Assembly: GCA_050250935.1 (NCBI GenBank)
Contig: JBFWNS010000001.1
Coordinates: 256,001 to 320,000 of the forward strand
Direction of reading: 5' to 3'
DNA from: Candidatus Margulisiibacteriota bacterium
GTDB lineage: Bacteria > Margulisbacteria > Marinamargulisbacteria > JBFWNS01
DNA: 64,000 nucleotides
Shown: one piece after another, positions 1-64,000 of the stretch
Position numbering within the stretch: the stretch's first letter is position 1
How the letters are laid out: each line of letters begins with the position of its first letter
Notes under the pieces: generated by a model
The model's database searches: none
What the model saw: the letters and a program-made list of their open reading frames with translations, nothing else
What the model was told of the DNA's origin: nothing
Position numbers and translations under genes: made by a program

Positions 1-546
1 CATGGCCAAAATGGCCAGAAAAACGTCGCCTCCGACCACAATCCAAGAATAAATGGCTGCGATGAACAAGGCAACGGGATAGGCCAGAATGAGGGTGTTG
101 GTCAGACCCATCGACACCAGCATCAAGAGCGGAAACACCCCCACAAAACTCCAATGAATGGCCGTTAAAATACCCCACATAAAAAACCAATTGGCCTGAA
201 GCCTGGGCAAGCTCATGCTATGGCCATGAAATTCAAAATCCACCTCGGCCTCTTCGGGTGGCAGTAGGTGGTGAAACACCATCATGACCCCAACCGTGGC
301 CAGAACCCAATAGTCGCTGTCCCACCACAAATGGGCCACAAGGGGAAAGGCAAACCCCAAAACGAATTCCAATAGTTTTTCCCCAAAGGTTAGCCATTGG
401 TATAAAGAAGCCTGACACCACAGGGATGGCCTGTCCAATTGTCCTTGAATGTCTCGAATTTGAGCATGGCCCCATCGCTTGAGTCGCGAAAGGGGAATCG
501 AGACCACGACCATCACCACCGCAAAAAAAAGAATCAGGGGAAACAA
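1..546 (-). CDS. Multi-pass membrane protein, possibly a degenerate PlsY-like protein (3' end outside the window)
   Basis: Not in the ORF track. Read manually: open frame from TTG at 546 to the window edge (MFPLILFFAVVMVVVSIPLSRLKRWGHAQIRD...LLEFVLGFAFPLVAHLW...VMMVFHHLLP...WGILTAIHWSFVGVFPLLMLVSMGLTNTLILAYPVA). The hydrophobic pattern parallels PlsY but the GSGN and GGKG motifs are missing. Confidence 0.55.
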   Translation of the reverse strand, partial: MFPLILFFAVVMVVVSIPLSRLKRWGHAQIRDIQGQLDRPSLWCQASLYQWLTFGEKLLEFVLGFAFPLVAHLWWDSDYWVLATVGVMMVFHHLLPPEEAEVDFEFHGHSMSLPRLQANWFFMWGILTAIHWSFVGVFPLLMLVSMGLTNTLILAYPVALFIAAIYSWIVVGGDVFLAILAM

Positions 547-552
547 GGGGTG

Positions 553-1032
553 TTACTGATCCAGTTCAAACGCAGCATGAAGCAGGGCTACTGCGCGCTT
601 GGCTTCTTTGCGTTCGATGGCGCAAGAAATTTTGATTTCGGAGGTTGAAATCAGTTTGATATTAATGCCATTTTGCCCCAAAACCGAGAACAATTTGGCG
701 GCAACACCAGGCTTAGAGATCATGCCAACCCCGACAATCGAGACCTTGGCAATGGCATCGTCCCATTTGACGCCTTTGGCTCCCAATTCGGCAGCCACAG
801 TTTCGGCCACGGTTCTGGCTTGGGCCAAATCGTCTTGATCGACGGTGAAGGTGATTTTGTTGATGTGGTTTTCTTCTGAACTTTGAATGATCATATCGAC
901 ATTGATGGCGGCTTCGGCCAGCTGGGTAAAAACTTTACCCGCCACGCCAGGGCTATCCGGTACATTCAAAATAGAGACGAGGGCTTCGGTTTCGTTGAGG
1001 GTAACGCCTGTTACCGGTTTGGTTGCTTCCAT
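553..1032 (-). CDS. Probable in-frame aspartate kinase beta subunit (internal start)
   Basis: AGAGGT SD-like sequence (1045-1040) lies 7 nt upstream of in-frame ATG 1032 (MEATKPVTGV), at the kinase/ACT boundary, as in alpha2beta2 aspartokinases. Confidence 0.65.
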   Translation of the reverse strand: MEATKPVTGVTLNETEALVSILNVPDSPGVAGKVFTQLAEAAINVDMIIQSSEENHINKITFTVDQDDLAQARTVAETVAAELGAKGVKWDDAIAKVSIVGVGMISKPGVAAKLFSVLGQNGINIKLISTSEIKISCAIERKEAKRAVALLHAAFELDQ

Positions 1033-1782
1033 GACGGATACCTCTTTTACTTTGGTGCCTTCATCCGGTGCGAAGGATGAACGGACCTGTAGGATGATGT
1101 TGTTTTCTTTGGCACATTCCACAGACCGTGGATGCAGTACCTTGGCGCCCAACGAAGCCATTTCGAGCATTTCTTCATACGCAATTTCTTGCAGCTTTTT
1201 TGCGGTTGGCACGAGGCGGGGATCGGTGGTGTAGACCCCATTCACATCGGTGTAGATTTCGCATTCTGCGGCCCCTAGGGCTGCTGCCAAAACGACGGCC
1301 GAGGTATCGGATCCGCCCCGTCCAATGGTGGTGATGTCGCCATTGGGATTGAGGCCTTGAAAACCGGTAACAACCACGACTTTTCCGGCTTCGAGTTCTT
1401 GGATCAGGCGAGTTGTTTCCACATTGGTGATCTTGGCTTTAACGTGGGCCAATTCGGTTTCAACACCGGCCTGAGGCCCTGTTAAAGAAACGGCTGGAAC
1501 CCCTTTTTGAATCAGGGTCATCGCCAACAAGGCAGCCGAAATGGCCTCGCCCGTGGAAATAAGGGCATCGTATTCTCGGGGATCTGGGGTTGCTGTAATT
1601 TTTTTGGCCAGGTCAATCAGGTCGTCGGTGGTATCGCCCATGGCCGAAACCACCACCACCACGTGGCGGGTTTTTTTAAGGGTTTGAATCACGCGGTCTG
1701 CCACCGCCATAATGCGTTCTGGGGACCCCACGGAGGTGCCGCCAAACTTCTGAACGATTAAGGAATTTACATCTATAGGCAC
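553..1782 (-). CDS. lysC: Aspartate kinase (alpha subunit, two ACT domains)
   Basis: IVQKFGGTSV, VVVVSAMG, GRGGSDTSA, YTDVNGVYTTDP and ACT domains. Start placed at GTG 1782, 7 nt after a TATAAC box; the track extends it to 1818. Confidence 0.95.
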   Translation of the reverse strand: MPIDVNSLIVQKFGGTSVGSPERIMAVADRVIQTLKKTRHVVVVVSAMGDTTDDLIDLAKKITATPDPREYDALISTGEAISAALLAMTLIQKGVPAVSLTGPQAGVETELAHVKAKITNVETTRLIQELEAGKVVVVTGFQGLNPNGDITTIGRGGSDTSAVVLAAALGAAECEIYTDVNGVYTTDPRLVPTAKKLQEIAYEEMLEMASLGAKVLHPRSVECAKENNIILQVRSSFAPDEGTKVKEVSVMEATKPVTGVTLNETEALVSILNVPDSPGVAGKVFTQLAEAAINVDMIIQSSEENHINKITFTVDQDDLAQARTVAETVAAELGAKGVKWDDAIAKVSIVGVGMISKPGVAAKLFSVLGQNGINIKLISTSEIKISCAIERKEAKRAVALLHAAFELDQ

Positions 1783-1847
1783 GTCGCCTGTTATACCCAA
1801 CGGGGGTTTGAGTGTCAACCCTGGGAGGTGCTATGATTGCCGCCACT

Positions 1848-3071
1848 ATGAAACACATTCCATCGGTTCCCTTGATCTTGCGTAATTGGGTTGAACACTC
1901 GTCCAATCCTTTGTTAAACCACAGACTGTTTTTATTGGAGAACTGGCAGTGGTTGGGACTGGCCTTGAGTACGGGATTTGCCTTGCTGACCGGCCTTGTC
2001 GCCCTGATGATTGCCCGGTTTATCTTAAAAAGAACAACCTTAAAGGTGAATGGTTTGCCCATCCCCAATTTAACCGATTTGTCCCTGTCTGTTGGGATTT
2101 TTATGGTTGGGTGGAGTCTGAAAGCTGGGGTTTATTTTTTGGAGTTGCCCGAACATCTTTATTCGGGCCTTGGCATTCTGGCCCATGTGGTAATGACCAC
2201 GGGTTTGGTTGTGGCGTTGTGGCGATGCATTCAGTTTATTCAAACCACATTAAGCACAGCAGCCCCCAAATCGGATGGGCGCATGGACGCCCTAATGGCC
2301 TCGCTGATTTCCAGAACTTTAACCCTATTACTGGGGATTATTGCGGCCTTGTTGTACGCCAAAGCCTTGGGATTTCAGGTCTCGAGCTTGCTGGCCGGTG
2401 TGGGGCTTGGGGGGTTGGCTGTGGCCATGGCCGCCAAAGACACGTTGGCCAACATTTTTGGGTCTTTGGGCATTGTCATGGACAAGCTGTTCCGAACAGG
2501 TGACGTGATCAAAATTGGGGAACTTGAAGGCAGCGTTGAAAGTGTTAGTTTTCGCAATACCAAAATCAGAACCCCTCAAAATTCCTTGCTGACCATTCCC
2601 AATTCCATGGTGTTAACCTCGCCTTTGGATAACCTGGGGGTTCGGACCAGTCGACGCCTTAAAACCACCTTTACCCTGCCCCTCTCGGTGACCCCAGACA
2701 AAATCGAGGCATTTTGTGCAGGTATTAAGACCTTGATTTTAAAACAGCCTCTCACCAAAAAAGAAGGTTTCTATGTTTCGGTGACAGAGGTGTCGTCTTT
2801 GGGCTATACCCTTCAGGTGATCTGCCAACACAAAACCAAAGATTATGATGTCGAGTTGTCTGAACGGCATCGGCTGATGCTGGACATCGTCCGTTTGGCC
2901 CACGTCCTGGATATCCCGTTGACCCCTCAACCCACCACCACCATTAATGCCAAATCAGAGCAAACCCCGGATCCGGCTCAATTCACCTCGAAAACCGAGC
3001 AAGACAAATGGATTGCTTTCGGAAAAGAGCAGGCTGAACGCCTCAGCGACGAATTTGGAACCAAGCTCTAG
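1848..3071 (+). CDS. Small-conductance mechanosensitive channel (MscS family)
   Basis: SLLAGVGLGGLAVAMAAKDTLANIFG, FRTGDVI, GSVESVSFRNTKIRT, TIPNS. Start uncertain (1812/1833/1848). Confidence 0.9.
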   Translation: MKHIPSVPLILRNWVEHSSNPLLNHRLFLLENWQWLGLALSTGFALLTGLVALMIARFILKRTTLKVNGLPIPNLTDLSLSVGIFMVGWSLKAGVYFLELPEHLYSGLGILAHVVMTTGLVVALWRCIQFIQTTLSTAAPKSDGRMDALMASLISRTLTLLLGIIAALLYAKALGFQVSSLLAGVGLGGLAVAMAAKDTLANIFGSLGIVMDKLFRTGDVIKIGELEGSVESVSFRNTKIRTPQNSLLTIPNSMVLTSPLDNLGVRTSRRLKTTFTLPLSVTPDKIEAFCAGIKTLILKQPLTKKEGFYVSVTEVSSLGYTLQVICQHKTKDYDVELSERHRLMLDIVRLAHVLDIPLTPQPTTTINAKSEQTPDPAQFTSKTEQDKWIAFGKEQAERLSDEFGTKL

Positions 3072-3075
3072 CGGT

Positions 3076-3951
3076 TTACCACCGATAGGACACACCCAAT
3101 TGGCTTTGGGGTTGATTCAGACCTTCAATGCTTAACTGGGTCAGACCATAGGCCACCGAGAACGGATCCAAATTCAGGCAAACCCCTAGTCCATAGCGCT
3201 TGAACTGAAAGCGGCTGTCCAACACCAGGTCTCCGGTTAACCCCAGCATGGGATGCAGACGCCACCCCACCTTAAAGCGTTCGTATTTGGCCACGTCGTA
3301 GCCCATCTGAAGGGTCCAGGGTCCCAGGTCCATGCCCCCGCCCAGCACCAGATGGGGAGACAGAAATTCGGTACGACCATAAGTCCAGGCATAGCCTGTT
3401 TGAAGGATGTTTTCGGTATAAGCTTCCAGCCAATAGCCATCGGGGTTCCACACCACACCAGCATCCACAGACCATCCGCTGGCCATCGCTGTATCCAATT
3501 GCTGGGCATAGCGCCGAATATTGCCTCCAAAACGCCAGTTCTGCCAGGTTTTACCAACCGTGGTTTGTACCACCTGAAAGGATTGTCCAAATTGGCCTAC
3601 TACCTCCCCTCGCCCATTGGAGGCAAATTGGGTTCTTGCGATGTCCGAAGTCGACAGACCCAGAAACCCCACACCCACCGAGACTCCCCGAATAGTGGTA
3701 GAAGACCCCACCAAACTTTGGGAATACCCGAAAGCATCCTGCTTGGATTCGAGTTTTGTGACATCACCTGCTCGGCCAATCCAAGCGGGGTTTTCGAAGG
3801 TGGCCATGCCAGGGCTTTCGAAAACCTCGGGCTCGATAAATCCTTTTTGGGGACTGTAAGCATCCAGGGCTAAGACGGGGGTCGCGAACAACCACACCGC
3901 CAGTAGCGCTCCTATTGGTTTAAGCGTTTTAGTGACTGTTGTTTGACCCAC
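3076..3951 (-). CDS. Outer-membrane beta-barrel, PorV/PorQ (FadL-like) type
   Basis: Signal peptide (LKPIGALLAVWLFATPVLA), NPA motif near the N-terminus, alternating beta-strand pattern and a C-terminal BAM-type signal LGVSYRW. Start uncertain. Confidence 0.6.
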   Translation of the reverse strand: MGQTTVTKTLKPIGALLAVWLFATPVLALDAYSPQKGFIEPEVFESPGMATFENPAWIGRAGDVTKLESKQDAFGYSQSLVGSSTTIRGVSVGVGFLGLSTSDIARTQFASNGRGEVVGQFGQSFQVVQTTVGKTWQNWRFGGNIRRYAQQLDTAMASGWSVDAGVVWNPDGYWLEAYTENILQTGYAWTYGRTEFLSPHLVLGGGMDLGPWTLQMGYDVAKYERFKVGWRLHPMLGLTGDLVLDSRFQFKRYGLGVCLNLDPFSVAYGLTQLSIEGLNQPQSQLGVSYRW

Positions 3952-4556
3952 CCTATGGTTCCCGTTTCTGTGATAATTTCTACCCAATCTTTGGTCTCTG
4001 TCCGACAAGCCAGCACAGTTCCTTCTGGCAATTTTTCGATATCAGCTCGGTTGGGTCCAGGTCCATTAAACAAGGTTGCTGGTCTTAAGACAATGGCTTT
4101 GTGTTGGGCAAGGGCCACAGCTTTTAGACCCCAAAGCCCTCCGACCAGAACCGTCGCCCCTAGCGCAATACCCACCACATTTTGAGCCAAAACCCGATTG
4201 CCCCGGCCATACCACAACCACCCCAGCCCCAGAGACACACAACTGAGAACCACCCCAAACAAGCCCCGCAATTGGTCTTCGGTGATCCACTGCACACTGG
4301 CTTCCAGATAGAAGCCAGATCCCCGACGGTCTTCGGGAACATGGGCCAACAATTGGCTTCGAAATGCCCGAATGTCGGCATCCCAGGGATCTTGGCGGTA
4401 GGCGGTTTGAATGTGATAAACCGCTGGCCCCAACCGATTGGCACTGGCGGCTTGCCGACTGGCATTAAAAGCTGCTGCACCTGCTGATTCGGCCCAACAC
4501 AAAGACCCGCAAACCAGTACCCCCAAGAGTGCCAGAATCAATTTATAATACCGCAT
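3912..4556 (-). CDS. BatE-like protein (signal peptide, TPR-like helix, 2 TM, C-terminal SH3b)
   Basis: Start MRYYKLILALLG at 4556; C-terminus LPEGTVL...DWVEI...GTIGWV; position after batD. Confidence 0.75.
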   Translation of the reverse strand: MRYYKLILALLGVLVCGSLCWAESAGAAAFNASRQAASANRLGPAVYHIQTAYRQDPWDADIRAFRSQLLAHVPEDRRGSGFYLEASVQWITEDQLRGLFGVVLSCVSLGLGWLWYGRGNRVLAQNVVGIALGATVLVGGLWGLKAVALAQHKAIVLRPATLFNGPGPNRADIEKLPEGTVLACRTETKDWVEIITETGTIGWVKQQSLKRLNQ

Positions 4557-6162
4557 CGAGTCCCTCCAAGACTGCTTGGACCGACTGGGGTCCCCTTTGT
4601 TTGTCGAGCTGTTCAACCGGAGCATAGGCCAAAAATTGAAGGTCGTCGATGAGGCTCGCCCATTTAACCAAGAGGTCTTCTGGCACCTGATAGTGTTGCA
4701 AAAGGGCCACCTGTTCGGCTTTTTTAAGGCCCACACACGAAACCCCGATTTTATGACCAAGATAGGTTTGAAGGATCCCTTCAAGGACATGGGCCTGTTC
4801 TTTACTGGGCAGAGATTTCGCCGCTTCCAGCGCTTGTTTGGCTGTCCCAAGAGCACCATCCCGCAGACGCTGTGCTTCGGATTTTTGAAACCGTTTCAAC
4901 CCAAATTGATGAAGCCCCATACCCAATAAAAGGGCTGCATTGAGGCCGATTAATCCCAACGCCCAAGGCCAAGAGGAGGGTGCTTTCGACAGAGGTTTTG
5001 GAGCAGGCAGGTTTTCTGAAATGGGTTTTAAGGCCATGACTTTGTCTTGTTTGCGAACCTCTCCTTCCACGGTTAAGTGTGGTGTTTCGAGGGTTTGATA
5101 GGTTTTTTTTGTAGGGGAATAGGTCGAAACTGAAAGGATTGGCAGACTCAGTTGCCCCGACCGTTTGGGCACTAAGGTGTAGATAAAGGTTTTTTGAGAT
5201 GGGTTTTGGGTCTCTGTTTTGGCCAAATAAACGGCCATGTCGTTTGAAGGGGCAATCACCAAGTTTGCAACGGTATCCAGATTGCCGGTTCCCGATAGCG
5301 TTACGGTTAGCCGACCCGGCTGTGAGGGACGAATCCGAGTTTTTCCCACCGTAGCAGACAAGGTAAAATCGCCAATCGCTCCCGAAAAATCAGCGGGGCG
5401 GCCCTGGATTGGCAAGCCGATTACACGAACGGTTACAGGATTTGATCTCAAGGTGACCGGGCCTTGAGCCACATCAAACACCACCTTAATTTGGGCCGGA
5501 GGTAAGGTTAGGGTTCCTGCAGTGATGGGGATGATTTGCTTGTTGATGACTTCGGCGCCATAAAACTTCTGATTCTGAACCACTTTTTTGAGCACACGCT
5601 GAGAGGTCGCCTGGCTTTTGGCGACGACCCCAGTAAACGCAGGATCGATTAAAATGACATCGCCCTCCACAGCCCCACGTCGATAAAACACAACCCGATA
5701 CGGAATGGGCTGACCCACCATCACCTGTTGGACACCGACCTCGGCTTCTAGAAATCCTTGTTTGCCGGTTGCCGTCGGCGTTTGCTTGGAAACGGACACC
5801 ACAATGGGTTTGGTTTGAAAAGTTTTTCCTTGATAACTGAGGCGAACCGGGGGAATCGAAAGTTTGCCAGACTTCAGCGGCACCAAGACCATCTCGATGG
5901 ATTTGACGCTGGTCATTTTGCCATTGACCAATGAAAAGGAGGTCGACTCTGCCGTTGAAAGGACTTTGAAATTCCCTTTCAGATTGGGAACAGGGGGGCT
6001 TGGTACAGCGGAGGCCTCTTTTCCGACAATTTGAATTTCTAAAACCACCCGATTTTGGGCATCCAAAGCAGTGCCAATTCGAGCCGATACCCGCAATTCT
6101 TCTGCACAAAGCGAGACAGACAAGCCGAGCGCTAAAATTGCCAACAGTGTTTTTTTTATCAC
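4543..6162 (-). CDS. BatD family protein
   Basis: Signal peptide, STSFSLVNG, PADFSGAIGDF, Ig-like repeats, late TM helix; bat operon context. Confidence 0.85.
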   Translation of the reverse strand: MIKKTLLAILALGLSVSLCAEELRVSARIGTALDAQNRVVLEIQIVGKEASAVPSPPVPNLKGNFKVLSTAESTSFSLVNGKMTSVKSIEMVLVPLKSGKLSIPPVRLSYQGKTFQTKPIVVSVSKQTPTATGKQGFLEAEVGVQQVMVGQPIPYRVVFYRRGAVEGDVILIDPAFTGVVAKSQATSQRVLKKVVQNQKFYGAEVINKQIIPITAGTLTLPPAQIKVVFDVAQGPVTLRSNPVTVRVIGLPIQGRPADFSGAIGDFTLSATVGKTRIRPSQPGRLTVTLSGTGNLDTVANLVIAPSNDMAVYLAKTETQNPSQKTFIYTLVPKRSGQLSLPILSVSTYSPTKKTYQTLETPHLTVEGEVRKQDKVMALKPISENLPAPKPLSKAPSSWPWALGLIGLNAALLLGMGLHQFGLKRFQKSEAQRLRDGALGTAKQALEAAKSLPSKEQAHVLEGILQTYLGHKIGVSCVGLKKAEQVALLQHYQVPEDLLVKWASLIDDLQFLAYAPVEQLDKQRGPQSVQAVLEGLDAVL

Positions 6163-6752
6163 CAGTCCTGATCTCCTTGTTTGGAGGGTTTTGGGATTTG
6201 ATTAAAGCGATTTCGGCTTTCTCTTTCGTGATCACGCAAGGTATTTAGGGTTAATTTTGCCCGATTTTCATTGGGTTTGGGGGGCGTTGGGTCGGGTGGA
6301 GGTGGGGATTTTGGTGAACGGCGCTTTTCCACCAAAACGGCTTCCAAATTATACTTGGCATCTTCGTCGTTGGGGTTTCGTTTTAAGGATTCGCGATAGG
6401 CTGCAATGGCTTTTTCAAGATCCTGTTTTTGATGATACACGTTTCCCAAATTGTAGTAGATTTTGGCTTGTTTACTGGGAGGAAGTTTTTGGATGGCTTT
6501 TAGGTAGGCTTCTTCTGATTTTTGCCAGTCCTTTTGGGCATAATAGCTGCTGCCCATGTTGGCCCAGGCTTCGCCTGCATCGCTGGTTTTAATGGCTTTT
6601 TCAAGGTGAATTTGTGCCGCTTTGGGATCGCCTTTTTTAAGGGCCCTTACACCCAAGTTGTTGTGCCAGGCCGCCGTTAAAGACTCGGCCTGGAGCGAAC
6701 CAGCAAAAAGGGTCATCACCATCCAAATCCCAACAACCACCTTACTCGTCAT
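6159..6752 (-). CDS. TPR protein (BatC-like)
   Basis: TPR motifs (YYNLGNVY, AYRESLKRNPNDEDAKYNLE), Pro-rich tail ending ...DQDW. Confidence 0.85.
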   Translation of the reverse strand: MTSKVVVGIWMVMTLFAGSLQAESLTAAWHNNLGVRALKKGDPKAAQIHLEKAIKTSDAGEAWANMGSSYYAQKDWQKSEEAYLKAIQKLPPSKQAKIYYNLGNVYHQKQDLEKAIAAYRESLKRNPNDEDAKYNLEAVLVEKRRSPKSPPPPDPTPPKPNENRAKLTLNTLRDHERESRNRFNQIPKPSKQGDQDW

Positions 6753-7749
6753 GAGACCGGACCTCGGGCAATGCCCATTCCACTAGCAAAAGGACCAACA
6801 CCAGGCCTAGAAGCCACTGATACCGATCTTCGTGTTGTTTGCGAAGCCAATGGCTGCCAAACGTGGTTTCGTGAACCACCATCATGGCCCGATACAGTTT
6901 GTTATAGACATGCTGATTTTGGCCAGTGAACAAAGCCGTCCCGCCGGTTTCGGCTGCAATGGCTTTTAACTGGGCCTCGTTCAGCTTGGACACCACCACA
7001 CGGTTGTCGCCATCTTTTTTGAGGGCAATAACCCCATCGTCCTGAGGCAGGGGAATGGGTTGGCCTTGGGGCGTCCCAACCCCAACGGTAAAGACGGTAA
7101 TCCCGGCTCGTTTTGCTTTTTTGGCTGCGGCTTGGGCATCGCCGCTTAGGGCTTCTCCATCGGTAAAAATGACCAGGATTTTTTCCGCAGCTCCCGGTTT
7201 TTGAAAGCCTGTGATGGCGGTTTCGATGGCCGAGGCCACATTGGTGCCATATTCTGGAACTGTCCCCACTTGGACCGAATCCACAAACATCGACACGGCT
7301 TCTTTTTCCGCGGTTAGAGGGCACTGAACCCAAGCGTTTCCAGCAAAGACAATCAAACCCAACCGATCGGCCTGGGCCAATTGAATCAGCCCCTGAATTT
7401 CGGATTTGGCAAAGTCAAAACGGGTGGGCAAACTATCTGGGGTTAACATGCTTAACGAGGTATCCAAGGCAATGACAATGTCCCGGCCTTTTTGCCCCAC
7501 TTGCTCGGATTTGGTCCCAAATTGAGGCCGAAGCACCACACCCACCAGACCGGCCAAAACCAGAACCCAGAGAACCCGTTTCCAAAACCGGCGGGTGGGG
7601 CTATTGCCCACCAACAACAGGGCCCAGGCCGAGCTATTCGCCAAAATCTGAAGATTTCGTTTGCGTCTAAGCGCCCCGATGGCTAGGATTGCCAGCACAA
7701 GGGGAACCACAATAAAAAGCGGCCATAAAAATCCATTTCCAAAAATCAT
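6742..7749 (-). CDS. VWA-domain protein (BatB-like)
   Basis: MIDAS DTSLSM, LRPQFG, CPLT, TDGE, VVSKLNEAQL. Confidence 0.9.
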   Translation of the reverse strand: MIFGNGFLWPLFIVVPLVLAILAIGALRRKRNLQILANSSAWALLLVGNSPTRRFWKRVLWVLVLAGLVGVVLRPQFGTKSEQVGQKGRDIVIALDTSLSMLTPDSLPTRFDFAKSEIQGLIQLAQADRLGLIVFAGNAWVQCPLTAEKEAVSMFVDSVQVGTVPEYGTNVASAIETAITGFQKPGAAEKILVIFTDGEALSGDAQAAAKKAKRAGITVFTVGVGTPQGQPIPLPQDDGVIALKKDGDNRVVVSKLNEAQLKAIAAETGGTALFTGQNQHVYNKLYRAMMVVHETTFGSHWLRKQHEDRYQWLLGLVLVLLLVEWALPEVRSHDE

Positions 7750-8753
7750 GGCAATCCCCGTCCAAAATAGCCAAAGACCAAGGCCCCTTCCAGAAGGAAG
7801 AGCCCCAAGGCCAGGACCACAAAAATAGGGAACAATTCCACAATATCTTGATGGTGTTTGCCGGACAATTTTGTTTTTTCAAGGCCGTCTATTTGGGCAC
7901 AAATGGTTTCCAGAGAATGGGTGTCCACCGCCCTAAAATAACGCCCCTGGGTGATTTTTGAGATGGTTTTGAGGGTGGCTTCGTCGATCTGGGTTTTCAC
8001 CAAAGACCCATCCGGGTTGGTGGCATAGACCTTGCCTCGCAGGGGGTCCATCACGGGCAGCGGTGCCCCCCCTTCTTTGCCCACCCCGATGGTATACACT
8101 TTGACCCCCAAATCCTGGGCCAACCCCGCAGCGGTGATGGGGTCGATATCTCCACGGTTGTTGACGCCGTCGGTTAGCAGAATAATGACCTTTGATTTTG
8201 CGGGACTGTCTTTGAGCCGGTTTAGGGCGGTTGCAAGCCCCGTACCAATGGCCGTTTCGCCACCAGCCATGCCAATGGTGACATGATCCAATAGCCCCGA
8301 CAAAATATCGTAGTCCAAGGTTAAAGGGCATTGGGTAAAGGCATCTTCGCCAAACACCACCAATCCCATTCTGTCGTACTGGCGTTTCTGAATGAAGGCC
8401 TTGAGGGTTCGCTTGGCCACTTCGAGGCGGTTGTCGGGTTTAAAATCTTCGGCCCTCATGCTGGCCGAAACATCCAGTGCCAACACCATATCGATGCCGT
8501 CTTTTTGAATATCCGCCAACACCGCAATTTTTTGGGGTCTGGCCAACGCAATCACCATGCAACACAACACCAAAAACCGCAAAATCGGCACGGCCTTTTC
8601 CAACCAGCCTGGCCAAGCCGGGAGTCCTTTTCCCAAAAGCGAAAAGGAAGAAAACAACACCACGGATTTTTTGGGGTGTCGCCATCGCAGATAGGCCAAG
8701 CCCAACACCGGAAAAAGTGCCAAAAGAAAGAGCGGATCTTCAAATCGCAACAT
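7746..8753 (-). CDS. VWA-domain protein (BatA-like)
   Basis: Start MLRFEDP at 8753; ALARPQ, DVSASM, CPLTLD, LLTDGVNN, YTIGVG. Confidence 0.92.
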   Translation of the reverse strand: MLRFEDPLFLLALFPVLGLAYLRWRHPKKSVVLFSSFSLLGKGLPAWPGWLEKAVPILRFLVLCCMVIALARPQKIAVLADIQKDGIDMVLALDVSASMRAEDFKPDNRLEVAKRTLKAFIQKRQYDRMGLVVFGEDAFTQCPLTLDYDILSGLLDHVTIGMAGGETAIGTGLATALNRLKDSPAKSKVIILLTDGVNNRGDIDPITAAGLAQDLGVKVYTIGVGKEGGAPLPVMDPLRGKVYATNPDGSLVKTQIDEATLKTISKITQGRYFRAVDTHSLETICAQIDGLEKTKLSGKHHQDIVELFPIFVVLALGLFLLEGALVFGYFGRGLP

Positions 8754-9687
8754 CGGTATCCTGCTTTGGCCACCCCGTGTCGATCGTTTGAAGCAGCGTG
8801 GGAAGTCGCATAAACCACCCTTTTGCGATCTCGGGGCTGGGGGTTGCTTTGGCAAATTTAACTTGGTCGCCTTGAACCAAAAAATCTGCAATTTCAGCCT
8901 TGATTGGATCCAAAACTGGGCTTTGAATCAACCAGTATTTGACTTCGTCTGTGGTCATTTCAAGAACTGGTTGACCCGTTTTTTGGGTAAGATAGCCTTT
9001 GATAATATCGATGAGTTCAGAATAGTCCTGCTTGGGTTCTTGGCCCCAGGTTTTGGCTGCCAATTTTTGGCAGGCTTCAAGGGCCCAGTCGAGGGGGGAA
9101 ACCGCTGCAACTTTCGGAACCGCCTCGGCTTCGAATCGCTCTCGTTTAAACCAAAGTTTGGCCTTGTAAATTCCAAAGCCTCCCCCACCCAGAACCGCCA
9201 TTAAAGCCCCCAAAAGCAAGGTCCATTGCAAGGCCGTCAGCGAAATATCCAGGGGCGATTTTAAACCCCGAAATGCGATTGGGCCTTGTTTGGGCAACCG
9301 GCTTTTAACAGCGAAATCAAAGGTTTTAACTTGGTGGGGATAGTGTTTGCCATCTCGGACCACGTCGACTGAAAACGTCGGAATTTGCATGTGATCGGTC
9401 TGGTAAACCTTAAATGTTAGGGTGTATTTGAAGCGTCCATCCCCCAAAGCATCGAAGGTGGCATTGCCCGAGACTTGTCTGGCCAACTGTGGGGAAGGCG
9501 CTTGAACCGTTGTGCCAGATGGGGGTGTCAAAATCACCGTATAGGTAACAGGATCCCCAAAAAGGGGATGAGCCGGACTGACACTGGCTTGACTGTCCAA
9601 TTTGGCCCAAACAACGCCCGGCAGACCCACCATCAAAGCGACCATGCCCCAAAAAAATAGGCTTCGTTTTGACGGAAGTGTTCTCAT
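8740..9687 (-). CDS. Bat-operon membrane-anchored protein (Ig-like domain, TM, helical domain)
   Basis: Signal peptide, GDPVTYTV, TM helix, LEMTTDE and DQVKFAK motifs typical of the gene between DUF58 and batA. Confidence 0.75.
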   Translation of the reverse strand: MRTLPSKRSLFFWGMVALMVGLPGVVWAKLDSQASVSPAHPLFGDPVTYTVILTPPSGTTVQAPSPQLARQVSGNATFDALGDGRFKYTLTFKVYQTDHMQIPTFSVDVVRDGKHYPHQVKTFDFAVKSRLPKQGPIAFRGLKSPLDISLTALQWTLLLGALMAVLGGGGFGIYKAKLWFKRERFEAEAVPKVAAVSPLDWALEACQKLAAKTWGQEPKQDYSELIDIIKGYLTQKTGQPVLEMTTDEVKYWLIQSPVLDPIKAEIADFLVQGDQVKFAKATPSPEIAKGWFMRLPTLLQTIDTGWPKQDTDVAI

Positions 9688-10559
9688 AACACCTTCATCC
9701 TTTGTCTGAAATACCGATTCAAAGCCCCGACATAAGACTCGCCTGTGGTGATGCGAATCGGTTTAATGCTCCACTGTTTAAAAAAATAATCCAGTTCGGC
9801 AGCTCTCTGCTCAGCCGCTTTTGCAAAAGCATCCCTCACCGAAACCAAAGCCGTGTCCACCACCTGCGTTTGTCCGGTTTCTGCATCTTGTAGACGTAAG
9901 GGCCCCACATTGGGAAAAGCCAGTTCCAAACCATCTTGAATCACCAGCGGAATTAGATCGTGTTTGACGGAGAGTTGTTTTAAAACGGTCTCGTACCCGG
10001 TATCCAAAAAATCGGAAATCACAAACACGATGGCTTTTTTGCGAAGCCGTTTTAGGATTTGAGTCAATCCTATTTTAAGAGAGGTTTTTTTGCTTTTGGG
10101 GCGTAGGCTCATCAGGTCCCTTAACAAGCGGAGCATGTGATCTTTGCCTTTTTTGGGGGGCACATAGGCCTCGATTCGGTCCGAAAACAAGCACAGTCCC
10201 ACACAGTCTTTGTTTTGAACGGCTGAAAATCCCAACACGGCCGCCAGCTCCGTGATCAAGTCGGCTTTGGTTTGGGCCGCAGTGCCAAATCGGTGGGAGG
10301 CGCTCACATCCACGGCCAACATAACGGTTAATTCCCGCTCTTCTTCGAACACTTTGACAAAGGGAGACCCCATTTTCGCGGTCACGTTCCAGTCGATAAA
10401 CCGAACGTCGTCACCAGGATGATAGTCCCGAACTTCGGCAAATCGCATGCCTTGTCCCCGAAACACCGAATGGTATTCCCCCGTAAAGGTCGAGCTGACC
10501 AACAAACGGGTTTTAATTTCGATGGCTCGAACTTTTTTTAAGAGGTCTGCAGAAATCAT
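9684..10559 (-). CDS. DUF58 family protein
   Basis: GEYHSVFRGQGMRFAEVRDYHPGDDVRFIDWNVTA, FEEEREL, ISDF. Confidence 0.93.
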   Translation of the reverse strand: MISADLLKKVRAIEIKTRLLVSSTFTGEYHSVFRGQGMRFAEVRDYHPGDDVRFIDWNVTAKMGSPFVKVFEEERELTVMLAVDVSASHRFGTAAQTKADLITELAAVLGFSAVQNKDCVGLCLFSDRIEAYVPPKKGKDHMLRLLRDLMSLRPKSKKTSLKIGLTQILKRLRKKAIVFVISDFLDTGYETVLKQLSVKHDLIPLVIQDGLELAFPNVGPLRLQDAETGQTQVVDTALVSVRDAFAKAAEQRAAELDYFFKQWSIKPIRITTGESYVGALNRYFRQRMKVL

Positions 10560-11549
10560 TTAGGGAACTTGAATCGCAGCAAAGATCTGATCCACCAAAG
10601 CATCGGCGGTTAATCCTTCGGCTTCGGCTTCGAAAGAGGGAATCACCCGATGACGCAGCACATCTTTGCCGATGGCCTTGATATCTTCTGGGGTCACGTA
10701 ACCACGGCCCCGAAGGAAGGCATGGGCTTTCGCCGTTTGAACCAAACAAATGGATGCCCGGGGAGAGGCCCCATAGGCAATCAAGGGTTTCAAGGTTTCT
10801 AGACCATGGTTTTCGGGATGACGCGTCGCATCGACAATGTCCAAAATATACCCTTTAATTTTGTCGTCCAAATAGATTTGCTGAACCACAGATCTGGCCT
10901 TAATGACGGCTTTAGCAGACACCACAGGGCTCACTTTAGTGGGCTGGGCAGTGGTCATGCGATCCAAGATGATGCGCTCATCGGCCTTTGACGGATAGGT
11001 CACGGACAACTTCATCATGAATCGGTCGATTTGGGCTTCTGGCAAGGGATAGGTCCCCTCTTGGTCCACCGGGTTTTGGGTGGCCAACACCAAAAAGGGC
11101 TCTTCAAGGGGGTAGGTGGTATCCCCAATGGTCACTTGTTTTTCTTGCATGGCTTCCAACAACGCGCTTTGAACCTTGGCTGGGGCTCGGTTAATTTCGT
11201 CGGCCAAAATAAAATTGGCAAAAATAGGGCCCAACTTTGGGACAAATTCTTGTTTGATGGGGTTGTAAATCAAGGTTCCAATCACGTCTGCTGGCAGCAA
11301 ATCGGGTGTAAACTGAATGCGTTTAAAGTGAACATCCACCACCGTCGCCAGGGTTTTAATGGTGAGGGTTTTGGCCAAACCTGGAACCCCTTCCAAAAGC
11401 AAGTGGCCTCCCGTTAAGACACCGATCAATAACCGCTCCAAGACCCCCAACTGACCCACAATCACTTTACCTGCTTCATCTAGAATGGTTTTTACAAATT
11501 TGGACTCTTCCTCAACCAAAGCCTGAATTTGGGACAATGCATCACTCAT
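10560..11549 (-). CDS. moxR: MoxR family AAA+ ATPase
   Basis: GVPGLAKT, RIQFTPDLLPAD, DEINRAPAKVQSALLEAM, EGTYPLPEAQIDRF; AAGGAG SD before ATG 11549. Confidence 0.95.
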   Translation of the reverse strand: MSDALSQIQALVEEESKFVKTILDEAGKVIVGQLGVLERLLIGVLTGGHLLLEGVPGLAKTLTIKTLATVVDVHFKRIQFTPDLLPADVIGTLIYNPIKQEFVPKLGPIFANFILADEINRAPAKVQSALLEAMQEKQVTIGDTTYPLEEPFLVLATQNPVDQEGTYPLPEAQIDRFMMKLSVTYPSKADERIILDRMTTAQPTKVSPVVSAKAVIKARSVVQQIYLDDKIKGYILDIVDATRHPENHGLETLKPLIAYGASPRASICLVQTAKAHAFLRGRGYVTPEDIKAIGKDVLRHRVIPSFEAEAEGLTADALVDQIFAAIQVP

Positions 11550-11688
11550 ATCTGTGTTACTCCTTAACAATATCAAGCCCCCAGCAGGGGATTATTTTAG
11601 CATCGAACCGCTTTTTTAATACAGGCCAAAAGCAAAAAAATTGTCTATACTAGAGCCAAGTACGATTCCTTTTTCATTGGAGCATTTT

Positions 11689-13533
11689 ATGAGAGCGGCC
11701 CTTAAACTACTCCCTCTATTGGTTATCTTTTCTTTTGGGTCCTTGTTTGCCCAGTCCCTTAAAGACACGGTGAATCCAAGCCGAGAATGGCCCCTGAAAT
11801 GGCGAACCAAAATTGGCGTTACCACCTTTAAAACCAACATGGTTCAGCAAGAAAATCGCCTGTTTATTGGATCGAATGGCAACTCCACCAAAAACCTGAT
11901 GGACTATGCCGATGGGGTCTATGTGCTCGACGCCAAGACTGGGGATATTGTGCGACAAATTAAAACCGACGCCTTGGGGGACACCGACGTTAATGGGGTG
12001 GCGGTTACAGGCAACACCGTTTTTTTTGGGAATGATAACAACGTTTTTTATGCCACAACCACCACAGGCAACATCCGATGGAAACTGGAAACCAGTGGGG
12101 ATATTGAAGGGGTGCCTGCGATCGCCGATTTTAACCGCGACGGGGTTGCCGATGTCTGCTTTGGAACAGAAAGTGGCGAATTGTTTGTGGTGAATGGCAA
12201 AACTGGGGAGGTGCTGTGGAAGTTTGTGGCCGATTTCAAGCCCAAGTGGACCTATCCTGCCGAAAGGTCTTTTGTTGCCTCGCCGCTTTTGGTGGATCTG
12301 AATAAAGACGGCATCCCAGATGTGGTGATCGGGTCTCGAAACGGGTCTTTTTATGCCTTTAATGGCCGCAATGGTCTGATTTTATGGGAAATTCGAAATG
12401 AAAACCCGGCTGGGATTCATGCATCCGCCATTTATAAAGATGGGGTAATTGTGTTTGCCGACGCCTATGAGCGGGTTTATAAAATCGATACCAAAGCCGT
12501 GCCAATTGAAGATTTCAGACTCAACAACGGGACATTTCAAGGGCTGTTTTCGAGTCCGGTTCTGACCTCGTCGAACACGATTGCCATTGGGTCTTCCTGG
12601 CCAGGCAGCGAGTGTGGGGCCTGGATTATCCCCGCAGAAGATGGGGAAACCTCAAAATTTATTCCCCTTGGCCGGGTGTCTGCAACCCCTGTAGTGGCAG
12701 ACTTTTTGGGAGCCGGGGTCCCGCAAATTGGATTTACGTCGGAAACCGGTTTTTTTGCAGTTTGCGACGAATCCGGTACCGTCTTGGCCAAGTTTAAGCT
12801 GCCGGCCGGGGCCGAAGCAACGCCCTTTATTACCGATGTGGACGGCGATGGTGTTTTGGATATTTTATTTGCCACCCAAGATGGGTTTTTAAACTGCTAT
12901 GCGTTGCCTGCCAAGCCCAAAGTCGCTTCTCCTTGGCCGTCCTTTCGTGGCAATCCCGACAATACCGGTTGTTACCCCATTTTGACCCCTGCCAAAACAA
13001 CGGCACCTGCAACCCTGACCGCCCTGGTTTCGGCCTCGCCCAAAGACAGTCAATTTATCGTTTCTGAATTGGGCATTGGCCCTGCAAAATTGGGCATGAC
13101 CCTGCAAGAGGTGAAGGCCGCCATGGCAGGCCCCAATATCGAGTTTAAACCGGATGAGTTTTTGGGCGGGTACAAGGCCTTGAATGTGATGGAAAAAGGC
13201 GAATCTTTGTTTTTGATTGTTTTCCCTGCCTGGCAGCCGCTTAAGGACGAGGATCCGGTTTCCATGTTGGTGACGTTTAATCCGAACTACCATACGGTTC
13301 AGGGCATCTCGCCCTCGTCTCCACTGGGATTGGCTTTAACGGTGTATGGGCCTCCCACCCTGACACTGTATCCCAACGAGGGGCGGGAAATGGTGACCTT
13401 TCCCAAAAGCCCAGAAGGACTGTTTTTTGCGGCGACGCCCAAATCTGGAATTTACCGGGACGACATTACCTTTAAATCGACCAAATCGTTTACCAATGGG
13501 GCCCGTATTTTGTACATCGGGGCCAAGCGCTAG
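11689..13533 (+). CDS. Secreted PQQ-like beta-propeller with FG-GAP/Ca-binding repeats and an extra C-terminal domain
   Basis: Signal peptide; LDAKTG, NGKTGEVLW and NGRNGLILW repeats; DFNRDGVAD, DLNKDGIPD, DVDGDGVLD; Pro/Thr/Ala linker then a GIGPAKLGMTL domain. Confidence 0.75.
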   Translation: MRAALKLLPLLVIFSFGSLFAQSLKDTVNPSREWPLKWRTKIGVTTFKTNMVQQENRLFIGSNGNSTKNLMDYADGVYVLDAKTGDIVRQIKTDALGDTDVNGVAVTGNTVFFGNDNNVFYATTTTGNIRWKLETSGDIEGVPAIADFNRDGVADVCFGTESGELFVVNGKTGEVLWKFVADFKPKWTYPAERSFVASPLLVDLNKDGIPDVVIGSRNGSFYAFNGRNGLILWEIRNENPAGIHASAIYKDGVIVFADAYERVYKIDTKAVPIEDFRLNNGTFQGLFSSPVLTSSNTIAIGSSWPGSECGAWIIPAEDGETSKFIPLGRVSATPVVADFLGAGVPQIGFTSETGFFAVCDESGTVLAKFKLPAGAEATPFITDVDGDGVLDILFATQDGFLNCYALPAKPKVASPWPSFRGNPDNTGCYPILTPAKTTAPATLTALVSASPKDSQFIVSELGIGPAKLGMTLQEVKAAMAGPNIEFKPDEFLGGYKALNVMEKGESLFLIVFPAWQPLKDEDPVSMLVTFNPNYHTVQGISPSSPLGLALTVYGPPTLTLYPNEGREMVTFPKSPEGLFFAATPKSGIYRDDITFKSTKSFTNGARILYIGAKR

Positions 13534-13536
13534 GAC

Positions 13537-14157
13537 CTAGTCCACCACCAAATAGGGGCGAAGCTGGGCCACTTTTTTCCAGCTGAACCCCTTGAGTTTG
13601 ACCAGTCCATCCAGACCAATAAAGGGGCCGTGCTCTTGGCGATAACTCACAATGCTTTTGGCAGCTCCCAGGCTGAGCCCCGGAACCAAAGCCAGATCTT
13701 CTGGGCTTGCTGTGTTTATGCCCAAAGGAAATGTAGGCCCTTCTTTTGGGGCTAGCCTGTCCGGGTTTTCAGTGGGATTTTTTCGGGTTTTGCGATGGGA
13801 TTCTTTGGGCAATTTGACGGCCTTTTGGGGCTTAACCTTTTTGGGCGGCACATAGATGCGCTGCCCATCTTTGACATAGGCCGCCAAATTGACCTTATCG
13901 ACATCGGCATTGGCCAAAACGCCCCCAGCTTTTTCCAATGCTTTTTGAACACGAATATGCCCTTGAATGGGATAGAGACCCGGATGCTGAACCGCCCCCG
14001 AAATATAGACCATGGCATGGGGTTTTTGAATCACAGGGGCCACAGCTGTTGTTTCGACCACCAGGGGTTGATCGGCGTTGTGATGGCGGAGCAATCCCAC
14101 CAAACCCAGGCAAAAAATGACGCCAACTCCGCCGATTAAAAACTTCGAATTGTCCAT
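13537..14157 (-). CDS. comEA: ComEA-like DNA-binding protein (TM, SLBB, HhH)
   Basis: VYISGAVQHPGLY, VNLAAYVKDGQRIYVP, INTASPEDL, YRQEHGPF. Confidence 0.85.
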   Translation of the reverse strand: MDNSKFLIGGVGVIFCLGLVGLLRHHNADQPLVVETTAVAPVIQKPHAMVYISGAVQHPGLYPIQGHIRVQKALEKAGGVLANADVDKVNLAAYVKDGQRIYVPPKKVKPQKAVKLPKESHRKTRKNPTENPDRLAPKEGPTFPLGINTASPEDLALVPGLSLGAAKSIVSYRQEHGPFIGLDGLVKLKGFSWKKVAQLRPYLVVD

Positions 14158-14204
14158 CGCTTACCCTTTTAATTTGAGAATTGGGGTGATATTATCGTCT
14201 TACT

Positions 14205-14397
14205 TGAGTGGCCGTATCGACGACGGACGGCCGATACGACCGGGTGGCGATCTTGATCTATTTAGACCGGGAAGTCCATGTCAAGATCGCCATCAGAACC
14301 GTAATCAGTTCGACGCATTCGCCGACTGTTACCTGTATCTGTAGTGTGACACCAACCATCTCCCTTTTGGGGGAGCCCCGATAAAAATAGGTCCGTC
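14205..14397 (-). ncRNA. Candidate highly structured RNA containing a 33-codon ORF (14359-14258)
   Basis: Perfect 12-bp inverted repeat TGGCGATCTTGA/TCAAGATCGCCA, further stems whose G-U pairs favour the minus strand, 5'/3' complementarity GACGGAC/GTCCGTC, and an upstream TTCCAA-N16-TACAGT. Confidence 0.45.
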
Positions 14398-14512
14398 AGA
14401 CTTACTGTAGATTAATTAGACGTTTTTGGAAATAGATTTTTTATTTTTATCATGACGCAATTAAAATTATGATGGATTGTGCAGGGCAGTCATCCTCGCC
14501 TATACTTGGGGA

Positions 14513-15463
14513 ATGATATCCTTTTTTAAACACATCAGTAGGGTGACTTTGATTGCGGTTTATGTGTTGATTTTGGTGGGCGGTATTGTTCGGGCCACAG
14601 GGTCTGGCATGGGCTGTCCAGACTGGCCGAAATGTTATGGTCGCTGGATGCCTCCGACTTCTGAATCGCAGTTACCCGCCAACTATCAGGCCCACTACAA
14701 AGCGCTGGGCATTCATGATGTTACGTTTAATGCCTTAAAAACCTGGACCGAGTACATCAACCGACTGATTGGGGTGGTCATTGGACTGCTGATTATCACC
14801 ACTTTTGTGGCCTCATTTGGCTATGTTAAAACCAAACCCTCAGTCACGGCCCTTAGCTTTTTGGGGGTGGCTTTGGTGGTGCTTCAGGGATGGCTGGGCG
14901 CCAAAGTGGTGGCCTCGAATTTGCATCCCATGGTTGTGACTTTGCACATGGGGTTGGCTTTGGTTTTGGTTGCTGTTTTGATTACGGCCCGCCAGCTGGC
15001 TCTGCCCCCCAAACCCGAAGCCATCGATCGGTTGGATTTTTTACGTCTTTTGGCTTTGATCAGCTTGGTCTTTACCTTTGGGCAACTGTTGTTGGGCACC
15101 CAAGTTCGCGAAGCCATCGATGGGATTGCCAAGGTTATGGGCGAATCCGAGCGCTCGGCCTGGGTTAGCCATTTGGGCAACCGCTTCGATCTGCACCGCT
15201 CTTTTTCTTGGATTATTGTTCTGGTGAACGGATTGCTGGCTTATCACATTCGGCAACAAGCGGTGGGAACCGGGCGTTTGGTGCGATTGGCCAAAGCCAT
15301 TTTGCTTGTGATTGGCGCCGAACTGGCCCTGGGCATGAGTTTGGCCTATTTGGGATTTCCGGCAGCGCTTCAGCCTTTGCACTTGTTGTTGGGCACACTG
15401 TTGTTTGGGTTGGTTTTTACGGTTGTTTTGACGTTAATTCAACTAAAAAAAGCCAACACCTAA
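14513..15463 (+). CDS. ctaA: Heme A synthase (COX15/CtaA family)
   Basis: GGIVRATGSGMGCPDWPKCYG, EYINRLIG, QGWLG, LHMGLA, HR, QPLHLL; about 8 TM helices. Confidence 0.88.
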   Translation: MISFFKHISRVTLIAVYVLILVGGIVRATGSGMGCPDWPKCYGRWMPPTSESQLPANYQAHYKALGIHDVTFNALKTWTEYINRLIGVVIGLLIITTFVASFGYVKTKPSVTALSFLGVALVVLQGWLGAKVVASNLHPMVVTLHMGLALVLVAVLITARQLALPPKPEAIDRLDFLRLLALISLVFTFGQLLLGTQVREAIDGIAKVMGESERSAWVSHLGNRFDLHRSFSWIIVLVNGLLAYHIRQQAVGTGRLVRLAKAILLVIGAELALGMSLAYLGFPAALQPLHLLLGTLLFGLVFTVVLTLIQLKKANT

Positions 15464-18400
15464 ACCGCCAAAACTTGCCCTGCCCCCAGCAATGCTTCGA
15501 GGTCCATCAAGAGGGTTTTGTCTTCGGAAACCCAAAACTTTTTGTGGGCCTGAACCACCGATTCGTTCACTTGAAAACACAGGGGAATACCGCCTCGGTT
15601 TTTAAGAACCAGCTCTCGAATGGCCAAAAATAGGGCCTTGTCTTCCACATGGGTTAAATCCAATGTGACTCGGGTTAAGGGACCTTGGTGGTCCATTAAG
15701 TGGATATCGTCCACCATCAGGGAAATTTCGTCTTGGTTTACCCGAACCCGCCCTTTCAACTGCACCAAATGGTCGTCTTGAAACAGGGGTGCCAGCTTTT
15801 CAAAGGATTCGCTATAAAACATAAACACGGGCATGCTGCCTCGAAAATCTTCCAAGGTGGCCATGACCATTTCTTTTTTGTTGCGGGTTAAAATGCGGCG
15901 ACATTCGGACAACATCCCCCCCATCACCACCGACTTATCGGCATCTTCGGGACGCAATTTATCGGTGCTATAGGGCAAGCGTTCGAGGCGGTCTCGAACC
16001 GTATCCAAGGGATGGCCAGAAATATAGAGCCCCAACAATTCTTTTTCCAACCGCAACAAATCGTGGGTGGATAGGGCCACAAAATCGGCGATTTCTTGGG
16101 GCTGTTGAAAAGCGGCGGCTGTGAAATCGCCAAACAACCCGATTTGACCATTGGCCCTTTCTTTGGCCTCGGTTTGGGCCCGTTCCAGTGACACTTCGTA
16201 TTGTCCCAGCAAGGCACCGCGGCTGCCGAATCCATCCATGGCCCCGGCCTTGATTAAACTTTCGATGACCCGTTTATTGACCTGTTTGAGATCGACTCGT
16301 TTGCAAAAATCGTCCAGGTTGGCATAGGGTTTATCTCGGCCCGACACAATGCTTTCGATGGCCCCTTCCCCAACGTTTTTGATGGCTCCCAACCCAAAGC
16401 GAATGGACCAAGTGTCCTCGGTTTTCAGAATGGTGAATCCTGATTCGGAGCTGTTCACATCGGGGGGGAGCACGGCAATGTTCATGCGTTTACATTCTTG
16501 AATGTACAACGAGGTTCTGTCCCCAGACCCCAAAATACTGGACAACAAGGCCGCCAAATATTCCACCGCAAAATGGGTTTTCAGATAGGCGGTTTGAAAG
16601 GAAATTAGGGCATAGGCCGCGCTGTGGGACTTGTTGAACCCGTATTCGGCAAACTTGTAGCAGAGGTCGAAAATTTTCTCGGCCTTGTCCAAGGGGGCCT
16701 GTTTGGTTTCGGCGCCGTCCATGAACTTGTCCCGCATTTTGTCCATTTCTTCTTTTTTCTTTTTACCCATGGCCCGGCGCAGGACGTCGGCTTCTCCCAA
16801 ACTGAAGCCGGCCACCACCGAGGCAATTTGCATGACCTGTTCTTGATAGACGATCAACCCATAGGTGTCTTTTAGAATCGGCTCGAGTTCTGGCAAATCG
16901 TATTTCACCTGGGTTTCCCCAGACTTGTTGGAAATAAAATCGCTAACCATGCCAGAGCCCAAAGGACCGGGTCGATACAGGGCCAACAAAGCAATAATGT
17001 CTTCAAAAACCCGGGGCTTCAGGTCTTTAATCAACCGCCGCATGCCCGAACTTTCCAATTGGAAAATCCCAGTGGTTTCGCCCGAACAGAGCATGTCGTA
17101 GGTGGCTGAATCGGTTAAATCAAGTTTATTCAAATCGATTTCAATCCCACGGTTTCGTTTGATGAGCTTGACTGCGTCGTCCATTACCGTCAGGTTTCGA
17201 AGGCCCAAAATATCCATTTTGAGTAGACCGATTTTTTCCAGATCCGTCATGGAATATTGGGTGACGGCTTGGCCTTCGTTGCGAATCAGAGGCACAACCG
17301 TGGACAAGGGATCTCTGGAAATGACCACCCCGGCCGCGTGCATCGAGGTATGTCTGGACAACCCTTCCAGCTGAGCCCCCACCTCGAGCAATCGTTGCAC
17401 TTGGGGATTTTGGTCCTGCATTTTTTTAAGTTCGGGGACTTGCTCCAGAGCTTCGGGAATGCTGGTGTATTGACCGGGACTGGAGGGAATCAGTTTGGCG
17501 ATATAGTCCACATCTTTAAGGGGGACATCGAGGGCCCGGCCCACGTCGCGGATGACGCCACGGGCAGCCATGGTTCCAAAGGTGGCAATTTGAGAGACAT
17601 GATCTGCCCCATATTTTTGAACAATATAGGCGATCACTTCGCCCCGACGCCGAATGCAAAAATCCAAATCAATATCGGGCATGGACACCCGCTCGGGATT
17701 CAGAAATCGCTCGAAGAGCAGGTTGTATTCGATGGGATCCACATTGGTAATGTCCAGGGCATAGGCCACGATCGAGCCCGCAGCAGATCCCCGGCCCGGC
17801 CCAACGGGAATGTCGTTTTGACGGCAGAAATTCAAGAAATCGTAGATGATTAAAAAATAGGGGGCGTATTGCATTTTGGTCATGATATCCAGCTCGAAGT
17901 TCGCCCGTTTTTCGAGTTCTGGGGTTAGGGTTCCGTATTTTTTGGCCAAGCCTTCCCAGACCAATTCGGCCATGTAAGCTTCTGGGGCCTTGCCGTCGGG
18001 ACATTCAAAACGGGGCAGTTTTACCTGTTCGGTTTCGAGTTTAAGGTTACAACGATCGGCAATTTTAATGGCATTTTCGTAGGCTTCTGGACAGTGGGGA
18101 AAGAGGGCGGCCATGGCTTCGGAGGACTTCAAATAATGCTCTTGGCTTTCGGCCAGTCTGGTGTTCTCATCCAATTTCCGACCGGTTTGAATGCAGTTCA
18201 AAATATCCCGCAAATAGGCCTGATCTTGTTTGAGATAATACACATCGTTGGTCAGAACCACAGGAATATCGAGTTCTTTGGACAACGCCAAAGTACCGTC
18301 GTTGATGATGTCTTCGTAGGGCAAATCCAATTTTTGAATGCCCAGATAAAACCGATCGCCAAACACCGCTTTGTAGCTTTGCAAAATGGCTTTGGCACGG

Positions 18401-18846
18401 TCTGTCTCCATCGACCGAAGCGCATAGCTGGCTGGGCCTCGGCCCCCTGGGGCAATCGCAATCAACCCTGTGTTTCGCTTGGCCAAATGGGCCAAATCGA
18501 TTCGGGGCTTGTAATAAAACCCCTCCAAATGCGCCGTTGTCACCAACTGAATCAGGCTTTGGTAGCCTTCGTAGTTTTCACAGAGCAAAATTAGCCGATC
18601 CAATCCCCGCTCTTTTTGGGTGATGTCGTCGGTGATGTACATCTCGCAGCCGATGATGGGCTTGATGCCTTTTTTCTGGGCTTCCAAATAGAACTGGATG
18701 CAACCAAACATGCTGCCATTGTCCGTCATGGCCACGGCTGGCATGCCCTGGGCTTTACAGGAATCGATCAGCTCGGCAATGCGTAGGGGGGCTTCCAGGA
18801 GCGAGTATTCGGTGTGGCAGTGAAGGTGGACAAAGGGCGATGACAT
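15460..18846 (-). CDS. dnaE: DNA polymerase III alpha subunit
   Basis: FVHLHCHTEYSLL, GPGRGSAAGS, FERFLNPERVSMPDIDLDF, YGFNKSH. Confidence 0.98.
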   Translation of the reverse strand: MSSPFVHLHCHTEYSLLEAPLRIAELIDSCKAQGMPAVAMTDNGSMFGCIQFYLEAQKKGIKPIIGCEMYITDDITQKERGLDRLILLCENYEGYQSLIQLVTTAHLEGFYYKPRIDLAHLAKRNTGLIAIAPGGRGPASYALRSMETDRAKAILQSYKAVFGDRFYLGIQKLDLPYEDIINDGTLALSKELDIPVVLTNDVYYLKQDQAYLRDILNCIQTGRKLDENTRLAESQEHYLKSSEAMAALFPHCPEAYENAIKIADRCNLKLETEQVKLPRFECPDGKAPEAYMAELVWEGLAKKYGTLTPELEKRANFELDIMTKMQYAPYFLIIYDFLNFCRQNDIPVGPGRGSAAGSIVAYALDITNVDPIEYNLLFERFLNPERVSMPDIDLDFCIRRRGEVIAYIVQKYGADHVSQIATFGTMAARGVIRDVGRALDVPLKDVDYIAKLIPSSPGQYTSIPEALEQVPELKKMQDQNPQVQRLLEVGAQLEGLSRHTSMHAAGVVISRDPLSTVVPLIRNEGQAVTQYSMTDLEKIGLLKMDILGLRNLTVMDDAVKLIKRNRGIEIDLNKLDLTDSATYDMLCSGETTGIFQLESSGMRRLIKDLKPRVFEDIIALLALYRPGPLGSGMVSDFISNKSGETQVKYDLPELEPILKDTYGLIVYQEQVMQIASVVAGFSLGEADVLRRAMGKKKKEEMDKMRDKFMDGAETKQAPLDKAEKIFDLCYKFAEYGFNKSHSAAYALISFQTAYLKTHFAVEYLAALLSSILGSGDRTSLYIQECKRMNIAVLPPDVNSSESGFTILKTEDTWSIRFGLGAIKNVGEGAIESIVSGRDKPYANLDDFCKRVDLKQVNKRVIESLIKAGAMDGFGSRGALLGQYEVSLERAQTEAKERANGQIGLFGDFTAAAFQQPQEIADFVALSTHDLLRLEKELLGLYISGHPLDTVRDRLERLPYSTDKLRPEDADKSVVMGGMLSECRRILTRNKKEMVMATLEDFRGSMPVFMFYSESFEKLAPLFQDDHLVQLKGRVRVNQDEISLMVDDIHLMDHQGPLTRVTLDLTHVEDKALFLAIRELVLKNRGGIPLCFQVNESVVQAHKKFWVSEDKTLLMDLEALLGAGQVLAV

Positions 18847-18887
18847 AGGGGCCTAAGTTTAACACTAATGCCACCGAAATCACATCG

Positions 18888-18896
18888 TGTTATGCT
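18888..18896 (+). promoter_or_regulatory. Extended -10 promoter of topB (probably leaderless mRNA)
   Basis: TG-T-TATGCT ends 6 nt before ATG 18903; no SD. Confidence 0.55.
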
Positions 18897-18902
18897 AGCC
18901 CC

Positions 18903-21281
18903 ATGCAGCTGATTTTGACTGAAAAGCCCAGTGTGGCCCGAGACATTGCCCGCGTTTTAACTGTGGATCAGAAGCACGATGGTTTTTTTTCGGGGAACGG
19001 CTATTACATTTCTTGGGCTTTTGGCCATTTAATTAAACTCGCCGAACCCGAAACCTATCGGCCTGAATATGGCAACTGGAGCCTGGATGTACTGCCCATG
19101 ATCCCCGAAGCCTTCCAAATCGAACTCCAAGACAACCCCTCTAGCCAAAAACAATTTCACACCATTGCCAGTTTGATGAACAAAGATGATGTGGACACTG
19201 TCATCTGCGCCACCGACGCGGGGCGGGAAGGGGAGCTGATTTTTCGGCATATTTACACCAAAGCCGGTTGCGCCAAACCGATTTTACGCCTTTGGATTTC
19301 GTCCCAAACCGACCAGGCTATTCGCGAAGGATTTGCCTCGCTTAAAGACGGAACCCTGTACGATCCGCTTTACGATTCGGCCCGATGCCGCTCCGAGGCC
19401 GATTGGTTGGTGGGCTTGAATGCCACCCGGGCCTATACCATTAAATTTAGCAAGGGCAGTGGCATCATGAGTGTTGGGCGGGTGCAAACCCCAGTATTGA
19501 AGTTGATTGTGGACCGGTATCAAGCCAACATTAATTTTAAACCCGAAACGTATTTCGAGATCTCAGCCGAAATCGATCACCCCAACGGAACCTATCCAGG
19601 ACTTTGGATTAACGACGAAAAAGAAGCCCGTTTATTTGATGCAAACACCGCCAAGGCTTTGCATGAGGCCTTAAAACCTGGGGCACCAGGCACGGTGGCC
19701 GAGGCTCTGAACAAACAAAAAAAAGAAGCCCCGCCCTTGCTCTACGATTTAACCGAACTTCAAAAAGACGCCAACCGAAAATTTTCGTTTTCGGCCGAAC
19801 ATACCTTAACCACCCTGCAAGGGCTGTACGAACGCCATAAGCTGGTCACTTATCCCCGAACCTCGTCTCGGTATTTGTCCGACGATTTAAAGCCCAAAAT
19901 GGCCGAACGGGTTCAGCATTTGGCCGAATTACCTGACTATTCCGATTTGGCCCAGCCCCTCACCACAAAACCCCTGCCCTTTTCCAAGCGCTTTTTTAAT
20001 AACCAACAGGTTACCGACCACCATGCCATTATTCCCACCGAAAAAAAAGCCGTTATCTCCCAACTGTCCAGCGACGAATTAAAGCTTTACGATTTGATTG
20101 TTCGGCGGTTTTTGGCTTCGTTTTACCCGGATTGCGACAAAGACACAACCGAGATTATCACAAGTTTTGGGCCCCACCGCTTCCGCACGTTTGGGACCAT
20201 GATTACAAACCCCGGGTGGCGGGCCGTTTATGGCAACGATGCCGAAGACGAGGACGCCGATGCCCTACTGCCTGTGGTAAAAGCTGGGGACGCCGTTACG
20301 GGTAAAACCTTCGATTTAAACGAGAAAAAAACCAAAGCACCCCCCTTGTATACCGAAGCCTCGATTTTGGCGGCCATGGAAACCGCTGGCAAAACCATCG
20401 ACGACGAAGCCCTGCGCGAAGCCATGAAAAACTGCGGCTTGGGCACTCCGGCCACTCGGGCGCAAATTCTCGAGCGGTTGCTAACGGTCCAATACATCGT
20501 CCGAGAGAAAAAAAACCTGGTGCCCACCCCCAAGGGTATTCAATTGATTTCCTACATCCAAACCCCAGAACTGATGTCCGCCGAACTAACCGGCGGCTGG
20601 GAAAAAAAACTGAATGACATGGTTCAAAAAAACTACCAGCGGGAGACCTATATGAGCGAAATCAAAGCCTTCACCCAAGATCTGATTAACCAGGTTAAGG
20701 CCAGCACCACGGTGGCGGTTGGGGCCATCAAAGACAGTTTGGGCCCCTGCCCCAAATGCAGTGGGGCTGTGGTTGAAACCAAAATGGCCTATGGGTGTAG
20801 CCAATGGAAGGCCACGGAATGCAGCTTTAAAATTTGGAAAACCATTGCCGGCAAAGAGATCACCTCCAGCCAAGCCAAGGCGTTGCTCAAAACCAAAAAG
20901 TCGAAGGTGATTAAGGGCTTCAAAAGCAAAGAAGGCAAAACGTTCGAGGCCGCCTTGGCCATTACCGAAGCTGGGGATGTGGTGTTTGATTTTGCCGAAG
21001 CCAACGCCAAAAAGTCCCTGGGCACCTGCCCCATCTGTGGGGAGGGTCAAATTACCGAAACCCCCAAAGGATTTGGCTGCGACCAATGGCGAACCACCCA
21101 ATGTCGGTTTGTGATTTGGAAAGACATCGCTGGCAAAAAAATCGACGAAGCCATCGTCAAAACCCTGCTTAAAAAGGGCGAAACCGAGCTATTGGACGGC
21201 TTTAAAAGCAAGGCTGGAAAACCGTTTTCTGCCAAATTGATGTACAAAGACGGCCGGGTGGAATTCGTTTTTAACCCCTAG
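18903..21281 (+). CDS. topB: DNA topoisomerase III with C-terminal Cys-containing repeats
   Basis: EKPSVA, ATDAGREGELIF, SVGRVQTP, TYPRT, GLGTPATRA; two LGxCPxC...GCxQW...WKxIAGK repeats. Confidence 0.95.
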   Translation: MQLILTEKPSVARDIARVLTVDQKHDGFFSGNGYYISWAFGHLIKLAEPETYRPEYGNWSLDVLPMIPEAFQIELQDNPSSQKQFHTIASLMNKDDVDTVICATDAGREGELIFRHIYTKAGCAKPILRLWISSQTDQAIREGFASLKDGTLYDPLYDSARCRSEADWLVGLNATRAYTIKFSKGSGIMSVGRVQTPVLKLIVDRYQANINFKPETYFEISAEIDHPNGTYPGLWINDEKEARLFDANTAKALHEALKPGAPGTVAEALNKQKKEAPPLLYDLTELQKDANRKFSFSAEHTLTTLQGLYERHKLVTYPRTSSRYLSDDLKPKMAERVQHLAELPDYSDLAQPLTTKPLPFSKRFFNNQQVTDHHAIIPTEKKAVISQLSSDELKLYDLIVRRFLASFYPDCDKDTTEIITSFGPHRFRTFGTMITNPGWRAVYGNDAEDEDADALLPVVKAGDAVTGKTFDLNEKKTKAPPLYTEASILAAMETAGKTIDDEALREAMKNCGLGTPATRAQILERLLTVQYIVREKKNLVPTPKGIQLISYIQTPELMSAELTGGWEKKLNDMVQKNYQRETYMSEIKAFTQDLINQVKASTTVAVGAIKDSLGPCPKCSGAVVETKMAYGCSQWKATECSFKIWKTIAGKEITSSQAKALLKTKKSKVIKGFKSKEGKTFEAALAITEAGDVVFDFAEANAKKSLGTCPICGEGQITETPKGFGCDQWRTTQCRFVIWKDIAGKKIDEAIVKTLLKKGETELLDGFKSKAGKPFSAKLMYKDGRVEFVFNP

Positions 21282-21304
21282 CTAACATCTGCACACCTTT
21301 TGCT

Positions 21305-22441
21305 TCATCTGCCACATAAAAACGAAACAAAGTTATCAGGATGCACGGTTTGAAAGGGTGCTGTAGGGTAGCCCTCTACCCAGGCTTTGGGTGGCTTGGC
21401 TTCCTTGTTTTTCCATTTAAATTCTACCGCTGAAATGGCTTGGTTATGGGTTTCAATATAATCGATTTCACTTTTGGCATAAGTACGCCAAAAATACATT
21501 TGTGCCGATGAATCCAAATATCCCAAGGTTTTTCGGCGTTCACTGAGCATAAAGTTTTCCCATAAAGGTCCTATATCCAGTCGTTGATCTAAAGGCGTAA
21601 AATCCCGCAAAACCGCATTGCGAATGCCGACATCTACAAAATAAATTTTATCCATCTTGCTTAATTCATTTCTTAAATTTCGGCTAAATCCAGGCAGCCG
21701 AAAAATAACAAAAGATTTCTCCAACAAGTCAATGTAATGGCCAACCGTTTCTTTACTAAGACCCAGCTGACGCCCTAATTCACTCAGCGATACTTCAGAC
21801 CCAATTTGATGGGCCAGCAACCGCAATAAAAGCTCCAATTGATTTGACTTCTTAAGACTCAACATTTCCAGAATATCTTTATACAAATAGGCCTCTGCCA
21901 AGTTACGCAACGTTCTTTCCTTAGCCACCCAGGCTGTTTGATTTAGAACATCGGGATAACTACCGTAGACCAATAAATGCGTCAGCTGATTGCGAAGTTC
22001 AAAGGGGGTAAACTGTTTTCTAAGCTCTAAAACAGACAAAGGATGCAAGGTGTAAGTCCACGATCGCCCTGTTAACGGTTCTTGAACCCGATTGGCCAGA
22101 TCAAAGGACGAAGAACCCGTCGCAATGACCCTAAAATCTGGTAATTCGTCATGAAGAAGCTTAAGGGTAAGGCCTATATTGGGAACGCGTTGGGCCTCAT
22201 CTATAAAAATGCCGTCATAGCCATCGATCAATCCGTTTAGCTGAACCAAATCACAAGAGGACAACACCCCATGATATTTGGTTTCATCTGCATTAATAGA
22301 CAAAAATTGTTTTGGAAATCGCTTCAAAATGGCTTTGATTAAGGTTGTTTTGCCAACTTGACGAGGCCCGTAAACAACAACTACTTTTTGGTTCTTTTCC
22401 AAATCATTTTCAATGGATTGAGCTAACTGACGATCATACAT
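21305..22441 (-). CDS. AAA_14 ATPase with DUF4143 (wHTH plus nuclease-like) C-terminus
   Basis: GPRQVGKTT, IDEAQ, TGSSS, YGSYP, KIYFVDVGIRN, WENF, EIDY, EFKW; visibly more AT-rich than its neighbours. Confidence 0.9.
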   Translation of the reverse strand: MYDRQLAQSIENDLEKNQKVVVVYGPRQVGKTTLIKAILKRFPKQFLSINADETKYHGVLSSCDLVQLNGLIDGYDGIFIDEAQRVPNIGLTLKLLHDELPDFRVIATGSSSFDLANRVQEPLTGRSWTYTLHPLSVLELRKQFTPFELRNQLTHLLVYGSYPDVLNQTAWVAKERTLRNLAEAYLYKDILEMLSLKKSNQLELLLRLLAHQIGSEVSLSELGRQLGLSKETVGHYIDLLEKSFVIFRLPGFSRNLRNELSKMDKIYFVDVGIRNAVLRDFTPLDQRLDIGPLWENFMLSERRKTLGYLDSSAQMYFWRTYAKSEIDYIETHNQAISAVEFKWKNKEAKPPKAWVEGYPTAPFQTVHPDNFVSFLCGR

Positions 22442-22484
22442 ACCAAGAAGACTATCATTTTAGCTCAAAAATGGCAATTTTTAT

Positions 22485-22543
22485 TCTCCGAATTTATATT
22501 AATTCAGAGATATTACTCTCCGAATTTATATTAATTCGGAGAG
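22485..22543. repeat. Two tandem palindromes TCTCCGAATT-TATATT-AATTC(A/G)GAGA, 32-bp period
   Basis: Copies at 22485-22510 and 22517-22542; the second is a perfect 11+6+11 inverted repeat (22516-22543). Confidence 0.9.
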
Positions 22544-22549
22544 GCCTCC

Positions 22550-23614
22550 CTATCCCAAAAGTGGTTTTAGAATCTCGGCGATGGCTGTCTTTTTCCCCGC
22601 AACTTGGATGGGTCTTGATGAAATCTCGATGGCGCGATTGGGGTCTTTAAGACCGTGTCCTGTTAAAATCGAGACGATGGTTTGACCCTTTTCGAAGGCG
22701 TCGCGGTGTTGTTTGGCGTATTTGATCACCCCAGCCACGGAGGCCGCTGAAGCAGGTTCGCAGAAAACCCCATCGTGGGCAGCCAGCAATTGCTGGGCTT
22801 CGGTAATTTCCTCGTCGGTAACCAAATCGATCAGGCCACCGGAGGCGTCGCGGGCCTCTTCGGCTTGTTTCCAGCTGGCGGGGTTGCCAATGCGAATGGC
22901 GGTGGCGATGGTTTCGGGTTTTTCGATGGGATGTCCCATCACGATGGGGGCTGCCCCTGCTGCTTGGTAACCCATCATTTTGGGTAGGGTCGATTTGCCC
23001 AGGGCATTGTATTCTTTGTACCCTTTCCAATAGGCCGTAATGTTGCCGGCGTTGCCAACGGGAATAAAATGAAAATCGGGGGCTTTGCCCAGGGCATCCA
23101 CAATTTCAAAAGCCCCGGTTTTTTGCCCTTCAATGCGATAGGGGTTTACGGAATTTACTAGGGTGATGGGGTATTCAGCCGTGATTTCGCGAACCAAATC
23201 CAAGGCGTTGTCAAAATTGCCTTCGATTTGAAGCACCAAGGCGCCGTGCATCATAGCCTGGGCCAATTTCCCCAACGAAATTTTGCCTTCGGGAATAATC
23301 ACACAAGACGACATGCCGGCCTTGGCTGCATAGGCCGCAGCAGAAGCCGAGGTGTTGCCAGTGGAGGCACACATGACCATTCTGGCGCCTTCTTCTTTGG
23401 CTTTGGTAATGGCCATGGTCATGCCCCGGTCTTTAAAGGAACCGGTGGGATTTAGCCCTTCGAATTTGACATACCAATCGGCCGGAATGCCCAGATGCTT
23501 GGCCAAATTATTAATGGGAATTAAAGGGGTTTGCCCTTCGTGCAAGGAGACAATGGGGGTGGTGTCGGTCACGGGCAGAAAAGAACGGTAATGGTGAATA
23601 AGGCCTTTGTACAT
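22550..23614 (-). CDS. thrC: Threonine synthase
   Basis: [47 protein letters not shown]; start MYKGLI at 23614. Confidence 0.96.
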
Positions 23615-23733
23615 GGCAATTTCCTTCAAACGCAAAGATTAAGTTTTCCCCAACTATACATGAGAGCCCGAGTGCATGTGTAGGGTTTTGGTCACTTTAA
23701 CAAAAGTCTTGCTCGCGCTATCATGGTCAGACT

Positions 23734-25761
23734 ATGCAATTTGAAACATTTGATCATGCCAATCGCGAGCGTTGGCATCTAACAGAAATCGCCGCGGACA
23801 AAATTCGTTCTTTCTCGGAAAAATTCAACATCCACCCGATCCTGGCCAGACTGATTATCGCCAGACAAATCGGCGTGACCAATGGTCAGCTGGATGAATC
23901 CCAAATTCAACGGTTCATTTACCCCGAAAGGTCTTTGATCACCGAAACCGTCGGTGTTACATCCAACGAAGACCTTCAAAAAGCCCTGACGCGTATTGCC
24001 CAGGCCCTTCAAAACAACGAGCCCATCATGGTCAATGGCGACCCCGATGCAGACGGCATTACCGGGACCACCATTCTGACCGCTTCTTTGCGGGAATTTG
24101 GCGCCACCGTTCACTACGATTTCCCTACCCGAGCCAAAGAAGGCCACGGGCTGCAACCCCGCATTATCGAAGCCACCAAGGCTTTGGGGTCTAAACTCAT
24201 CATCACCACGGACTGTGGTTCCAAAGACGTGGAAGCGGTGAATTATGCCAACACCTTGGGCATCGATATCATCATTTGCGACCACCATATTTTGGGTAAG
24301 GTTCAACCCGCTGCCCATGCTTTTGTAAACCCCTATCGCTATGATGGCCCTTCTGGCTGCAAGCGTTTGGCTGGCGCCGGGGTGTCTTACAAATTGGTGT
24401 TGGCCTTGTCCAAACATTTGAACCACAAACTGCCCGATGAACTGAATGATTTTCTGTTGGCCATCGCCGCTTTGGGCACCATTTCCGACCGCATGTCCTT
24501 TTTAGAGCCCATGAACCGCATCATGATCAAAGCCGGGATTGATGCCTTAAACAAAACCAAAATGGAAGGGTTAAAAGCCCTGAAAGCTGTTAGTATTCCC
24601 CGAGGCCAAGACCTGCGCGCCAACGACATTAGCCGCACCATCGTGCCCCGTCTGAACGCCCCTGGTCGTATTGGGGACCGCGAAGAAGGCATCCCCGATT
24701 CCCGCATTGTGGTGGATTTGTTGTTGATCGGATTTGGCAAGAAAAACGCCGCCAAGGCCCATGCTTTGGTTGAACAATTCAATCAAGTGGTTGAACTGGA
24801 ACAACAACAAAAAAACAACACCCCAGCCCTTAACGATGCGCAAACCGTTGACGACATCAACGAAAAACGCAAGTACATGACCAGCAAAATCGAAGACGAA
24901 ATCGATAAAATGATCCAAGAACAGGTGAATCCCAACACCGACCGCATCATTATTGTGAAAGGTCGCAACTGGAATCCTGGGGTTATTGGTATCGACACCG
25001 ACCGCTTGAAAGACCGATTCCTTCGACCCGCCATGATTTTGACCGAATACACCGGCAGCGACTACATTCGCGGGTCTGTTCGAAGCATTCCTGGCATTAA
25101 CATGTATCGCATTATCGACCTGGTGGGCGAGCAATTTGAAAAACAATTTGGCAAACAATTGTTCTTGTCCGAAGTAAAAAGCGACAGCGGAAAACGTTTG
25201 GTCAACGCCTTTGGTGGCCATTCCCAAGCCTGTGGCTTTACCTTCCACAAAGACCATCTCGACGCTTTTGTGGGATTGGTTCGCGAGGAAATGAAAACCG
25301 TTCCCATCGATAAATTCAACTATTCTTACGAGGTTTTGGACACCATCGATTTTGATGAAATCAACATGGGTTTGATCCACATTTTGGATGGCTTAACCCC
25401 TTATGGCCAAGATTTCGAATACCCCATTTTCTATCTTAAAAATTGTTTGTTGACCAAAGCCCGTCCGTTTGGGAACAAGTACCAAGAATCCAGAACCCCA
25501 CACGTGGATTTCTGGGTGGTCGAGAAAAAACCCAAGCGTAACCGTCCGCCGATGCGGGTAAATGCGGTTGGATTTGGGTTGTGGGAAAAATTTAACGCCC
25601 TCAAAACCAACGACACCAACGCCAGCTACAACATTATTTTTACAGTGGAATATTCCCGCAGAACCAACCGCCGCCAAAAAGACCGGCTGCGTTTGAACGT
25701 GCTGGACATCCGCAAAAGTGGTTCCAACGACGACCATATCGTACCTGTAACCTTCTCCTAG
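23734..25761 (+). CDS. recJ: RecJ-like DHH/DHHA1 ssDNA exonuclease with insertions
   Basis: [54 protein letters not shown]. Confidence 0.82.
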
Positions 25762-25768
25762 GGATCTC

Positions 25769-28003
25769 ATGGCCAGAAAGCCAGTTGTTGAAACCCAGTC
25801 CCGCAATGGCATAAAAGCATTGGCCCTCATTTTGGGGGCCGTTTTTATTTTTTTGCACACCCAATTTCCGGCCTCGACTGGCCTTCTAGGACATTGGATT
25901 TTTGACATTGTTGGGTCCCATATTTTGGGTCAGGGTTTGCTGTATTTGCCTATTTTTTTGGTGTTTCAAGCCACGGCTTATTTGTTTGGCAAACACCATC
26001 CCCGATTGGCCTGGTTTGGCAATGGGTTGGGGCTATTGGGTCTGCTTTTGCTGCTGGAACAAGGGGTGAATGGGGTTCCAACCCAACTGGGGTGGCCTAC
26101 GTCTTTAGAGGGTGGTGGCGTGATTGGTTTGGCCACCCTCTGGGCGTCTTATCGGCTCATTGGTAAATCCGGGAGTTTGTTGGTGATGGGTGGAGCACTG
26201 GTGGGTGGGGCTGGTTTGATTTATCGGTTTTGTCTGAAACCGGCCCTGAGCTGGTGGATGGGATTATTGCCCCACGACGAAGCCCTGAAACCCCGCTCGA
26301 ATGCCTGGCTTCAAAAACTGATTCATACGTTGTTTTATACCCAAGAAAAGCCCAAACCCGCAGTGACCAGGCCCCTGTCGGACAAAACCTTACCCTTTAT
26401 TTCCGAAACCAAAGCCAGTGTTCCCCTTCCCCTCCCAGTCGAAAACGACGAGGAAGAAGACGAAGAACCGGCTCCGATTCCGGTTTCAAAACCCCCAAAA
26501 CCCGAACTCAAGCCCATGCCGAGGCCCGAGTTTCATTCGGATGGGCCCTATGAATTTCCGCCTTTAGACCTGTTGGAAGAAGCGGTTCATGGGTCCCCTC
26601 AAACCAAATTAAAGGCCAGCAAACAACAAGAACGGGCCAAAATTTTAGAAGACGCATTGGAAAGTTTTAATGTTCAAGCCAAGGTTGTGAACATTACACC
26701 CGGACCTTCGGTGACCCGATATGAACTTCAACCTGGGGCTGGGGTTAAAATCAGTAAGATCACGTCCCTGTCCAAAGACATTGCCCTGAAGCTGGCTGTA
26801 ACCGATGTCCGCATCGAAGCCCCCATTCCTGGCAAGGCGCTGATTGGTATCGAAGTGCCCAACCCCACCGTCGACACCGTAACGCTGCGCACCATTATCG
26901 ACAAAACCGACTTTATGTCCCGATCCAGCAAACTGATTGCCGCCATGGGTCTGACCATTACCGGGGAATCGATTTTGATGGATCTGGCCAAGATGCCTCA
27001 CATTCTGATTGCCGGTGCCACAGGGTCTGGGAAAAGTGTCTGTGTGAATACGATTATCTTGTCAATTTTATTGCGGGCCACACCCGACGAGGTTCGGTTT
27101 TTAATGATCGACCCCAAAAAAGTAGAGCTGAGTTTTTACAACGGCATTCCCCATCTGTTGGCCCCCGTGGTAACAGACCCCCACAAAGCTGCCGCCACTT
27201 TAAAACAATGGGCCTTGTTGGAAATGGAACGGCGCTATGAAGATTTTTCTCGGTTGGGCGTTAAAAACATCGAAGGCTATAACGAAAAAATGACCGGCTA
27301 CAAAAAAGAAGGCCTGCAAAACATTCCGGGCACCGATGCCCCAGCCAAACCCATTCCCTATATTGTGGTGATTATCGACGAGTTGGCCGATTTGATGATG
27401 GTGGCCTCCCAAGAAGTGGAAACCACGATTTGCCGCTTGGCCCAAATGTCTCGGGCCACGGGGATTCATTTGGTGATTGCCACCCAAAGGCCCAGCGTTA
27501 ACGTCATCACTGGGCTGATCAAAGCCAACGTGCCCTCTCGCATTTCGTTTTTCTTACAATCTCAGATCGATTCCAGAACCATTTTGGACATGCCTGGCGC
27601 CGAAAAATTGTTGGGGAAAGGCGATATGTTGTATTCCCCAGTAGGAGCCTTTAAACCCCAACGGGTGCAGGGCATTTATGTGAGCGAAAAAGAAATTAAG
27701 CGGGTGGTGGACTTTTTAAAACTCCAGGGCCAACCCGACTACATCACCGAAATTATCGATGTTCAGCCCCTGGTCGAAGAAACCAAATCTGGAAACAGCA
27801 GCGGGTCTTCCGACCAAGACGAACTGTTTGAAGAGGCGAAAAACATTGTCATGAGCACCCAATATGCCTCGACGTCTTACCTGCAACGCAAACTTCGCAT
27901 CGGCTATAACCGGGCCGCGCGTCTGATGGACGAACTTGAAAAACAAGGCATTGTGCCTCAATCCACCGGCGAACGCCGGGGTCGGGGATTGGGTGGGGAA
28001 TAG
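25769..28003 (+). CDS. ftsK: DNA translocase FtsK/SpoIIIE
   Basis: N-terminal TMs, [45 protein letters not shown] gamma domain. Confidence 0.97.
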
Positions 28004-29153
28004 GTTTCTTGCCCTTCTAAAACAGAACAGCCTGGCCGCTTATGGTTTTTTTACGGCCTTGGTTTTTGGGGTTTATGGCGCCTTTTTAGGGGGCGGCTAT
28101 TTTTTGGATGACGACATTTTGATTCATCACACCCTTCAAGATGCCCTGTTTTCGCCCTTGGGGAATTACCATTTTCGACCGTTGTGGGGGTTATCGATTT
28201 ATCTGACCAACCTGGTCGTCCACAATCCGGTCTTGGATCGGTTTTGGAACTATCTGTTGTTGGGCGGCTTTTTACTGCTGGTGTTTCGCTTTTGGGATCG
28301 GGTCTTGGCCAACACCCAAACGGCCTTGATGGGCACCCTATTCATCTTAATTTTACCCACCATCCCCTATCATGCCGTGTGGATAAGTGGGCGCCAAGAT
28401 TTGTTGATGGGCATCTTTTTTTTAGCCGCTTTCCACTATTTTGAACTGAAACGACCCGGCCCCGGTGTGGTCTATTTGATGCTGGCCCTGTTGTCGAAAG
28501 TGACGGTGCTTTTAAGCCCGCTGTATTTTATTGGAAGCTTGTTTCGGCAAGGACAACGTCGGCTGGCTTGGGTTTTGTCGGGTGGTTTTTTGGGGGTTGC
28601 TGGGCTGTCTTTGCTGAAACTGGGACAGCATCATGTCGCCCAAACCCACTTGCTGCACTTGCCGTTGATGTTGCGGCTGGCCAACATGGCGGCCCACGTC
28701 GGGGAGTTTTGTTTGACGCTGATTTTTCCCATCCCCTTCTTTTCCTCGGTGTGGCATGGGGCTCTGTATGTCCTGGGACTGTGCTTGATCCTGGGCTCGG
28801 TTCGGCTGGATTGGTCCAAAGGCAGACCCGATTTTTTGATTTTATTTATTTTAATCTCGGCCACCACCGTGGTAACCCCAGAACTGCGGATTGCAACCTT
28901 GAATATCTTGTTTTTACTGGCCTATGTGCTGACTTGCCCCCGAACCATTCGACATCCGCGGGTTTTAAAGGTTGGGCTTGGCTTGGTCTTTGCAGCCTTG
29001 CTAATTGCCACCTTAACGGTTTCGAAACTGTTGATCCAAAACACAAACCGAGACCCTTCTAAACCTTATCAAGGGAGCGGGGCCTTGTACGCCAACGGAT
29101 ATTACGGGGAAAAACGCACCCTTTTAATTGGCCTTAAGAACCGATTCTGGTAA
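27993..29153 (+). CDS. Polytopic membrane protein, GT-C-fold glycosyltransferase-like
   Basis: LDD after TM1, [20 protein letters not shown]; about 10 TM helices. GTG start overlaps the ftsK stop. Confidence 0.6.
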
Positions 29154-29155
29154 CC

Positions 29156-31978
29156 CTATTTTAAAACGGTCTTCAAAAACTGACCGGTATGAGACGTCTT
29201 ACATTTGGCCACCGTTTCGGGGGTTCCGGTTACCAGTAATTGCCCACCACCAGCCCCGCCTTCTGGGCCTAGATCGATCAGGTGGTCCGCGGTTTTAATC
29301 ACATCCAAGTTGTGTTCAATCACAATCACGGTATTGCCGGCATCCACCAAGCGGTTTAAGACCCCCAGCAACTGGTGAATATCGGCGAAATGCAATCCCG
29401 TTGTGGGTTCATCCAACAAATAGAGGGTTTTGCCGGTGCTGCGTTTGGACAATTCTTTGGACAGTTTAATGCGTTGGGCTTCGCCGCCCGACAACGTCGT
29501 GGCATTTTGGCCAATGTGAATATAGCCCAAGCCCACATCCATCAAGGTGTTCAGTTTCGAGACGATAGGGGGAATATTGGCAAACACCTCGAGGCCTTCG
29601 GCGACCGTCATGTTCAGAACATCGGCAATGGTGTAGCCCTTGTAGGTGACTTCCAGGGTCTGGTCGTTATAGCGCTTGCCTTTGCAAACATCGCAGGTGA
29701 CGTAGACATCGGATAGAAAATGCATTTCGATTTTGACGACACCGTCCCCTTCGCAGGCTTCGCAACGGCCGCCTTTGACATTAAAACTGAACCGCCCCGG
29801 TTGATAGCCCCGAATTTTGGCTTCCCGGGTTTGGGCATACAGGTCTCGAATCGGCCCAAAAACCCCCGTATAGGTGGCCGGATTCGACCGTGGGGTCCGC
29901 CCAATCGGCGACTGATCGATGGTGATGAGTTTGTCGATGTGCTCCAACCCATCAATGCGGGTATGGGCCCCAGGACGCTCTTTGCTTTTGAAAAAGTGGC
30001 GCATCAAGGCTTTGTGTAAAATATCGTTAATCAAGGTGCTTTTGCCCGATCCGGACACCCCTGTTACACCAATGAATTGTCCCAAGGGAAAAGAAACGGT
30101 TAGATTTTTAAGGTTATTTTCTGTGGCTCCCACAATGGTGATGGCCTGGTCTTTTTTGGGGGATCTTCGTTTTTTGGGCACTTCGATCTGTTGTTTGCCA
30201 CTTAAATAGGCTGCGGTTTGTGAGGTCGGGTGTTTGAGCAGTTTATCGAAAGGTCCTGCAAACAACACAGTGCCCCCCAATTTTCCAGCGCCTGGGCCAA
30301 TGTCGACCACGAAATCGGCTTTTCGAATCATATCTTCGTCGTGTTCAACCACAATCAGGGTATTGCCCAGGTCTCGGAGGGTCACCAAGGTTTCGATGAG
30401 ACGCTGGTTGTCGCGTTGGTGAAGGCCAATGCTGGGTTCGTCCAACACATACAAAACCCCGGTTAAACCAGACCCAATTTGAGTGGCCAACCGAATGCGC
30501 TGAAACTCGCCGCCCGACAAGGTTCCAGACCGGCGTTCGAGGTTTAAATAGCCCAATCCCACATGGTCCAAAAACTGAAGGCGTTCGACAATTTCTTTGC
30601 GCACCTGTTTGATGATGTCTTGCTCTTTTTGGGTGAAGGCCAAGGCATCAAAAAAAGCCAGTAAATCGGACACGCTTTTCCGGGTCAACTGGTGAATAGA
30701 CTCGTCCCCAATTTTAACGGCCAGGGCCAGGGGTTTGAGTCGGGCACCCTTGCAGGTGGTACAAGATTTGGCGGACATGTAATTTTGAAAAAAGAAACGC
30801 ATGCCTTCCGATTGGGTTTGAATATAGCGACGACGCAGGTTGTTGAGAATGCCTTCCCAATAGGGCAGCGCTTCGTAGGTGTCGGTGACAATGCGGCCCC
30901 GAACATAGGGGTTTTCGGGCATGGCTTTTTCTTGTCCATACAAAACCCAATTGCGTTGGGCTTCCGTTAAGGTGTTAAAGGGGGTGGAAATCGAAAACCC
31001 TTGCTGTTTGGCCACGGTTGCCAATCGGTTGCCATAGATGGTTCCGTTGAGGTTCATGATCTTGGCTGTACAGGTTTTAAGGGAAGCTGTTGGGGTTTCG
31101 ATGACCAAATCGGGGTCAAAATCGAGGGTGTCTCCCAAGCCATTGCAGGTTGGGCAAGCCCCGATGGGGGTGTTAAAGGAAAACAGGCGTGGCGAGATTT
31201 CCGAAAACCCCAGATTGCAGTGCGGGCAGGCCATGGTTTCGGAAAACAAGTGATCCTCGGCTGTGCTGGGCTTGTGGATCACCACCTGACCTTTGGATTG
31301 TTTGGCCGCCGCTTCGATGGATTCAAAGACCCTGGCCCGGTTGTCTTCGGATGTTTCCAGTCGGTCCACCACAATATCGATGCGGTGTTTTTTCTTTTTA
31401 TCGAGGGTGATGTCTTGGTCTACCCGCAGGATTTCGCCGTTTACCCGAACCCGGCTGAATCCCTCTTTTTTGATTTGTTCAAACAGGTCTTTGTACTCGC
31501 CTTTTTTGTCGCTGACCACCGGGGACAACACCATGATGTCTTGAACCCCCCAGGCCATTACCGCATCGGCCATTTCTTGGATGCTTTGGTGTTGAATGGG
31601 TCGGTCGCAGGTGGGGCAATGGGGTTTGCCAACGCTGGCAAACAACAGCCGTAAATAGTCGTAGATTTCGGTGATGGTCCCCACGGTGGATCTGGGGTTG
31701 TGGGAAGACGATTTTTGGTCGATGGAAATGGCAGGAGACAGCCCTTCGATGCGGTCGACATCGGGCTTGTCCATTTGGTCCAAAAACTGCCGGGCATAGG
31801 CTGACAACGATTCCATATACCGGCGCTGCCCTTCGGCATAGATGGTGTCAAAAGCCAAAGAGGATTTTCCAGACCCAGACAGTCCGGTAAACACCACCAA
31901 TTTGTTTCTGGGCAGAGCCACCGACACATTTTTCAGGTTATGAACGCGGGCGCCATCGATTTTAATTTGATTTAACAG
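29156..31978 (-). CDS. uvrA: Excinuclease ABC subunit A
   Basis: GARVHNLKN, GLSGSGKSSLAFDT, zinc fingers, second GVSGSGKS and LSGGEAQR. Start placed at CTG 31978 (GGAGG 7 nt upstream). Confidence 0.97.
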   Translation of the reverse strand: MLNQIKIDGARVHNLKNVSVALPRNKLVVFTGLSGSGKSSLAFDTIYAEGQRRYMESLSAYARQFLDQMDKPDVDRIEGLSPAISIDQKSSSHNPRSTVGTITEIYDYLRLLFASVGKPHCPTCDRPIQHQSIQEMADAVMAWGVQDIMVLSPVVSDKKGEYKDLFEQIKKEGFSRVRVNGEILRVDQDITLDKKKKHRIDIVVDRLETSEDNRARVFESIEAAAKQSKGQVVIHKPSTAEDHLFSETMACPHCNLGFSEISPRLFSFNTPIGACPTCNGLGDTLDFDPDLVIETPTASLKTCTAKIMNLNGTIYGNRLATVAKQQGFSISTPFNTLTEAQRNWVLYGQEKAMPENPYVRGRIVTDTYEALPYWEGILNNLRRRYIQTQSEGMRFFFQNYMSAKSCTTCKGARLKPLALAVKIGDESIHQLTRKSVSDLLAFFDALAFTQKEQDIIKQVRKEIVERLQFLDHVGLGYLNLERRSGTLSGGEFQRIRLATQIGSGLTGVLYVLDEPSIGLHQRDNQRLIETLVTLRDLGNTLIVVEHDEDMIRKADFVVDIGPGAGKLGGTVLFAGPFDKLLKHPTSQTAAYLSGKQQIEVPKKRRSPKKDQAITIVGATENNLKNLTVSFPLGQFIGVTGVSGSGKSTLINDILHKALMRHFFKSKERPGAHTRIDGLEHIDKLITIDQSPIGRTPRSNPATYTGVFGPIRDLYAQTREAKIRGYQPGRFSFNVKGGRCEACEGDGVVKIEMHFLSDVYVTCDVCKGKRYNDQTLEVTYKGYTIADVLNMTVAEGLEVFANIPPIVSKLNTLMDVGLGYIHIGQNATTLSGGEAQRIKLSKELSKRSTGKTLYLLDEPTTGLHFADIHQLLGVLNRLVDAGNTVIVIEHNLDVIKTADHLIDLGPEGGAGGGQLLVTGTPETVAKCKTSHTGQFLKTVLK

Positions 31979-32826
31979 GGGTCTTCCTCCACCACTTCTT
32001 TCATGGTCACATGGGTTTCTAAATGATGCTCCGAGACCTGTCCTTGAAACGTTCCCGAAATAGGGGCGCACAATTTGGGAAAGGCCGAGGCACACAGGGC
32101 CACATGGGCTTCGCCGACCGGAACCCCATACGAGGGATCAAATCCCACCCACCCCAACCGAGGCACGTAGATTTCGGTCCAGGCATGAAGCTCGCTGTTT
32201 TGGGCTTGCTGGGCGTCATAAATATACCCGCTGACAAAGCGGGCTGCAAACCCCACAGACTGGGCCAGACAGACCATTAACATCGCCGTGTCTCGGCAAG
32301 ACCCCACCCCATCTCGAAAGGTTTTTAGGGGGGGATAGGGCCAACCATATTGGCGACTCTCTTTGCGAATTCGGTCGGACAAGCGTTCGTTTAAAACCCG
32401 TAAAAAAGGCATGGCCCGATTCCCGGTTTCGGCGAAAATAGCGGTGGCAAAGGCCACCAATTCGGGGTGGGGCAAGCTGTTTTTAATAAAGGGGTCCAAC
32501 AACAATTTTTCTTGCTCGGTGTAATAGCTGGTGCTCCACAATTGGTCCATAACAATCGGGGGAAAAAACCAGGGGCGGGTTTCGATCAAGGTATAGGTTT
32601 CGAAGGTTAAATAGTCGGACGGGGCTTCAAAGTGAATCCACTCCCAGGTGCTGCCATCAATGGCCATTATGCGATAGCGATAGCTGGGTGCTGGCGACAC
32701 ATTCAACCCATAGAGCTTCAGTTTTTGGCGGTCATTTTCCAGGGGCTGCAATCGAACCAAGTGGGGATTAAACGAAACCGGAGCCGTGTACCGGTAGGAC
32801 AGGGTATGACAAATCTCTAAACGCAT
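31972..32826 (-). CDS. Transglutaminase-like protein (N-terminal Bact_transglu_N plus core)
   Basis: HTLSYRY, GSCRD, ARFVSGY, HAWTE, GWVGFDP (Cys-His-Asp triad intact). Confidence 0.92.
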   Translation of the reverse strand: MRLEICHTLSYRYTAPVSFNPHLVRLQPLENDRQKLKLYGLNVSPAPSYRYRIMAIDGSTWEWIHFEAPSDYLTFETYTLIETRPWFFPPIVMDQLWSTSYYTEQEKLLLDPFIKNSLPHPELVAFATAIFAETGNRAMPFLRVLNERLSDRIRKESRQYGWPYPPLKTFRDGVGSCRDTAMLMVCLAQSVGFAARFVSGYIYDAQQAQNSELHAWTEIYVPRLGWVGFDPSYGVPVGEAHVALCASAFPKLCAPISGTFQGQVSEHHLETHVTMKEVVEEDPC

Positions 32827-32835
32827 GGTCGAATC

Positions 32836-33807
32836 CTAACTTTGGCCTGCTTCTGGGATGGGATTGAGAATAAAAAAGGTTTCAAAAATCAGGTCGCCGA
32901 TGTCGCTTCCTTTGCTTTGAATGCGGTTTAAATAGTCGTGAAGACCAAATTCAAAAATTTCTTGGATTTCAATGTAGTCCAGGTTGGCCTTAAGCCGGCC
33001 CAAGGCTTTTTCAACAGGAAACTTGAAGGATCGCCTGTCGTTCCCAGTAATGGCATGCAGTGCTTTTTGGGCTTGAATTAAAGAAAAGCGAATAGAACTG
33101 GGAAAACTGGAACTCAGCAGTAAAAATTCGGCAATTTTGATGGGATCGACCAAGCCGTATTCTCTTAAATACATTTCGTAGGCGCCCATGGAACGGAGCA
33201 CCGCTATCCATTGGATGAGCTCGAAGGTATTGGCCACGGATTTGCTTTGGGGCAACAGATAATAGTACTTGGCATCCAAAATGCGGGTCATGTTGTCCAT
33301 GCGTTCCAAAAACATCCCCAAGCGACCAAATTGCCATTCGTCGCTGTGGGAGAGTGTGGCATGGGAAACGCCTAAAATCAGGTAACAGCCTTGTTTGATT
33401 TGGTCATAAAGCAAAAATAAATTTTCGGTGGACCAATCGGGGTTGGCACTGGCCTCTCGAACCGTTAAATAGAGGTTATTCAGGTGCCGCCACACTTCGG
33501 TGGAAATATGCTCGCGAACCGATCGGGCATTTTCTCGGGCGGCTTCCAAACAGACCATCATGGAATTGGGATTAAACCGGTCGAAGGTCATGTATTGGGC
33601 CACGGTTTCTTTAGAGGGTTTGGCATAATTGCGGTTAAACAGGTGTTCGTCGCCCACCGCTTTAATCATGGGTTCCCATTGTTCGGTAAAATCTTGGGGC
33701 AGTTCGAGCATCAGATTCAGGGATACTTCCATAAACCGAGACATATTCCGCACCCGTTCCACATAGCGGTTCATCCAGTAAATCGCATCGGCTACCCGGC
33801 TTAACAT
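32836..33807 (-). CDS. Alpha-E domain protein
   Basis: MLSRVADAIYWMNRYVER, ARENARSVRE, LGMFLERMD, FPSSIRF. Confidence 0.92.
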   Translation of the reverse strand: MLSRVADAIYWMNRYVERVRNMSRFMEVSLNLMLELPQDFTEQWEPMIKAVGDEHLFNRNYAKPSKETVAQYMTFDRFNPNSMMVCLEAARENARSVREHISTEVWRHLNNLYLTVREASANPDWSTENLFLLYDQIKQGCYLILGVSHATLSHSDEWQFGRLGMFLERMDNMTRILDAKYYYLLPQSKSVANTFELIQWIAVLRSMGAYEMYLREYGLVDPIKIAEFLLLSSSFPSSIRFSLIQAQKALHAITGNDRRSFKFPVEKALGRLKANLDYIEIQEIFEFGLHDYLNRIQSKGSDIGDLIFETFFILNPIPEAGQS

Positions 33808-35243
33808 GGTTGATCTCCCAAAACCCAGGTGTCTTTACTGCCGCCGCCCTGGGACGAATTGACCACCAACGATCCTTTGCGAAGGGCGACCCGGGTTAAG
33901 CCACCAGGTAACACATGGATATTTTCGCCGTACAGCACATAGGGCCTTAAATCCACATGCCTTCCCTCGATTCCCCCTTCCACAAAGGAAGGGCACCGAG
34001 AGAAATTAAGGGTGGGTTGGGCAATGTAGTTGCGGGGATCGGCCTTAACCTTTTGCCGAAAGGCCTCGTGTTCGGCTTTGGTGGCGTGGGGCCCCACCAA
34101 CATGCCATAACCGCCAGCTTCATTGGCGCATTTCACCACCAATTTTTCGATGTTATCCAAGACATAGCGACAGTCTTTTTCGATGGCACAAATGTAGGTT
34201 TCCACGTTGGGTAAAATAGGGTCTTCGCCCAAATAGTAGCGGATCATTTTGGGCACAAAAGCATAGATGACTTTATCGTCGGCCACACCGGTTCCTGGGG
34301 CATTTAACAGCGCCAATCGGCCCTTTTTATAGACCTCGAACAACCCTGGAATCCCCAACATGGAATCGGGGTTAAACACGGTGGGGTCCAGAAAATCATC
34401 GTCGATGCGGCGATAGAGGGCGTCTACTTTTTGAAAACCCGAGGTCATCCGCATTTGCAAATAGCCATCTTTGACCACCAAATCTTGGGGCTGTAGCAAC
34501 TCGACTCCCATTTGCCTGGCCAAAAACGAATGCTCGAAATACGCCGAGTTGTAGATGCCAGGCGTCAACACCCCAAACTGAACTTTGTCGTTGGACGCCA
34601 CGTGGCGCATCACATCAAAAAGACGGTTGGAATAGTCGGAAATGGGCAGGACATTCAACGATTGAAACAGGGTCGAAAACGCCCGTTTCATGATCTCGCG
34701 GTTTTCCAAAACATAGGCCACCCCAGAAGGGCAACGCAGGTTGTCTTCCAACACATAATATTGGCCATCGGCATCGCGAATTAAATCGGTTCCCGTGATG
34801 TGGCACCAAATACCTTTGGGCGGTTTTAGCCCAATACAAGGCTGTAAAAACCCCTTGCTGGCCAGCACCAACTCTTTAGGAATCACCCCATCATTAAGAA
34901 TTTTTTGGTCGTTATATATATCTTGAATAAACAAATTGAGGGCGGTGATGCGTTGCTTTAGGCCTTTTTCAATGTGCTGCCATTCGTCGTTGGCAATAAT
35001 TCTTGGCAACACATCGACCGGAAAAATACGTTCCGTTCCCTCGTTGTCGTTGTAAACGTTAAAGGTAATCCCCAAAGACAACAACGACTTTTCGACAAAA
35101 TGTTGGCGATCTTGAAGCTGTTTAAAGGAAATGGTTTTAAGGTAGTCGGAAAGGGCTTTGTAGGCCGGGCGAACCCGACCCGATGCATCGAGCATTTCAT
35201 CGTAGATTCCTGCACTGTCGTAGCGGGAAAGTTCGATGCTCAA
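33801..35243 (-). CDS. Circularly permuted type 2 ATP-grasp protein
   Basis: GITFNVY, VLEDNLRCPSGVAY, NSAYFEHSFLA, YRRIDDDFLDP, VVNSSQGGGSKDTWVL. Confidence 0.95.
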   Translation of the reverse strand: MSIELSRYDSAGIYDEMLDASGRVRPAYKALSDYLKTISFKQLQDRQHFVEKSLLSLGITFNVYNDNEGTERIFPVDVLPRIIANDEWQHIEKGLKQRITALNLFIQDIYNDQKILNDGVIPKELVLASKGFLQPCIGLKPPKGIWCHITGTDLIRDADGQYYVLEDNLRCPSGVAYVLENREIMKRAFSTLFQSLNVLPISDYSNRLFDVMRHVASNDKVQFGVLTPGIYNSAYFEHSFLARQMGVELLQPQDLVVKDGYLQMRMTSGFQKVDALYRRIDDDFLDPTVFNPDSMLGIPGLFEVYKKGRLALLNAPGTGVADDKVIYAFVPKMIRYYLGEDPILPNVETYICAIEKDCRYVLDNIEKLVVKCANEAGGYGMLVGPHATKAEHEAFRQKVKADPRNYIAQPTLNFSRCPSFVEGGIEGRHVDLRPYVLYGENIHVLPGGLTRVALRKGSLVVNSSQGGGSKDTWVLGDQPC

Positions 35244-36424
35244 ATCGGGTTTTCCTCCCAGGCTTTTGCAACAGCCGCTGCCACTTTGTGGGCAATGGAT
35301 TTGTCCAAAACCGAGGGAATAATTTCTTCGGGGGTTGGGTTGGGCAACGCTTCGGCCAAAGCAAAGGCCGCGGCCAGCTTCATGTGGCGGGTAATGACTT
35401 TGGCTTTGGCATCGATGGCCCCACGGAATACGCCAGGAAAGGCCAGCACGTTATTCACTTGATTGGGGAAATCGCTGCGCCCTGTGCCCACAATATAGGC
35501 GCCACCAGCCACGGCTTCGTCTGGCATGATTTCAGGAACTGGATTGGCCATGGCCAACACAATGGATTTGGGGTTCATTTTACGGACCATCTCGGGGGTG
35601 ACCACGCCGGCCACACTGACCCCAATAAACACATCAGCGCCGGTCATGGCATCGGTCAACGTTCCATTGCGGTCGAATTTATTGGTTTTGGAGGCCAATC
35701 GGATTTTTTCGGGGAACTCGGCCACATCGTCTCGGGTTTCGCTGATGATGCCTTTGGTGTCGCACACCAAAATGTCGTGAATGGCTTCGTGGTTAGGCGC
35801 TTCAACACCCAAGGCCAACAACAGTTCAGCAATGGCCGTTCCTGCTGCCCCACCCCCATTGATGACGATGGTCATGTCTTTGAGTGATTTTCCTGTTACT
35901 TTTGCAGCGTTAATCAAAGCGGCTAGTACCACAATGGCGGTTCCGTGTTGGTCGTCATGAAACACGGGAATACCCAAATCTTGAAGGGCGGTTTCGATTT
36001 CAAAACAGCGGGGAGAGGCAATATCTTCCAAATTAATGCCCGCAAACACCGGCGAAATATTGCGAATAATGCTGATGAGCTCGATGGTGTTTTGAGATTT
36101 TATGCAAATGGGGAAAGCATCCAGGCCCGCATATTCTTTAAACAACACAGCCTTCCCTTCCATCACAGGAATGGCGGCATGGGCCCCAATGTTGCCCAAA
36201 CCCAACACGGCAGACCCATCGGAAACCACGGCCACAGTGTTTTTCTTAATGGTGAGTTCAGAGGCTTTTTCAACGTCTTTGGCAATTTCTTCACAAACCC
36301 GTGCAACACCTGGGGTGTAGGCCAAAGACAAATCGTGGCGATCGCGGATGGGAACTTTTGAGGTAACTTCTAGTTTTCCGCCCAATTTCTTGTGTAGGGC
36401 GACGGATTCTTCATAAATGGTCAC
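35240..36424 (-). CDS. NAD(P)-dependent malic enzyme (short type)
   Basis: LAYTPGVA, DGSAVLGLGNIG, PVMEGK, INLEDI, FHDDQHGTA, GRSDFPNQVNN. Confidence 0.95.
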   Translation of the reverse strand: MTIYEESVALHKKLGGKLEVTSKVPIRDRHDLSLAYTPGVARVCEEIAKDVEKASELTIKKNTVAVVSDGSAVLGLGNIGAHAAIPVMEGKAVLFKEYAGLDAFPICIKSQNTIELISIIRNISPVFAGINLEDIASPRCFEIETALQDLGIPVFHDDQHGTAIVVLAALINAAKVTGKSLKDMTIVINGGGAAGTAIAELLLALGVEAPNHEAIHDILVCDTKGIISETRDDVAEFPEKIRLASKTNKFDRNGTLTDAMTGADVFIGVSVAGVVTPEMVRKMNPKSIVLAMANPVPEIMPDEAVAGGAYIVGTGRSDFPNQVNNVLAFPGVFRGAIDAKAKVITRHMKLAAAFALAEALPNPTPEEIIPSVLDKSIAHKVAAAVAKAWEENPI

Positions 36425-36523
36425 TAAGCAACTCCTCGTATAGGGCTAAAAAAGGTATTCAAAAAATGGCAATTACTATAGCATTGAGACTCTCAAAATG
36501 CACAGGACTTGTAAAGATAACCC

Positions 36524-38722
36524 ATGAATTTATCCCCTCACCAAGAAGCAGCCCTGGACACCACCCATCATCTGCTGGTGGAAGCCGGGGCAGGATCCGG
36601 TAAAACCACCGTCTTGGTCGAACGAATCATTCGCATTCTTGAAGCGTCTTCAGAGGTTCACCTAAGCCACCTTGTGGCCCTGACCTTTACGGCCAAAGCT
36701 GCTTTGGAACTTCGGGAACGACTTCAAGCCCGATACGCACCTGACTCTCTGGATTCTGCAGAACGCTACCGCCGCCTCAAAGCCATTGCCGCGGCCGATA
36801 TTGGAACCATCCACGATTGGTGTGGTCGGTTTTTACGCAGCACAACCCTAACCACGGGGCTGGATCCACAATTTAGCATTATCGAACGCGAAGAAGCGGC
36901 CCTGCTCTGGCAAGAAGCCGTTGCCCAAACCTGGACCACCTTGTCCGATGGGCAAGATGCAGGCCTTAAAACCCTGCTTAAAGACTTTTCAGCTCCCAAA
37001 ATTCGGGAGATTTTAAAGACCTTGTATCAGCACAAAACCAAGGTGGTCTCCTGGCAAAACCAAGGGAAATTCAATTCGGTTTCGGACCCCTTGCTCCAAA
37101 CCCTTTTGACCCTTTTTTCCCAGTGTTTAACGGCCTTTGAATCGGCCAAGTCTGCCCGGTCTGTTTTGGATTTTGATGGGCTGTTGCTCCAAACCCGCTC
37201 GCTCTTGGAAGCCCACCCCAGTTTGGCCGTTGCCTGGCGAAACCGGGTTCGCCATGTGTTTGTCGACGAGTTCCAAGACACCGATCCCCTGCAATGGGAA
37301 ATTTTGCAATTGTTGTGTTGCGACACCCCCTATTCGGATGGCCACCAAAGCCCTATTAATTTGTTTTTGGTCGGCGATTTAAAGCAGTCTATCTATCGGT
37401 TCCGGGGAGCAGATCCCAGTCTTTTTGCCTCGCTTTTGCCCGTCTATGCCCAAAGTCCTGGCACCCAGGTGGTGCATTTAAGCGATAATTTTCGATCGAC
37501 AGCATCCCTTGTGGGTTTTACCAATGGGCTGTTTGAGGGGCTGTTCAAAACCACCCAAACCTTCTCGATTCCCTTTACGCCAAGCATTGCTCAACGTGCC
37601 GATACTTGCCCAACCCCGGTGCATTTTGTTCTGGTCCCCCCCGATGGGCCTAACGCCGAAACCGAAGCCGTCATTCAACACATTCGCCAGCTGTCCCAGA
37701 TTCATCCTTTTTCGGACATGGCCCTTTTGGCCCGACGGCGCAGCGATTTGGATGCTTGGCAGGCCCTTCTTTCGGCGGCTGGTATTCCCGCTTTTGTATC
37801 CACGTCTCCCGGTTTTTTTCAGAACCAGACCATTATCGAATTGATGGATTGGGTGAAAGCCCTGATCGAACCCGACAATACCTTGGCTTGGGTGGGCGTT
37901 CTTAAAAGTACCCTGTTTGGCCTGAGCGATGATGGCCTATATTGGCTGTTTGAGAAAAAAAACCACACCTTGCCAGACGCCATTGCCCAGGCCGATTTAA
38001 CCCAATCCCCTTTGGGAGCAGCCGATTTGACAAGCTTAAAACACCTTCAAATTCACTTAAGCCGCTGGCTTGAGCGGGCCAAAGCAGAGCCGCTGTCCAC
38101 GGTCTTATCGGGAATTTTAACCGACACCCAAGGCTATGAGCGCTATGCCGCCCTGCCCCACCCCGAGCGTCAACGGCGGTTGATTGGCTTGTTTTTGGAC
38201 CGACTCATGCGGCTCGAAGAAAAACCCTTTCTGGCCCCCTACGACCATTTGCAACTCTTGGACCAAATGAATACCCTGTCCGAAGCCGAAAGCGACTCCC
38301 TCGCGCCTCATATGGACAACGCCATCACCCTGTTAACCGTCCACGCCGCCAAGGGGCTAGAGTTTCCCATCGTCATCCTGCCTCACCTGCATAAGCCATA
38401 CAACGTTGGGGCTTCCGATGTACTGTTGATTTCGCCTACGGCTGGCCTTGGACTCTCCAACCCATCTCCCACCGGCCAAACCCCACAACGACAGGCCGTG
38501 GTAGCAGCCCTGACCCAAGAAACCCTGGAAGAAGAACAACGGTTGTTTTATGTGGCCTGCACCCGAGCCGCCGATCAGTTGCTGCTGTCTGCTGTGTTAA
38601 AAGACCCTCAAAAACCCCTGCCAGACCGGCCCAAATCCTGGCTGGACTTTGTGCTCAGCCAAGGGGAATTGGATGCCGAAAACCGGGTTATTCGCTTTGG
38701 CTGGGGGCAGTATGGGTGGTGA
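36524..38722 (+). CDS. UvrD/AddA-like SF1A helicase lacking the C-terminal nuclease
   Basis: AGAGSGKT, LTFT, VDEFQDT, VGDLKQSIYRFRGAD, NFRS, TVHAAKGLEF, RLFYVACTRA. Confidence 0.88.
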   Translation: MNLSPHQEAALDTTHHLLVEAGAGSGKTTVLVERIIRILEASSEVHLSHLVALTFTAKAALELRERLQARYAPDSLDSAERYRRLKAIAAADIGTIHDWCGRFLRSTTLTTGLDPQFSIIEREEAALLWQEAVAQTWTTLSDGQDAGLKTLLKDFSAPKIREILKTLYQHKTKVVSWQNQGKFNSVSDPLLQTLLTLFSQCLTAFESAKSARSVLDFDGLLLQTRSLLEAHPSLAVAWRNRVRHVFVDEFQDTDPLQWEILQLLCCDTPYSDGHQSPINLFLVGDLKQSIYRFRGADPSLFASLLPVYAQSPGTQVVHLSDNFRSTASLVGFTNGLFEGLFKTTQTFSIPFTPSIAQRADTCPTPVHFVLVPPDGPNAETEAVIQHIRQLSQIHPFSDMALLARRRSDLDAWQALLSAAGIPAFVSTSPGFFQNQTIIELMDWVKALIEPDNTLAWVGVLKSTLFGLSDDGLYWLFEKKNHTLPDAIAQADLTQSPLGAADLTSLKHLQIHLSRWLERAKAEPLSTVLSGILTDTQGYERYAALPHPERQRRLIGLFLDRLMRLEEKPFLAPYDHLQLLDQMNTLSEAESDSLAPHMDNAITLLTVHAAKGLEFPIVILPHLHKPYNVGASDVLLISPTAGLGLSNPSPTGQTPQRQAVVAALTQETLEEEQRLFYVACTRAADQLLLSAVLKDPQKPLPDRPKSWLDFVLSQGELDAENRVIRFGWGQYGW

Positions 38723-40460
38723 TTTTTCGGAATTGAAGGTCGTATAACCCCCGATACACCCCAGATTTTTCCAACAGCGATTTGTGGGTACCTTGCTCGA
38801 CAATGCGTCCATTTTCCAACACCAAAATGCGATGGGCATTCATGATGGTGGACAGTCGATGGGCAATCACAAAGGTGGTGCGGTGCTTCATGAGTTTTTC
38901 CAAGGCATCTTGAACCAAGGCTTCGGACTGAGAATCCAGGGCCGATGTGGCCTCGTCTAGGATTAAAATCTTGGGGTTTTTAAGAATGGCACGGGCAATG
39001 GAAATCCGCTGTTTTTGCCCCCCAGACAACCGACGACCATGATCGCCAATATTGGCATACAATTGCTTGGGCATCTTTTCGATAAACTCCCAGGCATTGG
39101 CGGCTTTGGCGGCTTCTATTACCTCGTCTTTGGTGGCTGTGGGCCGGCCATAGCGAATGTTGTCCAACACGGTACCCCGAAACAAAATATCTTCTTGAGG
39201 CACAATGGCAATTTGAGACCGAAGCGATTTAAGGCTGTACTCTTTGATCGGCACTTCGTCGATGAGGATGCGGCCTTGGGTGGCATCATAGAAACGTGGC
39301 AGCAAATTCACAAACGTGGTTTTGCCTGCGCCAGAAAGCCCCACCAAGGCAACCGTGTCTCCCGGCTTCACATCCAATTCAATCTCTTTTAAGGCTTCGG
39401 ATTCATCATCATAAGAAAAACTCATGGCATCAAATCGAACAGCGCCATCGATTTTTCGGGTTACAGGTTTGGGTGGCGAAGTCACGGCCACGGGATAGTC
39501 CAACACAAAAAACACCCGATCCGCCGAAGCCAGGGCTTGCTGCAAATTGTTATACACTTTCGAAAGCGTCAAAACAGGGTCCACCAACAAAAAGATCCCC
39601 GTAAAAAACGATACCAAATTCGGACCACTCATGCTGCCTTTGGCAATTTCGTAGCCCCCATACCAAATCACAGCCAAAATCACGACAAACTGCAAATAGG
39701 ACACCAAGGGCTCTACCGTGTTCCGAACTTTGATGCCCTTCATGGTGGTGGTATAGCTTCTCATGTTTTCTTTTTTGAATCGTTTGATTTCCCGGTCTTC
39801 CATGGTGGACGCTTGCACCAATTTGATGTTGGACAAGGTTTCTTGAATGGTGTGGGCAATATCGGCCGAACGCTGCTGAACCTGCCCAGACACCCGTTTA
39901 AGCCGGTCCGCCAAATACATGATAATCCCGACAAACAAAGGCACACTAATCAGGGTAAAGAGGGTTAATTTAACGTTTAAAATCAGCAAATACACCACGA
40001 TGCCCAAAAAGGTAATCACATTGGGCACCAGTTCCCAAAACAACATGGAAATGGCTTCGCGAACTTTTTCAGTATCCGAAGTCAGACGGGTTAAAATGTC
40101 CCCGAGTTTGTACTTGGCAAAAAAATCTTGGGACAACTGCAAAAGCTTGTCATAAAAACTGACGCGGATGTCGATACTCATCAGGTAGCCCACCGAGGTC
40201 ATCAGATAGGATTGATAGTAGGTGCTGCCCAACCGCAACCCATACAACAATGCCGCGTTAAAAATTTGGTTGTTAAAATGCTGAAGGTTTTTGTTTGAAA
40301 TTTCGTTGACGATGTCTCTGGCCAGGGGCAAAAACAAAATATTGGCCCCGGCAAACACCACAGCCAACCCCAACGACAAGGCAATTTGCCACATATAGGG
40401 CCTGGAATAACTGCCAAATACTTTAATCCATTTGAATCGGTTTGAATCCATAATACTCAT
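38688..40460 (-). CDS. MsbA-like ABC exporter (TMD plus NBD)
   Basis: GLSGAGKT, LSGGQKQR, ILDEATSALD, IAHRLST; start MSIMDS overlaps the GT9 stop (ATGA). Confidence 0.9.
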   Translation of the reverse strand: MSIMDSNRFKWIKVFGSYSRPYMWQIALSLGLAVVFAGANILFLPLARDIVNEISNKNLQHFNNQIFNAALLYGLRLGSTYYQSYLMTSVGYLMSIDIRVSFYDKLLQLSQDFFAKYKLGDILTRLTSDTEKVREAISMLFWELVPNVITFLGIVVYLLILNVKLTLFTLISVPLFVGIIMYLADRLKRVSGQVQQRSADIAHTIQETLSNIKLVQASTMEDREIKRFKKENMRSYTTTMKGIKVRNTVEPLVSYLQFVVILAVIWYGGYEIAKGSMSGPNLVSFFTGIFLLVDPVLTLSKVYNNLQQALASADRVFFVLDYPVAVTSPPKPVTRKIDGAVRFDAMSFSYDDESEALKEIELDVKPGDTVALVGLSGAGKTTFVNLLPRFYDATQGRILIDEVPIKEYSLKSLRSQIAIVPQEDILFRGTVLDNIRYGRPTATKDEVIEAAKAANAWEFIEKMPKQLYANIGDHGRRLSGGQKQRISIARAILKNPKILILDEATSALDSQSEALVQDALEKLMKHRTTFVIAHRLSTIMNAHRILVLENGRIVEQGTHKSLLEKSGVYRGLYDLQFRKITTHTAPSQSE

Positions 40461-41554
40461 TTCAAAAAGGTGTTTAGAAACGCCTGGGATTGTAGCCAAG
40501 CCAGCCCGGGGGTCAACTCTTGGACACAATTGGTTGTTTCAGGACATTGGTGCTCATGAGCAGTGTGCAGGCATGGAGCACAGGGAATGGGTGATTGTAA
40601 AATAAAGGCTTTGTTGGGATCTCCTTTGGGGCCAGTATCGTTGGGATTGACCGAGAAGTACAACCCAATCAACGGGGTTTTGGAGGCTGCAGCCAGATGC
40701 ATGGGGCCGGTATCTCCGCTAATCATTAGGGAGGCCGCTTTAAAAAGGCCCAAGAACGAAAATCCGGTTGTTTTTCCCGCCACATCGACAACCGATAGTC
40801 CGGCTGCTTTTAGCGCTTTGCTTAAGGGCCTTGTCAATTTTTTTTCATAATACCCACCCGTAGTGACAAAAGTAAGGCCTGGGAAGGTATCGGCCATTCG
40901 CTTGCAATAGGCCACAAAATAGTCCAGACGCCAGGCCCGGGAATCGAAGGTCTTTTTTTGAAAAAGGGTGTTGGTGTTTTGGGAATGATTTCCTGCATGC
41001 AACAGCACCACTTTTTGGGTATCCGACACCTTTAACTTTTTACGCCACTTGGCTTCCCATTCGGCTACTACTGCAGGCAAGGTTTCGAAACAATAGGTTT
41101 CGCTGACAATGGGAAGCCCCGCAGCCTCGGTCAGTTGAAGGTATTGCCGGCTGATGTGTGGGCAATCGCCAATGGCGGTTTGAACCACCTGAACCGTGTC
41201 GTCTGATTCCAACGCTCGGACCATGCGATAGGTTTTGGCCGTGCGAACATGTTGGGTATAAAAGTGATGCATTTCTGGCCAGGCATCAAAGTTAAAATGT
41301 AAATCGAAAGAAAGGGGTTTAAGGCGCCTTGCCAATTTCCACTTGGCAAAGCGAGGATGATAGATGTTGTATTCGATTAGGGTGTCCAAGAGGTCGGGGT
41401 AACAGGAGAGAATCCAGAGCCCTCTTGGCGAGACAATGGCGGTGATGTGGGCTTTGGGATAAGCGGCGCGGATGGCACGGAGGGCCGGGACGATGAACAT
41501 GGAATCGCCGAGCATACCAAGTCTAGAAATTAAAATTTTTTTTTGGTAGAGCAT
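40457..41554 (-). CDS. Glycosyltransferase family 9 (LPS heptosyltransferase-like)
   Basis: LGMLGD, PALRAIRAAYPKAHI, DTGPMHLAAA, CAPC...C...C. Confidence 0.9.
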   Translation of the reverse strand: MLYQKKILISRLGMLGDSMFIVPALRAIRAAYPKAHITAIVSPRGLWILSCYPDLLDTLIEYNIYHPRFAKWKLARRLKPLSFDLHFNFDAWPEMHHFYTQHVRTAKTYRMVRALESDDTVQVVQTAIGDCPHISRQYLQLTEAAGLPIVSETYCFETLPAVVAEWEAKWRKKLKVSDTQKVVLLHAGNHSQNTNTLFQKKTFDSRAWRLDYFVAYCKRMADTFPGLTFVTTGGYYEKKLTRPLSKALKAAGLSVVDVAGKTTGFSFLGLFKAASLMISGDTGPMHLAAASKTPLIGLYFSVNPNDTGPKGDPNKAFILQSPIPCAPCLHTAHEHQCPETTNCVQELTPGLAWLQSQAFLNTFLK

Positions 41555-41580
41555 GTGGGGATTAGAGTATACCCTCCTAC

Positions 41581-41810
41581 GGGGGGGAAGACTAGGGGGG
41601 AACCACGCTGCGCGAGGTGCCCCCCTAGAACCCCCCACCTATGCTTTTCGCTCAAAACTCACCCACGCAGCCTTCGGCTGGATGGGGTTTCGGACATTTC
41701 GCTAATAAGGTTCCCCACCCCCTTCCCCCTCCCGATTGGAGGGGGAACGCAAACGCTGAAGACTAACGCTTAGCGCGGTTTGGGATTGCTTCGCTTCGCT
41801 GGCAATCGAT
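41581..41810. repeat. Cluster of GC-rich REP-like palindromes
   Basis: CTAGGGGGG/CCCCCCTAG (41592-41628), CAGCC-TTC-GGCTG, TTCCCCCTCC/GGAGGGGGAA (41723-41747), GATTGC-TTCGCTTCGCTG-GCAATC (41784-41807). Confidence 0.75.
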
Positions 41811-41884
41811 TTATAATCCATTTTTTTAGGCCACTTATCTTTGGAACGGAGTAACCGTTTCTCTGGAAAAAGCTGGAACAGGGC

Positions 41885-42024
41885 CGCGCAGCGGGAGGAA
41901 GATTGAACTTGCTTCAATGTTCCGACCCACAAATGCAGTGCATTTGTGATTATAAATTATCGCGCAGCGGGAGCAGTGTTGAATTTACTTCGACGCTGCG
42001 GCCCACAAACGCTTCGCGTTTGTG
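41885..42024. repeat. Two tandem 64-nt structured repeats
   Basis: Copies at 41885-41948 and 41961-42024, 48/64 identical, same three hairpins with compensatory changes. Confidence 0.9.
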
Positions 42025-42037
42025 TATTTAATCGGCA

Positions 42038-42070
42038 GTACCAAAATTACGCCTTGCGTAATTTTGGTAC
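42038..42070 (-). terminator. Perfect 15-bp hairpin overlapping the tRNA-Leu 3' end
   Basis: GTACCAAAATTACGC-CTT-GCGTAATTTTGGTAC. No U-tract, so the terminator role is uncertain. Confidence 0.45.
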
Positions 42071-42151
42071 CGAGGGCCGGAATCGAACCGGCATGAGATT
42101 GCTCTCACTGGTGTTTGAGACCAGCGCGTCTACCAGTTCCGCCACCTCGGC
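42065..42151 (-). tRNA. tRNA-Leu(CAA), 87 nt, CCA encoded
   Basis: GCCGAGGTGGCGGAACTGGTAGACGCG-CTGGT CT CAA AC ACCAG-long variable arm-GCCGGTTCGATTCCGGC CCTCGGTACCA. Confidence 0.97.
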
Positions 42152-42180
42152 AAAGGGATTCGAAAGAATCTGGTTGGGAC

Positions 42181-42208
42181 AGTGTAGCATAAACCCAAAT
42201 AGTTTCAA
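42181..42208 (-). promoter_or_regulatory. Sigma70-type promoter of tRNA-Leu
   Basis: TTGAAA-N16-TACACT with extended TG, about 30 nt upstream of the tRNA. Confidence 0.6.
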
Positions 42209-42303
42209 CTTGAAGATGTATAAAGGACGCCGTTTGCTTGACTCGGTTTGTTCTATTTTGGTACCCTTGGTAGCTGCTGTATCGTTTGATCCAACCAAAC
42301 AAG

Positions 42304-42328
42304 AAAGTGGGTCCGCCCACTTTTTTTT
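42304..42328 (+). promoter_or_regulatory. rimP-leader-type attenuator hairpin upstream of nusA
   Basis: AAAGTGGG-TCCG-CCCACTTT followed by a T-run; matches the GTGGG/CCCAC motif known upstream of rimP-nusA-infB. Confidence 0.75.
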
Positions 42329-42373
42329 GTATATTTCAGCCTTTATCTACCCTATTTAAAAACAGAGGTCATC

Positions 42374-43663
42374 ATGATTTTAATCGAAAATTTTAACCAA
42401 GTTACTGCTCAGATTGAGTCCGAACGTGGGATTTCCAAAGACATTCTTATTTCTGCCATCGAACAAGCGCTAGTGTCTGCTGTTCGTAAAAAGTTTTCAG
42501 AAGAAGCCCTGCTGGAAGGTCACATTAACAGCGATTCTGGCGAGGTTAAAATCTATTTGCGCAAAACCGTCGTTAAAAAAGTGGCTGATGCGGATTTGGA
42601 AATTCTTCTTAAAGAAGCCCAGGCTTTGGATCCTGCAGCCAAGGTTGATGGCACTGTTTTAATCGAAATTGCTTATCCCGAATTTGGTCGCATTGCTGCC
42701 CAAACCGCCAAACAAGTGATTATTCAACGCATTCGCGAAGCCGAGAAAAACGCCATTTTTGATGAATTTATCAGCAAAGAAGGGCAAATGATTACCGGCA
42801 CCGTTCAGCGCATCGAAAATTTGAACTATCTAATTAATTTGGGCCGCGCCGAAGCAATTCTATACGCCAAGGAACAGATTCCTGGCGAACGGTTTTCACT
42901 TAAAGAAAAAATCCGCGTCTTTTTATCCAACATCGACCGCACCGTTCGCGGCCCTGTTTTGAATATTTCTCGGGCCCATCCCGGCATGTTGAAATGTTTG
43001 TTTGAAGCTGAAGTTCCTGAAATTCAGGATGGCATCATCGAAATCATGAGCGTAGCCCGGGAAGCTGGAAAACGGTCTAAAATTGCCGTTAAAAGCAACA
43101 ACCCTTCGATTGGTGCTGTTGGCACTTGTGTGGGCCATATGGGCGCCCGTATTCAAGCGGTTACCAAAGAGCTTGGCGCCGAAAAAATTGATATTTTGGA
43201 ATGGAACGAAAATCCCAAGGTTTTCATTGGCAATGCTTTGAAACCTTCTAAAATTACTGAAGTCATTATCACCGACGAAGCGGCCAAAACAGCCATTGTG
43301 GTGGTCCCCAACGACCAATTGTCTTTGGCCATCGGCAAAAGCGGGATCAATGTTCGGCTTTCTGTTCGGCTAACCGGTTGGAAATTGGACATCTTCAGCG
43401 AAGACGAATACAGCAAAAAAGAAGTTGAATTACGCCAAAAAAGCCATTTGTCCATTGTTGAAAAAATTCAATTGGACAAAGAAAAAGAACGCCAAAGCCA
43501 AAGCGATAGTGCAAGCGAAAAAATCAAGGTTTCTGATCTTGCCAAAGAACTCGGAATCAAGTCTAAGGAACTGGTGGAAAAGGCTGCCGAATTGGGCATT
43601 GCCGTTAAAGGGGCAACCAGTTCGCTAAACCAAGACCAAGCCACCCAATTAAGGAATGCCTAA
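42374..43663 (+). CDS. nusA: Transcription factor NusA with a C-terminal IF2_N-like extension
   Basis: FGRIAAQTAKQVIIQRIREAE, S1/KH domains, QLSLAIGKSGINVRL, LTGWKLDI. Confidence 0.97.
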   Translation: MILIENFNQVTAQIESERGISKDILISAIEQALVSAVRKKFSEEALLEGHINSDSGEVKIYLRKTVVKKVADADLEILLKEAQALDPAAKVDGTVLIEIAYPEFGRIAAQTAKQVIIQRIREAEKNAIFDEFISKEGQMITGTVQRIENLNYLINLGRAEAILYAKEQIPGERFSLKEKIRVFLSNIDRTVRGPVLNISRAHPGMLKCLFEAEVPEIQDGIIEIMSVAREAGKRSKIAVKSNNPSIGAVGTCVGHMGARIQAVTKELGAEKIDILEWNENPKVFIGNALKPSKITEVIITDEAAKTAIVVVPNDQLSLAIGKSGINVRLSVRLTGWKLDIFSEDEYSKKEVELRQKSHLSIVEKIQLDKEKERQSQSDSASEKIKVSDLAKELGIKSKELVEKAAELGIAVKGATSSLNQDQATQLRNA

Positions 43664-45622
43664 GTGAAAGTACAAGACCTCGCCAACCAACTTAAAATCA
43701 CCACCAAAGATCTGCTTCGGTTCATGTCCGAAATCGACGTGAAAGCCAAGTCCGGTTCCACCAAACTGGAAAACGACACGGTGACCTTGGTGCGAGATCT
43801 GTACAACGAAGCCAACAAAAGCACCCCTGTTTCCGAAGATCCGGCCCAGTGGCGCAACGTGACCATCAGCGAACAGCAAATTTCTTTGCAAGACCTGGCC
43901 AAAAAAATCGAGGTTAAGCTTTCCGAAATCATGAAGGCGGTGTTGAATCGCGGGCAATTGTTGAACTTAAACTCCATTATCAGCGCCGAATTGGCCATCG
44001 AATTGGCTGGCGAACTGGGTGTGGCACTGGAAGTTGAAGGCATCGAAAAATCGGGCTCTGACATCAAGGCCATGCTCAACAAAATCGAAGAGCAAGAAAT
44101 TGACGAAGACTTAAAATCCTTGGTGGAACGGCCTCCCGTTATTACCATTATGGGTCACGTTGACCACGGTAAAACCATGTTGCTGGATACCATTCGCAAA
44201 ACCAACGTGGTGGCCAAAGAATCCGGTGGGATTACCCAGCACATTGGCGCCTATCAGGTTAAAGTTCGGGATCGTCTTTTAACCTTTTTGGATACCCCTG
44301 GCCACGAAGCCTTTACCGCATTGCGTGCCCGAGGCGCTCAAGTAACAGACATTGCCATTTTGGTGGTTGCTGCCGACGAAGGCATTAAACCCCAAACCAT
44401 TGAAGCCATTCACCATGCCCAAGCTGCTGGTGTCCCCATTTTGGTGGCCATCAACAAAATGGATAAGCCTGGGGCCAATCCGGACACCGTTAAACAACAG
44501 TTGGCCGAGCACAACCTGATGGCTGAAGAATGGGGTGGAAAAACCATCATGGTGCCAGTGTCGGCAAAAGCAGCCCAAGGTATCGAGGATTTGTTGGACA
44601 TGATTGTGCTGACTGCTGACATGCTCGAGCTTAAAGCCAACCCCAAAGCCCTGGCCAAGGGGATTGTTATTGAATCCCGTTTATCCCGCAAAAAAGGGCC
44701 GGTTGCCACCGTTTTGGTTAAAACTGGAACCCTACGCATTGGCGACAATTTCGTCATTGGAACCACCATGGGGAAAGTTCGCGCCTTGCTCAACGACCTT
44801 GGCGATTCGGTTACTGAAGTTGGCCCCGGCACCCCTGCCGAAATTTTGGGGATCTCTGAAGTACCAAGACCCGGCGATATGCTGGAAGTTATGGCCACGG
44901 AAAAAGAGTGCCGCGAGATTGTTGAAACCCGCATCAATGCCGAAAAAGCCGCAAAATCGGTTCAACAACCATTGACGCTACAAGCGTTGTCTCAGCAAAT
45001 CGAAAAAGGTCATGTTAAAGCCTTGAACGTGATTGTTAAGGCCGACGTTAACGGCTCTTTGGATGCCATCGTGGCATCGATTGGCCAAATTCAAACCCAC
45101 GATATTTCGATTCATGTCATTCACTCTGCCACAGGTCCCATCAACGAAAACGACGTGATGTTGGCCATGGCCTCGTCTGCCATTGTGATGGCCTTCCATG
45201 TTGGCATCTCTGGCGAAGCCCAAAAACTGGCTGAAGACGAAGGGGTTGAATTCAAAACCTATCAGATTATTTATGAACTGGTCGACGACATTCAAAAGGT
45301 TGCCGATGGGATGTTCGAACCTGAATTCGAGGAAGTTGAAACCGCACGAATTGATGTTCGCCAAATGTTTAAATTTTCTAAAGTGGGCTCGATTGCGGGG
45401 TGTTATGTTCAGTCTGGCAAGATTTTTCGGAACCATCAGGTCCGCGTTTTCCGCGGAAAAGAAGCCGTTTACACCGGCAAAATCGACTCGCTCAAGCGGT
45501 TCAAAGAAGATGTTCGCGAAGTGGCCACTGGCTTTGAATGCGGCATTGTTTTGGATAAATTTGACCCTGCCATTGGAGACGTTATTGTCGGGTTCGAATT
45601 GAAAGAGAAAAAGCGGATCTAG
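43664..45622 (+). CDS. infB: Translation initiation factor IF-2
   Basis: RPPVITIMGHVDHGKT, DTPGHEAF, NKMD, SLKRFKEDV, GFECGI; AAGGA SD 8 nt before GTG. Confidence 0.98.
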   Translation: MKVQDLANQLKITTKDLLRFMSEIDVKAKSGSTKLENDTVTLVRDLYNEANKSTPVSEDPAQWRNVTISEQQISLQDLAKKIEVKLSEIMKAVLNRGQLLNLNSIISAELAIELAGELGVALEVEGIEKSGSDIKAMLNKIEEQEIDEDLKSLVERPPVITIMGHVDHGKTMLLDTIRKTNVVAKESGGITQHIGAYQVKVRDRLLTFLDTPGHEAFTALRARGAQVTDIAILVVAADEGIKPQTIEAIHHAQAAGVPILVAINKMDKPGANPDTVKQQLAEHNLMAEEWGGKTIMVPVSAKAAQGIEDLLDMIVLTADMLELKANPKALAKGIVIESRLSRKKGPVATVLVKTGTLRIGDNFVIGTTMGKVRALLNDLGDSVTEVGPGTPAEILGISEVPRPGDMLEVMATEKECREIVETRINAEKAAKSVQQPLTLQALSQQIEKGHVKALNVIVKADVNGSLDAIVASIGQIQTHDISIHVIHSATGPINENDVMLAMASSAIVMAFHVGISGEAQKLAEDEGVEFKTYQIIYELVDDIQKVADGMFEPEFEEVETARIDVRQMFKFSKVGSIAGCYVQSGKIFRNHQVRVFRGKEAVYTGKIDSLKRFKEDVREVATGFECGIVLDKFDPAIGDVIVGFELKEKKRI

Positions 45623-45626
45623 CACC

Positions 45627-45986
45627 ATGACCCTTCGCCACGAACGGATGGCTTCTGTCATTCAACAGCACATCCCCACCATTATTCGCCGAGAAATTAA
45701 CAGCAGTGGGATTGGGTTTATCAGCATTACCGAAGTTAAAGTCAGCGAAGATTTCTCCAAAGCCTTGGTCTATTACAGCGAAATTGGCAGTGACGAACAA
45801 AAAAAGAAAACCCGACGCGCCTTGTCCAAAGCGTCTAAAACCATCAAATTTCATATGGGGCGGGTGCTTCAAACCCAATCGATTCCCCACCTTATTTTTT
45901 TATTCGACGAATCGGTAGAACGTGGTGTGGATTTGGTCAACAAGATCAATGCCCTTTCCAATGCTGATGAAGATCCCACCCCTTAA
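45627..45986 (+). CDS. rbfA: Ribosome-binding factor A
   Basis: ITEVKVSEDFSKALVYYS, IPHLIFLFDESVERG; position after infB. Confidence 0.92.
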   Translation: MTLRHERMASVIQQHIPTIIRREINSSGIGFISITEVKVSEDFSKALVYYSEIGSDEQKKKTRRALSKASKTIKFHMGRVLQTQSIPHLIFLFDESVERGVDLVNKINALSNADEDPTP

Positions 45987-46908
45987 AGCGTCCTTACAAG
46001 CCGCCAAACACTGCCTGGTGGTGGTTCATCGGGATCCCGATTTGGACGCCATTGGCTCGATGTTGGCTTTTCACAAACTCTTGGAAGCGCTGGGTGTTTC
46101 CCACACGTTGCTTTGCCAAGATTTAAATCCCGATTTGTTTGCATTTTTGCCTTTTTTGGAGGTCATTCACACCACTGCACCCGCTGCAGATTTTTACGAT
46201 ACCATTGTCAGTTTGGATTGTTCGGACAAGAGTCGGGTGTATCAGCACCAAACTTTGCCTTGGGCCGACAAAACCGTCATCAACATCGACCACCACCATG
46301 ACAATACCCGATTCGGGGCCCTGAATTGGGTGGAGGCGATTTCCTCGGTTGGCGAGATGATGGTGAACCTCTATAGCCATTGGGATATTCCCTTAAGCCA
46401 AGATGTGGCCACCTGTTTATTCGCCGCCATGTCTTTTGATACGGGTCGGTTTTCGTTTTCGAATGTCACCGCCGACACCTTTCGGGCCGGGGCCGCCTTG
46501 GTCGAATCTGGGGCAGATCCCCACACCTTGTCCAAATTGATGTACGAACAACTGTCGATGGGCGCTTTTGACCAACTCAAACAAGGGCTGGATCATTTGG
46601 TGATCGACGACAGACTGGGGCTGGTTTACACCACCCTGTCCCAGGCCAATCCCACCGAAGAGATCAAATTGATCGATTGGATTCGGCTGTTGAAGGTGGC
46701 TCGGGTTGCGGTTGTGTTTCGCGAAACCCAAATTGGGGAGATCAAGATCAGCTTTCGCTCCAAAACCAACTTCGATGTCAGTGCTTTTGCTGCCAAATTT
46801 GGGGGCGGCGGACACAAAAAGGCGGCTGGGCTGATTTTAAATTTGCCCCTCCACGAGGCCGTCAACGCCGTTATCTCGGTATTAAAAAAAGATCTGGCAA
46901 CTGCGTGA
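45961..46908 (+). CDS. nrnA: NanoRNase/pAp phosphatase (DHH family)
   Basis: HRDPDLDAIGS, NIDHH, DTGRF, SFRSK, GGGGHKKAAG. Confidence 0.88.
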   Translation: MLMKIPPLKASLQAAKHCLVVVHRDPDLDAIGSMLAFHKLLEALGVSHTLLCQDLNPDLFAFLPFLEVIHTTAPAADFYDTIVSLDCSDKSRVYQHQTLPWADKTVINIDHHHDNTRFGALNWVEAISSVGEMMVNLYSHWDIPLSQDVATCLFAAMSFDTGRFSFSNVTADTFRAGAALVESGADPHTLSKLMYEQLSMGAFDQLKQGLDHLVIDDRLGLVYTTLSQANPTEEIKLIDWIRLLKVARVAVVFRETQIGEIKISFRSKTNFDVSAFAAKFGGGGHKKAAGLILNLPLHEAVNAVISVLKKDLATA

Positions 46909-47615
46909 TCGAGGGGTTTTTGCTGGCCAATAAATCGGTTGGTATTTCCTCGTTTAAGGTGGTTCGCAAGGTCCGTGCCATTACCCGAACCCAACGGGTG
47001 GGCCATGCGGGAACCTTGGATCCCTTTGCTTCGGGGTTGTTGGTTTTGGCCTTGGGCCGGCCGTTTACCCGCCAAATTGAAACTGTTCAGGCCCTGCCCA
47101 AAACCTATCGGCTCACCTGCCGGTTGGGGCAAACCACCCCTTCTTTGGATCCCGAAACCGACGTGTCTAGAACCGATTTGGATTGGGCCTTTCAAATGCA
47201 AAACAACCCCGACTTTGAGCATCAGCTCAAAACCGTTGTGGCCGGGTTTGTGGGCAGCTACGATCAAATTCCGCCCATGTATTCGGCCAAACAACAACAA
47301 GGCCAACGGTTGTACGATCTGGCCCGGGCTGGCAAGGAAATCGAGCGAAAACCCGTGTCTGTAACCCTGTATCGCATCGATTGGGAAGGGTTGAATTGGA
47401 AAGACGGTTTTCCAGAGGTTTCGCTTGGGGTCACCTGTTCTAAAGGAACCTATATGCGGTCCTTGGCCAACGACATTGCCCAACAACTGGGGACTGTGGG
47501 CTATGCCACGGCCTTGGAACGCAGCGCAGTTGGCGACCTTGCCCTTAGCGATGCCCTTGGCTATGATGATTTGTCCCTCGATTCTATTTTAGCAAAACTT
47601 AAACCCACGTTATGA
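46905..47615 (+). CDS. truB: tRNA pseudouridine(55) synthase
   Basis: GHAGTLDPFASG, QIPPMYSAK, CSKGTYMRSLA; GTG start overlaps the nrnA stop. Confidence 0.95.
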   Translation: MIEGFLLANKSVGISSFKVVRKVRAITRTQRVGHAGTLDPFASGLLVLALGRPFTRQIETVQALPKTYRLTCRLGQTTPSLDPETDVSRTDLDWAFQMQNNPDFEHQLKTVVAGFVGSYDQIPPMYSAKQQQGQRLYDLARAGKEIERKPVSVTLYRIDWEGLNWKDGFPEVSLGVTCSKGTYMRSLANDIAQQLGTVGYATALERSAVGDLALSDALGYDDLSLDSILAKLKPTL

Positions 47616-48448
47616 ACACCCCCCGCCCCACCATTGGTCTTGGCGTTTTTGATGGCATGCACCTGGGCCACCAAGCCATTGCCAATTTATGCGACATGAT
47701 TGTGACCTTTTCGCCGCATCCGGATCGGGTTTTGGGCAAAAACCCCACCCTGCAATCCTTGACCACCGTGGCCGAACTCAGGCATCTGTTTCCCAAAGTC
47801 AAAGCCATTCGCTTTACCAAAGCCCTTTCCACCTTATCGGCCACGGACTTTTTGGACACCATTATTTTAAAACGGTTCAACCCCAAAGCCATTGTAATTG
47901 GCTATGATTTTTCGTTCGGGCAAGGGCGACAAGGAACTTTGGACACCCTTAAGGCTTGGGCTGCACCCAAGGGCATTGCCATTACGGTGATTCCAGAGGT
48001 TCAATTGGGCACAACACCGGTTAAAAGCGCTTTGATTCGCGAGGCCCTACTTGGCGGCGATTTTACGTCTGCCCGCGAACGACTGGGACATTCGTATGTG
48101 ATTACCGGCACGGTGGTTCAAGGGGAGCAACGGGGCCGAACCCTGGGGTTTCCCACGGCCAATTTGGTGGTCCCAGCGACTAAACTGGTCCCCAGTAACG
48201 GGGTTTATAGCGGCACCTGCTTGGTCAACCACGCCCACCACAATGCCATGATTTATATTGGCCGAAAACCCACCTTTGGCGGCAAAACCGCAGCCGTAGA
48301 AGTGCATCTCTTGGATGCGTCACCCACCCTCTACGGCAAAACCATCACCGTGTTTATGGACCGCAAAATTCGGGGGGAAATGACCTTTGGGTCTGCAGAA
48401 GAGCTGGTGGCGCAGATTCGCAGGGATATTGTTGAGGCGTTTGGGTAA
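47612..48448 (+). CDS. ribF: Riboflavin kinase/FAD synthetase
   Basis: GVFDGMHLGHQ, GYDFSFG, GRTLGFPTAN, EVHLLD. Confidence 0.95.
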   Translation: MNTPRPTIGLGVFDGMHLGHQAIANLCDMIVTFSPHPDRVLGKNPTLQSLTTVAELRHLFPKVKAIRFTKALSTLSATDFLDTIILKRFNPKAIVIGYDFSFGQGRQGTLDTLKAWAAPKGIAITVIPEVQLGTTPVKSALIREALLGGDFTSARERLGHSYVITGTVVQGEQRGRTLGFPTANLVVPATKLVPSNGVYSGTCLVNHAHHNAMIYIGRKPTFGGKTAAVEVHLLDASPTLYGKTITVFMDRKIRGEMTFGSAEELVAQIRRDIVEAFG

Positions 48449-48451
48449 GGC

Positions 48452-49588
48452 CTAATACTGCCTCAAACTAGAATCGATTTCTTGGGCCCAGGCATTGATG
48501 CCGCCGGCGAGGTTTCGAACATTGTTAAAGCCGCTGTTGAGCAAATGTTGGGTGGCACGGGCACTGCGGCCGCCAGACTTGCATTGCACAATAATCAAGG
48601 CGTTGGGATCGAGTTCTTGGGTGCGGTTGGCCAATTCGCCCAGGGGAATGTGGACAGACCCTTCGATGGTGCAAATGTCGCGCTCGAAATCTTCTCGGAC
48701 ATCCACCAAAACATGGGGGACTTGGTTGTTTCTAAGGTCGCTGTACTCGTGGACGGATAGTTCTGGAATCATGGTTGTGGTCTCCGTTGTAATGCCGCAA
48801 AACACCTGATAGTCGATCAGGCCAGTTTGGGTAGGATGGTCTGAGCAAAGGGGGCAATCCGGGTCTTTGCGCAGTTTTAGCTCGCGAAATTTCAAACTCA
48901 AGGCGTCGATCATCAGCAGGCGGCCGGACGCTGGCTTGCCAATTCCCAACAGCACTTTTAGGACTTCATTGGCTTGGATGGTGCCGACCATACCGGGCAG
49001 AACCCCCAAAACGCCCCCTTCTGCACAAGACGGTACCAACCCTGGCGGCGGCGGCGAGGCATACAAACACCGATAACAAGGACCGCCATCATGATTAAAC
49101 ACCGACACCTGGCCTTCGAACCGAAAAATCGATCCATACACATTGGATTTTCCGGTTAACACACAGGCGTCGTTGACCAAATACCGGGTTTGGAAATTGT
49201 CAGTGCCATCGGCAATCACATCGAAGTCTTTGAACAGATCCAGGGCATTGTCGGCGGTTAAGGGGCCTTCAATGGCTTCGATGGTGATATAGGGGTTTAA
49301 ATCCAAGAGCCTGGCCTTGGCACTGGCCAATTTGGTTTGCCCAAGACTCGAGGTTCCATGCACAATTTGGCGCTGCAAATTCGAATCATCGACCACGTCA
49401 AAATCGATAATCCCAATGCGGCCCACGCCAGCAGCGGCCAAATAAAGGGCCAAGGGAGACCCCAGCCCCCCGGCTCCGACCAAAAGTACGGAACTGGCTT
49501 TGAGTTTTTCTTGGCCAGCCAACCCCACTTCGGGCAAAATCAGGTGGCGGGAATAGCGGGCCAATTCGGCTGGAGACAGCTTGCTCAC
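48452..49588 (-). CDS. moeB: MoeB/MoeZ-type E1-like adenylyltransferase with C-terminal rhodanese
   Basis: RYSRHLILPEVG, GAGGLG, SNLQRQ, PCYRC, SCAEGGVLG, CPLC, rhodanese CKSGGRS. Confidence 0.93.
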   Translation of the reverse strand: MSKLSPAELARYSRHLILPEVGLAGQEKLKASSVLLVGAGGLGSPLALYLAAAGVGRIGIIDFDVVDDSNLQRQIVHGTSSLGQTKLASAKARLLDLNPYITIEAIEGPLTADNALDLFKDFDVIADGTDNFQTRYLVNDACVLTGKSNVYGSIFRFEGQVSVFNHDGGPCYRCLYASPPPPGLVPSCAEGGVLGVLPGMVGTIQANEVLKVLLGIGKPASGRLLMIDALSLKFRELKLRKDPDCPLCSDHPTQTGLIDYQVFCGITTETTTMIPELSVHEYSDLRNNQVPHVLVDVREDFERDICTIEGSVHIPLGELANRTQELDPNALIIVQCKSGGRSARATQHLLNSGFNNVRNLAGGINAWAQEIDSSLRQY

Positions 49589-49866
49589 TGACGACCTCCT
49601 GCAATCGAAGGCACAATGGACAACACATCCCCGTTTTTCAGGGATGAAGCTGGGCCTTGCAAATAGCGCACATCCTCGTCGTTTAAATACACATTGATGA
49701 ACTTTCGCAGCTGACCGGCATCATCAAACAGGTGTTTTTGAAGGGCGGGGTGGGCTGTGGCCAAAGCGGCCAATTGATCGCCAACCGTGGCTTTGGTGTC
49801 TTGGACCAGTTCGTCCTGACCGCCAACAAAGCCGCGCAGTGGGGTTGGAATGTGGATGGTTACCAT
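49585..49866 (-). CDS. MoaD/ThiS/CysO-family sulfur-carrier protein
   Basis: IPTPLR, FINVYLNDEDVRYL, IVPSIAGG followed by RQ. Confidence 0.92.
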   Translation of the reverse strand: MVTIHIPTPLRGFVGGQDELVQDTKATVGDQLAALATAHPALQKHLFDDAGQLRKFINVYLNDEDVRYLQGPASSLKNGDVLSIVPSIAGGRQ

Positions 49867-49923
49867 GGCAGTATCCTTTTTTTGGTTTTTTAATGTGAGC
49901 TAAGAGTATATACTATTCACCCT

Positions 49924-50616
49924 ATGAAGACCATTTTAATTGCCCTGGTTCTGGCCTTTTCTATTGGAAACCTGTACCCAGTTGTTGCTCTGGAAAAACC
50001 CATTGCCTTGTCCCCGCTTAGCGAGTGGCAACCGGTGACCTTTCGGCGCATTCCAAAACCCACCCAGTTTTTGGTACAACCCGATGGCAGTTTGCTGATT
50101 CGGGCCGAAAAATCGGGGGCCTCGGGGCTGACCCACAAAACTGCCTTCGAGGTTCATCAAACCCCCCTTTTTAGCTGGGATTGGCGGGTTGAGCAGGTGT
50201 TTGAACATGGGGAATTGGGCAAAGAGAAAAGCAACGACGCCCCCCTGCGTGTTGTGGTGATTTTTGATTATGATCCGAAAGCCGCTACTTTGCTTGAGCG
50301 GTGGATGTATGGGGTGTATCACAAGGTGTATCACCGCTATCCCCCTTTTCGCAGTTTGAATTATGTCTGGGGCAATGGCCCCGAAACCTTGGGCTTGATG
50401 ACGGACAATCAGCCCCTCAAAACCCGGGTGTTTATCTTAAAAACCGGACCGTCTAAAACCTGGGACAGCCGCACCATCGACATCGAGGCCGACTATCAAA
50501 AAGCATTTGGCCGAAAAGCGCCCCGTTTTGCCCGCATTGGGTTAATGAGCAACGGCGACAATACGGGCGAAACCGCCATTTCCTTTGTCAGACATCTTCG
50601 TGTCCACTCTCGGTAA
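49924..50616 (+). CDS. DUF3047-like secreted protein
   Basis: Signal peptide, SASGL-like segment, TPLFSWDWRV, DAPLRVVVIF, LNYVW, DYQKAFG, DNTG. Confidence 0.75.
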   Translation: MKTILIALVLAFSIGNLYPVVALEKPIALSPLSEWQPVTFRRIPKPTQFLVQPDGSLLIRAEKSGASGLTHKTAFEVHQTPLFSWDWRVEQVFEHGELGKEKSNDAPLRVVVIFDYDPKAATLLERWMYGVYHKVYHRYPPFRSLNYVWGNGPETLGLMTDNQPLKTRVFILKTGPSKTWDSRTIDIEADYQKAFGRKAPRFARIGLMSNGDNTGETAISFVRHLRVHSR

Positions 50617-52042
50617 GGTCTTTTTGGTTGGGGCCGGCCCCGGAGACCCCGATCTTATTACCGCCCGAGGGATTGCGCTTTTGAAAAAAGCCGATGTCGT
50701 GCTTTACGATTTTTTGGTGCATCCGAATTTGTTGCTGCATTGTAAACCCGATGCGATTCGGGTCTGCGTGGGCAAACGCAAGGGGTTTCACCAAGCCACC
50801 CAAGCCGAGATTCACGACCTGCTGGCACGCTATTCCCGCGACTTTACCCGAATCGTTCGACTTAAAGGGGGGGACCCTTTGCTGTTTGGACGGGGTGGGG
50901 AAGAAATGGCCTTTTTGCACGATGCAGGCATTGACTATGAAGTTGTGCCCGGGGTTTCGTCGGCCTTTGCTGTGCCAGCCTATGCGGGGATTCCCCTAAC
51001 CGATCGGGACCGGTCTCGGTCGGTGGCCTTTGTCACGGGCAGCCCCAAAGCAGGGGATTCCCTGGCCACCTTGCCCATGCCCAAAGCCGATACCCTGGTC
51101 TATTTGATGGGCGTGTCGCATTTGGAAGCCCATTGTACCCGTTTGCAAGACGAGGGATGGCCAGACACCACCCCAGCCGTTTTGATTTCGAAAGGCACCT
51201 GGGCCGCCCAACAAACCGTGGTTGGCACCCTTAAAACACTGGTAAGCGAGTACCAGAAAAACCCCATCCCCACCCCCGTTTTGATGGTTGTGGGTCGGGT
51301 TACAGAACGGCAGGCGGATTTGGCTTGGCGCCACACCCTGCCCTTGTCGGGACAGCGGGTGATTCTGACCCGTGCCCTCGACCAGGTTCAGCCTTGGTAC
51401 GAGGCTTTTCGGGATTTGGGAGCCGAGGTGGTGCTCATGCCCACCATTGCCATTCGTCCTGTGGACTTTTCTATACCTGACACTCCCCCCGATTGGTTGG
51501 TTTTTACCAGTGCCAATGGGGTTCGTTGCTTTGTCCAAGGCCTGCTAAGCCAAGGCCGAGACCTTCGTGTGTTTGGCACCTGTCGAATCGCCAGCGTGGG
51601 GCCTCAAACCACAGCGGCCTTGGCTGCATTTGGCCTGAAAGCCGATATCGACTCGGCCGGTGGGGATAGTGCAGCCTTGGCATCGGCATTGCCCCCCTCG
51701 CTTTCTAACTCGACGGTTTTGTTGCCTGGTGCTGTGCACCGCAATCTCGAGCTGGTCAGCGCCCTTCAAGCCCGAGGGGCCACCGTGACGCTATTGGCCG
51801 TCTACGAAACCCAGGCCATCGCGCCACCCAGCATCGACCTGGTTGCCTCGGATATCGTTGTCTTTTCCAGTGGATCGACGGTACACTCGTTCTATCGACA
51901 CCCCCGACCCGCATTGCGGACCCTGTGTTTGGGTAAAACCGCGGTGGATGCACTGGCCCAGCAGGGCCTTTTGCCTTGGCGGGTGGCCTCGGCTCCGACT
52001 TTGGAGACCCTTATTTCCGACCTCTTAAAGGACCTATCATGA
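50600..52042 (+). CDS. cobA: Fused uroporphyrinogen-III C-methyltransferase / uroporphyrinogen-III synthase (CobA-HemD)
   Basis: VGAGPGDPDLIT, RLKGGDP, GRGGEE; then ILTR, VFTSANGV, VGPQT, VYET. Confidence 0.92.
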   Translation: MSTLGKVFLVGAGPGDPDLITARGIALLKKADVVLYDFLVHPNLLLHCKPDAIRVCVGKRKGFHQATQAEIHDLLARYSRDFTRIVRLKGGDPLLFGRGGEEMAFLHDAGIDYEVVPGVSSAFAVPAYAGIPLTDRDRSRSVAFVTGSPKAGDSLATLPMPKADTLVYLMGVSHLEAHCTRLQDEGWPDTTPAVLISKGTWAAQQTVVGTLKTLVSEYQKNPIPTPVLMVVGRVTERQADLAWRHTLPLSGQRVILTRALDQVQPWYEAFRDLGAEVVLMPTIAIRPVDFSIPDTPPDWLVFTSANGVRCFVQGLLSQGRDLRVFGTCRIASVGPQTTAALAAFGLKADIDSAGGDSAALASALPPSLSNSTVLLPGAVHRNLELVSALQARGATVTLLAVYETQAIAPPSIDLVASDIVVFSSGSTVHSFYRHPRPALRTLCLGKTAVDALAQQGLLPWRVASAPTLETLISDLLKDLS

Positions 52043-53052
52043 CCCCACTTAAACTGAATATTCTGGCAGAATCCTTCATTGGAAAAGCCAATGGCGTGTA
52101 CACCGCTTTTGTCGAAGCGGTTGAAAATCTCAAAAAAGAGCCCTCCATCGACCTTACCATCAATGGCAAAGGCCACGATTTCGATGTGATTCACTCTCAT
52201 ACCATCGGGCTGTCCTATATTCGCTATGCCCTGGGTCGCCGCAAAAAAATGATTGTTTCCGCCCACGTGGTTCCCGATTCGTTTATTGGCAGTTTGATTT
52301 TTTCGACGTTGTGGCAACCGCTTGCTGCTTTGTATTTGAAATGGGTGTACAACCTGTCGGGCATGGTGATTGCTGTGTCGCCCGTTGTTAAAACCGAGCT
52401 CGAAAAACTGGGGGTTCGGGGGCGAATCGAGGTCTTGTGCAACAGCGTTAACCGCGACAAATTCAAAGTAAACGTTTTGCTTCGAAAACAATTTCGCGAA
52501 AAATGGGGCCTTCAAGACAAAGACTTTGTTGCCGTCTGTGTGGGACAAATTCAACCCCGAAAAGGCGTGGAGGATTTTATTAAGACCGCCAAACAATGCC
52601 CCGACATTCGCTTTGTGTGGGTGGGTGGCCGTCCCTATGGCCGCCTGACCGCCGATTACGCCACCATGACAGACCTGGTCGACAATGCCCCTGCCAATGT
52701 TATTTTTACCGATGCGGTGGAATTTGAAGACATGCCAGGGTTTTATGCCATGTCCGATGTCTATTTTTTCCCGTCCTATCAGGAAAATTTCGCCTTTGCC
52801 ACCATCGAAGCCAGTGCCGTGAAATTGCCCTTGGTTTTGCGGGATAATCCCGAATATCCCAGCTCGCTGTTTACCCACTATCTTAAAGCCCAGGGGCCAG
52901 ATGGGTTTGCCAACTGTCTTCAAAAACTGCATCTCGATCCTGCATTTTTTCAAAAATGGCGTCGGGAATCGGATCTCTTGGCCCAACAGTACGAAATTAA
53001 AACCTACATGAAGCGCCTCATCCAATTTTACCGCGATGTCGCTGGCCACTGA
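52039..53052 (+). CDS. GT4 glycosyltransferase, CpoA/glycolipid synthase-like
   Basis: GKANGVYTAF, IHSHTIG, SAHVVPDSFIGS, GQIQPRKGVEDF, FPSYQENF...EA. Confidence 0.82.
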   Translation: MTPLKLNILAESFIGKANGVYTAFVEAVENLKKEPSIDLTINGKGHDFDVIHSHTIGLSYIRYALGRRKKMIVSAHVVPDSFIGSLIFSTLWQPLAALYLKWVYNLSGMVIAVSPVVKTELEKLGVRGRIEVLCNSVNRDKFKVNVLLRKQFREKWGLQDKDFVAVCVGQIQPRKGVEDFIKTAKQCPDIRFVWVGGRPYGRLTADYATMTDLVDNAPANVIFTDAVEFEDMPGFYAMSDVYFFPSYQENFAFATIEASAVKLPLVLRDNPEYPSSLFTHYLKAQGPDGFANCLQKLHLDPAFFQKWRRESDLLAQQYEIKTYMKRLIQFYRDVAGH

Positions 53053-54349
53053 TCCTCAAAAAATTCTGATTGCCCGGGGCGATATGCTGGGCGATGTGGT
53101 GTTGGCCACCCCAGTTATTGAAGCCCTTCACAATCGCTATCCCAAGGCCCAGTTGTACCTGTTGGTTCAAGATGGATTTCGGAAGCTTTTTTCCCAAGAC
53201 CCTCGGATTGCCGGGTGTTTAATCGATCCTTTACCCTACCAACTGCGTCGCCAAGACTGGCCTGCTTTTTTTAAGCTGGTGTCCCAAATTAAAGCCGAGG
53301 GATTTGATTGTTTTATCGGGCTTTGGGAACGGCCCCGCTATGCCTTGCTCTCGGCGCTGGCCAGGATTCCGCTGCGGGTTGGCCATGGGTTTCATTGGCT
53401 GAACCGGCTTTGCTACCACCGCAGCACCACTTTTGGGCAGTTTATGCGCCACCAAGCCAAATGGAATTTGTCTGTTGCAGCCCTGGTGGCCCCGGTGACC
53501 TTTCAAGAACCCGCCCAATTGTTTCCTGCCACGACTCCCCTCATTTTTCCAACATCCTCCTATCTGATTTTATCCCCAGATTCCAAATCCACCCAAAAAC
53601 GCCTCACCGAAGCCCACTATGTCCACGCCGCCCAATGGGCTTTGAATCACACGGATTTAACCCTGGTTTTGGTTGGCGAAACGGCCAATATGGACCCTTG
53701 TCCCACCTTGCTTGATTTGTTCAAAGCCAACCCAAACCGATGCCTCGACTGGACCAACCAATTGAACTTGGACACTCTGGTTGCCCTTACCTCGAAAGCC
53801 GAGTTGGTGTTTGCTGCCGATGCCGGGCTGGTCCACATTGCTGCTGCGCTCCAGCGCCGGGTGTTAACCTACTATTTGAACCGAACCCAAAATGTCCTAC
53901 GATGGGGTCCCTGGCAAACCCCGCATCGGGTCTTAATCTCCCAACACGATTGCACCGATAAATGCGATTCTTTGAGCTGCAAAAAATGGGATTGCCGCCT
54001 GCCCATTCCCAGAACCGAGATCGAAACTGCCCTTCAGGATCTGTTGCAAGATGCCCCCTTACCGGCCCCAAGTGATTCGGCGTATCGCTTGGAAAAAGGT
54101 CTTATAATCGGTCTTTTTAGACGAGATTTTAAACATTTTGAGGCTGAGCTTCAGAATCGTCACCTCCGGTATTTTGTGTTGGAAGAGCCCTATACCTTGT
54201 CCCGACTTTGTCGCCACATTAACAACCACAACTGCATGGTCTGGGTTTACCGATCCCCCTGGTCTTGGGCGAAACTGGCCATTGCCCGGGAAATCACCTC
54301 GAATCACAACGCGTTTAAACTGGTGATTCGGACCCAGCTTCCCATTTAA
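53036..54349 (+). CDS. Glycosyltransferase family 9 with C-terminal extension
   Basis: RGDMLGDVVLATP, DAGLVHIAAA, RWGPW, Cys cluster. Confidence 0.85.
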   Translation: MSLATDPQKILIARGDMLGDVVLATPVIEALHNRYPKAQLYLLVQDGFRKLFSQDPRIAGCLIDPLPYQLRRQDWPAFFKLVSQIKAEGFDCFIGLWERPRYALLSALARIPLRVGHGFHWLNRLCYHRSTTFGQFMRHQAKWNLSVAALVAPVTFQEPAQLFPATTPLIFPTSSYLILSPDSKSTQKRLTEAHYVHAAQWALNHTDLTLVLVGETANMDPCPTLLDLFKANPNRCLDWTNQLNLDTLVALTSKAELVFAADAGLVHIAAALQRRVLTYYLNRTQNVLRWGPWQTPHRVLISQHDCTDKCDSLSCKKWDCRLPIPRTEIETALQDLLQDAPLPAPSDSAYRLEKGLIIGLFRRDFKHFEAELQNRHLRYFVLEEPYTLSRLCRHINNHNCMVWVYRSPWSWAKLAIAREITSNHNAFKLVIRTQLPI

Positions 54350-54406
54350 CCCCTTCTTTGATAGGATGGGCTTCCTTTATTTTGAGGTCCGATTGGAGAA
54401 GCCGAC

Positions 54407-55021
54407 ATGAAACTTGCCAAAGAGAGCTATCCCTTCCTCCTGCCCTTGTTGGGCTTTTTTCTGATTTCTTTCGTCTTAAAATGGACCTTTTTAGCCGGTC
54501 TTTTTTTGGTTTTATTGGCCTTTGTCGCCTATTTTTTTAGAGATCCCAACCGAAAAACCCCCGACGAACCCGCTGTGATTTTTTCCCCAGCCGATGGCAC
54601 TGTCACCAAGGTTCAAACCGTCGAAATTGACGGTGTCCACCACCACCATGTGGTGATTTTTTTATCCCCACTGAATGTTCACATCAACCGCATTCCTTTT
54701 GCGGGAAAAGTGGTTAGCGTTCAACACACCCCTGGGGCTTTTCATGCCGCCTACCGGGACGATATTGCCAACCTGAACGAACGCACCGAAACCCGTCTTG
54801 AAACCGAAAAAGGCCCCATGCGCATCATTCAAATTGCCGGCTTTGTGGCCCGCCGCATTGTGAACTACCTTCAACCCGACCAAGTGGTGAAGGCCGGGGA
54901 TAAATTTGGCATGATTAAATTCAGCTCCAGAACCGACCTGATTTTTCCCATCGAGGCCCGGGTCTTGGTTCATGTTGGCGACAAACTCGAAGGTGGGGTT
55001 ACCCGACTGGCCGCTTTCTAG
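54407..55021 (+). CDS. psd: Phosphatidylserine decarboxylase proenzyme (short type)
   Basis: FFRDPNR, SPADG, IFLSPLNVHINRIP, NER, QIAGFVARRI, GMIKFSSR. Confidence 0.9.
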   Translation: MKLAKESYPFLLPLLGFFLISFVLKWTFLAGLFLVLLAFVAYFFRDPNRKTPDEPAVIFSPADGTVTKVQTVEIDGVHHHHVVIFLSPLNVHINRIPFAGKVVSVQHTPGAFHAAYRDDIANLNERTETRLETEKGPMRIIQIAGFVARRIVNYLQPDQVVKAGDKFGMIKFSSRTDLIFPIEARVLVHVGDKLEGGVTRLAAF

Positions 55022-55032
55022 TTTTAAGAACG

Positions 55033-56697
55033 CTAGATCAGGGATTTAACTTTTAGTTTGATTTCGGCCGGCACCAAATGCCGATGGGCTTTGACCATGG
55101 CCTTAAGCCCCCGAATGTAGGGCGACCGCATGCCTTTTGGCAAAACAGAAAAAGCGGAAATTAATCCCGACAAGGTCTGCCAATACATGGCATCGTGGCG
55201 GGCATGGGTCAGGGCTGTTTTGAAGGCGGTTTCGGCTTTGTCGTAGTGCTTTAGATGCACCAAACTAATGGCCAAAGAGGTTTGGGCAATGGGGCTGTGG
55301 GGGTTCACCAACAGGGCTTTTTTAAGCACCTCCACGGCTTTTCGGTGGTCTGGCTGTTGCTGAAACACCCATCCCAGCAGCAAATAGGCATCAAAGGCCA
55401 GGGGGCCATACACGGCAATCATTTGTTTACAAATTTCCAAAGACGCGGCCAGCAACCCATCTTGATACAGCAACGAGGCCAATCCCCTCAGTAAATAGTA
55501 GTCGAGTTGTTCTTCGTCGGTCAGGGTCACTAAAATTTCGCCGATTCCCGACACTGTTTCGGGGGTCCAGGATTTGCTGTCGATGTCGTCTAGGACAATC
55601 CCGATGCGTTTGGCCAGGTTTTCAGAAAACTGAGCCTTAAAAACAGCGACCAATTCGGGAACTGGGGTTTTGGATTTGTGGTACAGGGCATCTTGGGTTT
55701 GATCGCCTTCAAAGGCTGTGATCTGGCTGGAAAAGCCGAGTTTTTCGGCATGGTACTGCACATAAGGAAAAGCCACGGCATAAAACTGGGTAGCCCCATA
55801 TCCCGAAACCAGATAGGGCAAGGGTTGATCCAACATCGTGGTTGCAAAGCCAAAATCCGAACAAAAATAGGCGCCATTGGGCTTAAGCAGTTCATGAACC
55901 TTCGCCAAATGCTGGGGAATGTGATGGGACACATTAAAGCTCAGGGAAGAAGGCAGGTCGTTTTTGTCCAAATACCACATCCAAAACGCCCGAAGATCTT
56001 GCTGATCGGCCTGGGTCCAAGCATCGATGGATTGGGGCTCAAACGCTTCGTCCAAACAGCCCATAATGCGGTGGCTAAGCCCCTTGCGATTGTCAAACGG
56101 CTGGCGCAGCTGATGATACACATCTGTCTCATCCAAAAACACGGGTTTTCCCGCCACAAAACTGGGGAAAATGGCATCTGTTTTTAAGCAGGTTTTAACC
56201 CGTCCTTCAAAAAACGCTTTGTTTTCCCACACCACATGCCGGGCGGGAAAGGTGTCCAACAAATAGGTGCTAAACACAAAGTGAAAACTGCCGGCAACCT
56301 CCGGGGCGGTGGCATCGGTGGTTAAAAACACCAATTTCTCGTCTTTAAACCCCGATTGACTGTAAAAAGCCGTTAATTCGGGGCGAATGTCCGAGACAAA
56401 AAGCGTGGTTTTTTCATAAAGCGCTGGGGCCTGTTCTTTAAGGCTTTTCAGTACAAAATGGGACAACAATCCCAAGCCTGCCCCCAATTCCAAAAACCGA
56501 AAGTCTGTTTCTTTGGGAAACAACTTGGCCACTTCGATTATCAAAGCCACGATGCGTTTGGCTTGGGCCGGCCCGTTTCGGGTTGAAAACGGCACTTTCT
56601 CGTTAAAAAAAACCGAGGATCCCAAGGCCCAAATGTCTTCGGCCAATTGCATGCGAACCGATTTTGGGCGAGACACAAAGCCTTGTAGTTTAATCAT
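55033..56697 (-). CDS. SAM-dependent methyltransferase (MidA/NDUFAF7-like) fused to TPR repeats
   Basis: LELGAGLG, YLLDTFP, DFG; C-terminal TPRs (AYLLLGWVF, ALLVNPHS). Confidence 0.65.
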   Translation of the reverse strand: MIKLQGFVSRPKSVRMQLAEDIWALGSSVFFNEKVPFSTRNGPAQAKRIVALIIEVAKLFPKETDFRFLELGAGLGLLSHFVLKSLKEQAPALYEKTTLFVSDIRPELTAFYSQSGFKDEKLVFLTTDATAPEVAGSFHFVFSTYLLDTFPARHVVWENKAFFEGRVKTCLKTDAIFPSFVAGKPVFLDETDVYHQLRQPFDNRKGLSHRIMGCLDEAFEPQSIDAWTQADQQDLRAFWMWYLDKNDLPSSLSFNVSHHIPQHLAKVHELLKPNGAYFCSDFGFATTMLDQPLPYLVSGYGATQFYAVAFPYVQYHAEKLGFSSQITAFEGDQTQDALYHKSKTPVPELVAVFKAQFSENLAKRIGIVLDDIDSKSWTPETVSGIGEILVTLTDEEQLDYYLLRGLASLLYQDGLLAASLEICKQMIAVYGPLAFDAYLLLGWVFQQQPDHRKAVEVLKKALLVNPHSPIAQTSLAISLVHLKHYDKAETAFKTALTHARHDAMYWQTLSGLISAFSVLPKGMRSPYIRGLKAMVKAHRHLVPAEIKLKVKSLI

Positions 56698-57470
56698 AAA
56701 AGAGACTCCTCGTAGAATTTAGCCAAGGTTGTTGTGCCGGCTTTGGAGTACAAATGGGCATAGCCTTCAACATGGGCAACCGGGATAATGCCCCCCACAG
56801 CGTTGGTTAAAAAAATCTCGTCCATATCGCCCAATTCGTCGCAGTGAATGGGCCTTGAGGTGCAGGGTAAAGGCCCCGGTGTCTTCAACAACCAATGTCG
56901 AACCGTTCCTGGCAAAATAACATCGGATTCTGGGGTAATCGCCACCCCACCTTGCAGAAACCAGAGGTTACTGACGGTTGTTTCTTGAACCCAGCCATTG
57001 GCATCCACCAACACCACATCGTCCAAGCGGGTGCGTTGTTTTTCGACAATGGGACGCAGGTATCCCAAGGTTTTGTGGGCATCGGTGGCGGTTCGAATCC
57101 AACAATCTTGGCGCAGTTCCAGCTGTTGGGGGGCCGGTTTATGGAAAGTTCTGGCCAACCCTTCTACTCTGGGTGGACCTATCTGAAGCCGGCCCTTTTC
57201 GATTCGCCGGTCGCCACCCGTCACATAGACATTCACCACCACCGTTGGGGCTGGCTCTGATGTTGACCATTGGCCCAAAGCCGACTCGAATTCAGCCAAA
57301 GACAGGGGACAGGGGATGTCCAAAAAAGCCAAAGAAGCACTCAATCGCTCGAAATGTTCGGCCAACAGTACGGGTTTTTGGTTCACCACCAAAACGGTTT
57401 CAAAACAGCCAAATCCGTATAAAAACCCAGTATCGCTCAAGGGAATTTGGGGCATGGGGGCTGCTGTCAT
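56694..57470 (-). CDS. Class IV aminotransferase (ADC lyase/PabC-like)
   Basis: DTGFLYGFGCFET, HFERL, HKT, ETTVSNLW, LPGTVR, IFLTNA. Confidence 0.88.
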   Translation of the reverse strand: MTAAPMPQIPLSDTGFLYGFGCFETVLVVNQKPVLLAEHFERLSASLAFLDIPCPLSLAEFESALGQWSTSEPAPTVVVNVYVTGGDRRIEKGRLQIGPPRVEGLARTFHKPAPQQLELRQDCWIRTATDAHKTLGYLRPIVEKQRTRLDDVVLVDANGWVQETTVSNLWFLQGGVAITPESDVILPGTVRHWLLKTPGPLPCTSRPIHCDELGDMDEIFLTNAVGGIIPVAHVEGYAHLYSKAGTTTLAKFYEESLL

Positions 57471-57601
57471 GTCCTCATCAAAACATTCTTTTTTTTGCGG
57501 CACAAGTTCTAGCCTCTTTTTTACGATTTTAAGCATTGAGATGTTGTGGCAATCGGACTACTATAAACAGTCTTAAAGAATCGACAACTTAGGAATCAAC
57601 G

Positions 57602-58885
57602 ATGGGTATCGGCATTACACCAGGTGGATTGGGCGCAAATAGTCAGGGATTAAATGTCCCCCGGGTTGCCCCTGTCGGAAAACCCCCAGAAACCGAAAAT
57701 GCCCAACGCTCGGCCATTAATGTCAGTTCAACCTCGTCTGCCCCGGCACCAGCCAGCACCCAAGCGGTTACGCAGACAGCACCGGCCACCGAAACCAAAC
57801 CCGCACAACCCACCAAACCCCAGTCCGAAGTTGTTCCCATGTCTCGGTCCGATTTGGTGGCCCATGCCATGCAACTTCAGGTTCAGACCAGTGCCACCAA
57901 TTTGCAAATTCTCGAAACCATGGTGCAACACAATTTGGCCCCTTCGAAAGAGAATTTCGACCAAGTGGCCCGGGTTTTAAAAGGGAATACCGGCATTACG
58001 GATATCGAAGCTGCGGTTGTCACCGTTGAAAAGGGATTGGGCAGCAACAACCGAAGTGCGGAATCGGTCTCTTCTTTTCTGACCAATATGGCCAAAATGA
58101 CCGAACAATTTCAAACCACACAAACCGCCCTTTCCCAACTCAAAAGCATCATTCAAAACAACCAACAACTGATCGGTTCTGGTTTGGTGGCCAGTATCTC
58201 GGCCTTGGCTGGCAGCATGGATGATGAAATTCAAAAATTGCTTAAAAAATCCTCGGATTCCGAAGATCAATTAAATTTACAAATTTTCGATCGTGGCAAA
58301 TGGGTTTCCGATCTGGAAGCCATGCGTGGGTTTATGGCCGGTCTTGAAAAAAATGTGGATAAAGCCGAATCCAACGCCGTGCCAGCCTCCCTCAAAGAAA
58401 GTCTTCAGTCGGTTCAAAAACAACTGACAGGTCTGACCAACACCTTGGTCTCGCAACTGGTTCTTTCCAAAGAAAGTCCCTTTGTAACCTTCGGTAAAGA
58501 CACCTATATGTACTGGCAAATTCCCAATCCTTTTGTGGCCAAACCCAGCAACATCGACATCCTGATCAAGCGTGACCCCAAAAAACGCAAGGGCGTGGAC
58601 CCCCAAAAAACCAAGCTGGCCATTAAGCTAGAAACCCCCGATTTGGGCGAAGTGGCCATCGTTGTCGAGCTGTCTGACCAGCGGGTGTGGTATATTTTTA
58701 ATACCGACAACGAAGAGACGCGCCAAGAAATCACCCGAATGAATGTGGATTTGAAAGAAAGAATGAAGTCGTTGAATTTGGATTTGGTTGGCTTTAAAAC
58801 CGCCTTCAAAAAATTGGATATCAAAAAAATGCTTATGCCCGTTGTGAATTTGGATTCGATTGTCCGCATCCAAGCCGAGGTCTAG
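57602..58885 (+). CDS. FliK-like hook-length control protein (YlqG-like)
   Basis: Pro/Ala/Thr-rich N-terminus; C-terminal LETPDLGEVAIVV...IFNTDNEE...LKERM domain; paired with a FlhB-C-like gene. Confidence 0.7.
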   Translation: MGIGITPGGLGANSQGLNVPRVAPVGKPPETENAQRSAINVSSTSSAPAPASTQAVTQTAPATETKPAQPTKPQSEVVPMSRSDLVAHAMQLQVQTSATNLQILETMVQHNLAPSKENFDQVARVLKGNTGITDIEAAVVTVEKGLGSNNRSAESVSSFLTNMAKMTEQFQTTQTALSQLKSIIQNNQQLIGSGLVASISALAGSMDDEIQKLLKKSSDSEDQLNLQIFDRGKWVSDLEAMRGFMAGLEKNVDKAESNAVPASLKESLQSVQKQLTGLTNTLVSQLVLSKESPFVTFGKDTYMYWQIPNPFVAKPSNIDILIKRDPKKRKGVDPQKTKLAIKLETPDLGEVAIVVELSDQRVWYIFNTDNEETRQEITRMNVDLKERMKSLNLDLVGFKTAFKKLDIKKMLMPVVNLDSIVRIQAEV

Positions 58886-58887
58886 CC

Positions 58888-59241
58888 ATGGCCAAGATTA
58901 AACCCAAGAAAATTCGGCGTTTTTTAAGTGATCTGGAACTTCCAGAACGCAGTCAACTTAAGGCCATTGCCATCAAATACGATGTCCACAAGGATCATGC
59001 GCCTAAAATTACGGCCACAGGTCGCGGGGCCATTGCCGAAGAAATCTTAAAAGTTGCCGAAGAAAATGGGATTCCCTTCTACGAAGATCCCAGTCTGGCA
59101 GCCCTTTTGGCCAAACTTGAACTGGACGTCAACATTCCCGCCGAACTTTATACCCTGGTGGCCGAGGTCTTGGCCTTTGTGTATCAGTTGGATAAATTGG
59201 CCAAAAAACGCAACGCCATTCGCAAAAAATTCGTGCGATGA
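58888..59241 (+). CDS. Stand-alone FlhB C-terminal domain protein (YlqH/FlhX-like)
   Basis: AIAIKYD...APKITATGRG..AEEI, IPAELYTLVAEVLAFVY; no TMs, no NPTH. Confidence 0.9.
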   Translation: MAKIKPKKIRRFLSDLELPERSQLKAIAIKYDVHKDHAPKITATGRGAIAEEILKVAEENGIPFYEDPSLAALLAKLELDVNIPAELYTLVAEVLAFVYQLDKLAKKRNAIRKKFVR

Positions 59242-60044
59242 GGATCGTCTTGATCCTGGCCATGATAGGCTTTTTGCTGACCTGGGGGTCCATTTCCTTT
59301 GCCCAGGAAATCAATCAACCGCCAAACCCCACTTTTGCCATCGACCCTGCCCTTAAATACACCATGCAAGGCATGCGTGGCATTCGGACAGCCTATGCCA
59401 TGAACGTTCTGTATACCACCAACACCGACGTTCCGGGTTATATCGAAACCTATACTTACGTTAGCCGCATCAAAAACAACCTTCAAATCGAGCCCTACTA
59501 CAAATGGGGTAGGGTCAGCCGTCTTCAAGAAACGAATCGGCCTTTGGACATCTATATCGATGCCGATGCCCGTGGTTTTCTTCAAATTCAATTGCCTTTT
59601 GCCATTGGTTATACCCGGGATGGGCGCATGACGCTTGGTGAAAACAACCAATTGGTCACCCTTGCGGGTCATTACCCCATTTTGGGGGAAGAGGGCTTCA
59701 TTTTCTTGCCGCCCGGCGATATTGCCATTTCAAAATCTGGGGTTATTTTTGTGAATGGAAACCGAATTGCCAAGCTCAAAATCGCGGTAATGCCCAAATC
59801 CAGCCTGGGACGGATGATCGGTATTAATGGGGTGGTTTTTATTGCCAACGGCCCCGACGATTTGGCCTTGCTTAAAGACGAAACCCTCTATGGCATTCGC
59901 CAAGGCTTTTACGAAGATTCTACCGTTATGAAAGAAGCGGCTGGGGAGAGCATGTTTAATCAACAATCCTGGATGGCCATGCTCAAAGCCGTTAAAACCC
60001 TTAACAAAACCATGCGAAGCAGTGCTCATTTGGGCAGTGAATAA
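59238..60044 (+). CDS. FlgF/FlgG-like rod paralog 1 with apparent signal peptide
   Basis: TNRPLDI, GF, YTRDG, GHYPILG, IRQGFYEDSTV; N-terminus MRIVLILAMIGFLLTWGSISFA. Confidence 0.8.
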   Translation: MRIVLILAMIGFLLTWGSISFAQEINQPPNPTFAIDPALKYTMQGMRGIRTAYAMNVLYTTNTDVPGYIETYTYVSRIKNNLQIEPYYKWGRVSRLQETNRPLDIYIDADARGFLQIQLPFAIGYTRDGRMTLGENNQLVTLAGHYPILGEEGFIFLPPGDIAISKSGVIFVNGNRIAKLKIAVMPKSSLGRMIGINGVVFIANGPDDLALLKDETLYGIRQGFYEDSTVMKEAAGESMFNQQSWMAMLKAVKTLNKTMRSSAHLGSE

Positions 60045-60049
60045 GGACC

Positions 60050-60078
60050 TTGCCAAAAAATTGACTTCCCTCTATCAT
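60050..60078 (+). promoter_or_regulatory. Sigma70-type promoter inside the flagellar cluster
   Basis: TTGCCA-N17-TATCAT. Confidence 0.6.
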
Positions 60079-60112
60079 TTTTTCACTTTGGACTTTATTC
60101 CTCTTGTCTAGG

Positions 60113-60913
60113 ATGTTTATGGGTATACGATCTTGGCTTGGGGGATTCTTTTTACTGCTGCTGGCCACCAGCGTTTATCCCCAATACGACAACAAAAATT
60201 TGCCTGTCATGGACTTTGCGTTGCGGCAGAACCTGCAAAACATGAGGGCCCAACAAACCCAGTACACCACCTTCGTGTTTTATACCATTAATATGGACAC
60301 CCCAGGCTATATCGAGCATGCGTTCTACAACGCCAGGGAAAATGGCATTATCCGTGGAAAAGCCTTCCCACGGTGGCGGGAAAGTGGGGTTAAAGAAACC
60401 AATCGACAACTCGACTTTCTGATCGACGCCGAAAGCCGGGGCTTTTTTACCATTCTTCTGCCCTATGGCATTTTGGGCTACACCCGAGATGGCCGTTTCA
60501 AATTGGGTGAAAATGGGCATTTGATTACCTTTGCAGGGGGATACCCTGTTTTGGGAGAAGAAGGAGAAATCTATTTGCCTATTGGCGACATTGCTGTTTC
60601 AAAATCTGGGGTCCTTTCGGTAAACAGCGACCGGGTTGCCAAGCTTCGTATCGCCGTCATGCCCTCTAAAACCTTGGACCGTATGGTCGAAATCAATGGT
60701 TCTGTGTTTTATTTGTCTGGCAAAGAACCTGTAGAATTGCTTGAAGGAGAGCAATATTATGCAGTTCGACAAGGGTTCCTTGAAGAATCCAACGTGTTAA
60801 AAGCGCTGAATGGTGATATTTTAATCGTTAAGCAGTCCTACGAGGCTTCGACCCGTGCTGTGAAAAGTTTGACCAAGACCATGACCTCGTCGTTCCAAAT
60901 TGGAACCCCCTAG
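60113..60913 (+). CDS. FlgF/FlgG-like rod paralog 2 with apparent signal peptide
   Basis: NMDTPGY, TNRQLDF, YTRDGRF, GYPVLG, VRQGFLEESNV, SYEA; N-terminus MFMGIRSWLGGFFLLLLATSVYP. Confidence 0.82.
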   Translation: MFMGIRSWLGGFFLLLLATSVYPQYDNKNLPVMDFALRQNLQNMRAQQTQYTTFVFYTINMDTPGYIEHAFYNARENGIIRGKAFPRWRESGVKETNRQLDFLIDAESRGFFTILLPYGILGYTRDGRFKLGENGHLITFAGGYPVLGEEGEIYLPIGDIAVSKSGVLSVNSDRVAKLRIAVMPSKTLDRMVEINGSVFYLSGKEPVELLEGEQYYAVRQGFLEESNVLKALNGDILIVKQSYEASTRAVKSLTKTMTSSFQIGTP

Positions 60914-60940
60914 ACCCCCTTATATCAAAGGAGCTCAACC

Positions 60941-61744
60941 ATGATCCATCAGTTATTTATCGCCAAGTCCGGGATGTTCGCGTTTCAACGAAAAATGCAG
61001 GTCATTACCGACAACATTGCCAATGCACAAACACCAGGGTTTAAAGGCAGCCGAACCGAAATGGAGAGTTTGTTCCCCTATATCATGGAACAAACCATTA
61101 CCGAGTTCGAAGACTCGTCGATTCCTGTGGGCGAAAAACGTAAAAAATACATGCAATACGGCCAAGGGGTTCGGGTTAACGATGTGTCCCGGGATCTTCG
61201 CCAAGGTGTTATTGAAATTACCAACCAACCCCTGGACATGGCCATCGAAGGGGTGGGCTTTTTCCAAGTTCGGATGCCCGACGGGACTTTGGCTTACACC
61301 CGTGCTGGCAACTTTAAATCAGACAATCAGGGAACCATTGTGGATCCAAACGGTCACCCACTGGAGCCCTCAGTTCGACTGCCCAACAACATGACGGACA
61401 TTGCCATCACCGACGATGGAAAAATCATGGTCTATGTGAACAACGAAGCCGTCCCTCGCGAGGCCGGACAACTGCTCTTGGCGAAATTCCAAAACCCAGC
61501 CGGCATGAAGTCTGTCGGACAAAACCTCTATGTCGAATCCCCTGCCTCCGGGGAACCCGTTTTTGAAAACCCTGGCCGGAACGACATGGGCCGCATCCGA
61601 GAACGGGCCCTGGAATTCTCCAATGTGGATATTATCGATCAGCTGACCTCGATGATTTTGACCCAGCGTTCTTTCGAGTTGATTATTAAATCGACCAGCG
61701 CGGGTGATGCGATGCTTAAAGCTGCTAGTGATATCGGCAAATAA
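60941..61744 (+). CDS. flgG: Flagellar distal rod protein FlgG
   Basis: DNIANAQTPGFK, YGQGV, TNQPLDMAIEG, YTRAGNF, GQNLY, LEFSNVD, QRSFE; AAGGAG SD. Confidence 0.92.
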   Translation: MIHQLFIAKSGMFAFQRKMQVITDNIANAQTPGFKGSRTEMESLFPYIMEQTITEFEDSSIPVGEKRKKYMQYGQGVRVNDVSRDLRQGVIEITNQPLDMAIEGVGFFQVRMPDGTLAYTRAGNFKSDNQGTIVDPNGHPLEPSVRLPNNMTDIAITDDGKIMVYVNNEAVPREAGQLLLAKFQNPAGMKSVGQNLYVESPASGEPVFENPGRNDMGRIRERALEFSNVDIIDQLTSMILTQRSFELIIKSTSAGDAMLKAASDIGK

Positions 61745-62450
61745 AGCCTGGTTATTCTTTCTGCTATGCTGGGCCAGTTGCACACCGCTTTTTGGGGTTG
61801 CTGTGCCCGATTTTCGCAGCGCGTTGGATCAGCAGTTGTTGGGACATGTTTTGGCGTCGGATTCTCGGCTTACCAGCGAGTCTGTTCGCATTCGGTATAC
61901 GCTTAGCCCCCTTCAAACCCAGCGCATTCAATCGGCGAAAACGGTAACCCTGACCCTCCCCCCAGAAGCCTCTTTGATTGGCAAAACCACCCAAACCCTT
62001 AGCCTAACTCTTGAAACCGAAACCGTGCCGCTTCCCTTGTCGATCGAAATCGACGCTTATGCCCATTTTCTGAAAGCAGCCAGAACCATTCCAGCCAGAA
62101 CCCTCATCGCCACGTCCGATGTTTATGTCGACTTTGAATCGGTTTACGGAAAACCCAAACAGACCTTCGAAAACCCAGCTCAAATTGTGGGTAAACAAAC
62201 CATTACAGTAATCCCAAAATATGCTATAGTGGCGTCGTGGTTTTTACAGGAAAAACCCCTTTTCCTTTCAGGAAAAACCATAACCGTCATCGTCAAAGGA
62301 AAACAAATTTCCATTTCACTACCTGGGATTGCCCTCAACGATGGTTTCAAAAACAAGTCCGTCAAAATCAGAACAAAAGCATACCCTGACAAACTCTTGG
62401 AAGGTGAAGTATTGGATGAAGATCATGTTCAAGTCCTTATTCGCGATTAG
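61728..62450 (+). CDS. flgA: Flagellar P-ring chaperone FlgA
   Basis: Signal peptide, SAF-like domain (AARTIPARTLI, IVGKQT), GIALNDG; located between flgG and flgH. Confidence 0.8.
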   Translation: MISANKAWLFFLLCWASCTPLFGVAVPDFRSALDQQLLGHVLASDSRLTSESVRIRYTLSPLQTQRIQSAKTVTLTLPPEASLIGKTTQTLSLTLETETVPLPLSIEIDAYAHFLKAARTIPARTLIATSDVYVDFESVYGKPKQTFENPAQIVGKQTITVIPKYAIVASWFLQEKPLFLSGKTITVIVKGKQISISLPGIALNDGFKNKSVKIRTKAYPDKLLEGEVLDEDHVQVLIRD

Positions 62451-63030
62451 TTTGGTCTTTTTTTCAGCCTCCTTCTGCCAGGCTGATTCTCTTTGGACCA
62501 CCGGCTCTACGTCGATGTTTGTGACACCCAAAAACAGCACCAAGGTTGGGGACATCATCACAATTCGCATTTCGGAAAGCACCACGGCTCTGCAAGAAGC
62601 CACCACCAAAACTCAGAAACAGTCCGAGCTGGATGCCCAATTGCTCTCTAACTGGGATCAGGTCGCCAACATTTTGGGCAGTGAATCGATTCGAAAGGGC
62701 TATGAGCTCGACATCAAAGGCAACGACTCCTACAACGGTACCGGCCAAACCTCGAGACGAAGCCGGGTGTCCGCCACCATTACAGCCATTGTGACCGAGG
62801 TTTTGGATACTGGGATTTTTTATATCGTTGGTGAACATAAGGTTAAGGTGAATGACGAAGTCGAAACCATCCGTATTTCTGGTTTTGTTCGACCCGAAGA
62901 TGTTAAGCCAGACAACAGCATTGCGTCTTCTCAAATTGCAAAAGCAGAAGTCTCCGTTATTGGGGCAGGGGTTGTTGGGTCGAAACAAACACCCGGTATT
63001 TTAACCAAAATGTTCAACTGGTTCTTTTAA
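62416..63030 (+). CDS. flgH: Flagellar L-ring protein FlgH
   Basis: ADSLW, VGDIITIRISE, GTGQTSR, ISGFVRPEDV, SSQIA, PGILTKMFNWFF. Confidence 0.92.
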   Translation: MKIMFKSLFAISLVFFSASFCQADSLWTTGSTSMFVTPKNSTKVGDIITIRISESTTALQEATTKTQKQSELDAQLLSNWDQVANILGSESIRKGYELDIKGNDSYNGTGQTSRRSRVSATITAIVTEVLDTGIFYIVGEHKVKVNDEVETIRISGFVRPEDVKPDNSIASSQIAKAEVSVIGAGVVGSKQTPGILTKMFNWFF

Positions 63031-63031
63031 C

Positions 63032-64000
63032 ATGAAAAAAACAATCGTTCTTTTTTTAATTATTGCGTTGTTAGCCCCTTCTTTTTCGCTTTTTGCCCAG
63101 GACGGAGGCCCAACGGTTCGCCTGAAAGACATCAGTCGAATTCTGGAGGCCAGAGACAATCAATTGATGGGGTTTGGATTGGTTATTGGTCTTCGGAATT
63201 CTGGAGACTCCAAAAACACGGTCTTTACCGATGCAGCTTTAACCAACATGCTCAAAAAAATTGGCTTGCCCACGGGGCCCAAAGAATTTTCTTCGCGCAA
63301 CGTCGCTGCGGTTATGGTCACTGCGACCTTGCCCCCTTTCATCAAAAAAGGACAAAAATTGTCGGTTACGGTTTCGTCTTTGGGGGATAGCACCAGCTTG
63401 GTGGGTGGCACCCTTATTATTACCCCACTCCAAGGGGTCAATGGCAAAATTTATGCGGTTGCCCAAGGAACGGTTTTGGTGGGCGGCTTGGATGGCAGCT
63501 CTCAACAAGGGCGTTTATATCGCAACGAAACCACGGTGGGACGTATCCCAGAAGGGGCCATTGTTGAAGATGTGGTGCCCGTTACCTTTACTGACCAACA
63601 CAACATTACCATTGTAATGCACAACTCGAACTTTATTACGGTTTCCCGGGCCACAAAAGCCATTCAGGATAATGGGTTTCCCGGCGCCAAGGCCATCGAC
63701 GCCAACATGATCAAAGTCCCCTTGTCCGATCTTAATTCTTCCGATTTGGTCAGTACCATTGCCAAACTTGAAAATATTGCAGTTGTTCCCGATTCTTCCT
63801 CCAAAATTGTGGTTAATTCCCGAACTGGAACCGTGGTTATTGGCGATATGGTTCGGCTTTTCCCAGTGGCTGTGACCCATGGCAACATCTCCATTCGCAT
63901 CAGCGACAGCGACAATGGGGGGTTGGCTGCCCTTCAAGGTGGGGGCGCTCAAGAACCCATTCGGGTTGATGAGCCTCAACCTAAAATTATTTTCTTGAAC
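63032..64000 (+). CDS. flgI: Flagellar P-ring protein FlgI (3' end outside the window)
   Basis: Read manually: MKKTIVLFLIIALLAPSFSLFAQDGGPTVRLKDI...RDNQLMGFGLVIGL..SGD, NVAAVMVTATLPPF, SLVGGTL, VNSRTGTVVIG. Confidence 0.95.
   Translation, partial: MKKTIVLFLIIALLAPSFSLFAQDGGPTVRLKDISRILEARDNQLMGFGLVIGLRNSGDSKNTVFTDAALTNMLKKIGLPTGPKEFSSRNVAAVMVTATLPPFIKKGQKLSVTVSSLGDSTSLVGGTLIITPLQGVNGKIYAVAQGTVLVGGLDGSSQQGRLYRNETTVGRIPEGAIVEDVVPVTFTDQHNITIVMHNSNFITVSRATKAIQDNGFPGAKAIDANMIKVPLSDLNSSDLVSTIAKLENIAVVPDSSSKIVVNSRTGTVVIGDMVRLFPVAVTHGNISIRISDSDNGGLAALQGGGAQEPIRVDEPQPKIIFLN

Follow-up and report, generated by a model that had tools for sequence, protein, structure and literature searches.

An IF2 N1-type domain at the C-terminus of NusA recurs in Margulisbacteria and two further bacterial groups

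Results

A NusA protein that ends in an IF2 N-terminal domain

The NusA encoded in a 64,000-nucleotide stretch of a Candidatus Margulisiibacteriota genome (the window) carries at its C-terminus an N1-type domain, as known from translation initiation factor IF2. This tail is neither an artefact nor a one-off. The NusA form it defines is a real, recurrent variant and apparently undescribed, since a search of the literature on Margulisbacteria NusA and on NusA-IF2 domain fusions, with most subscription papers outside its reach, returned no description. Precomputed Pfam annotations already carry the NusA and IF2_N domain pair. The features of the locus are collected in Table 1.

Table 1. Features of the nusA-infB locus, in window coordinates.
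Feature	Position	Strand	Basis
nusA, 429 aa, NTD-S1-KH1-KH2 plus linker and IF2_N tail, without AR repeats	42374..43663	+	TIGR01953, 385.8 bits
NusA linker, residues 345-381	43406..43516	+	predicted structure
IF2_N domain, N1 type, on NusA, residues 382-427	43517..43654	+	profile and model matches
SD-like TAAGGA within the last nusA codons, 8 bases 5' of the infB start	43650..43655	+	sequence; putative role
nusA/infB junction, TAA stop then GTG start, in frame	43661..43666	+	sequence; arrangement not conserved
infB (IF2, 652 aa)	43664..45622	+	TIGR00487, 744.3 bits
IF2 N1 sub-domain, likely donor type of the NusA tail	43664..43807	+	profile matches
IF2 N2 sub-domain	43877..44023	+	profile matches

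Like other bacterial NusA proteins (TIGR01953), the window protein has an intact core and is encoded ahead of infB and rbfA; its family score lies above the cut-off of 253.4 bits. In Pfam, NusA_N and KH_5 matched above their cut-offs and S1 and KH_NusA_C slightly under theirs. The difference lies in the C-terminus, which is an IF2_N domain instead of the acidic AR1-AR2 repeats of E. coli, while NusA proteins of Desulfobulbales (see below) combine an AR-like domain with the tail. A Pfam search of the window NusA for the AR/HHH family at E 0.1 found no match, and AR1/AR2 repeats of the E. coli type were not recognized.

The assembly of this region was compared with other contigs. One from a second study (X3) covers the junction in one piece with 20 differing letters and no gaps, and none of the 10 differences listed (of the 20 in total) falls within the six junction bases, in a comparison of assembled contigs rather than raw reads. 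An identical contig (X1, 0 differences), which may be the source itself, also spans the junction unbroken.

Directly 5' of nusA the window holds a terminator-like hairpin (42301-42326, plus strand; GTGGG...CCCAC followed by a T run). A terminator-like pattern was present within 200 bases upstream of nusA in 65/108 loci and in 0/108 control stretches inside nusA. We take the hairpin, which has no Rfam match, to resemble a rimP-leader attenuator that was retained though rimP is gone. RimP was recognized in 1/132 genomes of the phylum (a weak partial match), and the phylum seems to lack this widespread 30S maturation factor or to have a very divergent one. Further upstream, GC-rich palindromes and short repeated motifs (41570-42160) lie ahead of a minus-strand tRNA-Leu gene (anticodon CAA, 42068-42151).

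The tail is of the N1 type in sequence and predicted fold

The sequence-only reading had identified the end of NusA as an IF2_N domain, and profile searches bore this out: the tail reached 48.7 bits with Pfam IF2_N (PF04760; cut-off 25.3), more than the 33.3 bits that IF2 N1, scored alone, obtained with this model. A hidden Markov model (HMM) built from IF2 N1 sequences only gave the window tail 50.7 bits, whereas the N2 model gave 11.3 bits and did not identify the tail as N2-type. None of 550 shuffled tails reached 15 bits on the N1 model, the best scoring 7.3. The tail profile also matched residues 2-48 of Thermus thermophilus IF2 (E 1.5e-8). Three IF2_N matches were found in the genome, namely the NusA tail, IF2 N1 and IF2 N2; IF2 retains its own N1, and here it keeps both its IF2_N copies. 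Tail and IF2 residues 1-45 are 33% identical (15/45 residues; 47% over 132 nucleotides), so the duplication is not a fresh one. The tail region (43496-43660) also weakly matched NCBIfam NF052588, a model of mycobacterial RNase E, at its N-terminus (E 1.4e-4), a hint that IF2_N may be a mobile module on other RNA-handling proteins.

Structure prediction agreed with the profile matches. AlphaFold placed the tail as a separate domain beyond a low-confidence linker, in which low-confidence helices were predicted at residues 358-360 and 374-381. Modelled alone, the tail reached a pLDDT of 85.6, with helices at 8-15, 19-28 and 42-50 and short strands. This model superposed on the solved N domain of T. 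thermophilus IF2 (PDB 4b3x; TM 0.85, rmsd 0.9 A, E 0.02) as its best structural match, and it also matched the N2 domain of Pseudomonas aeruginosa bound to 30S (7uiu; TM 0.81, E 0.38); with a query as short as 51 residues, no match reached E 0.001. The next-nearest folds after IF2 were DNA-binding domains, among them those of pSK1 Par, RacA, BldC and Xis (TM 0.53-0.73, E >0.1). An ESM Atlas search returned no usable feature match, and its structure matches were driven by the KH domains only. The tail therefore shares the sequence profile and predicted fold of IF2 N1 (PF04760; the N/G1 domain of 4b3x), but it forms the C-terminal end of a transcription factor; in addition, tails from Margulisbacteria cluster apart from N1, and many carry an N2-like lysine.

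About half of the NusA proteins in the phylum carry the tail

The architecture survey that the earlier reading had called for was carried out on 110 nusA loci including the window, taken from 108 of 120 matched genomes plus two less complete genomes; G042, G048 and G050 (fragments) and nine more of the 120 were left out, and one locus that ends at a contig end (L028) was counted as tail-less. An N1-type tail (at least 15 bits on the N1-only model) was found in 54/110 NusA proteins of the phylum, and the architecture also occurred in two further bacterial groups. The other 56 scored below 15 bits, three of them at 12-14 bits with a decayed appearance. All tails scored higher as N1 than as N2. 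In the window's own class the tail was present in 21/43 proteins, and 13 of the best-scoring 29 class relatives were above the Pfam IF2_N cut-off. The domain lies at or near the NusA C-terminus, behind a linker of 12-186 aa in the relatives (median 39). Homologues came from sources named Candidatus Marinamargulisbacteria, Riflemargulisbacteria and Margulisiibacteriota, and two labelled as an Actinobacteria bin and a Clostridiales bin were taken to be mislabelled. No cultured strain with a tail-bearing NusA was among the matches. In four families (f42, f43, f45 and f47; L034-L053 and L079-L098) the NusA NTD is shortened by about 30 aa and its profile matches are split.

The same architecture in other lineages

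Within a non-exhaustive survey, the NusA plus IF2_N architecture is rare but recurrent. As background, the tail occurred in 1/80 loci of one set and 1/80 (73 complete) of a second, both times in a locus closely related to the query. When profile matches were taken without filtering, KH2 followed by IF2_N was found in 32/150 representatives, of which 19 look genuine and 13 look like frameshifted read-ins. The nearest neighbours of all 19, within a small labelled set, were Margulisbacteria or the Armatimonadota type.

A profile of KH2 plus tail also found NusA proteins of about 490 aa with IF2_N, most with an HHH_5 domain too, from sources named Desulfobulbaceae or Deltaproteobacteria. In the order Desulfobulbales, the tail was present in 11 of the best 30 loci from 201 genomes, and in the 10 loci with both domains it is 58-74% identical to the N1 of the same genome. 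Nine of these 10 loci have a ylxR-like reading frame between nusA and infB, and one locus (L114) reads rimP-nusA(tail)-ylxR-infB, with rimP judged from sequence. The Desulfobulbales NusAs with a tail fall into one clade that lies within tail-less relatives, and their tails join the N1 domains of Desulfobulbales (SH-aLRT 95).

A third set comprises 18 proteins with the domain, three of them named Armatimonadota, with decayed versions in close kin. Here one locus (L224) has the order rimP-nusA(tail)-infB; its IF2 (4806-6899) has a single IF2_N match (residues 8-52) followed by an acidic linker, and N2 is apparently absent. In the NusA tree the three tail-bearing sets are separate, well-supported clades. 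Among the database proteins, the NusAs P0204, P0205, P0208 and P0212 show, following KH2, a short Cys/His motif (C-x7-C-x9-C-x4-H) that may be a zinc finger, and P0249 (571 aa) has four IF2_N-like matches and lacks a NusA core match.

Selection, origin and loss

Over 12 non-overlapping pairs (11 for N1), several of them near synonymous saturation, the tail had a pN/pS ratio of 0.14, the NusA core 0.10, the linker 0.33 and IF2 N1 0.24. The tail value is close to that of the core, indicating purifying selection that preserves it as a protein domain. On the tree of the NusA core the tail state changes at least 17 times; the tail was often lost and is hence dispensable. With outgroups added, tails occur on both sides of the deepest split of the phylum, and they cluster by class, separate from the N1 domains.

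Recent or repeated copying within Margulisbacteria was rejected, as a tail is no nearer to its own N1 than to the N1 of relatives (24/52). Constraining 51 Margulisbacteria tails to one group improved the log-likelihood by 18 units over the unconstrained search (p-AU 0.77), which allows a single origin but does not prove it. In our reading there was one early gain in the phylum and many losses. Across lineages, the data point to repeated duplication, and one shared origin of all tails was statistically not rejected: the AU test for a common origin of Margulisbacteria and Desulfobulbales tails gave p 0.37 over 49 columns. The independence of these origins rests consequently on the identities and on the NusA tree.

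It had been suggested that a deletion or a duplication moved the IF2_N module onto NusA. The comparisons support duplication from infB as the source, with IF2 keeping N1 and N2, while a deletion of ylxR is not needed to explain the tail. Presence of the tail did not track a short IF2 N-terminal region (medians 160 versus 168.5 aa; independent pairs p 1, at low power).

The in-frame junction is incidental

In the window, the nusA stop (43661-43663) and the infB start (GTG at 43664) share one frame with no intergenic bases, just as the sequence-only reading had described. It had also stated that ylxR and the L7Ae gene are missing, and indeed neither YlxR nor L7Ae, nor RimP, was found in this genome (96% complete). 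YlxR was found in 0/132 genomes of the phylum, tail present or not, and the longest gap between nusA and infB is 159 bases; that the two genes adjoin directly therefore characterizes the phylum and does not signal a tail. Since ylxR is missing with or without a tail, and Desulfobulbales hold tail and ylxR together, its deletion need not be invoked.

The two genes are in frame in 33/108 loci, which is the chance level, and this holds for 16/53 loci with and 17/55 without a tail; at low power, no association between tail and frame was detected. With start codons picked automatically, a 4-base out-of-frame overlap is the most frequent junction (18/108), and direct abutment occurs in 10/108 loci, the window included. 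We conclude that the in-frame junction is incidental. The SD-like TAAGGA would fit ordinary translational coupling.

Programmed readthrough of the TAA, yielding a NusA-IF2 fusion protein, had been raised as a rare event. The abutting in-frame stop and start in the window and nine other loci of the 108 would permit it. Yet in-frame junctions are no commoner than chance and bear no relation to the tail, out-of-frame junctions are the commonest kind, no intact fused reading frame was seen in 110 loci, the stop is TAA, and infB has its own SD-like site inside nusA; we regard readthrough as highly improbable. Apparent NusA-IF2 fusions in G115, G119 and G120 (open frames of 1107-1110 aa) were discarded, each holding an in-frame stop (TAA seen for L040). 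Database proteins running from nusA into infB (P0147, P0206 and the 13 probable read-ins noted above) mostly contain Arg-rich out-of-frame stretches; they were judged by eye to be frameshift artefacts and excluded.

Discussion

A possible tether to the small ribosomal subunit

We tentatively propose that the tail binds RNA at the shoulder of the 30S and would thereby tether transcribing RNA polymerase to an arriving or trailing small subunit, a role to which we give somewhat less than even odds. Helix h16 lies near the mRNA entry of the 30S subunit. In the proposed course of events, nusA would have gained at its 3' end an in-frame copy of the 5' end of infB, the gene beside it, probably a single time early in Margulisbacteria and anew in Desulfobulbales and in an Armatimonadota-type lineage. 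NusA would sit on polymerase through its NTD with its KH domains at the mRNA entry of the ribosome, so that a domain hanging from KH2 would come close to the 30S shoulder. There the tail would contact h16 as IF2 N2 does and lend weak, dispensable help to coupling or 30S recruitment.

Several published observations bear on this. IF2 N2 is reported to bind h16 through Ser277, Val278, Lys279 and Arg259, and the T. thermophilus N domain, which is N1-like in sequence, to interact with 30S (PMC9192638). According to a review, the IF2 N-terminal region anchors IF2 to 30S rather non-specifically (PMC4611024). In Mycoplasma pneumoniae, NusA is described as bridging polymerase and 30S, with the KH domains near S3, S4 and S5, where mRNA enters, and a C-terminal extension that crosslinks to 30S proteins (bioRxiv 10.1101/2020.02.28.970111). 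This extension is likewise a lineage-specific NusA tail that could contact 30S, but it is rich in proline and, by prediction, disordered, whereas the window tail is predicted to be folded and IF2-derived, and its 30S contact is only proposed.

We counted the fold, the purifying selection and the recurrence in three NusA clades in favour of the tether. The position equivalent to Lys279 supplies one post-hoc clue that favours RNA binding: it is a single position, chosen after the published contacts, in kin that are not independent. It is K or R in tails of the own class (18/21), Desulfobulbales (10/11) and family f42 (7/10), compared with 2/21, 3/10 and 0/10 in N1 of the same genomes. The basic residue is present in the window tail and in 25/54 tails of the phylum, and absent from those of f43 (0/14), f30-31 (0/6), three other rows (0/3) and the Armatimonadota type (0/18).

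The tether proposal is weakened by this absence from several groups and by the net acidic tails of f30-31 (-1.7); groups of tails need not share one role. It is further weakened because the tail is N1-like and not N2-like, while the copy shown on 30S is N2 (PMC9192638), and because in E. coli the N1-containing Domain I of IF2-alpha is reported to associate with NusA, at a site predicted at KH2/AR1, and not noticeably with ribosomes (PMC12297416). The many tail-less proteins, the frequent state changes and the failure to track IF2 N-terminal length also count against it.

Alternative roles of the tail

The E. coli complex (Metelev and Johansson, 2025, PMC12297416) suggests another role. It involves the same modules, N1 and the NusA C-terminal region, but there they meet in trans and AR is needed, whereas in the window N1 is covalently part of NusA, AR is absent and IF2 keeps its N1. 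The tail might dock back on its own KH2 region, the site at which N1 of E. coli IF2 attaches in trans, either as a built-in IF2 mimic or competitor or as an autoinhibitory cap replacing AR2. The reported crosslinks of E. coli N1 to NusA (PMC12297416) are in line with such docking, as are the N1 type of all tails, their placement after KH2 behind linkers as short as 12 aa, and the AR-like HHH_5 domain kept beside the tail in Desulfobulbales. Against it, deletion of AR1-AR2 is reported to abolish the E. coli interaction (PMC12297416) and the window NusA has no AR; other linkers reach 186 aa, and a copy in cis would be expected to block rather than help IF2 recruitment. Taken as a whole, docking in cis appears rather unlikely to us, though it is the main competitor of the tether.

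That the tail is a fourth nucleic-acid-binding domain, for nascent RNA, antitermination rRNA or DNA and with no special link to the ribosome, we consider unlikely: the nearest folds after IF2 are DNA-binding domains and two groups have mildly basic tails (+2.7, +1.6), but those fold matches are weaker than the IF2 matches and some tails are acidic. Finally, the tail could be a near-neutral by-product of gene adjacency, kept as a harmless or stabilizing folded C-terminus. Frequent loss or decay would agree with this, as would the position of infB next to nusA or one gene away in all three lineages, which makes duplication easy. Such a by-product should not, however, show a pN/pS near that of the core and below that of IF2 N1, tails more alike than N1 domains within a class (similarities of 0.47 against 0.38, 0.59 against 0.55 and 0.66 against 0.57), or persistence across the deepest split of the phylum, and we regard it as improbable.

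The 30S tether can be stated more boldly: at least three lineages would independently have grafted IF2 N1 onto NusA and retuned it into a 30S anchor, a hard-wired link between transcription and translation. This version is possible but doubtful. If true, it would be a natural domain-fusion counterpart of the E. coli IF2-NusA interaction and a third route of polymerase-ribosome coupling.

Implications for IF2 N1

In published work nusA-infB has been treated as a gene neighbourhood (PMC9514032). A preprint reports that the length of the IF2 N-terminus is weakly and negatively correlated with that of the NusA C-terminus (10.64898/2026.02.08.704698); its accessible text does not mention IF2_N on NusA, and its supplements may list such NusAs. 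The function of IF2 N1 was obscure before 2025, when its interaction with NusA was described; the authors ask whether this interaction is general, as neither terminus is conserved (PMC12297416). The presence of N1 on NusA across much of Margulisbacteria, where it is under purifying selection, and in two further lineages supports, on evolutionary grounds, a functional link of N1 with NusA beyond E. coli, and the tails provide small natural constructs for asking whether N1 binds 30S, NusA or RNA.
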